Both the position numbers and the translations under genes were made by a program. DNA of 39,041 nucleotides, taken from assembly GCA_937944235.1 (NCBI GenBank), contig CALDYZ010000031.1, positions 1-39,041 of the forward strand, in the 5' to 3' direction. Positions within the stretch are counted from its first letter, which is position 1. The number at the start of each line of letters is the position of its first letter. This document shows, piece after piece, positions 1 through 39,041 of the stretch. Under the pieces are notes generated by a model. It had not been told where the DNA came from. It did no database searches and saw nothing but the letters and a program-made list of their open reading frames with translations. This stretch comes from Candidatus Dojkabacteria bacterium. GTDB lineage: Bacteria > Patescibacteriota > Dojkabacteria > J137.

Positions 1-2
1 AC

Positions 3-1994
3 TCAGGAGGTGTTGTAGTTAATGAGTGTACTACTGATTCGACAGCAGGTAGCGGTTTTTATTGTGATGCAGGAATAAAAAGGCCACAAAAGGATGTAGG
101 AGGGAGTTGTAACAGAGACGCTATGTGTAAATCAGGCTTAATTTGTTTATTGTTTGGATGTAGAGTACCTGTATCTGATTCTAATCCTAATCCTCCAGGT
201 TCATGCGCTACACCAGATGGAAGAAGGGTTGCTAATGGACAATTTTATTGTATTCCTGGCGCACCTGTTAATGGAAGTGCAAGGCTTTGTAGTAATGGAG
301 TCCTAGGTGAACCAACAATAGCAGATGCATGTGCTCCACAGATAGGTTCGAGCAACTCATGCGCAAATATAAATACTTTTAGTGGAGGTGAGCCTAGTAG
401 AGGTAGGTTTGTAGGATGCAGTGGCAATTTGAATTGTTTTTGTCCTCATAGAAGTAATTCTCCTGGGAGCTTATTTTCATCTAATGATCAAAATGTTTCT
501 CCAATATGCGTAGATGATCCTGGGAACGATTCATGCGGTGCAGGGCCAAGGTCAATAATACCACCACCTCCACCTTCATTGCCACCACCGCCACAATCAC
601 CACCGCCACAATCATCGCCGCCACCACCACCGCCACCTCCTCCAAATCCATATTGTGGCGATGCAGTGTGTCATACAGATGAAAGGTGTGAAAGAGTCTC
701 ACCGGGTTCAAGTACTTACAGAGCATGTACCAGTATAGGTTCAGCTCCAACTGGACCAATAGTCAGTGATTGTTATGGAATAAACTTCAACCAACCTGTA
801 GCTGCAACAACATGCAAATATTGTGGAGATGGAATATTTACACCAGGCAGTGAACAATGCGATCCAACAGCACCACCAGGCAATGGAAACAATCCAAGTA
901 ACTGTAACTCGAACTGTCAATTAATAACAATATCACAAACTTGTATAGACCTAGAAGAGAATGGACCAGATCCCATAGCATCAGGAGCAGGAAATATAGT
1001 ACAATATATATTGACATATCAAAATCCAGCAACAACAAATCCATATCCAAACATTAGGTTAGCAGTAGGAACGTTTAGTAGTCCAGTAGGAAGAGATGCA
1101 CTAAACACATCACAATCACTAGTAGCACCATCGACAACACCAGTATTTAACAGTCTAACAAATCAATGGACGTACACATTTATATGGGAGGCAACTTCAC
1201 CTACGAATATACCAGTAGCCAATGGAACATATGATGTTAGAGTATACTTAGATGGGACAGCAGCAGGAATAATATCAACACCAACACAATGTCTAGAAAC
1301 GATCACAGTACAATCAACTGCACCACAAAGTCCATTGTTTACAATAATAAAGAATTCATCATTGATCTGTCTAGATAATGGGGATGCAAGAATAAGTTAT
1401 ACGATAAACGTAGGAAACATAGGACCAGTCAATGGTACAATAGATTTTGTTATAGATGATTTAGATGTAAGTTTAGTAGGAGCAGGAATAACACCAACAA
1501 ACATAAACCCTGGGTATGGAACATACGACTCATCTTTAGGAATAATAACATGGACAGGCACAGTAGCAGACAGAACATATGCGCCCAATCAATCGAGGAA
1601 CTTTACATATACAATAACAATACCAGCAGAAGATTTACTGTTGTTTTATAACCTAGGAGTAGAGAACTTAGCCACAATGCAGTACGATACGCCATCAACT
1701 AACGATATATCGGTAAGTTACCAACTATTGACAGACATTACATGTAGAATAAATGGAATACCGATAACAAACATAGATAAAAATTTGAAGACGATATTAT
1801 TAGGATGTTTAGTAATCATGATGGGAGTATTTATATTTTTAACAGAAGCAGGAAGGAGGTCATCAGTTTTGTTTTATAATCTAACTGTAAACAATACAAT
1901 AGAAATGATGAAGGGTTTAATTATCCCAGGATATAAATATCAAGCAGGAATTGAAAAAGTTTTTAAGAAAAAATTTGATAAGCAAAATCAGTAA
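3..1994 (+). CDS. Large Cys-rich surface protein, 5'-truncated by the window: Cys-rich region, poly-Pro linker, CGD(G)-type Cys repeats, Ig-like/DUF11-like domains, C-terminal TM anchor
   Basis: The frame of ORF 123..1994 is open back to base 3 (SGGVVVNECTTDSTAG...), so the true start is upstream. YCGDAVC and YCGDGIF...EQCD motifs; K..S...ISYTINVGNIG DUF11-like motif; hydrophobic segment ILLGCLVIMMGVFIFL followed by a basic tail. Confidence 0.8.
   Translation, partial: SGGVVVNECTTDSTAGSGFYCDAGIKRPQKDVGGSCNRDAMCKSGLICLLFGCRVPVSDSNPNPPGSCATPDGRRVANGQFYCIPGAPVNGSARLCSNGVLGEPTIADACAPQIGSSNSCANINTFSGGEPSRGRFVGCSGNLNCFCPHRSNSPGSLFSSNDQNVSPICVDDPGNDSCGAGPRSIIPPPPPSLPPPPQSPPPQSSPPPPPPPPPNPYCGDAVCHTDERCERVSPGSSTYRACTSIGSAPTGPIVSDCYGINFNQPVAATTCKYCGDGIFTPGSEQCDPTAPPGNGNNPSNCNSNCQLITISQTCIDLEENGPDPIASGAGNIVQYILTYQNPATTNPYPNIRLAVGTFSSPVGRDALNTSQSLVAPSTTPVFNSLTNQWTYTFIWEATSPTNIPVANGTYDVRVYLDGTAAGIISTPTQCLETITVQSTAPQSPLFTIIKNSSLICLDNGDARISYTINVGNIGPVNGTIDFVIDDLDVSLVGAGITPTNINPGYGTYDSSLGIITWTGTVADRTYAPNQSRNFTYTITIPAEDLLLFYNLGVENLATMQYDTPSTNDISVSYQLLTDITCRINGIPITNIDKNLKTILLGCLVIMMGVFIFLTEAGRRSSVLFYNLTVNNTIEMMKGLIIPGYKYQAGIEKVFKKKFDKQNQ
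561..643 (+). repeat. Low-complexity Pro-rich coding repeat (CCA/CCG runs, tandem ccaccgccacaatca)
   Basis: Encodes PPPPPSLPPPPQSPPPQSSPPPPPPPPP. Confidence 0.9.
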
Positions 1995-2151
1995 TAAAGA
2001 TCGTTGATCCCAAGCTAACTCTCACAACAAGGATGGACTCATCTAAAGACAAAACTTGATATATGTTTAATGACAGAGGAAGTATGATTTCTAGTTAGTA
2101 GTTGCTTTTACTAGATTTCGTTCATAAACTCTTTGTTCATTGGTTCATTTT

Positions 2152-2160
2152 TGTTATCAT
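2152..2160 (+). promoter_or_regulatory. Extended -10 element (TGtTATCAT) 6 nt before the murE ATG
   Basis: TG-n-TANNNT match; spacing would put +1 at the ATG at 2167. Confidence 0.4.
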
Positions 2161-2166
2161 TATCTT

Positions 2167-3744
2167 ATGATAACCTATACAAATAAACTTACAAAACTAT
2201 TTGAAAAATTTCCATTTTTTTATTCACCATATGTCTTGCCTGATGTTCATATTACCGGAATAGCAATAGACAGTCGTAAGGTTTTGCCTGGTAATTTGTT
2301 TGTAGCGATGAGAGGGCACACTACAGATGGGCACAAATACATAAAGAATGCAGTAGATAAGGGGGCTGCTGCTGTAGTGGGAGAATATGCATCTGATGAA
2401 TTATCTGTACCATTCATAAAAGTTGAGAATTCAAGACAAGCTCTGACGCACTTAGCAGCTGCGTTTTATGGATATCCTGGAAATAACCTAACAGTTATTG
2501 GCGTAACCGGTACTGATGGAAAAACGACAACCAGTCACTTAATCTATAATATTTTACTTGAGGCAGGACACAAAGTTGGGATGATTAGTACCGTAAATGC
2601 GATTATAGGTGATGAAATAATTGACACAGGTTTTCATGTCACAACGCCTGACGCTCATGACGTACAATTATATTTAGCTAGAATGGTTGATAAAGGGGTA
2701 AAATATGTTGTTCTAGAAACTACCTCTCATGGTCTAGCACAGTATCGAACAGACGCTGCTGAATACGATATTGGAGTTGTAACGAATATAACACATGAAC
2801 ATTTAGATGAACATGGTAGCTATGAAAATTATCGCGCTGCTAAAGGTCGATTGTTTACGCTTCTTTCTGAAACCCCATCTAAGCCTCACGGCAACATTCG
2901 TTTGGGTGTTCTTAACTATGATGATACATTATCATATGAGTATCTACATCAAATTACCTCAACCGCTCAAATTTCTTATGGTCTTGATCCTAAAGCAGAT
3001 ATTCGTGCTGAAAAAATAATATTTAGTCCTAATGGAATCACATTCCATGCCATTTCTAAGGATTTTAATGTGCAGGTAAAAAGCACACTTGTGGGGAACT
3101 ATAATGTTTGTAACTGTTTAGCTGCTATTAGTGCTACTGTTAATGGAATTGGTATTTCACCTGAAATTGCAGCAAGAGGTATATCAAATTTAGTTGGTAT
3201 TCCTGGTAGAATGGAACGAATCAATATGGGGCAAAATTTTACTGCAATTGTAGACTTTGCGCATACTCCGAATGCCTTGAAAGTTACTTTAGAGACAGCA
3301 AGAAAGATGACTAATAAAAGAGTGATTGTAGTTTTTGGCTCAGCTGGCCTGCGGGACAAAGCAAAACGCCGAATGATGTCAGAGGTTGCGGTAGATCTTG
3401 CGGACGTTTCAATCTTAACTGCCGAAGACCCACGCACCGAGTCTTTAAATGAAATTCTTGCAGAGATGGCTGCTGGAGCAGAGTCTCGTGGTGGTGTTAA
3501 AGGACAATCATTTTATATTATTCGAGACAGAGGAGAAGCAATTCGTTTTGCTGTTAAATTGGCACAAGAAGGTGACATAGTTCTGGCCTGTGGCAAAGGA
3601 CACGAGCAATCAATGTGCTTTGGTATAACGGAATATTTATGGGATGATCGAGTGGCTATGCGAGCAGCACTTTCAGATTTATTGAGAGTGCCAGGTCCGT
3701 CAATGCCATATTTGCCCACTCAAGATGGTATTTATGTAGATTGA
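2167..3744 (+). CDS. murE: UDP-N-acetylmuramoyl-dipeptide--amino acid ligase MurE (intact, three domains)
   Basis: DSRKV...DGH N-domain, GVTGTDGKTT P-loop, ETTSH, TNITHEHLD, DFAHTP, EDPR, GKGHE. ATG 2167 preferred over TTG 2140. Confidence 0.93.
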   Translation: MITYTNKLTKLFEKFPFFYSPYVLPDVHITGIAIDSRKVLPGNLFVAMRGHTTDGHKYIKNAVDKGAAAVVGEYASDELSVPFIKVENSRQALTHLAAAFYGYPGNNLTVIGVTGTDGKTTTSHLIYNILLEAGHKVGMISTVNAIIGDEIIDTGFHVTTPDAHDVQLYLARMVDKGVKYVVLETTSHGLAQYRTDAAEYDIGVVTNITHEHLDEHGSYENYRAAKGRLFTLLSETPSKPHGNIRLGVLNYDDTLSYEYLHQITSTAQISYGLDPKADIRAEKIIFSPNGITFHAISKDFNVQVKSTLVGNYNVCNCLAAISATVNGIGISPEIAARGISNLVGIPGRMERINMGQNFTAIVDFAHTPNALKVTLETARKMTNKRVIVVFGSAGLRDKAKRRMMSEVAVDLADVSILTAEDPRTESLNEILAEMAAGAESRGGVKGQSFYIIRDRGEAIRFAVKLAQEGDIVLACGKGHEQSMCFGITEYLWDDRVAMRAALSDLLRVPGPSMPYLPTQDGIYVD

Positions 3745-4261
3745 TATATTTATAACTTCAGTTATAAAGAGAATACTAATTTATCACATAATTATCTAAT
3801 TAAATAAATGCTTATCTCATCACGATTACTTGATAGAGATCTTATTAAAGCTAGTTTAATTTTTAAAACTTGATTTTTTTAAAAATGCTCAATTCATGGA
3901 TAGATAAAATGTAAGATGTTGTGATATTTGAAAAAGATTGTTTAGCTATGTTGGAAGAACTTAAGTAAATATGATAAACAAACAGTACAAATTTTAGTGA
4001 TACCATTATTTAAAACTTAAACTTAAATGAAGAAAAAGTTCATTAAACAAGGGATGATTGATGTATACAAAGTTAAAGATAAGTTATCTGCTAAATTTTG
4101 TAAGAGAATAAATTTTGGTAATGCCTCTTGTCCTGCTATTCTGTGTAAAAAACTGGTTTAGTCACACTGGCAGTGATATTAAATTTGCATAAAAAACTCA
4201 GGATATTTTTAGCAAGCTTGGCTAAATAGCTTAATTTTTTTATAAGTCAAAAATTTATTTT

Positions 4262-5686
4262 TTAGCAAAAATTGTGTATATATTTGTCAATATCGAACTT
4301 TCTTCTTAAACCCTCATAGCTCATGTATCTTAGGTTTCCAAATATAGGTCTTTCAAACCAAGGTCTATCATGTATACCTACTATACTCCACATAATTCCA
4401 GTATAACCATTTGAATCTGTTCCATCTAGTTCATACATATCGTTTAATTTTATAGCGTATTCAATTGCACTTTCAACATCTGGAGTCCATTCTAAAATTT
4501 TCTTTGCCCAGTACATTCGCATGTAACCATGCATTTTCCCAGTTGTTATCATTTCGTTTTGACAAGCGTTCCATGCTTCATCATGGGTTCTTGCACTTTC
4601 TAGTTGATCAAATCCGTAAATATATTCTCTTTTATCGTACTTGTGTTTTTCTATATTTTTTTTTGACCAATCTTTGGCGCAATTTTTATTGTTATAGTTT
4701 GGATTGTAAAAACAAAAATTGTCGGCTAATTCTCTTCTGACGATTATTTCTTCTAAAAAGGCTAGTACTGATCTTTTTTCTTCAGAAAAATTTTTGTTTT
4801 CTGGTTTTATTAAGTCAGTAAAATCAATATTCATTCCAAATTTATTAGCTATTGAGACGCAATTTAAGACTACTCTTAGTGAGCTAATTTGTCCAAAGTG
4901 CAAGTATGGACTAAGACCGGATTGAGCTTGTATTGTTGGATTGTTTTTTAATTCTAAGTACTTAAATATCTTGTTATTCAAAAATTCATTCATTACGTCA
5001 TTTGCAGTTTTGTAGCCCGATATAGGTAAATTTTGAATACGGTTTGGATAAAATTTTTTTACAATATTTTCTATTTTTTCCCAATCATTATTGTTATTTA
5101 CATTACGAAAATTAGGAAAATCATCAGTAAAGTCATCAACCACAAATTTATCCAGTAATTTCACTATTTTAGGTCTGAATGTAGATGCCTGATATTCTTC
5201 TTTTGTAGATGATATCCAAACAGGCACAATATTTCTAGAATCTACCTCATATACTGGAAGATTTGTTAGTTGACCGATGTTTTCATTAAGATTTCTAGGG
5301 CCTTTTAATACGTGACAATCCAAATAAATTGAGTCAGGTCTATATTTTAGCGCCTCTTTTGATATCTGATCTGATTTATTTATTTGATCGATTATATTTA
5401 CAATAAATTGTACTCCTAAGTTGTTGAGTATTTTTTCGATAGATTTTAAATTATCTATCATCCACAGTATTTGATTTTGTGATCTCAATTTTATATCTGT
5501 ATAGAGATTAAAAATAACTATTGGAACTAAATTTTTGTTTTTTGCGTGTAAAAGTAGTGCTTTAATACCGTAATTATCATTTACCCTTTGTTCTCTAGAC
5601 ATTATATATATGACAGATTTAGGGTTGATAGGGTATGAACAGTTATTGATTTTTCGTATTCTAAGTTTAAAATTAAACTCACTCAT
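4262..5686 (-). CDS. phrB: Class II CPD deoxyribodipyrimidine photolyase
   Basis: SGLSPYLHFGQIS, RRELADNF, THDEAWNACQ...GKMHGYMRMYWAKKILEW and ERPIFG..RYM are class II photolyase motifs. Confidence 0.95.
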   Translation of the reverse strand: MSEFNFKLRIRKINNCSYPINPKSVIYIMSREQRVNDNYGIKALLLHAKNKNLVPIVIFNLYTDIKLRSQNQILWMIDNLKSIEKILNNLGVQFIVNIIDQINKSDQISKEALKYRPDSIYLDCHVLKGPRNLNENIGQLTNLPVYEVDSRNIVPVWISSTKEEYQASTFRPKIVKLLDKFVVDDFTDDFPNFRNVNNNNDWEKIENIVKKFYPNRIQNLPISGYKTANDVMNEFLNNKIFKYLELKNNPTIQAQSGLSPYLHFGQISSLRVVLNCVSIANKFGMNIDFTDLIKPENKNFSEEKRSVLAFLEEIIVRRELADNFCFYNPNYNNKNCAKDWSKKNIEKHKYDKREYIYGFDQLESARTHDEAWNACQNEMITTGKMHGYMRMYWAKKILEWTPDVESAIEYAIKLNDMYELDGTDSNGYTGIMWSIVGIHDRPWFERPIFGNLRYMSYEGLRRKFDIDKYIHNFC

Positions 5687-6303
5687 AAAGTACCATTTCT
5701 TTTTTTTGTAAAGAAAATCATCAAAGCCCAGAAACTACTGAAAATTATAAATATACCAATTAAGGATATAGCAGCACCAAAAACATCTTCTCCTAAAGAT
5801 GAAATAAAACCCATTAATAATCCAAACAATATCATACATAAACTCATTATGGTATCGTATGCGGCATAGCTCATCCCTTCATGGCCTTTTGGAAGATGTT
5901 TGGCAAATAACTTACGCCAATTAACAATATTCAAAGCACCTCCAAGTCCAACTAAGAACATACCTATGTAGTAAAGAATAGGAGTTGTTATGATTGGTAA
6001 AAGTACGTAAGGTAATCCCATCAAGACGTTACCCAAACTCAAAAACATTATGTCGTCTTTATCTGTTTTTAATTTGTCAGCAACGTAACCTATAGGAATT
6101 TGAAAAAAACCCTTTGCAAAGTTAAAACAAGCAACTCCAATGCCTACTATTTCTAATGTAGAATCTCCAAATTTTGTAGATAGATATATTCCTATAAATG
6201 ATGTGATTACAATGTATAGCCCCCAGGTAAAAACATCAGACATTGTTAAAAACCAAAGAATTTTATTTAATCCAATGTTTTTTATATTAAAAATTTTACT
6301 CAT
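5683..6303 (-). CDS. Half-size (about 6 TM) MFS-type transporter
   Basis: 206 aa, about six hydrophobic segments, motif-A-like QIPIGYVADKL; overlaps the photolyase start by 4 nt. Confidence 0.75.
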   Translation of the reverse strand: MSKIFNIKNIGLNKILWFLTMSDVFTWGLYIVITSFIGIYLSTKFGDSTLEIVGIGVACFNFAKGFFQIPIGYVADKLKTDKDDIMFLSLGNVLMGLPYVLLPIITTPILYYIGMFLVGLGGALNIVNWRKLFAKHLPKGHEGMSYAAYDTIMSLCMILFGLLMGFISSLGEDVFGAAISLIGIFIIFSSFWALMIFFTKKRNGTL

Positions 6304-6520
6304 AATTCACAAATCGCAATGATGTAACTACACATTTTAGATCAAAAATATTTTAACACAATTAATTTCATTTATTCACCTGTGAATTCTTTTATTATCA
6401 CAAGATCAAAAATGCAGTAACTAAAAAAATAACTTTTCTATTGCAATTTATATCAATTTTAAACTTCGACAATTAATTTTTAATCATCTGAGCTTAGTTG
6501 TGAATGCAAAAACTATTTAT

Positions 6521-6529
6521 TGATATAAT
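6521..6529 (+). promoter_or_regulatory. Extended -10 promoter (TGaTATAAT) for the ECF sigma gene
   Basis: Perfect TGnTATAAT ending 21 nt before ATG 6551. Confidence 0.55.
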
Positions 6530-6550
6530 TGTTTTAATATATAGATTTTT

Positions 6551-7114
6551 ATGGATCAGTCTTTAGTACCAACAGATATATCAAAACATTTGTCTAAAGA
6601 ATTTTTATCTAATTTTTACTCTGAAAATGTAAATAGGATCTATAAATTCTTCCTTTACAAAGTAGGTATAAAGCACGTTGCGGAAGACTTAACATCCGAA
6701 ACTTTTATGATGTTCGTAGAGCATTTTAAGAAGAATTCTAATACTATTAACAATTTACAAGGATTTTTGTTTGGTATAGCCAACAATGTTTTTAAAAAGT
6801 ATTTGCAAGACAAGTACAAAAAAGAGTTTTTAATCTCAAGTTTTTTTGATGATGAGATTAATTTTGTCGAACATTTTGTAGAAGAAGATTTGCAAAGTAA
6901 ATCATACGAAGAAATTCTGATTAAATTTTTACCTAGAATACCAAAGAAACAAAGACAAATTTTGTCTATGAGATTTTTAGATAAATTGAGTTTATCTGAG
7001 ATAGCAAAATTATTAAATAAAAATATGAACTATGTAAAAACTACTCAAAAAAGGGCATTTACGAGTATTAGACGAGCCATAGAGCTTGACAGAGGTACAC
7101 TCAATGATTACTAA
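6551..7114 (+). CDS. ECF-type sigma-70 factor
   Basis: Region 2 (AEDLTSETF...FLFGIANN) and region 4 (QRQILSMRF...LSLSEIAKLL...VKT...RA); 187 aa. Confidence 0.92.
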   Translation: MDQSLVPTDISKHLSKEFLSNFYSENVNRIYKFFLYKVGIKHVAEDLTSETFMMFVEHFKKNSNTINNLQGFLFGIANNVFKKYLQDKYKKEFLISSFFDDEINFVEHFVEEDLQSKSYEEILIKFLPRIPKKQRQILSMRFLDKLSLSEIAKLLNKNMNYVKTTQKRAFTSIRRAIELDRGTLNDY

Positions 7115-7136
7115 ATAATTGAAGCATTTACTAATT

Positions 7137-8312
7137 ATGATGAGTAAATATACAAAAGAAGAAAAAGAATTTTTGCAGTCAATAGATATGCAACATGTAT
7201 CTATTGATAAGAGATTTAGCGAGAATTTACGAAAAAAATTTATAAAAAAATACTTAAAAGAGGTTCTAAATAAAAAAGATAAGTTCACCTTGATAAGTTA
7301 TTTTATGTATGGAGGTTTTACAACTCTTTTGATAATTGTATTTTCACTATTAATGTACTTTACCACTAATATTAAAAACATAAATATAAATCAAGAATCT
7401 AGTAACTTGATAAAATCTGAAAACATAAATAACAAAACACAATCAACTAATGAAGGTTTAAATATTTCGTTTTATGCTCCTATTGAAAAATATTCAGACG
7501 TAGTACATTACATAGATACACTGCATTCAATTCACAATATAGAAGTTTTAAGAAAAAAACTCTTGGATTTTTATTTATATAAAAACGAATTACAACCTAT
7601 TTCATATTCTATATCGAATAATTCTCTAATTGTCAATGTTAGTGCAAAATTTAATCAAAATATTATATGTTTAGAGGACAACATAGATTATCAATTTACA
7701 CTATTAATAAAAGATGAATTGTATTTAGAACATTTACAAACAAATGAAGATAACATATTGAGTGTTTCTAAACTTGATTCAGATTTTTTTTACTTGAATG
7801 AAAAGTATAAGTACGACACTAAATTCCTAAAGATAAAAAATAGTATAAACTCTTTTGGAGAATTCAGAAAAGCTCCGTTATCATATCTAAAGTCAATAGA
7901 TTTTAAGTATAGTATAGAGGACATAGAGAAAATTATTAAACCTACAACATTTGTACAAGACTCTTTGGTCACCCTAGAAATAGACAAAGTTTATGAGTGT
8001 GTGAGTGATAAACAGCATAAGTACAAATTATCTTTGCTTTGGGACATAGATAAAAATATCATCAAAAAAATATTCTATAGAACAGTTACAGAAAATCAAC
8101 AAGAAGAAATGAATTTATTGACTTTAGAAATTGAGGATGAAATTATTAATGATGAAGGTTTATCAGATTTAGTTTATGGGAGTGCTTTGGTAAATTTTGA
8201 TACTATGGAAGAATCATCAGTGTTAGGTATGTTTACTATTATTGAAAATATGAGAAGCGAGTTAACAAAGAAATATTTAAAATTAATCTTAGGTTCTGAA
8301 TCTATCAGATAG
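7137..8312 (+). CDS. Single-pass membrane protein, putative anti-sigma factor
   Basis: Directly downstream of the ECF sigma; short cytoplasmic N-terminus (F.ENLRKKF), one TM, large external domain. Start could be 7119, 7137 or 7140. Confidence 0.6.
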   Translation: MMSKYTKEEKEFLQSIDMQHVSIDKRFSENLRKKFIKKYLKEVLNKKDKFTLISYFMYGGFTTLLIIVFSLLMYFTTNIKNININQESSNLIKSENINNKTQSTNEGLNISFYAPIEKYSDVVHYIDTLHSIHNIEVLRKKLLDFYLYKNELQPISYSISNNSLIVNVSAKFNQNIICLEDNIDYQFTLLIKDELYLEHLQTNEDNILSVSKLDSDFFYLNEKYKYDTKFLKIKNSINSFGEFRKAPLSYLKSIDFKYSIEDIEKIIKPTTFVQDSLVTLEIDKVYECVSDKQHKYKLSLLWDIDKNIIKKIFYRTVTENQQEEMNLLTLEIEDEIINDEGLSDLVYGSALVNFDTMEESSVLGMFTIIENMRSELTKKYLKLILGSESIR

Positions 8313-8491
8313 TTTTTGTAACTCGATAGTTCTGATCTATAAATCTAATTGATAACATAATACATTTTTTCGCTGAATGGTTTACCAAAATGTGAATTAT
8401 GTTGCTGCTTCATCAAGGTCGGTGTTTCTGTCAACATGATTGTTAGTTCAAAAATTGTAGTATAATGTGTATTCAAATTTAAAGTTACAAT

Positions 8492-9328
8492 ATGATTGAA
8501 GCTTTTTTGATAGGTATTATTCAAGGTTTAACAGAGTTTATTCCTATATCAAGTTCTGCTCATGTATATTTATTACCAAAAATTTTTGGATTTAGTTCTC
8601 CAAGCACTGATTTTATTATAGCTACACATTTAGGTACGTTATTAGCTTTAATTATCTACTTCAGAAAAAAATTAAGAACTTATTTTTTATCATTACTTAA
8701 GCAAGTTTTAAAGAGAAAAATTAAGTTTAGAGACAGGGAAAACATAAATATTCTTAATCTAGTTTTTGTTGCAACCATACCAACCTTAGTTTTAGGTTTT
8801 TTACTAAATTTTTTTGTTGAAGATTTGTATGATGAAGTTTTAAAAGATAATAAAATTTCCTTGTTAGTAGTTGCAGTTCCTATGTTGCTTGTGGGTCTCT
8901 TTTTTTTATTTGAAAAAAGTTTGTTCAAGAAGAATAAAAAATCTATACAGGATATTAGACTTTTAGGTGCTTTACTGATTGGTTTTAGTCAATCTATTGC
9001 TTTCATAAGAGGTGTATCTAGGTCAGGCATTACTTTGCTAAGTGGGCAATTCGTTGGTATGAATAGAGTCTCTGCCGCTGAATTTAGTTTTCTAGTGAGT
9101 ATACCAGTTATTTTTGCTTCTATCTTGTTTTCCATTATTAATATAATTACTGCAAATAAGGATTTTGATCTCGGAATATGGTTAATTGGTATTATCTCTT
9201 CTTTTGTTGCTGGTTATGTAGCTATAGATTTCTTAATTAAATTCTTAAGGCACAAAAGCCTAAAAGTATTTGGCATTTACAGGATAATCGCTGGCTTGAT
9301 ATTAATATTACTTTATTTTATACAATAG
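8492..9328 (+). CDS. uppP: Undecaprenyl-diphosphatase UppP/BacA
   Basis: GIIQGLTEFIPISSSAH, HLGTLLA, GVSRSGIT, AAEFSFL, FGIYR. Confidence 0.96.
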   Translation: MIEAFLIGIIQGLTEFIPISSSAHVYLLPKIFGFSSPSTDFIIATHLGTLLALIIYFRKKLRTYFLSLLKQVLKRKIKFRDRENINILNLVFVATIPTLVLGFLLNFFVEDLYDEVLKDNKISLLVVAVPMLLVGLFFLFEKSLFKKNKKSIQDIRLLGALLIGFSQSIAFIRGVSRSGITLLSGQFVGMNRVSAAEFSFLVSIPVIFASILFSIINIITANKDFDLGIWLIGIISSFVAGYVAIDFLIKFLRHKSLKVFGIYRIIAGLILILLYFIQ

Positions 9329-9376
9329 GTTATTTTAATAACAGTACAGATTAAAAAAAACTTTAGTTCCTTGGGT

Positions 9377-9634
9377 TTAAGATTTAAAAATATACTTCAT
9401 TATAACGTAGTAAACTCCAGGAGTTAAAATAGCAGCCAGCACGATCGAGTCTATAATTCTTGCTAGAAACCCTACAAAACCACTTAAGTCGGTGAGATTT
9501 ATAGGAAAACCATAAAGGAACCCGCCCTTTACAGCTTCGATTATAGTAAAATGATAAACAATGGAAAAAACCATTGATATTATGAAGCTAAAAGTTCCAT
9601 ACTCTCTAACTTTAGGGTCTATATTATCAAACAT
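9377..9634 (-). CDS. Small two-TM membrane protein
   Basis: 85 aa with two hydrophobic segments; last gene of the gatB minus-strand run. Confidence 0.7.
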   Translation of the reverse strand: MFDNIDPKVREYGTFSFIISMVFSIVYHFTIIEAVKGGFLYGFPINLTDLSGFVGFLARIIDSIVLAAILTPGVYYVIMKYIFKS

Positions 9635-9675
9635 AGTCTATAAAAATTAACTTTCAAGATAAGTTTCTAATTATT

Positions 9676-10953
9676 TTATAGTGAAGTCAAGTATTGTTTA
9701 AAAATATCCCATATTTTACCTGCTGTTGCATCCCAGTTAAATTTTTTAGCAAGATTTAGATTGTTTAATACTTTCTCATTTTTTGCTCCTAGTTTAATTT
9801 CTTGATTTATATTATTAAATACTTGGTCCCAATCACTTGATTCTTTGAGCATATCAATATATGCTATACAATTACCTTTTGTTATGTCTTCTTCACAAGA
9901 TATAATGTTCGTAATTATAGGTACTTGAGCAGCCATTGAGTTCAGTAATACCATATTGAACTTATAAGGAGATTGAAACGCAAGAGATGCAGTTGCAAAA
10001 TACAACAATTCTTCATATTCTTCATCTTCTAAGACATCAGTTGTTATTATATGACTGGTCAAATTTTTCCGTTGTAAATTATCTAAGAATCTTTTTGCCT
10101 TGAGGCTTTTTGCCATAAAAATATTTTTACTGCTTTTATTAAAGTCTTTACCTACAATAACAACTTTACTAGGCACATCTTCATATTTATTATGAAAGAT
10201 GTGCAGCTTTTCTAAGAACTTTAATAAATATTTACTTATTAAGTCATTTTCCAATGAATTATTAAAAAAGAAGTATTTCTCAGGTAAATCGTAGATCTGC
10301 CTAATCTGGGAAAATTTATCATTTGTAAAATTTGTTTTATCAAAGAAGAATCTTTTTTCTACCCCTGGGTATATTACAGTAGTGTTTGAGGTATTTATGC
10401 CAAGAGATTCTAAAAAATTTTTACTTTGTATACTGGGTAGGATAACTTTATCAACTTCTTTAAAAATATTAACTTGTTTTGTGAACAAAAGAAAATCTAT
10501 TATTTTTCTAGGTATAGCATATAAATTTTTATCTAAGTCTTTAAACACAGCTTTGTTTATGTCAATCAAACTGAGTATTTTAGTAAAATTTAGTTTTCTG
10601 AGAATAGATAGTATTGAAGTATCTAAAGTAAAAAAAATGTCTATACTGATAGAGTGAAAAAATTTTTTTATTTTGTTACTTTCTTTTTTATAGATGTTTT
10701 CACCGAGAGATAAGAGCTTTAGATCTATGAACTTTGATAGATCAGCTATCTCAAGCTCATTAAAAGATAGACTATGAAGATTACTGTTAATATTTTTGTA
10801 GCCAAGCAGGTACAATTCAATTTTGTTTGATATTTCTGAATTTGCAATATTTTGAATTAAAATTTTTAACAATGACCTTCCATAATATGATATACCACTG
10901 TAACGTTGAGCATTGTATAAAAATCTAACATCTATAACTACTGTTTTTTTCAT
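9676..10953 (-). CDS. GT4 (GT-B) glycosyltransferase-like protein with degenerate catalytic motif
   Basis: N-terminal IDVRF...SGISYY, DKVILPS, VIYPGV, SMAAQVPII and KKFNWDATA match the GT4 architecture; the E-x7-E motif is lost. Confidence 0.8.
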   Translation of the reverse strand: MKKTVVIDVRFLYNAQRYSGISYYGRSLLKILIQNIANSEISNKIELYLLGYKNINSNLHSLSFNELEIADLSKFIDLKLLSLGENIYKKESNKIKKFFHSISIDIFFTLDTSILSILRKLNFTKILSLIDINKAVFKDLDKNLYAIPRKIIDFLLFTKQVNIFKEVDKVILPSIQSKNFLESLGINTSNTTVIYPGVEKRFFFDKTNFTNDKFSQIRQIYDLPEKYFFFNNSLENDLISKYLLKFLEKLHIFHNKYEDVPSKVVIVGKDFNKSSKNIFMAKSLKAKRFLDNLQRKNLTSHIITTDVLEDEEYEELLYFATASLAFQSPYKFNMVLLNSMAAQVPIITNIISCEEDITKGNCIAYIDMLKESSDWDQVFNNINQEIKLGAKNEKVLNNLNLAKKFNWDATAGKIWDIFKQYLTSL

Positions 10954-10960
10954 GAAGTTT

Positions 10961-13105
10961 TTATAAACTGTTTATTAAATCAGTGATCCAATCAAGTTTT
11001 GTATTAAAATTTTCTATATAAATTGTACCATTTTTAAAAGTCAGTATTTTATCTTGATCTAGCACTATTGAAGTAGTGAAAATATTGTTCACATAGTGTA
11101 TGTTTATTTTGTGGTTCTCTCCCCAAGACTTACCCGGATGCTTCTGCAGTAAAAGTTTATAGCTTTCCTTGTTTAACAGATAGTTATAGCTTTCATCTAA
11201 TATCCACTTAGCTGATAAGCTATGTCGTGCAGGAGGATCAGATTCTTTAAGTCTTCTGTGATCGAATTCAATCGCAGAATCAATTATTTGTTTGTTTATT
11301 TTGGTATCTATGTATATTTGTGGTCTGAATAAGGTGTATCCTGATTTTTCAAAACCATTACTCCATAAGTTTGATGAATTTATTGGAAACATAAATCTTG
11401 TCCATGCTCTATAAGAGTATTGTAGAGTATTGTCATACTGATGTTTGATGCTAGGTTCAAACACTTTTTCATTCGTCCAATTGATTGTTACACTTTTTGA
11501 AATTGTGCCGTTATCTGAAATGTATATATCGTGTATGACGTTGTTTCTCACCCATTTGTTCAGCTTTAATGAACAATTTTGACCTTCGCTAAAATGGAAA
11601 TAATCATATTCAACTCTAAGTGGGACACGAGCAGTAAGTCCGTATTTATCGAAATATCTCTGTATACTTTCATTTTTTGTTGACAAAGATATATCCTTTG
11701 CCAAAAAAGAATTTACGACCAATTTAATAATTGAAGGAATCTCAGATAATGGAATATCAAAAAATTTGTTTTTTATAGAATCCGCAATGTCAGTGATGAT
11801 TTTCTTTCTATTTGGACCAAAAGCTCCATATTTTTCAGTGTTATCAGTTTCTGATTTTATCACATCATACAGTACTTCAGCACTAATTACTCCCCAAGGC
11901 TCAACATATATTGGTTGAACAAACTCAAGTATATTTTCGCTAAAAGTATAATTAACCATTATGATATGATCATATGAGGGATATTCTTTTGGGTTATACT
12001 TATTGGCTATATCATAGTAGTCTGCAAACATCATACTACTTATGTATAGATCATGGTAGTGACCGGAATCTTGAGCTCTTGTATATGACGATCCACATGA
12101 CCAACTTCTTAAATGATTTGATCCCATCATTAAATGGTTTTGCGCTCCAAAATTTCTGTAACCTACATCTATACCAAGAGTGTAGGATACATAACCTTCT
12201 AGCGTCCAGGTATCTTTAAAATCTATTTCTCCTACAATTTTCCCATTTTCTAAGGTGATAACACCAAAAGCTGTAAACAAGCCACCAGATGGTCTCATTT
12301 CAGTTTCATTTTGCAAAATTACTAAATAACTTGTTTGTTTATTAGATCCCAATAACTCAGGTAAATATAACGCAAAATCGAGTAAATTTTTACTCAAAAT
12401 AGGATAAATTTCTATTAATTTGTCTATTTTAGTAAAATTTTGATCTAGATCCGGTGATACTATTTCTGTAAGTTTGACTGCGCTTCTATCGACACTTTTG
12501 TACAGCCTTATTAATTCATCGATGTCTTCCTCAATTGAATAATATAACTCTATATAATCTGACAAATTTTTTAGTACTACACTTATACTGTTTTCTTCGC
12601 TTGTCAGTATTACACTTTCATCTTCTGTTAACTGAAAACCAGATGAAAGTAATATAATTTTCAACTGTGAAAAAATTTTATTCAGTAAATCATCAACTTT
12701 TAGAATGATTTGTTGTAATATCACTAGGTTTTCGTAAATACGTGCAAACCAGTCTATGTTTTTGATAAATTCATATTTTGTTGTTTCTAGTTTAATATCA
12801 TCTATGGAATTAGTTATGTTTTGAAAATAATTATCAATGCTACTAATGTTATTGTTTTGAAAATCTTTAAAAAAATTCATACCCATTAATTTTATATACT
12901 CAAAATTGACGTTAATTTGTTTGTATGAATTGTATACGTAGCTTAAGATATTACTTAACGATATAAAAGCAGCAAAATAAAAGCATAGAAACGTAATAAT
13001 AAAAAATCTATGTTGTCTCAAAAAATGCTTAAGTTTTTGCGAATCTATGAGTGCTGACTTAGTTTTTAAAATACTACCAATTAAAACTTTCATTTTAGCA
13101 TTCAA
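10961..13105 (-). CDS. DUF4012-family membrane-anchored protein
   Basis: N-terminal TM, helical stalk, YLVILQNETEMRPSGG signature, C-terminal YKLLLQKHPG. Confidence 0.8.
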   Translation of the reverse strand: MNAKMKVLIGSILKTKSALIDSQKLKHFLRQHRFFIITFLCFYFAAFISLSNILSYVYNSYKQINVNFEYIKLMGMNFFKDFQNNNISSIDNYFQNITNSIDDIKLETTKYEFIKNIDWFARIYENLVILQQIILKVDDLLNKIFSQLKIILLSSGFQLTEDESVILTSEENSISVVLKNLSDYIELYYSIEEDIDELIRLYKSVDRSAVKLTEIVSPDLDQNFTKIDKLIEIYPILSKNLLDFALYLPELLGSNKQTSYLVILQNETEMRPSGGLFTAFGVITLENGKIVGEIDFKDTWTLEGYVSYTLGIDVGYRNFGAQNHLMMGSNHLRSWSCGSSYTRAQDSGHYHDLYISSMMFADYYDIANKYNPKEYPSYDHIIMVNYTFSENILEFVQPIYVEPWGVISAEVLYDVIKSETDNTEKYGAFGPNRKKIITDIADSIKNKFFDIPLSEIPSIIKLVVNSFLAKDISLSTKNESIQRYFDKYGLTARVPLRVEYDYFHFSEGQNCSLKLNKWVRNNVIHDIYISDNGTISKSVTINWTNEKVFEPSIKHQYDNTLQYSYRAWTRFMFPINSSNLWSNGFEKSGYTLFRPQIYIDTKINKQIIDSAIEFDHRRLKESDPPARHSLSAKWILDESYNYLLNKESYKLLLQKHPGKSWGENHKINIHYVNNIFTTSIVLDQDKILTFKNGTIYIENFNTKLDWITDLINSL

Positions 13106-13107
13106 AT

Positions 13108-14637
13108 TTATTTGTTAATAAAAATTTTATCAGAGATAGCTTGTTCAACCATTTTGGGATTAGCCTTACCCTTTGAAAGTTGCATGACTTTTCCTACAAG
13201 TGCTTTAATTGCGTTAGGATTTTTTTTGCATGATTCAACAATGTCTTGATTCTGTTCTATTGCTTCTGTAACCCAGACTTCTATTGCTGACATATCGTTA
13301 TTTAAAGTTAGGTTCTGTGACAAGACTATTTCATCTATTGTTTTACCTTGAAATTGACTGTTAAATAAGTCATTCAATATGTCTTTTGCAATAGTTCCGG
13401 TTATCTTACCATTTTTTACTTGATTAGTTATGTCTAAGACATGTTGTTGGTTTATAGGTAAATGTTCTAATTTTATTGATTTTTTCTCCATTAGACCAAG
13501 TACATCACCCATAAACCATTTTACTGATTCTTTTATTGGGTTGTAAGGCAGATTCTTTAAAATTTCTTTTGCTTCTGTGATGCTTTCATTTACAAATCTA
13601 AATTCAAACTGAATACCTTGAAAAAATGTAATTATCAATTTGTCAAACCATTCTCCTGCATTTTTTTCCTCAACTAAAAAATCTGCTTGGTCATTTTCTA
13701 AACCTAGTTGCAAATAATAATATTTTTTTTCAGCTGGTAAGATTGGCAGAGATTTTCTACAATAGTTTATCCAGTCATCTGATATTTTTATAGGAGGTAT
13801 ATCTGGTTCTGTGAAGTATCTATAGTCGTCTGAACTTTCTTTGTATCTTTGGAAAACTGTCTCTCCAGTCATATTTTTTAGGCCTCTAGTTTCTGAAACT
13901 ATTTTTTTACCATTTTCTAGTAAGTTTTTTTGTCTCAAATATTCAAAGTCTATAACTTTTTCAAGTACAGAAATAGAACCAATATTTTTTACTTCTATCT
14001 TATAATCTGGTAATACACTAGATCCAGCTTGTTCTGGTGTTCTTAGCGACATGTTTAATTCAAATCTAATCTGCCCTTTCTGCATTTCTCCTTCTGATAT
14101 ACCTATATACCTTATGATTTGTCTTAAACGTTTAGCGAAGCTAGTTACTTCTTTTTTATCTACAAAATCTGGAGCAGTTACAATTTCTATTAAAGGTATT
14201 CCTGATTTGTTAAAGTCAATTAGGGTTTTTTTTCCTTCAAAGTGTAAGGATTTTGCTGTGTCTTCTTCTAAGTGAAGTCTTTTAATTCTAAATCTTTTTA
14301 CATCACCTTCCAACTCTATTTGTACATAGCCATTTGTGCCTAGAGGTGTATCAAATTGGGTGATTTGATATCCCTTAGGTAAGTCAGGATAAAAATAATT
14401 TTTTCTGTCAAATTTGGTTTCTTTTGTGATATCACAGTGTAAAGCTAGAGCCAATCTGATTGCCTGTTCGAACGCAAACTTATTGGGTACTGGTAAAGCT
14501 CCGGGTAAACCTACGCAAACAGGACATATGTAAGTGTTTGGTTTCTGTTCAAAACAATTATTAGGGCATCTACAAAACATTTTACTATTAGTTTGTACTT
14601 GTAGGTGAATTTCTAATCCTATTACTGGTTCGTACAT
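13108..14637 (-). CDS. gatB: Asp/Glu-tRNA amidotransferase subunit B
   Basis: YEPVIGLEIH, CPVCVGLPGALP, FDRKNYFYPDLPKGYQITQ, HLEEDTAK, YRYFTEPDIP, GKVMQLSKGKANP. Start 14637 is favoured because a TGaTAAAAT element ends only 4 nt before ATG 14664. Confidence 0.97.
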   Translation of the reverse strand: MYEPVIGLEIHLQVQTNSKMFCRCPNNCFEQKPNTYICPVCVGLPGALPVPNKFAFEQAIRLALALHCDITKETKFDRKNYFYPDLPKGYQITQFDTPLGTNGYVQIELEGDVKRFRIKRLHLEEDTAKSLHFEGKKTLIDFNKSGIPLIEIVTAPDFVDKKEVTSFAKRLRQIIRYIGISEGEMQKGQIRFELNMSLRTPEQAGSSVLPDYKIEVKNIGSISVLEKVIDFEYLRQKNLLENGKKIVSETRGLKNMTGETVFQRYKESSDDYRYFTEPDIPPIKISDDWINYCRKSLPILPAEKKYYYLQLGLENDQADFLVEEKNAGEWFDKLIITFFQGIQFEFRFVNESITEAKEILKNLPYNPIKESVKWFMGDVLGLMEKKSIKLEHLPINQQHVLDITNQVKNGKITGTIAKDILNDLFNSQFQGKTIDEIVLSQNLTLNNDMSAIEVWVTEAIEQNQDIVESCKKNPNAIKALVGKVMQLSKGKANPKMVEQAISDKIFINK

Positions 14638-14724
14638 ATTTGAAAAATAAATATTTTTACCCATTAGTATTTTATCAAAATAAGTGGTTAAAATTTTAGT
14701 AAAATTTGTCTAGTTAGATCTATT

Positions 14725-15288
14725 ATGATGAAAATATATACAAAAACAGGAGATAAAGGTAAAACAAGTATCATAGGCAAAAGAGTTTTAAAGAATAATA
14801 AGTTGATCAATTTTTTAGGTAAACTTGATGAATTAAATTGTACATTAAGCATAGTGATTTGCTATACCGAAGAAAAGCCTTTTATAGATATAATTGCATC
14901 CATGCAAAATAAGATTTTTGAGATATCTAGCATGGTAGCTGGTGCTAAAGTAAATCTTCAGTTGGACAAAACAATATCTCAACTTGAAAATTGTATAGAT
15001 TTATGGAGTAGCGAATTGCCTGAACTAAAAAATTTTATTTTGCCTGGTGGGAGTAAGGTAGCAAGTTTTACTCATTTAGCTAGATCAGTTTGTCGTGAAT
15101 GTGAGAGAGTTTATTTTGATTTGTTATCTAAAGATTTTACAAAAAATACATTAAAGGAAAATATTAAAGATGAGGATGACTTGGAAAATATAGGTAGATT
15201 TTTGAATCGTTTTTCTGATTGGTTATTTACTTTAGCACGAAAATTAAATATGATTCAGGGAGTACCTGATACCATCTGGAAAATGTGA
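14725..15288 (+). CDS. PduO-type ATP:cob(I)alamin adenosyltransferase
   Basis: KIYTKTGDKGKT, G.LDELN, FILPGG, HLARSVCRECER, FLNRFSDWLFTLAR. Confidence 0.93.
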   Translation: MMKIYTKTGDKGKTSIIGKRVLKNNKLINFLGKLDELNCTLSIVICYTEEKPFIDIIASMQNKIFEISSMVAGAKVNLQLDKTISQLENCIDLWSSELPELKNFILPGGSKVASFTHLARSVCRECERVYFDLLSKDFTKNTLKENIKDEDDLENIGRFLNRFSDWLFTLARKLNMIQGVPDTIWKM

Positions 15289-15315
15289 TTTTTTTAGTAA
15301 AATTACTTACAATCA

Positions 15316-15993
15316 ATGTTGAATAAAGACTCTTCAAAAAAAATATCGCTTAATAGAAATAAAACAACATTAGTGAGTAGGATGTTTTATCTTCTTTTAT
15401 TTTTCGGTGTCTCACTAGGTATAAGTTATTTTGTGAATTACACACAAATTCAGATTTTATCAAAACCTTTGATAGAAATTACTCCTGAAAATTATGGTCC
15501 AGAGATCAAGAAAAAAATATCGATGAATGATATTGTATCAATAGTTGGTACACCAGATTTTATGATGCAAGTATCGCAAGAGCCGTTGAAAAAAAATTCT
15601 CAGTCAATTACTTACTTTTATACTGGTTTAAAAGAGTATGGTTTTGATTTTGTTGTAAGAATCAAAAAATATAAATTGGTATCTTCACAGCAAAATTTTA
15701 AGGGTAGGGTACTAAATATTAACGATACAGATTTTAAAACTAGGATCAAAAATAGTTTAAATAAAGAAATTAATTTAAATGAACAGGCAAACAGAAGTTT
15801 TGCTGAAAATTTAGATGAAAAAACCAAGAATCAGATAATAGCAAACTCATCTGGTCAGTTTACAAATTCTACGCTCTTGATATTAGATGAAGAATATATG
15901 ACTTTACAAGATTTATATGTTCAAATGTTTCTGGGTGTGTTTGGCTGGACCGCCATACTAGTAGCTATTTTTAATAAAAAGATTTTTTATTAA
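15316..15993 (+). CDS. Hypothetical membrane protein (TM at both ends)
   Basis: 225 aa ORF, co-oriented and tightly packed. Confidence 0.75.
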   Translation: MLNKDSSKKISLNRNKTTLVSRMFYLLLFFGVSLGISYFVNYTQIQILSKPLIEITPENYGPEIKKKISMNDIVSIVGTPDFMMQVSQEPLKKNSQSITYFYTGLKEYGFDFVVRIKKYKLVSSQQNFKGRVLNINDTDFKTRIKNSLNKEINLNEQANRSFAENLDEKTKNQIIANSSGQFTNSTLLILDEEYMTLQDLYVQMFLGVFGWTAILVAIFNKKIFY

Positions 15994-15994
15994 T

Positions 15995-16432
15995 ATGAAG
16001 CTGTTATACTATTTTGTTTTTTTACTTGTTTTGTCGTTTATCGTGACTTATCCTTTAAATTTTTTTAAGAGAGATGGTGTGTTGGGTATACAGTCAGATA
16101 TTATAACTGAACAAGATAAGGATGTTTCTTTGTTAATTTTTGACAAAAATCAACATCAAATTCTACAAAAGACTTTTTCCTCAAAGTCTGTGGATTATGA
16201 TTTTATATTAGAATTAGAACATAAATATACGATTGTTTTTTTTGCTCAGAAAAATATTGAATTAGATAAATTAAAAGTCATAACACCTTCAAGTTTGAAT
16301 GTTCATATAGAAAATATTAATACTTTAGACTTAGATTTCGACTATGAGCTGCATTATTTTGACTTATTATCGACTGAAACAGGCGATAATAAACAGAATT
16401 TGGGAAGTTTTGTAGTTAAATTTCTTCTGTGA
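15995..16432 (+). CDS. Hypothetical exported or membrane-anchored protein
   Basis: 145 aa, hydrophobic N-terminus followed by VLG; starts 1 nt after the previous stop. Confidence 0.7.
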   Translation: MKLLYYFVFLLVLSFIVTYPLNFFKRDGVLGIQSDIITEQDKDVSLLIFDKNQHQILQKTFSSKSVDYDFILELEHKYTIVFFAQKNIELDKLKVITPSSLNVHIENINTLDLDFDYELHYFDLLSTETGDNKQNLGSFVVKFLL

Positions 16433-16534
16433 AAATATTTTTATTTAATTATAATCTTGACTAACATAATAATTAGTTTTTTTTAAAAAATAATAGGATT
16501 AATTTGATATTTTGAAATCTCAGGATAATATATG

Positions 16535-16543
16535 TGTTAGAAT
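16535..16543 (+). promoter_or_regulatory. Candidate extended -10 promoter P1 upstream of rpoB (TGtTAGAAT)
   Basis: TGn plus a 5/6 match to TATAAT. Confidence 0.35.
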
Positions 16544-16707
16544 GTAGCAAAATGTGAGTTAATAACACGACGTTTGGAAGACAGTTTTAATGGTTTTAGT
16601 TAAACCTCAAAAAAGAAAATATCAAAACGTAGTCCAGAAATAGAAAAAAGATCCACCTACTTTTAATAATTAAATTTAGTAATTATTCAAGGTGGTTGTG
16701 AAAATAA

Positions 16708-16716
16708 TGTTATAAT
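16708..16716 (+). promoter_or_regulatory. Candidate extended -10 promoter P2 upstream of rpoB (TGtTATAAT)
   Basis: Perfect TGnTATAAT immediately before a structured region. Confidence 0.5.
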
Positions 16717-17137
16717 GTTGTAGCTAGTTTAAGCTAAGGAAGCTGCTGAGTGGCGCTATTTTTTGTATTATTCATTAGCATAAACTACATAAGTTTGAGT
16801 AAATTGACATAAGTAGTATTATACACATGTCAAATATATGTAATGATAGAAATAATTTAACTTAGGGATTTAAGTTTGTGTGTTTCATGTGTTTGATTGT
16901 AATAAAATAATCAATTGTTGAGGTCTGTGCTTAATACATCTTTCAGAGAGCTGTTAATTATGAAAGTTGATCCTGATTCAGTTTTAGAATAGATAAACCT
17001 ACTTAAAAAAAATAAACTATTCAGAATTTTTATATTTTTTGTTGAATTCTGTGATTTATATTGTTAAAATAACCTGCAAGCATTATATTAATTCTGGTTT
17101 AATTGTACGGATTCGAAATACCTTAACCAATTTTATG

Positions 17138-17170
17138 AATTAGAACGTTTATAACGTTCTAATTTTTGTT
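17138..17170 (+). terminator. Intrinsic terminator-like hairpin in the rpoB leader
   Basis: aattagaacgtt-tat-aacgttctaatt, a perfect 12-bp stem running into tttgtt, about 50 nt before the rpoB ATG. Confidence 0.6.
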
Positions 17171-17217
17171 GCCTAATATTTAGACAACTTAAATTTAAAC
17201 TTTAATATTTAAATTTT

Positions 17218-20200
17218 ATGCTTGGAAATTACAGATTAAATGTAAAGCGAAGATATTTAAATTCTACCCCCGTAGGAACCTTGGAATTTGACCTTTTAGC
17301 TACTCAAAAACAATTGTTTAGAGAATTTGTAGAGAGAGGTTTTCAAGATCTTTTTGACGAAATAAACCCTGTTAATGATTATTCTAATTCTATATGGCAG
17401 ATTACATTTGAAGAATTTATATGGGGTCAGCCTAAATTTACATTTGCCGAAGCGCAAAACCTAGGTCAATCCTATGAAGCCCCTGTTTATTCGATAGTGA
17501 AATTAGTTAACAAGAAAACAGGTGAAATTAAAAAACAAAAGATTTACATTTGTGATGTTCCGCTGATGAGTGATAGGGCATCCTTTATGTATAATGGTAA
17601 TGAACGAGTTGTAATGTTACAAATTTTACGATCTGAAGGTTTGTTACTAGGAGAATCCAAAGCATCTACTCAAAAAAATAGATTGTACTCTGTAAAGTTG
17701 ATGCCGCAAAGAGGTAATTGGTATGAATTTGAACTAAACAAATATGGGGTCATGAGTATAAAACTTTTGCAAAAAAGACCAAGAATATTGCTTACCACTT
17801 TACTTAGGGCTATAGGATATAGTACTGATGATGAAATTAGAAAGGCTTTATCAGATGTTGATAATGGAGATATCAGTTTTGTTGAAGCAACTTTGGAAAA
17901 GGATGTAACTAAAAACACGGAAGAAGCTTTAATAGATATTTATAGAAAGTTAAGACCTGAAGATGCTGTATCAATAGAAAATGCAAGAAATCTAATCGAT
18001 TTAATATTTTTTAATAAAAGGAAGTTTTACCTAGGTAAGGTAGGGAGGTATAAGTTAAATAAAAAATTAGGTATTAATGATGAGATAACTCTTGATGATT
18101 ATTTGTTAAAGAAAAAGGATATTGTAAACATAATCAGATTATTAATTCAACTTAACAACGGACATGTTCCTCCTGATGATATTGATAGTTTACAAAACAG
18201 AAGAATTAGGGGAGTTAATGAACTTTTGTCTGAGAAAATGAGGGTAGGAGTGTTAGCTTTAGAGAAATCTATAAAAGATAAGATGTCGACTTTTTCACCT
18301 GATGATAAAGTTACGCCTGCTATGTTTATAAACACCAGACCAGTATCCTCAGCCATAAACCAATTTTTTGGAAGTTCAGCTCTGACAAGATTTATGGATC
18401 AGATAAATATTCTCTCAGAGCTGGAAGTTAAACGTAGAGTTACTGCAGGAGGAGCTAGAGGTTTAACTCCGGAGAGAGCTACTTTTTCAGTTAGGGATGT
18501 TCATAATTCCCATTATTCCAAATTTTGTCCAATTACAACGCCTGAAGGAACTTCGGTAGGTATGGTTAATCAATTAGCTGTTTACTCACGAGTAAATGAA
18601 TATGGTTTTTTGGAAGCACCATACAGACAAGTGATATCAGTTTTTAAAGTTAATGAGGATAATATTAATGATCCAGAGTTTCAGAACAGATATTTGGATA
18701 ATGATATAAAAGGTATAGCCAATAAAGGTGATGCTTTAACTCCTGAGATAGTAAGAAAATGTGTTGAGAAAAACATTGAAGAAATATACATACAACCATT
18801 TGTAAGTAATAAAAAGATAATGTATTTAGATGCAGATGATGAAATACATCACAAAATAGCCAACTATGATATAAAAATTGATCAGTATGGAAATATAATA
18901 GATGATTATGTTTATGTGAGGGACGGTCAAAATTACACAAAAGTTAAATTACACCAGATTGATTGTATAGATGTGAGTCCGGCACAAATAGCTGGACTAG
19001 GATTGGCTTTGATTCCATTTGCGGGTAATGATGATCCTAATAGAACTTTGGTTGCTGCTAAAACTCAGACGCAATCAGTTCCTCTCATCAAACCAGAACA
19101 GCCTATAATTGCTAGTGGTTTTGAGCATATTGCGGCTAAAGCTAGTGGAAGGACTGTATTTGCAGAATATGATGGTACAGTCGACTATGCAGATGCAGAT
19201 ACAGTTTTAGTAACATACAACACAGGTAAAGAAAACATAAAAAGAAAATACCTAGCTGAGAAATATGTACGAACTAACCAAGACACTTCGTTTAATCAAC
19301 AAGTAAAAGTACGCACTGGTATGGTGTTTAAAAAAGGCGATGTTTTAATCGATGGACCATCTACATTAGAAGGTGAATTGTCTTTAGGCGTGAATTTAAG
19401 GGTGGCTTATGTTGTGTATGATGGATACAATTATGAAGACGGTATAGTAATATCCGAAAGATTAGTAAAAGAAGATGTTTTGACTTCGGTTCACATAAAT
19501 GAGTATTCTCAAGAAATACGTGAAACTAAGTTGGGAGATGAAGAAATAACTCGAGATATTCCCAATGTTGGAGAATCACAGTTGAAAAATTTAGATGAAG
19601 AAGGGTTTGTTAGGATTGGAGCACATGTCAGCTCTAATGACATTCTTGTTGGCATTATAACACCTAAAGGAGAATCAGAATTAACTGCTGAGGAAAAACT
19701 TCTACGCGCAATATTTGGAGAATATGCGAGAGATGTAAAGGATAATTCTTTAAGAATGCCAAATGGAGAGCATGGTGTCGTAATTGGTATACAGGTTATA
19801 GATAAAGCAAAAGGAGGTAAATTGAACCCTGGTGTAATAAAATTAGTTAAGGTCTGGGTAGCAAAGAAGCATAAAATTTCAGTAGGTGATAAATTGACGG
19901 GTTACCATGGAGATAAAGGTATTGTAACTAAAATAGTACCAGAATATGATATGCCATACACTGAAGATGGAAAACCAGTTGACATATTACTTGGACCTGC
20001 CTCAATGATTAGAAGAATGAATTTAGGACAGATATTAGAAACACATCTAGCAAATATAGCTAAACAAAAAAATGAATTTTTAGTAGTCGAGCCGTTTTCA
20101 AGATATGAAACTAAAGGTTATATAAACGAAGCTAAACAGATGGGTATAAATACTGATCCTAAGTTTACATTGTATGATCCAAGAACAGGAGAGCCTTATG

Positions 20201-20739
20201 AAAATAAAATTACTGTAGGTTACAGATACTTTTTCAAGTTGAATCATCTTGCTGACGATAAAGTACATGCAAGATCTACTGGGCCGTATACTTTAGTTAC
20301 TCAGCAACCTGTAAGAGGAAAAGCACAAAAAGGAGGTAGAAGATTTGGAGAGATGGAAGTTTGGGCGCTAGAAGCTCACGGAGTTCCTAATTTACTGCAT
20401 GAAATGCTCACAATTAAATCAGATGATGTAGTAGGTAGGGCTGCTGCGTATAAGGCCATAATAACAAATCAAAAAATTAATCCTCCTAAGATTCCAGAGT
20501 CGTTCTCTGTATTAGAAAAAGAGTTATTAGGCTTAGGTATTAAACTTACCAAAATTGAACCTCAAGTTGATGATAGATTTGCAGATATGTCGTTGGAAGA
20601 AATAATAGATAGTATAGGTAATGTAGATGAACGTGAATTAGAAGAGAGTTCTGACTTTGAAATAAAAAATACTGACACTGCATTTTCTGAGTCTGAAGAG
20701 TTTTCAGATTTACAGATAAGAGATGTTAATTTTGAATAG
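17218..20739 (+). CDS. rpoB: DNA-directed RNA polymerase subunit beta (highly divergent)
   Basis: NGNERVV, VRDVH..HY...CPI.TPEG, GYNYEDG, GDKL.G.HG.KG, RMNLGQ, HARSTGPY, RFGEMEVWALEA. Confidence 0.99.
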   Translation: MLGNYRLNVKRRYLNSTPVGTLEFDLLATQKQLFREFVERGFQDLFDEINPVNDYSNSIWQITFEEFIWGQPKFTFAEAQNLGQSYEAPVYSIVKLVNKKTGEIKKQKIYICDVPLMSDRASFMYNGNERVVMLQILRSEGLLLGESKASTQKNRLYSVKLMPQRGNWYEFELNKYGVMSIKLLQKRPRILLTTLLRAIGYSTDDEIRKALSDVDNGDISFVEATLEKDVTKNTEEALIDIYRKLRPEDAVSIENARNLIDLIFFNKRKFYLGKVGRYKLNKKLGINDEITLDDYLLKKKDIVNIIRLLIQLNNGHVPPDDIDSLQNRRIRGVNELLSEKMRVGVLALEKSIKDKMSTFSPDDKVTPAMFINTRPVSSAINQFFGSSALTRFMDQINILSELEVKRRVTAGGARGLTPERATFSVRDVHNSHYSKFCPITTPEGTSVGMVNQLAVYSRVNEYGFLEAPYRQVISVFKVNEDNINDPEFQNRYLDNDIKGIANKGDALTPEIVRKCVEKNIEEIYIQPFVSNKKIMYLDADDEIHHKIANYDIKIDQYGNIIDDYVYVRDGQNYTKVKLHQIDCIDVSPAQIAGLGLALIPFAGNDDPNRTLVAAKTQTQSVPLIKPEQPIIASGFEHIAAKASGRTVFAEYDGTVDYADADTVLVTYNTGKENIKRKYLAEKYVRTNQDTSFNQQVKVRTGMVFKKGDVLIDGPSTLEGELSLGVNLRVAYVVYDGYNYEDGIVISERLVKEDVLTSVHINEYSQEIRETKLGDEEITRDIPNVGESQLKNLDEEGFVRIGAHVSSNDILVGIITPKGESELTAEEKLLRAIFGEYARDVKDNSLRMPNGEHGVVIGIQVIDKAKGGKLNPGVIKLVKVWVAKKHKISVGDKLTGYHGDKGIVTKIVPEYDMPYTEDGKPVDILLGPASMIRRMNLGQILETHLANIAKQKNEFLVVEPFSRYETKGYINEAKQMGINTDPKFTLYDPRTGEPYENKITVGYRYFFKLNHLADDKVHARSTGPYTLVTQQPVRGKAQKGGRRFGEMEVWALEAHGVPNLLHEMLTIKSDDVVGRAAAYKAIITNQKINPPKIPESFSVLEKELLGLGIKLTKIEPQVDDRFADMSLEEIIDSIGNVDERELEESSDFEIKNTDTAFSESEEFSDLQIRDVNFE

Positions 20740-20766
20740 TTCTTTTTATTTTTAAGTAACCATCAA

Positions 20767-23700
20767 ATGATAAAAGATTTTAAAGCTCTAAAGATTTCTA
20801 TAGCTTCTCCAGAAGAAATATTAGCAATGTCTCATGGGGAGGTTACTAAAGCAGAAACTATCAATTACAGGACTTTTAAACCCGAGCCGCAAGGCTTAAT
20901 GGCTGAAGAGATTTTTGGTCCTAGCAAAAATTTTGAATGTTATTGTGGCAAATACAAAAAAATAAGGTATAAAGGGATTGTTTGTGATAGGTGTGGAGTA
21001 GAAGTGACTCACAAGCGAGTACGAAGAGAGAGAATGGGACATATAAAACTGGCAGCGCCGGTTGCTCATGTGTGGTTTTCTAACGGAATACCAAACAAGT
21101 TATCTTTAATACTAGATATAACACCAAAAAAATTAGAGGCTATTGTTTACTACACTAGGTACGTAGTTACTGAAGTAGACCAATCAGCTAAAAAAGATAT
21201 TTTGAATAGTCTGCCTGATTTAAAAGCTCGTGAAATAGAAAAAGTAGACCAAGAAGCGGGTTCCAGGATATTAGAGATAGAGAATCAGTATGCTCAAGAA
21301 GTCGAAGAAATAAAAAAAGCATTCAAAGATAAAAAAAAGATTGATCTACAGTTAGTTACATTAGAAAAAAATAAAAATGAAGAAATAGCCAAAGTAAAAG
21401 CTGCCGCTAAACAAAAATTAAATACTCTTGAATCGAAATTTTCAAACATGAAGTCATTAATTGAATCTATTGAACCAAGGTCAACTTTATCAGAAGAGGA
21501 CGTACAACTATTGGATGAGTACGATCTTTATTTCTACAACACAGCAATGGGAGCCGAGGCATTGAAAGAAATTTTGGAGAAAATAAATTTAGATGATGAA
21601 ATTTCGGCTTTATCGAATGAATTAAACAAAACAAAGACGGATCTTAAAAAAATGAAGTTAATACAAAGATTGAGATTGTTAAAAGGTATGAAGAGGTCGG
21701 GAATAAGACCAGAATGGATGATATTAACTGTATTACCTGTCATTCCTCCAGACTTAAGACCAATAGTCCAGCTTGCTGGGGGCAGGTTTGCTACTTACGA
21801 TTTGAATGACCTATACAGAAGAGTTATAAATAGAAATAACAGGTTGCAAAGGTTAATAAATTTAGGAGCCCCTGAAATTATTTTGAGAAATGAGAAAAGG
21901 ATGTTACAAGAGGCGGTTGATTCTTTATTAGATAATAATCATAAACCTGGATCACCAGCTATGAGTTCAAAAGGTATTCCTTATAAGTCGCTTTCTGACA
22001 TGTTAAGAGGTAAACAAGGTAGGTTTAGACAAAACCTGTTAGGCAAGAGAGTGGATTATTCAGGTAATGCAGTGATAGTGCCTGGTCCAGAGCTAAATTT
22101 TGATCAATGTGGTATCCCAAAGGTTATAGCCCTAGAACTATTTAGACCTTTTATTTTAAGAGAACTTATACTGAGAGGTCACGCTCAAAATCCTACAAGA
22201 GCCAAATATATGTTAGAAAATCATGAAGATGTCGTTTATGACATTTTGGAAGATGTCATTAAAGGGCGACCAGTCTTGTTGAATCGAGCTCCAACTTTGC
22301 ATAAACAATCTATACTTGCTTTTTATCCAGTTTTAATTGAAGGTAATGCTATCAGGCTACATCCGATGACTTGTACTGGTTTTAATGCCGATTTTGACGG
22401 AGATCAAATGGCAGTTCATTTACCTTTGTCTGAAGAAGCTGTTATTGAGGCAAAAGAGAAGATGTTTCCAGTTAGTAATATTTTAAATTTAAGAGACAGT
22501 TCACCGATAGTGAGTGTGCAAAAAGACATGGCATTCGGTATATATTTTTTGACAAAAATGAATGAGCACAATGCAGAACAGAAGTATTATTTTAGCTTAG
22601 ATTCTTTGATTGCGGACTACTATAGGGGGAACATTAAGTTTTATACATGTCAAAAGGTTTTACACAAAGGAGAGTTAATATTGACATCTGCGGGACGAGC
22701 GATATTCAATAGCGCATTGCCAGATGATTTTGGATATGTTAATAAGACATTGAGTAAGTCAGATATCTCTAAAATATCAGCTGAGTTGTTTGATAGGTTT
22801 GGTAGTACGGTAGCAATACAAACTTTAGACAAGATAAAAAATCTTGGTTTCCAGTATGCAGGTAAATATGGGTTTTCGGTTGCGATGGATGAGTTTGATT
22901 TTGGATTAGACGATCAAATAAAAAAATTATATGAGGAATATGAAAAAAAATATGATTTCTATTCAAAAGATAGAGATGAGGGTTTTTTAACTGCTGCAGA
23001 AACAAAGCGGTTACAGAAGCAAGCTTGGGTCGAAACTGCTGAAAAGGTTCAAGAGATAGTATGGTCCAAAGCACAAGAAATAGGTACAAATTTTTTGGAT
23101 ATTCAAATGTCAGGAGCAGTACCTACAAAAGAGTACGTAAAAAAGATTTCTGGTACTGTAGGTGTGATTACTGATCCCACTGGTGGAATCGTAGATTTAC
23201 CGATGAAAAATAATTTCTATCTTGGAATGAGTAATTTTGAATATTTTGTAGCTGCTAAAGGAGCTAGAAAAGGTTTTGCTGATGTGGCATTAAGGACTGC
23301 TGACTCTGGTTACTTAACTAGACGTCTACATGAGTTAGCTCAAGATGTTATAACTATTCAACATGATTGTGGTACTGTAGAGGGGATAAAACTCTACAAA
23401 AAAGAGAAAAGAAGTATGAATTTTGCTCAAAGAATAAGAGGAAGGTACGTAACTCAAGATGTGGTTGGTACTGGTGGTAAGATTTTGGTTAGGAAAGGAG
23501 ATTTAATAAACAAGACGCTAGCATCTGAAATAGCAGAAGATGATGGGATAGAATTCGTTGAAGTGAGATCTCCACTAAAATGTAAAACACCTCACGGTGT
23601 GTGTACTAAGTGTTATGGCCAAGACAATGGAACAGGGCAGCTGGTTAATCTTGGGGTTGCAGTTGGTACTATTGCATCCCAATCTTTAGGAGAACCTTCA

Positions 23701-24621
23701 ACCCAGTTAACACTAAAATCAAAATCTGATGCAAGAGCAATGAAGACTGATGTAACACAGGGACTACCAAGACTCGAAGAATTGTTAGAAGTTAGAGATC
23801 CAAAGAGTCAGGCTACATTGTCAGAAATTTCTGGTAAAGTCGCCATTGTCAATGTAAAGGGCAAGATAAAAGTTAGAGTTACGGGAAATAGGGATGATGT
23901 ATTTGTTATTGATGTTAGTGAATATGATGTTAAGGTAGTGAACAGAGAAAAGGTTATTAAAGGGCAATTAATAGCAGTTAGTAATAAGAAAGAAATTTTA
24001 AGTCAGTATGATGGAATTGTGGAAATAAATGATAATAATTTATGCATAAGATATTCAATAAAAGATGAGGTAGAATATGAGGTTGACAACATAATAAATG
24101 TTTGCGTAAAAGATGGAGACATACTGGAGAGAGGTGATCCTATTACTTATGGATCTTTAAATCCAAAAGATCTCATGATTTTAAAAGGGGTAGAAGCAGC
24201 TCAGCGATACATAATTAATGAATCGCAAGCGATATACGGAGGAAATGGTATTGACATTGATGATAGACATTTAGAGATAATCTTGAAACAGATGACGCGC
24301 TTTGCTGTTGTTACGGATGGAGGTGATTCTGAGTTATATTACGCCGGTGATTACGTTGACAAAATAGATATAGCTCAGGAAAATAATAGGTTAAGTGCCG
24401 AAGGTAAAAAAACTATAGCTTACAGAGAAGAGATATTAGGTATTTCTAATGCAGCTTTGAAGACAGAAAGTTTCTTAGCAGCTGCGTCGTTCGAACAGCA
24501 GGTAAGGGTATTGACAGAGGCAGCGATACTGGGTAAAATAGACACATTACGTGGGTTAAAAGAGAACATAATAATCGGTAAGCCAATTCCTCTTGGACCT
24601 TATGTAGTTGAAGTTAAATAA
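20767..24621 (+). CDS. rpoC: DNA-directed RNA polymerase subunit beta-prime (divergent trigger loop)
   Basis: Zn ribbon (C.CGKYK...CDRCGVEVT), GKQGRFRQNLLGKRVDYS, NRAPTLH, NADFDGDQM, TADSGYLTRRL, SFLAAASF. Confidence 0.99.
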   Translation: MIKDFKALKISIASPEEILAMSHGEVTKAETINYRTFKPEPQGLMAEEIFGPSKNFECYCGKYKKIRYKGIVCDRCGVEVTHKRVRRERMGHIKLAAPVAHVWFSNGIPNKLSLILDITPKKLEAIVYYTRYVVTEVDQSAKKDILNSLPDLKAREIEKVDQEAGSRILEIENQYAQEVEEIKKAFKDKKKIDLQLVTLEKNKNEEIAKVKAAAKQKLNTLESKFSNMKSLIESIEPRSTLSEEDVQLLDEYDLYFYNTAMGAEALKEILEKINLDDEISALSNELNKTKTDLKKMKLIQRLRLLKGMKRSGIRPEWMILTVLPVIPPDLRPIVQLAGGRFATYDLNDLYRRVINRNNRLQRLINLGAPEIILRNEKRMLQEAVDSLLDNNHKPGSPAMSSKGIPYKSLSDMLRGKQGRFRQNLLGKRVDYSGNAVIVPGPELNFDQCGIPKVIALELFRPFILRELILRGHAQNPTRAKYMLENHEDVVYDILEDVIKGRPVLLNRAPTLHKQSILAFYPVLIEGNAIRLHPMTCTGFNADFDGDQMAVHLPLSEEAVIEAKEKMFPVSNILNLRDSSPIVSVQKDMAFGIYFLTKMNEHNAEQKYYFSLDSLIADYYRGNIKFYTCQKVLHKGELILTSAGRAIFNSALPDDFGYVNKTLSKSDISKISAELFDRFGSTVAIQTLDKIKNLGFQYAGKYGFSVAMDEFDFGLDDQIKKLYEEYEKKYDFYSKDRDEGFLTAAETKRLQKQAWVETAEKVQEIVWSKAQEIGTNFLDIQMSGAVPTKEYVKKISGTVGVITDPTGGIVDLPMKNNFYLGMSNFEYFVAAKGARKGFADVALRTADSGYLTRRLHELAQDVITIQHDCGTVEGIKLYKKEKRSMNFAQRIRGRYVTQDVVGTGGKILVRKGDLINKTLASEIAEDDGIEFVEVRSPLKCKTPHGVCTKCYGQDNGTGQLVNLGVAVGTIASQSLGEPSTQLTLKSKSDARAMKTDVTQGLPRLEELLEVRDPKSQATLSEISGKVAIVNVKGKIKVRVTGNRDDVFVIDVSEYDVKVVNREKVIKGQLIAVSNKKEILSQYDGIVEINDNNLCIRYSIKDEVEYEVDNIINVCVKDGDILERGDPITYGSLNPKDLMILKGVEAAQRYIINESQAIYGGNGIDIDDRHLEIILKQMTRFAVVTDGGDSELYYAGDYVDKIDIAQENNRLSAEGKKTIAYREEILGISNAALKTESFLAAASFEQQVRVLTEAAILGKIDTLRGLKENIIIGKPIPLGPYVVEVK

Positions 24622-24639
24622 TTTGTAATAATTTTATTA

Positions 24640-25095
24640 ATGGCAAGAATATCACAATTAGTTAGAAAACCAAGAAAATCAAAGACTAAATTGGTTAGGT
24701 TTAAAGGTATAGATTTTAAAGAAAGTGTAAAGTATAAAGCATTGTATTTTAATTATAATGGAATAGAGAATACTTTTTATAAGAAGCCATCGCCTTTTAA
24801 AAGAGGAATTTGTGTCAGAGTATATACTCAAACACCAAAAAAGCCTAATTCTGCTATAAGAAAAGTTGCGAGAGTTAGGTTGTCCAATAGACAATTTGTA
24901 ATATCCTATATACCAGGTGAAGGACATAACTTACAGGAACATTCAGTAGTTTTAGTTAAAGCTGGAAGAAAACCTGATCTACCCGGTGTAAAGTATCAAA
25001 TAGTCAGAGGCGTTTACGATGCATCTCCTGTTGATAAAAGAAGGCAAGGAAGAAGCAAGTATGGTAGGTCTAAACCAAAAGACAATCAAAAATAA
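24640..25095 (+). CDS. rpsL: 30S ribosomal protein S12
   Basis: [40 protein letters not shown]. Confidence 0.98.
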
Positions 25096-25134
25096 TACTA
25101 TTAAATAGTAATGTTGCATATTAATTAACTACTT

Positions 25135-25626
25135 ATGAGATCAAGAAAAGTAATTTATAGGACCCCAAAAAAAGATCATGTGTACGGAAGTGAATTAGTT
25201 GAAAAATTGATCAATTACGTAATGAAGAATGGTAAAAAATCGTTAAGTAGATCAATAGTTTATAAAGCACTTGAAGAACTTGGTAAAGCAGTCAAAAAGT
25301 CACCGCTAGAGGCTTTGGAGGTGGCTATAGAGAATGTCAAGCCCAAAATTGAAGTTAGGTCAAGGAGAGTAGGTGGCGCAAATTTACAAGTTCCAACGCC
25401 AGTAACGCAAAGAAGACAACTCTCTCTAGCAATGAGATGGATAGTTAATTTTGCCAGAACTAACAGAGTTAATACAGAGTATTGGTATTCATTAGCTAGA
25501 GAACTAATCTCTGCATATAATAAGGAAGGTGCCTCTTACAAGAAAAAAGAAGAGGTTCACAAAATGGCCGAGGCTAACAAGGCATTTTCACAGTTCGCTT
25601 TAATTGAAGATAAGTCTTTGCAATAG
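25135..25626 (+). CDS. rpsG: 30S ribosomal protein S7
   Basis: INYVMKNGKKS, EVRSRRVGGANLQVP, KKKEEVHKMAEANKAF. Confidence 0.98.
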   Translation: MRSRKVIYRTPKKDHVYGSELVEKLINYVMKNGKKSLSRSIVYKALEELGKAVKKSPLEALEVAIENVKPKIEVRSRRVGGANLQVPTPVTQRRQLSLAMRWIVNFARTNRVNTEYWYSLARELISAYNKEGASYKKKEEVHKMAEANKAFSQFALIEDKSLQ

Positions 25627-25808
25627 ATACAAGTAATCAAATAATAGATAAATTTACTTACACAGCAATTCCTTATTTATAGTTTGTTCTAGGTTTGCAT
25701 ATCTTTTTTTGAACATTTTTTAGCTAAAAAAAGTCTGAAATTATTACTATTTTTACAAAAACAAATTAAAAAAAGTACGTTACTGGCTGGAGAGATCCCT
25801 TCTAAGAG

Positions 25809-26270
25809 TTATTGATTATTCTCACTATTAACTGTGTCATTTGAAACATTTGTACTGTGAGAGTCTATTACCCCAGCTTCAATTAGGTCTTTACTTGGCT
25901 CACTATAGGCCACAGTCTTTCCTTTTTTTACATTCATTGAATTTTTACCCTGTCTGCCCCTAATAAAATATAGTTTAGATCGTCTCACAGGTTCAACTTT
26001 TAAAATTTTGATAGACGATACTGTTGGTGAATAGAATGAAAATATTTTTTCAACACCACAACCGTTGCTTATCTTTCTTACTGTGAAAGTTTTATTAACT
26101 CCACTTCCTTTTATGGCTATCACTAAGCCGTTAAACTTTTGAATTCTTGATTTGTTACCATCCCTTATTATCGTATCTACAGATATAGTATATCCGACTT
26201 TAATCTCAGGAAAAATCTTTTTATAAACTTCTTGTTTATCTGTAAATTTCTTAATTAGTGCAGTGTTCAT
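25809..26270 (-). CDS. rplS: 50S ribosomal protein L19 with C-terminal extension
   Basis: G...RIQKFNGLVIA, TFTVRKISNGCGVEKIF..YSP, VRRSKLYFIR. Confidence 0.96.
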   Translation of the reverse strand: MNTALIKKFTDKQEVYKKIFPEIKVGYTISVDTIIRDGNKSRIQKFNGLVIAIKGSGVNKTFTVRKISNGCGVEKIFSFYSPTVSSIKILKVEPVRRSKLYFIRGRQGKNSMNVKKGKTVAYSEPSKDLIEAGVIDSHSTNVSNDTVNSENNQ

Positions 26271-26284
26271 AATAGTATAATAAA

Positions 26285-26488
26285 CTATCTTCTTCTACTA
26301 AATTTCTTGTTTTTTACTATTGATACAGTTCCAAATTCACTGCTAACCGTAAGTTTGTATCTACCTTTAATTCTTCTTCTTCTTAGAACCTTTTTGCCAT
26401 CAGAAGTTGAGTTGCGCTTCATAAAACCAAATTTCCGTATTCTCCTGATTTTACTAGGTTGATAGGTAGGTCCTTGTGTCTTAGCCAT
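26285..26488 (-). CDS. rpmH: 50S ribosomal protein L34 with C-terminal extension
   Basis: [40 protein letters not shown]. Confidence 0.95.
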
Positions 26489-26513
26489 AATTATTGTTTA
26501 TAATGCATTTAGC

Positions 26514-26542
26514 ATTATATATTTTATGCTTGGAAAAGTCAA
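26514..26542 (-). promoter_or_regulatory. Sigma-70 promoter for rpmH-rplS
   Basis: TTGACT-17 nt-TATAAT on the minus strand. Confidence 0.75.
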
Positions 26543-26549
26543 AATAATT

Positions 26550-26578
26550 TTGCAAATAATATCGAACTTAATTATACT
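26550..26578 (+). promoter_or_regulatory. Sigma-70 promoter for ORF 26621, back-to-back with the rpmH promoter
   Basis: TTGCAA-17 nt-TATACT. Confidence 0.6.
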
Positions 26579-26620
26579 AATAAACAATAGTAGTGGCGCT
26601 ATTCATCAGTTTTTATTTAA

Positions 26621-28024
26621 ATGGCAGAGGAAAAAACTAACAATACATCATTATTTTTTAGCGAAGATTTTGATAATAGTAAGAAACAAAGTGAGAAAGA
26701 TTCAATTTCATTGCAGTATCAGCTTAAAAATTCTACTTTAATTAATTTGATTTCATCCAAATATTTTTATTTTTTCCTCGGCATAGTATCCATTTTACTG
26801 ATAATCATAGGTGGTGTAATTTTATCAAATGTATTTTTATCTGGTATACCAGTAAATTACTCATACAATAAAAACAAATTTTTGAATACTCAGGAGGAGA
26901 CAGTCTATATCTATGAAGAGAAGATTGACAATGCTGTCAATCCGGAATTTTCCTTAACACCGGTTAAACAAAAGATACATGTACCGAATGACTTTGTCTA
27001 TTTATTAGGTAGTAATTCTTTACTAAAAGGATCAAGTAAAATATATAAGATTTTTCCTCAAAGTCAGCAAGTTTATTTTTCATCTGGCAAAAATATTGTA
27101 GATTTTTTGATCTACGAAAATGAACTGATGATTTATGTATCACAGAACCAACAATTTCAACAATTATGGTTCAGAGATGAATCATATGAATCGATTTTAC
27201 TCTATACAACGGATTCAAATGAAAGAGTTTTATCTTTTGTAATTGATTTTAATAATTTATCTGTATTTTTTCTATCCGTAAAAGACTCAATAATCACATT
27301 AAACAGAATCGACAGAAGTATCAATCACAAATCTGTAAAAATTTTAGGCAGTTTATCGACCAGATCTAAAATTACTGAAATTGACAATGATGAAGTTTAT
27401 ATTATAGATGAAGAAATTTGCTATAAAATGCCTTTAAAAGATCTAATTTTGAGTGAAGTTGCTTGCGAAAAAACAAAAAAACATCTGGGAGAAAAGGTTT
27501 TTAAAATCAGGCCAAAGTTAAGGAATAACTATACGAGCAATGATGGCTCTGTAATACAAATGTACAATCCTGACATCGACAGTTATGTGAACTTATTCAA
27601 TGCACCTCAAGGAGATTTATATATTCAACAATTTTTAAATAATAACAAGATTTTGTTATTAAAATATAAATTTCAATTTAATGCTTATTTAAATAGATTT
27701 GATCCAATTTGGCAGTCTTTTGTATTATTTGACTATAATGCCAAGTCATTGCAGAACTTGGCTAGTTCATTACCAAAGTCGAATTCAGTACTTGAAAACA
27801 TAAAGATCTTTCATGTTGTTGATAGCTTATACGCGATTGATTTAAATGTTACAGACAAATTGTATAGGTATGATCCTAATAATGCAGTTTCGAATTTATC
27901 CTTACCGTCTACTTCCTTATCTCAATCTCAACACACAAATAGCCACTGGTTGGAAATAGATTTTATCAATGCAGAGAATTATGAGAAATTAACTGTGTTT
28001 GATCCTGTAAAAATATTTATATAG
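26621..28024 (+). CDS. Single-TM hypothetical protein with a large beta-rich external domain
   Basis: 467 aa; TM about aa 48-73, followed by repeated short beta-strand patterns (possibly propeller-like). Confidence 0.75.
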   Translation: MAEEKTNNTSLFFSEDFDNSKKQSEKDSISLQYQLKNSTLINLISSKYFYFFLGIVSILLIIIGGVILSNVFLSGIPVNYSYNKNKFLNTQEETVYIYEEKIDNAVNPEFSLTPVKQKIHVPNDFVYLLGSNSLLKGSSKIYKIFPQSQQVYFSSGKNIVDFLIYENELMIYVSQNQQFQQLWFRDESYESILLYTTDSNERVLSFVIDFNNLSVFFLSVKDSIITLNRIDRSINHKSVKILGSLSTRSKITEIDNDEVYIIDEEICYKMPLKDLILSEVACEKTKKHLGEKVFKIRPKLRNNYTSNDGSVIQMYNPDIDSYVNLFNAPQGDLYIQQFLNNNKILLLKYKFQFNAYLNRFDPIWQSFVLFDYNAKSLQNLASSLPKSNSVLENIKIFHVVDSLYAIDLNVTDKLYRYDPNNAVSNLSLPSTSLSQSQHTNSHWLEIDFINAENYEKLTVFDPVKIFI

Positions 28025-28180
28025 CTTGACGTGTTTATATGACAATTTTGAGGTTATTTGTTGTGGGTAACCTATCTAAATTTACTTAAAAGATATAAAA
28101 CTCAAGTGCTTACATCATTTTTAGTGTTTTCAGAATAAATTCAAAAGATATTAATTTCTAATAAATTCAGATGAAAATTG

Positions 28181-30127
28181 TTAGCTAAATGGGTTAGATA
28201 AATTGTAATTGTTTGTTGCGCTATCTACTTTGTATTCAAAATTACTATATTCAGGCTTCTTATCCATAAATAATTTTAGTTTATTACGGCCTTTTTTTAG
28301 GTTAACTTTAATCATAGACGAGTACATTCCTTCTACCAAACTACCATCATGTTGGTGTAATTTAGACGGAAAAATATAATTCTTGGCTAGTACTAACAAA
28401 CCGTATTCACCAGGTGTACCGAAGTAATCAAAACTTCCATCAGGTCCTGCCACTATGGTATCTATGTATTTATTATTTCGTAAATCATAAATTTTTACTA
28501 TTGCGTGAGGAATAGGTCTGCCAGATTCAGAATCTATAATCTTAGATGATTTACCTCTTATTGATAAAACATACAGCAACCATATCAGAATAGAAAATAT
28601 ATATAGTGCAAGTACTAAAATGTTTATAATGTTTGGAAATATTATAATTGCAATTAATGAAAAAGTGCCTCCAATCAGAAAAAATAAATTTCTTAGCATA
28701 GTAAACAAACCTCTAGTATACAAACTTAATCTTTCACCGAATGATAACGTACTCAAGTAAAAACTATCTATTGGTGCCAAGTTCACATCTAGAGTATAAG
28801 CTTCGCTATCGTTCGGAATTATCAAATCTTTAAAAAATGATTTATAATTACTTTTTGTTATTTCTAGTCTGTATTCTCCACCTGTGTTTATTGGAAATCC
28901 ATAGGTGCCATCTAAACCACTTACAGTACTTGCTACTAATTCAACACTTCTAATTAAAAACAGTCTGCAGTTAGCTAAGGATATGGGTTTTCCTGTATTT
29001 ATGTCAGTTATGACTCCCCATGAGCGTCTTTTACGGCTGATGAATAAACCAAACATATTAGCAAGTAAACCAAACAAATTTAAACCAGAAAGAATAGTGA
29101 ATAAAAGTCCCAAAATACTTGTAAATAAACCTAAATTTCCAATATCTTCTACCGATAAATTAGACAAAAAGTTACTAATATTCTTCGGAAGTTGTGAAAC
29201 AAAGTTTGATAAATCACTAAAAATTTTTGGTGGTATCTGTGTTGTGTTATTTGTGTTATCAGGTTCAGAAGATATTATATTGAAAGAAAAAGTATTATTT
29301 GAAGCGTTATTGCTTAGATCGTTTGCTGATATGTACAGTGTCAAAACACTTCCAAGTTGAATATTAAGTTGTGCTAAATCTATTGATAATAAATAGTTAT
29401 TTGGTGTTCCAGATAAGTTGAAGGCAGGGTTAGACAAGTCATATGTTGTACCGTTAATAGATATGGTAATTGTTGCCGTATCTATGCCCGATATATCATC
29501 TACTAATTTTATAGTAACAGTTGAGTTATTTGAGATAGGTAATGAACTTGTATTAGGATTAAATAAAAATATGCCTGGAGGAGTGTTATCTAGAGTTGTG
29601 CATGGAGAAGCATTAAAGTTCAGTGTAACATTCGAGATAGTATCTAGAATATCCATAGATGTACTTGCGTCAGCTATATTACTATCTATAGTATCTCCAT
29701 ATCCAGTAAACCAAAAGCTCAAGTTGGTACTTGTTGTACTTCCTATGTTCTTTATTTTAACTGTTGCAAACTGTCTTTTATCATTAAAAGTAAGGCCTGA
29801 GCTATCACCTGCAAATTGAATGTATCCAGCATTAGTATCATTTTGTATAGCATAAATTTTGTTGAATGCGTTTCCGTTAACTAAATCAAGAGATGGTGTA
29901 CTAGTGTCTGCATCCACAATTTCTATCTCGTTTGGATTATACAAGATCCTGACATCAGCGGCATTAACGTTCTGACCATTAGCGTCGATAAAAACTTTCA
30001 AGTCCTCAACACAATTTTTCTTTAAGTTTAAAATATCAGACGCGAAAGAATATGAAGCCGCGCTCAATTTTAAGTTTGTGAGGTTAAATAAACCCAACGC
30101 AATTAAAATACACAATAGAATTCTCAT
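28181..30127 (-). CDS. Cohesin-domain membrane protein with Ig-like and two carboxypeptidase-regulatory-like domains
   Basis: Signal peptide; VFIDANGQNVNAADVRILYNPNEIEIV...FATVKIK cohesin-like pattern; DNTPP Ig-like start; two D...G.PI..A...L/I modules, each after hydrophobic segments. Confidence 0.75.
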   Translation of the reverse strand: MRILLCILIALGLFNLTNLKLSAASYSFASDILNLKKNCVEDLKVFIDANGQNVNAADVRILYNPNEIEIVDADTSTPSLDLVNGNAFNKIYAIQNDTNAGYIQFAGDSSGLTFNDKRQFATVKIKNIGSTTSTNLSFWFTGYGDTIDSNIADASTSMDILDTISNVTLNFNASPCTTLDNTPPGIFLFNPNTSSLPISNNSTVTIKLVDDISGIDTATITISINGTTYDLSNPAFNLSGTPNNYLLSIDLAQLNIQLGSVLTLYISANDLSNNASNNTFSFNIISSEPDNTNNTTQIPPKIFSDLSNFVSQLPKNISNFLSNLSVEDIGNLGLFTSILGLLFTILSGLNLFGLLANMFGLFISRKRRSWGVITDINTGKPISLANCRLFLIRSVELVASTVSGLDGTYGFPINTGGEYRLEITKSNYKSFFKDLIIPNDSEAYTLDVNLAPIDSFYLSTLSFGERLSLYTRGLFTMLRNLFFLIGGTFSLIAIIIFPNIINILVLALYIFSILIWLLYVLSIRGKSSKIIDSESGRPIPHAIVKIYDLRNNKYIDTIVAGPDGSFDYFGTPGEYGLLVLAKNYIFPSKLHQHDGSLVEGMYSSMIKVNLKKGRNKLKLFMDKKPEYSNFEYKVDSATNNYNLSNPFS

Positions 30128-30156
30128 TTTATAAACTTAGTTAAAGTTAAAAAATT

Positions 30157-30753
30157 TTAATCTCCTATTAAAAAAAAATTTTTTCTTGTTATTTCTAAAT
30201 CAGTTTCATTTACTATACCGTCTTTGTTCAGATCAGATATTGTGTCTGAGGTATTTAATTTTAAGATCTGTGCAGAAATGTCCAATGAATTAACTTTATT
30301 ATCTTTAAGACTGTTGATTTCGCCAGCGATTAAAACATATTGTGACACCCTAAAATCTTTTGTTGTCAGGTACGTTGAAAACAAATTTTGTGAAGAAATT
30401 TTTCTTCTAAGATGAGAAACACCTTTAACATATAGGTGGTATGAACTTGGATTAGGATAAATGCTATTAGCACAAAAGTTGTAAGTACCTAAACCTAAAC
30501 CATTAGTTATTAAATTAACTGTATGAAAATTAACTTCATTAGTATATTTTATATCAATTTGAGCTTGTGTACCATAATTACCAAAACTTCTATCGCTTGG
30601 TTGTAAAAAAATTTCTAATATGCAACCGTGTACATTCGAAGATATTGTCATATTTTTGTCTACAGATGCCATAACAAAGTTTAGAAATATAAATTGCGAT
30701 GTAAGAACAAAGACAAATAAGAAAAGCGTTCGCAATCTTAATCTAGAATTCAT
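30157..30753 (-). CDS. Secreted protein with C-terminal dockerin-like double Ca-binding repeat
   Basis: Signal peptide ending VMA-S; Y.LYVKG.SHLRR beta domain; GEIN...DNKVNSLD and DLNKDGIVNETDL repeats. Start 30753 (ATG) or 30801. Confidence 0.75.
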   Translation of the reverse strand: MNSRLRLRTLFLFVFVLTSQFIFLNFVMASVDKNMTISSNVHGCILEIFLQPSDRSFGNYGTQAQIDIKYTNEVNFHTVNLITNGLGLGTYNFCANSIYPNPSSYHLYVKGVSHLRRKISSQNLFSTYLTTKDFRVSQYVLIAGEINSLKDNKVNSLDISAQILKLNTSDTISDLNKDGIVNETDLEITRKNFFLIGD

Positions 30754-30850
30754 AAATAAAATTAACAATAAGATCAAAAACCTATTTTTAAAGACTATCA
30801 CAAATAAAGAATTTTTACCATTTTTAGCTGAAATTTATTACTGATGAGTT

Positions 30851-31342
30851 TTATATCAGATTTTTTTCAAGGGTTTTATCCATAGTTGTGTTTTCGATGT
30901 TTTGAACTTTTAAAAACCTTCTTAAGTGTCTATCTTCATTTGAAAAATTATTATTTAAAAAGGTTTTAACAATTTCTGTAAATGGTTCTATTTCATAATC
31001 TGCGCTTAGACAAATTATATTTGCATTATCATCTAGTCTTGCCATTTTAGCTTGTTTAGCAGTTAAGCATAAGGCTGCGTACGCGCCTCTAACTTTATTA
31101 GCAGCTATTACCATCCCATTACCTGATCTGCATATTAATATACCAATGCTGTTATTTTCTTTGGATACCTCTGTTGCTAACTTTAATGCGTAGTCCGGAT
31201 AATCATCTTGGGGATCGAAGGCGTACGGTCCTAGATCAATAATTTTATAATTTGATAGGATGTTAAGAAGGTTATTTTTCAATTTATAGCCACCGTGATC
31301 TGAAGCTATAAAAATCTTATTTTTTTGTGTTTTCTGTTTCAT
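30851..31342 (-). CDS. rpiB: Ribose-5-phosphate isomerase B
   Basis: IASDHGG, DDYPD, GILICRSGNGM.IAANK.RG, ARLDDNAN, RHLRR. Start 31342 (ATG) or 31354. Confidence 0.95.
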   Translation of the reverse strand: MKQKTQKNKIFIASDHGGYKLKNNLLNILSNYKIIDLGPYAFDPQDDYPDYALKLATEVSKENNSIGILICRSGNGMVIAANKVRGAYAALCLTAKQAKMARLDDNANIICLSADYEIEPFTEIVKTFLNNNFSNEDRHLRRFLKVQNIENTTMDKTLEKNLI

Positions 31343-31547
31343 CTTCAGGACCAAAAAATAAATCTAATATTTTAAATCTGTCAAATACTCTTAGTGTGGC
31401 AACGATAATCCAGAATATATCAACTAAAAAAGCCAAAACAAACTCTATCAAAACTTTCAACATCTGAAATACTATATTTAGTAAAAACTTTAGTATGTTG
31501 TATAAGATTTTTATAGATATTTTGAGAACTTTTAATAAAATTTGCAT
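31317..31547 (-). CDS. Small hydrophobic/amphipathic helical protein
   Basis: 76 aa, periodic L/I/K pattern, acidic tail; overlaps the rpiB start. Confidence 0.55.
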   Translation of the reverse strand: MQILLKVLKISIKILYNILKFLLNIVFQMLKVLIEFVLAFLVDIFWIIVATLRVFDRFKILDLFFGPEDETENTKK

Positions 31548-31693
31548 TATTTAATTCTTTCAAACTTAATATTTAAATCTCATAATGTTTCTCCTAAAAA
31601 GGATATCAAATTTTGCTAATAATAAAAAATGTTTTTAAAATTAGCTTTTGTATACAACAAAAATTATATAATAATTTTATTACTTAAGCTAAT

Positions 31694-33484
31694 ATGTCCA
31701 GTGACCAAGTAGAATTTATTAAATCTAATCTAGATATAGTACATGTCATTTTGAGATATATTCCCAATCTTAAAAAAGCCGGTTCAGGATGGGTTGGATT
31801 GTGCCCATTTCATAAAGAAAAAACACCATCTTTTCATGTAAATCAAAAAGATCAGTATTACAAATGTTTTGGATGTGGAGCCGCAGGAGATGTTATAAGT
31901 TTCATTCAAAATATAGAAAAAGTAAATTTTAAAGAGGCTCTTTTGATAGCAGCTGATATAGCTAATGTAAAGCTCACATCAATTAAATACGATGATAATA
32001 AAGAAATAAAAAAAAGACTAATAGAAGCTAATTTAGTTACTGCTAAATTTTATAACTACATTCTAAATGCTCACAAATTAGGAGAGAAAGGAAGACAATA
32101 TGCTTTAAAAAGAGGTTTAAATGGAGAAATTATAAGTAAATTTTTACTTGGTTATGCACCAAACACTAATAATAGTTTGAAACATTTTTTATTAGCAAAA
32201 GGTTTTACTGAACAAGAATTAGTAGACTTTGGTTTACTAATAAATAGAAATGGTAAGTTTAAAGATAAATTTAGAGATCGTTTAATCCAGCCAATCTTTT
32301 CAATAAAAGGAGATGTAATAGGTTTTAGTGGAAGGTACATAGGTGAAAACAAAAATGCACCCAAGTATCTAAATTCACCAGAAACTTTAGTATACAAAAA
32401 AAATGAGACTTTGTATTCTATGTATCATGCAATTGAATTTATTAAATTAGCAGGTGAAGTAATTTTGGTAGAGGGTAATATAGATGTACTTAGTTCACAT
32501 AGGGTGGGTATCGGAAATATTGTAGCTTCTCTGGGGACTTCTTTTACTGAACAACAAGCAAAACTCATAAAAAGATATACAAATAAAATACTGATATGTT
32601 TTGATACTGATTTAGCGGGAATAAAAGCTGTTATTAGAGCAATAGGTATATGTGAAAGAGTTGATTTAACTTACAGAGTAATAAATTTAGGGAAATATCA
32701 GGATGCGGATGAATTCATAAATAACAGTAAAGATCCTAGGAATGAGTGGTTGCTGTTGATCAAGAACAATGAAGATGCTGTATCATATTTACTTGATAGA
32801 TTTAAATTAGGTTTAAATTTATCATCAATTGACCAAAAATCAAAATATAAAGAATTAGCATATGATGTATTGAAGTTAATCAAAAATGATGTTGCCCTTT
32901 TCCACTACTGTAGAAACTTATCCCTAGAGCTCGAGGTGCCAGAACAGGTTATTATCAATGAAGTGATTGAGTTGCGAGAGAAGCTTCCCAAAAAGTACGA
33001 TTATGACGATGTTAACCTTGAAGTGTTAAATGACTTGGATGAACCAGTAATGAGTCAAAAGAGCTTGGATGTTATCAATAATAAGATGATTGATAATATA
33101 TATTTCTTTCAACTATTTGTGAATTTATTATACCCACCTGATTTAGAGGATTATCCAAGAGAGGATTTTTTTGAGGATTCTTTTTTTCAAAAGTTATTAA
33201 ATTTTTGTGTAGATAATTACGAAGATCTAAACTTCAACGAATTTTTTAGTGAGTTATCTAGTGATGATGATAAAGAACTCTTTAATAAATTCATAAAGTT
33301 TGATTTGCTACCAGAGATCGATCAAATTGATAAACAATTTAAAAAATTAAATAAAATCTACTGGCAAAGATATATTTCAAAAAGATTGATGCAACTTAGA
33401 AAAATTGACGATGAAGAAAATTTAGATAAAGTAAATGAGGAAATTAAAAGATTATCAAAACTAAAGGTCAAGTATTCTAAGTAA
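31694..33484 (+). CDS. dnaG: DNA primase
   Basis: CPFH.EKTPSF...CFGC Zn finger, FRDRL..PI, GFSGR, PKYLNSPET, VEG..DV, FDTDLAG, QDADE. Confidence 0.98.
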   Translation: MSSDQVEFIKSNLDIVHVILRYIPNLKKAGSGWVGLCPFHKEKTPSFHVNQKDQYYKCFGCGAAGDVISFIQNIEKVNFKEALLIAADIANVKLTSIKYDDNKEIKKRLIEANLVTAKFYNYILNAHKLGEKGRQYALKRGLNGEIISKFLLGYAPNTNNSLKHFLLAKGFTEQELVDFGLLINRNGKFKDKFRDRLIQPIFSIKGDVIGFSGRYIGENKNAPKYLNSPETLVYKKNETLYSMYHAIEFIKLAGEVILVEGNIDVLSSHRVGIGNIVASLGTSFTEQQAKLIKRYTNKILICFDTDLAGIKAVIRAIGICERVDLTYRVINLGKYQDADEFINNSKDPRNEWLLLIKNNEDAVSYLLDRFKLGLNLSSIDQKSKYKELAYDVLKLIKNDVALFHYCRNLSLELEVPEQVIINEVIELREKLPKKYDYDDVNLEVLNDLDEPVMSQKSLDVINNKMIDNIYFFQLFVNLLYPPDLEDYPREDFFEDSFFQKLLNFCVDNYEDLNFNEFFSELSSDDDKELFNKFIKFDLLPEIDQIDKQFKKLNKIYWQRYISKRLMQLRKIDDEENLDKVNEEIKRLSKLKVKYSK

Positions 33485-34003
33485 TTAATCATTATCTGCT
33501 TTGAACAATAGGATACTAATGAAGAATATACCTAAATTTATTATTGAGGCTAAATACAAAAAGTAATTTATACTTTGGTATAAGTTAATGCTTTTTATCA
33601 ACTCGAGGAAGGCGCATTTGATTTGGTATAGAAAATGGTCAGAATTTGCAGAACCTAAAGACTGCATGATATAAACTATCAAGCTTAGTGTATAATTAGC
33701 AAGAAAAGTCGGTATGATAAATCCCACAAATGTTGCAATTGCAAAAACAAATTCCCTTTTGCCTCTTTTAAGTTTATCGGAAAGAATATTGTAGTAGACG
33801 TTATGTAAGTAATTAATTATGGTGACAAACAAGATCGACAGGGATATTAGTCCGGCGAAAATAAATATAACTTTTAGTAAATTTCCTACATAGTTTGTAT
33901 TCCAGTACAATATATAAAAACCAATGAAACATAAAAAACTTGATAAGGTATACCTTAAAGGTAAATATTTGTTCGATATTATTGCAATAAACTTTTCTTT
34001 CAT
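33485..34003 (-). CDS. Hypothetical four-TM membrane protein
   Basis: 172 aa, four hydrophobic segments; its stop abuts the dnaG stop with no gap. Confidence 0.75.
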   Translation of the reverse strand: MKEKFIAIISNKYLPLRYTLSSFLCFIGFYILYWNTNYVGNLLKVIFIFAGLISLSILFVTIINYLHNVYYNILSDKLKRGKREFVFAIATFVGFIIPTFLANYTLSLIVYIMQSLGSANSDHFLYQIKCAFLELIKSINLYQSINYFLYLASIINLGIFFISILLFKADND

Positions 34004-34027
34004 TTTCTCAAATCTGATATCATACTT

Positions 34028-34056
34028 ATTTTAGTAATAGTGTAATTAAATATCAA
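34028..34056 (-). promoter_or_regulatory. Sigma-70 promoter for ORF 34003
   Basis: TTGATA-17 nt-TAAAAT on the minus strand. Confidence 0.5.
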
Positions 34057-34215
34057 TACAAAAGAGGATTATGTTTAATAGTAGTTTATTTTTTTTTAAT
34101 AAAGCTCCATAAACGAATTTTATTTTTTGCGATGCTTAAAAAAACTTGCAATATCACTTCAAGTGTATAATACTAAAATAGTTTTGATAAAATTTAATAT
34201 AATAAAACTGAAATT

Positions 34216-35538
34216 ATGAAAAGAAAGATTATAAAAAGAAGTACATCAAGGATATTATCCTCTTTAAAGAGAGGTGTTTTAGGAGAGGAAATAAAAATTA
34301 TAGGTGTTACAGGTACATTGGGAAAGACTACAGTGGCCCATATGCTTTGGTACATTTTAGTCCAAAATGGAATTAAGGCTGGCTTAATTTCTTCAGATGG
34401 AGTCTTCAAACTGGATGATAAAGATTTTAGTTATAGAGCAAATGATTTAGATCAGGGGAGATTGATTGATCTGATTGAAAATTTTATTGAAGAATCATAT
34501 GAAGTGTTAGTAGTTGAAGTAAGCTCAAAAGCATTGGCGAATGGTGTTTTTGATAGGATAAGGTTTGATTCTGGGATAATTACAAACATGAAACATCATG
34601 ATAAGGATCTATATTCCACGTGGGAGGAGTATGCAGAATTGAAATTATCTTTTTTAAATTTAATGAAAGATGATGCGCTATTGTTGGTTGATTCATCTAA
34701 TGAAATATTAGATTGGCTAGAAAAAAATGAACGAAATATATTTTCTAACATATTGTTGTATATAGCAGGTGAAACTCAAAATAAAGTAGATGAAAATAAA
34801 TTTGTTTTAGATAGTAAAACTTATTCTTTAAATTCTTATTCTGAAGTAAATATAAAAAATGCAATACAAGCAATCAAAATGGCTCAAAATTATATTCAAA
34901 ATAAAGATCACTTTGTTGAAGAACTCAGTTCTTTTCAATTTCCAAAGGGGCGAATGGAGCTAATTAGATCTAACCAAGTCAATGTGATTATTGATGGGGC
35001 AAAAAGAAAGGAAGAGGTAGACAGTTCTTTGGTAGAAATCAAAAAACGACTAACACCGGATCAACAAATCATAGCTGTTGTTGGAGCAGAGGGATCAATT
35101 GATCCAGATAGAAAAAAAGTTGGTTTGGCAGCCGTACATGTAGCTGATAAAGTGATTCTTGCGCCTACTGATCCTAGAAAAGAAGATGTTGAATACATCA
35201 ATAGCGTTATGATTGCTTACATGGAAAAAGATGGAGGAGTGGTGGTAGAAAGATTTACATCTCAGGAAGAATTTAGAATGGCGAACAAAGAAAGTTTAAA
35301 AATTAGAATACAAAGAGTGGTCAAAAATGGTAGTGTTCCAATAATATCCTTTGATGAAAACAATTATACAGCTCGGATAGATGCTATAGAGATGTCACTG
35401 ATTTTAGCAAATCCTGGTGATTTGGTTTATATATGCGGAAAAGGTAATGATAATTCAATGTTTTTTGATGGAATTGAGTATGAATGGAGTGATCATGAGG
35501 CCTTGCAAATTGCGATGGATAGATTGGGAATTATTTAA
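34216..35538 (+). CDS. MurE-like Mur ligase paralog (no N-terminal domain, degenerate motifs)
   Basis: GVTGTLGKTT, EVSSK, ITNM, KGRME, TDPR, GKGND, EWSD. Confidence 0.85.
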   Translation: MKRKIIKRSTSRILSSLKRGVLGEEIKIIGVTGTLGKTTVAHMLWYILVQNGIKAGLISSDGVFKLDDKDFSYRANDLDQGRLIDLIENFIEESYEVLVVEVSSKALANGVFDRIRFDSGIITNMKHHDKDLYSTWEEYAELKLSFLNLMKDDALLLVDSSNEILDWLEKNERNIFSNILLYIAGETQNKVDENKFVLDSKTYSLNSYSEVNIKNAIQAIKMAQNYIQNKDHFVEELSSFQFPKGRMELIRSNQVNVIIDGAKRKEEVDSSLVEIKKRLTPDQQIIAVVGAEGSIDPDRKKVGLAAVHVADKVILAPTDPRKEDVEYINSVMIAYMEKDGGVVVERFTSQEEFRMANKESLKIRIQRVVKNGSVPIISFDENNYTARIDAIEMSLILANPGDLVYICGKGNDNSMFFDGIEYEWSDHEALQIAMDRLGII

Positions 35539-35541
35539 AAA

Positions 35542-36216
35542 CTATGAATCTTGTTCTAAATTTTTATCAGACGATGTTTTACCTCCAAATGTTGTTAATT
35601 CATCAAAGTATTTAGAGCAAAATTCCTTTATTCTATTATTCAATTCTCCGTCTTTTAAAATGCCAATAACACGCAAAAGAATTGATTCTTCTACAATAAA
35701 AAATTTATATGAATAGTAAGTTATAAAAATTGCAAGTACGTAGTAATGTTTTAGTGCGTTTTGTAAAAGTTGATCTGTTTTTGTTAGCGTACGGCTAGAA
35801 AGTCATTGTAAAAATTTTAATACATCAATTAAATTATCTAAAGTTAATTTGTTTAATTTGATATCTTTTTTAGTGCCTCGATAAATTTCAAGATGTGTCC
35901 TGTCATCATGAATATCTAAAATTGTGTCATAGCTAAGTGTCATTGTTTTTTTAAATTCATGACTTATTACAAAAAAGTAGGCTTCTATCGGATGTCTGTT
36001 TGGATCATTATAAAATTGTTGTATTTCATCAATGATCTCCTGATGATTAGGGGATATAGATAAAAAATTTACAGTTCCACTTTCATTCCAACTTAATTCT
36101 AAATTTATTTCAGAAATCAGTGTTTCTATTTGAGCAATCTGTTCAGGTTTTTCTTTTTCTATAGCGCTTAAATCTAGTTTTTGTATAAAATCTTCAAAAG
36201 GATTTGAATTAGACAT
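35542..36216 (-). pseudogene. Hypothetical gene of about 224 codons interrupted by one in-frame TGA (35805-35803)
   Basis: The 137 aa ORF continues in the same frame for 86 sense codons after TGA, up to TAG at 35544-35542. Confidence 0.6.
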
Positions 36217-36339
36217 TTTTTTGTTAGTTAAAATATTATTTATTAAGATTTTTTGTAGAATTTAATTCTACTATCATTTTACCATTAATTTGTTAGTCAT
36301 AACGGTACTGAACATTACTGTGATAAAGCACGGTAAGTA

Positions 36340-36366
36340 CTAAACAAGTAATTGATTCATCACTTG
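36340..36366 (-). terminator. Possible terminator hairpin after the VanY-like gene
   Basis: Minus strand caagtgat-gaatca-attacttg followed by ttt, directly after the stop; short U-tract. Confidence 0.35.
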
Positions 36367-37473
36367 TTATTGCATATAGACAATATCTTGCTCTTGTATC
36401 TTATCTAAAAATTCGTTTAGAGTCATAGAATCAATAAATTTCATATACTCCATTGCGTTATTAATGCCTATGTATCTGTAGTGCCATGATTCAGCATTGT
36501 ATCCCGTTAGTTCTTCTTTTCCAACTGGGTAACTTTGAATAAAGCCAAACTTGTAACTATTTTTTTGCAACCATTTACCTGCTACTGTATCTGCAAATTT
36601 ATTTGTAAATTCAAATCCAGAGTCTTCACTAAAAAAATCAACTGTAGTACCAAGCTGGTGCTCAGATTGGCCAGGTTTTGCTGATATTTTTTCAGCTTCG
36701 GTTATTCCAAGTTGTTTTACCCAGTAACTGTACACTTCTTCTTGTTGCAAATATGATCTATAACCTGATGCAATAACTAAATTTTTACCTGTTTCTTTTT
36801 TAAGAACATTTAGCATGTTTACCAAAGCATCAGCTGCTTCTGTTCTTAACATAATATTTGATACATTCGTATACAGTAGTTTGTCTTTGTTTAGATCAAC
36901 TAAATCACTTGGTTCGTAATCTGTAGGTATTGACGTGTGCCTAGATACATTTGCGGTTAGATCATTTGGATCTAATATGAATGAAACTTTGTCGTCAAAA
37001 TTTAATAAATAACCATTTTTTTTGTTTATATTAAAAACTACATCAGCTATATTAAAATTTTTGATGTCAGTTTCTAATGATTCATACACATCTTTGTCAT
37101 ATGCTTGTATTTGTATTTTGCGAGAATTATTACCTGTTCCTAAATTACCTATTTTTATGACATGATGGTATTCCATGTCTTTGTTTTTAGTTTGTAAAAT
37201 TATAGTGTTTTTTGTATTCACTAATCTTACTGGTTTGTTTGTGATGATTCTTACAAAAACTTCTTTTTGATAAGTTTCTATATCGTTTTTGTATGTTTTC
37301 ACTAGTAATTTTGCTGTAGCATCCTCAGGTAAAGTGGGAGTATTTTTTGTGTTTGGAGTTTCAAATTGTATAATTTTTATTCCTAAGTACCTTTGTACAG
37401 CATCATTTGTAATCCAAACAATACTCAGTGACACGAATAATATTAATAGAATACGTAAAAATTTTTTGATCAC
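36367..37473 (-). CDS. M15B (VanY/LdcB-like) Zn carboxypeptidase with N-terminal anchor
   Basis: SGYRS..QQ, SAKPGQSEHQLGTTVD, YGF-like FGFIQSYP, ESWHYRYIG. Confidence 0.92.
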   Translation of the reverse strand: MIKKFLRILLILFVSLSIVWITNDAVQRYLGIKIIQFETPNTKNTPTLPEDATAKLLVKTYKNDIETYQKEVFVRIITNKPVRLVNTKNTIILQTKNKDMEYHHVIKIGNLGTGNNSRKIQIQAYDKDVYESLETDIKNFNIADVVFNINKKNGYLLNFDDKVSFILDPNDLTANVSRHTSIPTDYEPSDLVDLNKDKLLYTNVSNIMLRTEAADALVNMLNVLKKETGKNLVIASGYRSYLQQEEVYSYWVKQLGITEAEKISAKPGQSEHQLGTTVDFFSEDSGFEFTNKFADTVAGKWLQKNSYKFGFIQSYPVGKEELTGYNAESWHYRYIGINNAMEYMKFIDSMTLNEFLDKIQEQDIVYMQ

Positions 37474-37572
37474 TAGTTATATGTAAACTTAAATAATGTT
37501 AACATTTTGAGTAACTTTTTTTATTTTTTTGGTATTTTTTGTTTTGGATAGATTAAAAATATTTGATTTTTT

Positions 37573-38019
37573 ATGATCAAGAAATTTTTAATAAAAAGTC
37601 TTAAAGATCAGCAGTTTGATGTGAAAGAAAACACTGAATTTACATGTAAACTGCTTCTTAAACAGATTAATATACAATCAACAATTAATTTTGTACATAC
37701 TAATAACAATGTTGTTTCTCGTATAAAGTTTAGACTAGTTTTGCTAGACGATACCTTTGTGAACTTAAAAGTAAATGTAAGAGTTGAACGTGACTTTAAA
37801 AATATAGACACTTTTTTAGATATTAGGGCACTGATTGTATCTCAAACTGCTCAGATCATACTAATTCCATCTATGGAAGTATGTGAAAATGAACTAGCAG
37901 CAGGTCATGCAGCTACCATAAGTAGTATAGATGAAATTCAATTATATTATCTGCATTCTAGGGGCTTATGTAAAAAAGTAAGTACACTTAATTTAACAAA
38001 AAGTTTTTTAAAGTCTTAA
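37573..38019 (+). CDS. Short SufB/SufD-family protein (C-terminal core only)
   Basis: IPSMEV.ENEL.AGHAATISSIDEIQLYYLHSRGL. Confidence 0.85.
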   Translation: MIKKFLIKSLKDQQFDVKENTEFTCKLLLKQINIQSTINFVHTNNNVVSRIKFRLVLLDDTFVNLKVNVRVERDFKNIDTFLDIRALIVSQTAQIILIPSMEVCENELAAGHAATISSIDEIQLYYLHSRGLCKKVSTLNLTKSFLKS

Positions 38020-38028
38020 ACAATTTAA

Positions 38029-38110
38029 TGCCGACGAAGGGACTCGAACCCCCACACCTTACGGTACATGTTCCTAAGACATGCGCGTATACCATTTCCG
38101 CCACGTCGGC
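38029..38110 (-). tRNA. tRNA-Leu(TAG), CCA not encoded
   Basis: GCCGACG/CGTCGGC acceptor stem, CATGT-CT-TAG-GA-ACATG anticodon arm, long variable arm, TTCGAGT T-loop, discriminator A. Confidence 0.97.
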
Positions 38111-38565
38111 AAATCTAGAGAATTATATTACATTTAATTAGAAATGTCTGTAAATTTGAATATTCTAATTTACAGATAGAATATTGAAAGCTTTAATACT
38201 ATATAAAGTAAATAAAGTGAAATAAATTTTTGCATGTTAGATAAAATTTTTTTAATTTCACTCGATGTTGTATTTATGTTAAAAGAGACGCTATTTTTAT
38301 ATTCTTTTTGTGATTATTTTTGAATTTTGTGATATTTATTAAAACATATGTATATTAATATTGTCATAACATAGAGCAGACAACAAAAATAAATTCAGAT
38401 AGTCATTTTTATTGAAAAAGACCTAATACACTACATACACCAATAAATAGTTCTAGTGTTTAACAACTAATTTATGTTACTTTTTAAGTGTTTTTTATCA
38501 TATTTTATATTGTTAATAAATTAATAAAGTAAATTAGTAACTTACTCTGTATAAAATTTTTAAAA

Positions 38566-39041
38566 GGGGCTTGCATAGATAACTAACAAATAAATTGTTA
38601 GAATCTAGATATGATAAGCAATATAGGGATTACAAAACGCGCACATATATCAAGAAGAAAATATGATACTATTTACAAATGTTTCGTTGAAGATATTCCA
38701 GCAAGTAAAGTATCTAAAATTGTAAATGTGAACAGAAATACAACAAACAGGTATACAAGATTTTTAGAAAAGTAATGTTAAGCAGTGCAATACAAGAAAG
38801 AATAGAAGTAAACCTACACAATGGAATAGAAATAGATGAAAGCTACTTTGTACCAACTAGAGTCAGAGGAAAGAGAGGTAGAGGAGCAGGAAGTAAATAA
38901 TAGTATTTGTACTATTAAAAAGAGGCGATAAGATATATACAGAGATAGTGAATATTGCCAAATCAAAAGAACTCGTACCAATAATTAAGAAAGTAGTAGG
39001 AACAGGATCAGACATATATACTGATGGATGGAGAAGCTACA
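38566..39041 (+). mobile_element. IS1595-family (IS1016/ISXO2-like) insertion sequence, left part, running off the window
   Basis: Begins GGGGCTTGCATAGATAAC (IS1016-like end) and is followed by a transposase remnant; the right end is not visible. Confidence 0.8.
38611..39041 (+). pseudogene. Frameshifted IS1595-family DDE transposase
   Basis: MISNIG...VNVNRNTTNRY (HTH), frameshift near 38754, EIDESYF...RVRGKRGRGAG, frameshift near 38897, IVF.LLKRG...IYTDGWRSY. Confidence 0.9.

Follow-up and report, generated by a model that had tools for sequence, protein, structure and literature searches.

Probable stepwise rebuilding around the nucleotide site in the sole RNA polymerase beta-prime subunit of Dojkabacteria

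The residues in direct contact with the incoming nucleotide have been called universal in all multi-subunit RNA polymerases by a structural paper of 2026 (PMC13198411), which also terms universally conserved the trigger-loop residue His936 of the E. coli beta-prime subunit, hydrogen-bonded to the beta-phosphate of the NTP. According to the same source, T786 of the bridge helix is in contact with the base of the NTP in the Michaelis complex of E. coli, pyrophosphate (PPi) is held by beta-prime R731 together with beta R1106, the trigger loop and the F-loop are joined by the backbone pairs Q736-I937, Q739-H936 and A748-G939, and a water molecule bridges R744 of the F-loop and G938 of the trigger loop. 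In yeast, most laboratory substitutions of the trigger-loop His and of the Ala-Gly tip are reported to be harmful or lethal (PMC5127505). A polymerase carrying Ser at the invariant trigger-loop His position has been described in plants, namely Pol IV (NRPD1, S898), a specialised extra polymerase acting beside Pol II, whose trigger loop is without the other substrate-contact residues and lies away from the NTP, NTP affinity being lowered approximately 6-fold and incorporation 7-fold (PMC11343019).

The window analysed here, a stretch of 39,041 nucleotides from a Candidatus Dojkabacteria bacterium, carries on its plus strand an intact open reading frame of 1284 aa at 20767..24621, which was identified as rpoC by a full-length match to TIGR02386 (1305 bits versus a cut-off of 963.5) and by its best PDB matches, all beta-prime chains with E=0. 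It lies in an rpoB-rpoC-rpsL-rpsG operon, directly downstream of rpoB (17218..20739, plus strand, 1173 aa, TIGR02013 1197.9 bits). The protein has the NADFDGD Asp triad, R425, N458 and the bridge-helix T790 expected of RpoC, all found in the 28 species representatives of the order as well; in fact, R425, N458, D460/462/464, Q929 and T790 are invariant there (28/28 or 29/29). Two other RpoC traits are absent, given that position 936 is Ser instead of His, and that the basic residue at position 731 of the SGARG motif is replaced by Val. As the single orthologue, placed in an rpoBC operon, it is still classed as RpoC. The source assembly (G000; 681 kb) is distributed over 75 contigs and 78.6% complete, which could favour an artefact or a non-functional copy, such as a sequencing or assembly error, a pseudogene, a contaminant or a divergent second paralogue. 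However, the probability of such an origin is negligible, considering the intact frame in its usual gene context, the single rpoC match in this genome and in 39 of the 40 relatives searched, single-contig genomes among them (the exception, G028, has its gene split into two pieces on two contigs), and the recurrence of the same residues in 81 proteins of independent assemblies and in 31/32 genomes of the order. A second copy or an artefact was ruled out on these grounds.

All residue numbers given here for beta-prime are those of E. coli K-12 RpoC (locus L031), the reference of the MAFFT alignments. The ingroup consisted of the 28 species representatives and of 81 Dojkabacteria-like database proteins, whereas the outgroup comprised 12 class-level, 39 GTDB phylum and 39 database rows of other Patescibacteria. 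Two partial rpoC genes (G020 and G028) were kept outside the alignments, and the trigger-loop codons of one genome (G006) were masked. The initial annotation had flagged four strings within 22495..23345 as departures from canonical beta-prime. All four are indeed present in the rpoC frame, with SGAVP exactly at 23110, and their register is correct, since the alignment to E. coli RpoC has no gaps in any of the four segments. The canonical strings it quoted match E. coli, except that the E-site segment reads VPSQDV in that species instead of ending in QDM. Its argument against a sequencing artefact is confirmed by the same or similar residues in 81/81 database proteins and 28/28 species representatives, and the changes do sit at separate sites, in a lineage without the trigger-loop His936. 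What did not survive as a whole is the proposal that all these changes are tied to an altered trigger loop: about half of them belong to the trigger-loop story, and the rest are an older, phylum-level background. The flagged substitutions, all of which are real, inherited and under selection, fall into three layers of different age.

The phylum-wide layer comprises Q504K and H777R/K. The E-site segment VSVQKDM (E. coli 500-506; 22510..22530, plus strand, from residue 582) carries P502V, S503Q and Q504K; Val502 is found in 22/28 ingroup rows, and Lys504 in 26/28 ingroup, 9/12 class, 11/39 phylum and 38/39 other-Patescibacteria rows. Q504 is described as lining the E-site and R731 as a PPi/phosphate contact (PMC13198411, PMC5856549, PMC6237748), in agreement with the earlier placement of both residues at the NTP site. 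However, among outgroup rows that keep the canonical [ML][RK]TFH trigger-loop motif, Lys504 occurs in 13/37 GTDB and 6/7 database rows, and Arg/Lys777 in 11/37 and 6/7, respectively. Thus, by the refuting criterion that the initial annotation itself had set, neither Q504K nor H777K/R is coupled to the trigger-loop change. Other Patescibacteria, with trigger loops of the LKTKH and MRTFH types, share with Dojkabacteria Lys504 and Arg/Lys777 (38/39 each), as well as Leu932 and Lys935 (25/39 each). They differ in having His936 (39/39 database rows; 38 His and one Gln among the 39 GTDB phylum rows), in retaining Gly939, Leu783 and Thr/Ser786, and in the presence of Arg/Lys at the SGARG position in 39/39 rows of each set.

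The class-level layer, which predates the loss of His936, includes the loss of R731 with G732P, the loss of R933, F935K, and Lys/Arg at beta 1105. The SGAVP motif, at the end of the funnel helix (E. coli SGARG, 728-732; 23110..23124, plus strand, from residue 782), presents R731V and G732P, and no Arg or Lys is found at position 731 in any of the 28 order representatives or the 81 database proteins. Within positions 729-733, a basic residue is present in all 39 phylum and all 39 other-Patescibacteria rows, the database outgroup having been scored over these five positions because a one-residue insertion shifts the alignment column (by the column alone, 6/7 were not R/K). R731 was kept in just two of the 12 class-level relatives, and the ten without it all have His936, three of them with LRTFH, which separates this loss from the trigger-loop change to which it had been tied.

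The beta subunit, whose positions are likewise stated in E. coli numbering, shows both gains and losses of basic residues in this locus: N684K, S1105R and G1260R were gained, together with M685T, and two Arg were lost (R687T and R1069Y). R678, K1065, K1073, R1106, H1237, E813 and D814 were kept, so that the phosphate contacts R678, K1073 and R1106 are intact; K1065, K1073, R1106, H1237, E813 and D814 are invariant in the order (28/28 or 29/29). The beta outgroups were drawn from genomes, considering that the 120 database matches listed all looked Dojkabacteria-like. Position 1105 is Arg in 27 and Lys in two of the 29 order rows, Lys in ten and Arg in two of the 12 class rows, and Ser, Ala, Gly or Gln in the phylum, and Lys684 is found in 24/26 order rows. 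The loss of R731 came after the gain of Lys/Arg at beta 1105, adjacent to R1106.

The third layer arose at the stem of the order and comprises, in beta-prime, H936S, I937D, G938A, G939R, K933, Q736W/Y and L783F, and, in beta, N684K/M685T; M743V and T786V arose at this stem or just beneath it. The N-arm of the trigger loop lies at 23701..23745 on the plus strand, beyond the interval examined initially, and carries M932L, R933K, T934S, F935K, H936S, I937D, G938A and G939R. Ser936 was found in 81/81 database proteins and in the 27 order representatives readable at this position (one row was masked), and Arg939 in 81/81 and 28/28. A DNA pattern for the motif has a single match in the source genome (23701-23735) and is present in 31/32 genomes of the order, including both genomes with partial rpoC, the sole miss being the masked genome; none of 189 other genomes of the class has it, and an order-type trigger loop was found in none of 39 sampled genomes beyond the class. 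The tip itself has a median length of 11 residues in every group compared. Structure prediction by AlphaFold2 for the C-terminal half of the protein recovered a long bridge helix and two trigger helices; in a comparison of one pair with different input alignments, the first trigger helix extends to 936 and precedes a 5-residue low-confidence tip, whereas in a canonical relative it ends at 933 before a 13-residue low-confidence tip. The idea that the Gly-less tip forms a permanently folded helix received mild support from these models, in which the tip is still of low confidence, and was set aside. The loss of Gre factors as a correlate was ruled out, as GreA-family matches occur in 41/41 genomes, the source genome included, of which 13 exceed the curated cut-off.

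The F-loop region (E. coli approximately 733-772; 23125..23244, plus strand) carries Q736Y, Q739K, M743T, R744V, L746V and A748T, and includes the string KKISGTVG (23140..23163, plus strand, from residue 792), with R738K, Q739K, L740I, A741S, M743T and R744V. Position 736, Tyr in this protein, is Trp in 24/28 ingroup rows and in at most one of 52 outgroup rows, and position 743, Thr here, is Val in most of the order; Lys739 and R744V are found in 14/28 and 7/28 ingroup rows, respectively. The bridge helix (E. coli 773-803; 23245..23337, plus strand) starts with FVAAKGARKGFADVAL (23245..23292, plus strand, from residue 827, in frame of the rpoC ORF) and ends with RRLHEL (23320..23337, plus strand, from residue 852), T790 being kept. 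Its full set of substitutions is I774V, S775A, T776A, H777K, L783F, T786V, K789R, N792D, V801H, D802E and V803L, the last three of which occur in 13, two and one of the 28 ingroup rows. R744V and the RRLHEL end are local, restricted to a sub-clade or to this genome alone, and are not order-wide changes that could accompany the new trigger loop. In contrast, Q736W/Y, M743V/T, L783F and T786V arose at or beside the trigger-loop branch, which upholds this part of the proposed link. In the Michaelis complex of E. coli, the changed F-loop sites are the partners of trigger-loop positions 936-941 (PMC13198411), and the order-stem sites of the F-loop and bridge helix lie at or beside the trigger-loop/F-loop and NTP-base contacts.

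A tree of beta and beta-prime, from which the trait columns were removed and three genomes (G003, G015 and G029) were excluded for gaps, united the 25 rows of the order in one clade (support 100). The closest relatives of this clade (G035/G036, G032 and G037) keep His936 and are already without R731 and R933, with K935 present and position 937 or 940 occupied by a basic residue. Loss of R731, loss of His936 and a basic residue at beta 1105 each changed twice on this tree, one of the His936 losses being a separate His-to-Gln in G066. With about two changes per trait and two independent pairs, the co-variation test has no power, and therefore the co-occurrence is descriptive only. Additionally, of the 16 beta-prime positions where the ingroup residue is hardly ever seen in the outgroup, 8 belong to the trigger loop, the F-loop or the bridge helix, three regions that make up 100 of the 1184 evaluated positions (hypergeometric p = 1.4e-5). 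By its construction this test is biased to conserved regions, and the three regions contribute 48 of the 439 positions at least 75% conserved outside.

Taken against canonical bacterial beta-prime (E. coli and the Thermus, Bacillus and Clostridioides structures), the Dojkabacteria protein has in common NADFDGD, R425, N458, Q929 and T790, a trigger loop of the same length (11-residue tip), the operon and the presence of GreA. It differs by Ser in place of His936, an Ala-Arg tip in place of Gly-Gly, Val in place of R731, and altered positions 736, 739, 743, 746 and 748 in the F-loop and 783 and 786 in the bridge helix, whereas its beta subunit is without R687 and R1069 and has K684 and R1105. 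Probably, this is the sole and predicted functional beta-prime of the Dojkabacteria RNA polymerase, the surroundings of its NTP site having been rebuilt stepwise. The sequences point to a predicted working enzyme in which the dock of the trigger loop was re-fitted and the basic cluster redistributed, compensation being inferred. The initial annotation had suggested that new Lys residues possibly replaced lost Arg/His charges; this is not supported for those in its strings, as K504 and K777 belong to an older layer and just 14/28 rows have K739, and better candidates would lie beyond its interval, namely K933, K935 and R939 of beta-prime and K684 and R1105 of beta.

In such an enzyme, the trigger loop would still close on the substrate, with Leu932 and Val786 presumably still packing on the base. 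The beta-phosphate contact of His936 could have passed to a basic trigger-helix residue with a longer side chain, most likely Arg939, or Lys933/Lys935, a transfer that is plausible, with the balance tilted slightly against it. A comparably uncertain move, somewhat more doubtful than probable, would have handed the PPi/gamma-phosphate contact of R731 to the Arg/Lys acquired at beta 1105, next to R1106; the reach of Arg939, Lys933 and beta Arg1105 to the phosphates is suggested by the periodicity of the helix and by residue numbers. Position 939 of the tip is normally Gly only, and an Arg there would require a re-cut docking pocket, which would explain the changed F-loop and funnel-end partners at 736, 739, 743-748 and 731-732, and the F-loop changes would then track the tip of the trigger loop and not the His as such. 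However, position 939 faces the F-loop/funnel pocket and not the substrate in the E. coli and yeast enzymes as described (PMC13198411, PMC5127505), and Arg939 may therefore be structural only. The complete scenario, in which the whole order lost His936 and Arg731, their roles moved to Arg939 with Lys933/935 and to beta Arg1105, and the F-loop/funnel pocket was re-cut for the Arg, should be taken as tentative and rather doubtful.

Compensation may also be unneeded, since some polymerases can do without the trigger-loop His: the effects of H936Q in E. coli are minor (as cited in PMC13198411), and yeast with H1085L is healthy (PMC5127505). This leads to another explanation, which is unlikely, namely that constraint was relaxed and a slower, less accurate polymerase is tolerated in slow-growing symbionts with reduced genomes, His936, R731 and beta R687 and R1069 having been lost without functional replacement and catalysis depending little on the trigger loop, as in plant Pol IV. 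Beyond the fact that the His is not strictly essential elsewhere (PMC13198411, PMC5127505), this reading draws on Pol IV itself, with Ser at the His position and a trigger loop off the NTP (PMC11343019), on the many otherwise conserved positions that differ in the class, and on the F-loop, whose column conservation of 0.71 in the order versus 0.85 in other Patescibacteria would fit relaxed constraint as well as re-fitting. However, the rebuilt trigger-loop arm ranks with the best-conserved parts of the protein, its mean column conservation being 0.92 (whole protein, 0.75; NADFDGD segment, 0.95), and S936, A938 and R939 reach 1.00 across the 81 proteins, which favours function over decay. Besides, Leu932, Gln929 and Lys933 retain the character of substrate-contact residues, being kept or conservatively replaced, basic residues were gained and not just lost, and, while Pol IV is an accessory paralogue, the Dojkabacteria enzyme is the only polymerase.

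Selection by natural products that act at the secondary channel, at the bridge-helix/trigger-loop region or at the rifamycin pocket, with the rewiring as a side effect of resistance, would be a further explanation, and an improbable one. The rifamycin pocket of beta is altered as well, with Q513R in all ingroup rows and, in those shown, Thr at 531 and a residue other than His at 526. Positions 513, 526 and 531 are taken here to be inhibitor-contact or resistance positions. The inhibitor tagetitoxin is said to act next to the basic cluster (PMC5856549), residues of which are also among the changed sites. Nevertheless, the changes are fixed through an old and ecologically diverse order instead of being patchy, and resistance mutations are usually few and peripheral and spare the trigger-loop His.

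A literature search found no paper that ties Patescibacteria, CPR or Dojkabacteria to trigger-loop changes, the terms 'candidate phyla radiation' and 'trigger loop' co-occurring only in a paper on insertion domains. The Dojkabacteria enzyme represents a natural, sole and essential polymerase without the His, the tip Gly and R731, of which intermediate states are alive in relatives, and it offers a ready-made epistatic set of substitutions for probing the cooperation of the trigger loop with the F-loop, the bridge helix and the basic cluster. A further lesson is that sequence rules for "active" polymerases fail in Patescibacteria. If the proposed rebuilding is true, the role of the trigger loop as a positional catalyst would be independent of His, and it could be rebuilt from other chemistry via viable intermediates that survive in sister lineages.

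The interval at 22495–23345 falls within the rpoC open reading frame for beta-prime (20767–24621, + strand, 1284 codons), whose product scores 1305 bits against TIGR02386 (cut-off 963.5) and matches solved beta-prime chains at E = 0. It is directly preceded by an ORF recognised as RpoB (beta; 17218–20739, + strand) and followed by rpsL and rpsG. A single rpoC match was found in the source genome (681,255 bases in 75 contigs, 78.6% complete), and the nearest database proteins bear the source name Candidatus Dojkabacteria. The four strings flagged in the initial annotation are present in frame on the + strand, at or adjoining the places claimed: VSVQKDM at 22510–22530, SGAVP at 23110–23124, KKISGTVG at 23140–23163, and the bridge helix starting at 23245, with RRLHEL at 23320–23337. 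Since these segments align without gaps to E. coli RpoC (locus L031), the proposed register is correct. Around the block, S12 (24640–25095, 151 aa) covers positions 1–123 of a 124-position model with residues 1–147, so that some 24 extra residues are implied. No rplJ/rplL was recognised upstream of rpoB, and the three flanking ORFs at 15316–15993, 15995–16432 and 26621–28024 (225, 145 and 467 aa) gave no NCBIfam match at E <= 1e-5. A weak second RpoB-like match in one family member (G003:C66:382-1380; 32% identity over residues 723–1064), separate from its true rpoB, may represent contamination or a divergent polymerase-like gene.

E. coli numbering is used here (beta-prime unless marked beta). 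For the E. coli Michaelis and product complexes, PMC13198411 describes H936 as hydrogen-bonded to the NTP beta-phosphate, M932 as stacked on the base and T786 as contacting it; the gamma-phosphate is bound by beta R678 and R1106, the alpha-phosphate by beta K1073, and the departing PPi by beta R1106 together with beta-prime R731. That paper terms the four directly contacting residues universally conserved, and has the closed trigger loop docked on the F-loop through the backbone pairs Q736–I937, Q739–H936, L746–A941 and A748–G939, with a water linking R744 to G938. Other papers place beta K1073, R678 and R1106 with beta-prime R731 in one basic cluster (PMC5856549), and assign Q504 and K598 to the E-site, Q504R increasing intrinsic cleavage (PMC6237748).

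The distribution of the substitutions was assessed against E. coli in 79 GTDB species representatives, comprising 28 from the window's order (its own genome, 23 of family f1 and four of family f2), 12 from the same class and 39 from elsewhere in the phylum, and in a set of database proteins, 81 of them Dojkabacteria-like and 39 from other Patescibacteria. The proposal that the flagged changes co-evolved with an altered trigger loop was borne out only in part, and about half of those listed are older background. Lys504 (26/28 in the order, 9/12 in the class, 11/39 in the phylum, 38/39 other Patescibacteria) and Arg/Lys777 (28/28, 10/12, 11/39 and 38/39, respectively) form a first, phylum-wide layer unconnected with the trigger loop, as both occur beside a canonical [ML][RK]TFH loop in outgroup rows: Lys504 in 13/37 GTDB and 6/7 database rows, Arg/Lys777 in 11/37 and 6/7. 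For these two sites, this is the outcome that the initial annotation had named as refuting its proposal. The loss of R731 is a second, class-level layer that predates the loss of His936: no ingroup row carries Arg or Lys at 731 (0/28 and 0/81), and only 2/12 class-level relatives keep Arg731, while all 12 keep His936. All rows from the rest of the phylum and all other Patescibacteria (39/39 each) have Arg/Lys within 729–733.

Changes at 736, 743, 783 and 786 did fall, like those of the trigger loop, on or beside the stem of the order. This third layer comprises H936S, I937D, G938A, G939R and Lys933 in the trigger loop, Q736W and M743V in the F-loop, and L783F and T786V in the bridge helix. R939 is present in every ingroup row (28/28 and 81/81) and in 0/90 outgroup rows; Q736W occurs in 24/28 ingroup and at most 1/52 outgroup rows (the source genome has Tyr), L783F in 24/28, and T786V in 26/28, Val also being found in two class-level relatives. 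Other changes are local within the order (Q739K 14/28, V801H 13/28, R744V 7/28, D802E 2/28, V803L 1/28). The derived trigger-loop DNA pattern was found once each in 31/32 order genomes, masked codons accounting for the sole miss, and was absent from all 189 other genomes of the class. In a FastTree phylogeny of concatenated beta and beta-prime without the trait columns (75 rows, three gappy ones omitted), the order is a single clade (25 rows, support 100), with G035 and G036, then G032 and G037, as its closest relatives. These four (LHAKH, LNTKH, LDSKH and IDSKH at 932–936) have already lost R933 and R731, gained K935 and acquired a basic side chain at 937 or 940, and M743V is already present in G035 and G036. 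Across the tree, only about two changes per trait are seen, so co-occurrence of the traits is descriptive. Separately, Ser934 is encoded by TCN or AGY depending on the genus (family f2 has Asn, AAY), position 936 being nearly always TCN. At F-loop positions 764–765 (23125–23244 and relatives), the charge order is reversed: outgroups have Lys/Arg followed by Glu (K27 and E37 of 48), the window's order Glu followed by Lys/Arg (E20; K15 and R6 of 28). An unrelated phylum-level genome (G066, locus L083) has Gln for the trigger-loop His (RTFQ), with SGARG and the bridge helix otherwise canonical.

In beta, the direct phosphate contacts were retained (R678 as 25 Arg and one Lys of 26; K1073 and R1106, like K1065, H1237, E813 and D814, in 29/29), while S1105 became Arg/Lys throughout the ingroup (29/29) and its class-level relatives (12/12), the phylum having S/A/G/Q there. 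The ingroup also shows N684K and M685T (24/26 each), R687 to T, N or G, R1069 to F or Y (28/29), N1072 to D or E, and G1260R (24/28), so that basic side chains were gained as well as lost in both subunits. The loop preceding the GEME motif (beta 1256–1270), which we take to be the switch-3 region, gains up to three basic residues, with Lys/Arg at 1265 (20/28) and Q1268R (15/28) alongside G1260R. The rifamycin-pocket region (beta 505–538) is altered at what are presumably classical rifampicin-resistance positions: Q513R is found in every ingroup row and, among the rows listed, 526 has lost its His (the source genome has Val) and 531 is Thr.

The flagged F-loop and funnel-end residues are docking partners of trigger-loop 936–941, or close to them in sequence, and it was these trigger-loop positions that changed. 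Position 939 normally admits only Gly, so an Arg there should require a re-cut pocket, which would offer a simple reason for the changes at 731–732, 736, 739, 743–748 and 783. Judged from the sequences, the His936 contact may be replaced by Arg939 or Lys933/935, and beta-prime R731 by beta Arg1105. Sixteen beta-prime positions carry an ingroup residue nearly absent outside, eight of them in the trigger loop, F-loop or bridge helix, which make up 100 of 1184 evaluated positions (p = 1.4e-5); as this criterion favours conserved regions, 48 of 439 conserved positions is the fairer baseline. The lower column conservation of the F-loop in the order (0.71, against 0.85 for other Patescibacteria) also fits relaxed constraint. 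For the rebuilt trigger-loop arm, mean conservation of 0.92 against 0.75 protein-wide (1.00 for S936, A938 and R939) and a tip with medians of no Gly and four Lys+Arg, against three and one in the phylum, argue that this element functions and is under selection. C-terminal portions (595 and 610 residues) of the window protein and a canonical relative, G090, were modelled with AlphaFold2 (mean pLDDT 82.8 and 81.1). In the window protein the first trigger helix extends to 936 and the low-confidence tip spans five residues; in G090 the helix ends at 933 and the tip spans 13. As one pair built from different alignments, this is weak evidence. GreA was found in 41/41 genomes, so the rewiring came without an accompanying change in cleavage-factor content.

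Compared with known RpoC orthologues, the window protein matches on every test save two supposedly universal residues. In yeast, PMC5127505 describes H1085 A, N, D and F as lethal, Q as mild and L as healthy; in plant Pol IV, according to PMC11343019, Ser stands in place of the His and the trigger loop makes no contact with the NTP. The likeness to Pol IV is limited to the Ser, since the window RpoC, unlike it, belongs to the sole polymerase and its other contact residues are kept or conservatively replaced. No paper was found tying Patescibacteria, CPR or Dojkabacteria to trigger-loop, F-loop or bridge-helix changes. The flagged substitutions are best regarded as the outer part of a stepwise rewiring around the polymerase active site that extends across the order, a Dojkabacteria order's variant of a known enzyme that is of real interest for RNA polymerase specialists.

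Follow-up and report, generated by a model that had tools for sequence, protein, structure and literature searches.

Our data show that the sole housekeeping RNA polymerase of a Candidatus Dojkabacteria (WS6, Patescibacteria) bacterium has a trigger loop with serine in place of a histidine that is called universal (E. coli H936) and Ala-Arg in place of the Gly-Gly hinge. Its β' gene, rpoC, lies at 20767..24621 (+) of the 39,041-nucleotide stretch of DNA that was analysed (the window), is translated without a stop into 1284 aa, and matches TIGR02386 over its full length with 1305 bits against a curated cut-off of 963.5, as expected of an RpoC family member. Within it the loop and its flanks, SLGEPSTQLT-LKSKSDARAMKT-DVTQGLPR, occupy 23680..23772 (+), and the in-frame bases 23713-23748 specify LKSKSDARAMKT, preceded by GEPSTQLT (aa 975-982) and followed by DVTQGLPR (aa 995-1002); on this the translation and the alignments agree with a preliminary description of the same DNA. 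Two alignments, one to solved β' chains (7l7b_D, 6wvj_D; phmmer, ungapped) and the other to E. coli K-12 RpoC (MAFFT), give the same equivalences, M932>L983, R933>K984, T934>S985, F935>K986, H936>S987, I937>D988, G938>A989 and G939>R990, so that both replacements first read by position are recovered by two methods. Ser987 is encoded by TCT at 23725..23727 (+), while Asp988-Ala989-Arg990, at 23728..23736 (+), stand in place of I937-G938-G939, the last two of which form the Gly-Gly hinge.

The loop fits the canonical bacterial one (E. coli TQLTMRTFHIGG; SI3-less B. subtilis and Clostridioides TQLTMRTFHTGGVAG.DITQGLPR) without gaps and, as had been noted for Bacillus-type enzymes, is as long as that of the solved SI3-less enzymes of the same protein family. 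The flanks GEPxTQLT and D.TQGLPR are common to both, Q929 and T931 are kept, and so are all metal and ribose ligands, whereas His936>Ser, Ile937>Asp, Gly938-Gly939>Ala-Arg, Phe935>Lys, Met932>Leu and Arg933>Lys set it apart, together with changes in the F-loop, the bridge helix and β 681-687. Since the His and the Gly-Gly are conserved features of RpoC but not defining ones, its assignment to the family stands. Some phage and prophage two-barrel RNA polymerases lack a trigger loop and most β' domains; the window, in contrast, encodes a full-length β' with a loop of normal length.

The Mg-binding NADFDGD (aa 540) and the ribose-contacting NRAPTLH (aa 506) are intact, and D460, D462, D464, R425 and N458 are each found in 59/59 proteins of the order. 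Upstream lies rpoB (17218..20739, +; 1173 aa; NF001616 1206 bits, TIGR02013 1198 bits), directly 3' of rpoC comes rpsL (24640-25095, +; TIGR00981 170.8 bits), and then rpsG (25135-25626, +; TIGR01029 184.7 bits), so that both motifs and the rpoB-rpoC-rpsL-rpsG order described at the outset were found again by profile matches. A search for a second copy gave one rpoC match in the window's own genome; 60 relatives, three of which have single-contig genomes (G001, G005, G009), likewise gave a single match apiece. This bears out the view of this gene as encoding the housekeeping enzyme.

The loss of the canonical motif, which it had been proposed to map over Patescibacteria, was followed in the order and its sister families: TQLTL[KQ]xKSxAR is present in 31/32 genomes of the window's order, the single miss being masked, and in 0/189 genomes of the 20 sister families. 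The same loop occurs in 60 of the 120 best-listed homologue protein clusters, some of them named Candidatus Dojkabacteria (WS6), and no His lies within 15 aa on either side of the loop in any of these 60 proteins. In 59 full-length proteins of the order L932, K933, K935, S936, D937, A938 and R939 are each invariant (59/59), and positions 928-939 are almost wholly so, although only 23% of RpoC columns in this set are invariant and 77% vary. The codons beneath are free to change: at 29 loci Ser936 is written TCT14, TCA12, TCG1, TCC1 and AGT1, so that TCN and AGT codons for Ser both occur, and Arg939 as AGA24, CGT3, CGA1 and CGC1. Elsewhere position 939 is G16/A4 in the sister families and G in 55/55 other Patescibacteria.

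Only 10 β' positions are specific to the order, and 936, 937 and 939 are three of these, so the lineage-specific loop changes are H936S, I937D and G939R. Among 55 His-keeping other Patescibacteria L932 is found in 38, K933 in 24 and K935 in 51, and Leu occupies β' 932 in 18/20 sister-family sequences. The preliminary interpretation thus holds in part: conservation across synonymous codons speaks for a rewired loop, but M>L, R>K and F>K, being common where the His is kept, do not set this lineage apart. In a FastTree phylogeny of RpoC the order is monophyletic (support 100) and nested among the His-bearing families f5, f8, f9, f10, f13 and f14, whose loops already have Arg or Lys at 937-940 (e.g. 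LNTKHLAGRAG), which makes a nearby basic residue older than the loss of the His. Judged from alignment, codons and tree, the loop is a derived, order-wide version, evidently fixed under purifying selection.

The surroundings of the loop have changed as well. In the window's rpoB the equivalents of R678, E813, D814, K1065, K1073, R1106 and H1237 are intact, and across the active site the substrate and metal ligands, NADFDGD, R425, N458, Q929 and T931 of β' and R678, K1073, R1106, E813 and D814 of β, are all kept. The β i+1-site motif at 19042..19074 (+) reads RTLVAAKTQTQ by alignment (E. coli R678-Q688 is RALMGANMQRQ), with M681>V, N684>K (19060-19062), M685>T (19063-19065) and R687>T. Among 21 rpoB sequences of the order residue 684 is K19/R2, 685 is T21 and 687 is T9/N9/G3, whereas 20 sister-family sequences have N17 at 684, M16 at 685 and R12/K6 at 687. 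At the level of the order NMQRQ has become KTQxQ, and the changes in β as a whole are N684K, M685T, R687T/N/G, M681I/Y/V and R1069F/Y; these β-subunit changes did not figure in the preliminary description. In β' the F-loop region (23119..23160, +) aligns with Val785 at E. coli R731, Tyr790 at Q736 and Val798 at R744. Throughout the order R731 is replaced by V/T/I (59/59), Q736 is Trp in 52/59, R744 is kept in just 25/59 and R352 in only 28/59. The bridge helix has Val840 at T786 (23284..23286, +), V in 57/59 of the order; sister families have T10, V4, I3, K2 and R1. The i+1 NTP site includes β 681 and 684 as well as β' T786 (10.1101/106906). In the closed complex T786 contacts the base of the NTP, and the trigger loop, once closed, has the F-loop packed onto it; the leaving PPi is bound by R731 (PMC13198411).

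We also considered a pairing between loss of R731 and a basic residue at 937-942 in sister families, which is suggestive in f5, f9, f10, f13 and f14; it was dropped as evidence because 3/5 sequences that keep a basic 731 have a basic 937-942 too. A GreA-type gene is present in 32/32 genomes of the order.

Loss of the His is not confined to this order. In a survey of 401 genomes of the phylum a further 15 loops, spread over six other Patescibacteria families, had Q, R, K, N, I or A instead of His, and none was found in a 301-genome control of another phylum. The His-less loops of housekeeping rpoC genes read MRTFQ/R/K (f77), MRTVN (f134), MKTFQ (f65), MRTFQ (f48), MDSKR, MKSKI and AVSSVKA (f29), LHGKR (f93) and LRTFY (f15). 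Unlike in the Dojkabacteria order, the Gly-Gly hinge is retained almost throughout (the exceptions are Ala-Gly in f15 and a very divergent loop in one f29 genome), the replacements are mostly residues of known tolerance (Q, K, R), and there is no fixation across an order: f77 and f134 each have more than one outcome inside the family, which still includes a His-keeping member. Where rpoB could be read (f77, f134, f48, f93) the β motif is canonical or nearly so, f93 having NMQTQ; in 5/6 f29 genomes rpoB was not found directly upstream of rpoC at the offsets examined. Change of NMQRQ as a general partner of His loss is ruled out by this canonical motif.

Whether the trigger-loop His serves as an acid or as a positional catalyst has been debated for a decade. 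E. coli H936Q has only minor effects (Mishanina 2017 as cited in PMC13198411), and among the yeast substitutions H1085L/Q/K/R/Y (PMC5127505; PMC12391331) H1085L is healthy and the K/R variants are viable but sick (PMC5127505). Such mutants back a positional and not an acid-base role, in which Gln or Leu, and to some extent Lys or Arg, can stand in for the His; H1085S is mentioned nowhere in the available text of PMC5127505. These are, however, single laboratory changes, while in Dojkabacteria the Ser has become fixed naturally, alongside some ten other changes in the active site. A natural likeness is plant RNA polymerase IV, a multisubunit enzyme whose NRPD1 is reported to have Ser898 at the invariant His position (PMC11343019). 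Working next to Pol II as a specialised paralogue, Pol IV has also lost the other residues with which the loop contacts the NTP, whereas the Dojkabacteria enzyme is the cell's only RNA polymerase, with one rpoC per genome, and the rest of its loop is highly conserved. In Deinococcus and Thermus catalysis and intrinsic cleavage are adjusted by naturally occurring loop variants, and GreA overrides the loop differences; these variants (I937T, G1136M) fall outside the catalytic positions and leave the His in place, unlike in Dojkabacteria (PMC4756841).

We put at about even the chance that the Dojkabacteria loop is still a positional catalyst, with Lys or Arg contacts replacing the phosphate contact of the His. 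The loop would fold onto the incoming NTP and relocated basic side chains would take over that contact, the candidates being Arg990 (E. coli 939, one helical turn past 936), Lys984 and Lys986 (933 and 935) and, as a further possibility, β Lys615 (684). Lys had been suggested before as the substitute; Arg990 appears to be at least as good a candidate, and K933 and K935 are also found in His-bearing relatives and are thus not specific compensations. With Ala-Arg for Gly-Gly the first trigger helix would be expected to stiffen and the balance between open and closed states to move, proofreading may lean on GreA, and, as was already suspected, speed, fidelity, pausing and cleavage may be altered. 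In the E. coli enzyme it is the F-loop and not the NTP towards which the G939 backbone and the A940 and A941 side chains point (PMC13198411), so Arg at 939 may instead serve the interface between loop and F-loop. It should be noted that the F-loop partners at 736 and 744 have changed too, and that plant Pol IV, also with Ser here, has its loop off the NTP (PMC11343019); both observations were counted against an NTP contact.

There is a different and rather unlikely reading, in which the site is relaxed in the manner of Pol IV and the loop stays off the NTP, giving a slow, GreA-dependent enzyme with weak NTP binding and ready backtracking. A slow-growing organism with a reduced genome would tolerate a poor enzyme, and genomes of the order measure ~0.7-1.6 Mb. 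In Pol IV the loop makes no GTP contact, and affinity and incorporation efficiency are 6-7 fold lower (PMC11343019). Several other changes in the NTP/PPi site (β' R731, T786V, β 681/684/685/687, the frequent loss of R352), the long branch of the window's RpoC (0.66 versus a median of 0.26, FastTree) and the presence of GreA in every genome of the order would all fit. However, a loop idle towards the substrate should drift, yet 928-939 is almost invariant where most columns vary; the residues gained (D937, R939, β K684, T685) are specific and not random; and the NTP-reading Q929, T931 and L932 are kept.

It is improbable, though compatible with either of these mechanisms, that natural inhibitors such as nucleoside-analogue or loop-binding antibiotics reshaped the i+1 site and the loop, after which catalysis was tuned afresh to the residues gained. 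Differences between the order and its sister families lie at β 681, 684 and β' 786, and in 10.1101/106906 pseudouridimycin resistance sites are β 565, 681, 684 and β' 786, while selectivity against the human enzymes involves β 677, 681, 684 and β' 932. But the case is a positional coincidence: the Leu at β' 932 is shared by most sister sequences, β E565 is unchanged in 21/21, and the other His-less Patescibacteria retain the canonical NMQRQ. Less probable still is supply of the missing group in trans during synthesis by a secondary-channel factor, e.g. a Gre-like paralogue. Some genomes of the order have 2-4 GreA-domain matches (e.g. G007, G012, G013, G015), but the window's own genome and most of the order have a single one, and His-keeping sister families have as many copies or more; to our knowledge, no mechanism of this kind exists for nucleotide addition.

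An artefact (misassembly, compensated frameshift, pseudogene or a second, unexpressed copy) has a negligible chance and is already refuted as far as sequence data permit: although the source is a marine metagenome bin of 75 contigs and 78.6% completeness, the same loop recurs in separately assembled genomes and in 60 protein clusters, the ORF is intact, rpoC is single even in closed genomes, and an independent contig has no indels. This contig, assembled by Logan from run X1 (probably the source sample), covers 23300-24100 with a single A>G at 23944 and so supports the sequence across the loop, a check on which had been called for; coverage by runs X2 and X3 is limited to 23300-23476. The other reading frames of 23700-23760 hold no MRTFH-like peptide, which together with the continuous ORF rules out a frameshift. 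A search of genome contigs for related loci returned only an unrelated SAR86 contig, which served solely as the way into a control phylum.

Returning to positional catalysis with relocated basic residues, we hold a broader version of it tentatively, its chances being somewhat below even: all transcription in Dojkabacteria would proceed through a differently wired i+1 site, with the positive charges at the NTP phosphates and the leaving pyrophosphate moved from β' His936 to Arg939 and from β Arg687 to Lys684 and β' Arg731 lost, and the His would have been replaced at least seven times in Patescibacteria. If so, the trigger helix would close by other contacts without the Gly-Gly hinge, which would change the enzyme's rate, fidelity, pausing and response to inhibitors, and the Patescibacteria replacements would form a set of mutants made by nature that bears on the positional-catalyst model.

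Structural and genetic papers of 2024-2026 describe the trigger-loop His as universal or invariant in all multisubunit RNA polymerases (PMC13198411; PMC12391331; PMC11343019). No description of a His-less loop of this kind was found in the literature searched, although trigger-loop haplotype supplements (1403 and 182 bacterial loops) might contain His-less sequences. An order whose only RNA polymerase has Ser at this position, together with six more His-less Patescibacteria families, implies that cells can live without the trigger-loop His. Nature has already tried the need for it, with Ser and a nearby Arg in the sole enzyme of an order, and the natural sequences reveal which accompanying changes evolution picked. 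With them the positional-catalyst model and the epistasis between loop, F-loop and the β wall of the i+1 site are now testable, and for Patescibacteria filters based on an 'invariant residue' and arguments from inhibitor-target conservation fail.

The rpoC gene (20767–24621, + strand) is a single open frame of 1284 aa that matches the TIGR02386 rpoC equivalog model with 1305 bits (cut-off 963.5). Its trigger loop, TQLT LKSKSDARAMKT DVTQGLPR, is encoded by bases 23701–23772. Both a phmmer alignment without gaps to the solved SI3-less β′ chains 7l7b_D and 6wvj_D and a MAFFT alignment that includes RpoC of E. coli K-12 place Leu983, Lys984, Ser985 and Lys986 on E. coli M932, R933, T934 and F935, and Ser987, Asp988, Ala989 and Arg990 on H936, I937, G938 and G939. 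Together with the translation, they bear out in all details the preliminary description of the loop, in which Ser takes the place of the catalytic His; as it also said, the NADFDGD and NRAPTLH motifs are unaltered and rpoC stands with rpoB, rpsL and rpsG. All four genes lie on the + strand (rpoB at 17218–20739). By each defining test this is a normal RpoC, and it departs only in a feature regarded in the field as invariant: papers of 2024–2026 call the trigger-loop His universally conserved or invariant (PMC13198411, PMC12391331, PMC11343019).

The usual rplKAJL genes do not precede rpoB; their place is taken by gatB, a gene resembling PduO-type adenosyltransferases and two ORFs that match no Pfam family. 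In the 785 nt directly 5′ of rpoB (16433–17217) there is neither an ORF of at least 35 aa nor a tRNA, and nothing there reaches an Rfam gathering score. After rpsG, fusA and tuf are absent (25627–28024), and rplS on the opposite strand (25809–26270) is followed by a 467-aa ORF (26621–28024) with no NCBIfam or Pfam match.

The enzyme had been taken for the housekeeping one, and the search for a second rpoC agrees: the window's own genome (78.6% complete, 681 kb in 75 contigs) gives one rpoC match, and a 200-aa query centered on the loop finds exactly one per genome in 60 relatives, among them G001, G005 and G009, which are single contigs. The sole RNAP of the cell is one whose RpoC has a His-less loop. 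A back-translated pattern, TQLTL[KQ]xKSxAR, run on the 221 species genomes that make up the GTDB class, is present in 31 of 32 from the window's order (family f1, 25/26 plus the own genome; family f2, 5/5) and in 0/189 genomes of the 20 other families. The sole miss, G006 (locus L021, G006:C1), has four loop codons read as N and is not scorable; its remaining loop and flanking residues are Ser-type. Among the 120 best-listed homologues from a 5.8-billion-protein collection, 60 carry the Ser-type loop (59 full length, several named Candidatus Dojkabacteria, that is candidate division WS6, by NCBI), and none of these 60 has a His in the loop or within 15 aa on either side of it. Amino acids at 928–929, 931–932, 935–936 and 938–939 are constant across 29 loci while codons differ (Ser936: TCT14, TCA12, TCG1, TCC1, AGT1; Arg939: AGA24, CGT3, CGA1, CGC1). 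Over 59 proteins just 23% of the RpoC columns do not vary, yet nearly all of the first loop arm is invariant. These alignments show strong purifying selection on the loop. As to read support, a Logan contig of the marine metagenome X1 covers the stretch without an indel and differs by a single substitution, which lies outside the loop; X1 is probably the source sample, so this contig is not independent of it. With the 31 of 32 genomes, the synonymous codons, the single copy and the X1 contig, misassembly, frameshift, pseudogene and second copy are ruled out as far as sequence data allow.

We placed the change on an RpoC tree made with FastTree, whose 52 rows are one in three sequences of the order (20, the window's among them), all 20 sister-family sequences, one in five of the other Patescibacteria sequences, and E. 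coli. On it the Ser-type sequences form a single clade (support 100), nested, again with support 100, among His-bearing families f5, f8, f9, f10, f13 and f14, whose loops read L[D/N/H]xKH with a basic residue at 937–940 (e.g. LNTKHLAGRAG, LDSKHLAARAG). The change therefore has a single origin, at the base of the order, in a loop that already carried Arg/Lys about one turn past His. Neither reading of the alignment, ungapped (H>S, G939>R) or shifted by one residue (ARA kept and His deleted), leaves a His. The window RpoC has a long terminal branch within the order (0.66 changes/site versus a median of 0.26). Many Patescibacteria loops read L-N/D-T/S-K-H-x-A/S-G (sister-family loci L054–L073, proteins P0060–P0121). 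Leu and Asn for Met and Arg is the archaeal/eukaryotic trigger-loop pattern.

Not all substitutions listed in the preliminary description belong to the lineage. H>S and G939>R are order-specific; Leu932 (38/55), Lys933 (24/55) and Lys935 (51/55) are frequent in other Patescibacteria that keep His, so M>L, R>K and F>K are phylum background. A comparison of 59 β′ sequences of the order with 20 of sister families and 55 of other Patescibacteria left only 10 order-specific positions (conserved in ≥90% of the order, essentially absent elsewhere) out of about 1284, and Ser at 936, Asp at 937 and Arg at 939 are three of them. Around the closed loop are placed further changes typical of the order: F-loop Q736>W (52/59), R744 (retained in just 25/59), L746>Y/S/F, bridge-helix T786>V (57/59), R731>V/T/I (59/59, Arg731 being already gone in most sister families) and R352, which is R28, N27 and S4 in the order (Asn434 in the window, 22066–22068) and Arg in 20/20 sister and 55/55 other sequences. 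The β subunit changes too: when 21 rpoB from the order are set against 20 from sister families, the highly conserved GANMQRQAVP (E. coli 682–691) becomes GAKTQ[T/N/G]QAVP in the order, with K19/R2 at 684 (sisters N17), T21 at 685 (M16), T9/N9/G3 at 687 (R12/K6), I11, Y8, V1, M1 at 681 (M16) and F11/Y10 at 1069 (R13). β R678, K1073, R1106, E813, D814, K1065, H1237, E565 and Q688 are kept in 21/21, and substrate, ribose and metal ligands are intact in the Ser-type RNAP. A preprint on pseudouridimycin names β 681, β 684 and β′ 786 as i+1 NTP-site residues (10.1101/106906), and in the text on a 2026 Michaelis-complex structure T786 contacts the NTP base, H936 the β-phosphate, R731 binds the departing pyrophosphate and the F-loop packs against residues 936–941 (PMC13198411). 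The order-specific changes cluster in and around the i+1 site, and with both subunits altered there, the loop change is therefore part of a coordinated remodeling of that site.

Loss of His is not confined to this order. In a survey of 401 genomes drawn evenly across the phylum, the pattern G[E/Q]xxTQ#x#xxxH matched 360 (including one unpublished genome, G368), matches here and in the control not being inspected singly and a few listed ones being plainly chance. Two of the 41 misses are Ser-type (G000, the own genome, and G001) and one (G035) keeps His in SQLTLNSKH; a protein search of the other 38 gave 15 without His, 12 with it (some with a one-residue insertion), one unreadable and 10 without a match. 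Mapping the loops across Patescibacteria, as had been proposed, thus finds His absent in at least 17 of the 390 readable genomes of this sample, over seven families. The other loops, all in housekeeping rpoC, are MRTFQ, MRTFR, MRTFQ and MRTFK in four f77 genomes, MRTVN in three of f134, MKTFQ in one of f65, MRTFQ in one of f48, MDSKR (two genomes), MDAKR, MKSKI and AVSSVKA in f29, and LHGKR in one of f93 (loci L117–L133, L140; genomes G556, G455, G482, G303, G568, G532, G469, G377, G246, G454, G440, G567, G519, G412, G343). Additional to this count, G050 of sister family f15 (L046/L068) has Tyr, so that replacements outside the order are Q, R, K, N, I and A in six families of the sample and Y in one sister-family genome. 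Families f77 and f134 each have a relative still with His. In the control, 293/301 genomes of the phylum holding a SAR86 genome matched (including one unpublished genome, G896); none of the eight misses was shown to be without His, seven giving no loop match with the query and one being a contig-end fragment. The Gly-Gly hinge is kept in nearly all other His-less lineages (f15 has Ala-Gly, one f29 genome a very divergent loop), and β NMQRQ, where readable, is kept unchanged in f77, f134 and f48, with NMQTQ in f93. By comparison the Ser-type Dojkabacteria loop is the most extensively rewired, and all readable genomes of the order have it. G455 (f77) also has a second, weak match to the trigger-loop region (G455:C19:1489–1860, L144, E 1.7e–13) inside a 2862-aa open frame, which could be a fused or mobile-element polymerase.

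The loop may well still close over the NTP and work as a positional catalyst. With Ser too short for the phosphate, that contact would probably come from Arg990 and/or Lys984 with Lys986, possibly helped by β Lys615 (E. coli 684), and Ala-Arg for Gly-Gly should favor helix formation and alter loop dynamics. We put this account as a whole at an even chance. A positional role agrees with two mutant results: H936Q has little effect in E. coli, as cited in PMC13198411, and yeast H1085L/Q is viable (PMC5127505). GreA-domain genes are present in 32/32 genomes of the order (G000:C53 in the own genome). In the E. coli enzyme, according to PMC13198411, position 939 is turned toward the F-loop, so Arg990 might serve the F-loop interface instead. 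The main rival, which we regard as unlikely but a serious contender, is a Pol IV-like state: plant Pol IV also carries Ser at this position, its loop stops short of the NTP and its efficiency is 6–7 fold lower (PMC11343019). The near invariance of positions 933–939 in the order argues against a loop without function. Natural i+1-site inhibitors as the selective driver, compatible with a closing loop or a Pol IV-like one, seem improbable to us.

Full-text literature searches (CPR, Patescibacteria, Dojkabacteria) found no description of His-less bacterial trigger loops, although the large loop alignments of PMC12391331 and PMC10827151 could include some unremarked. The His-less loop of Dojkabacteria is apparently undescribed. 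The finding, tempered by earlier mutants from which it was already known that His is not essential for chemistry, is of clear interest for transcription enzymologists.
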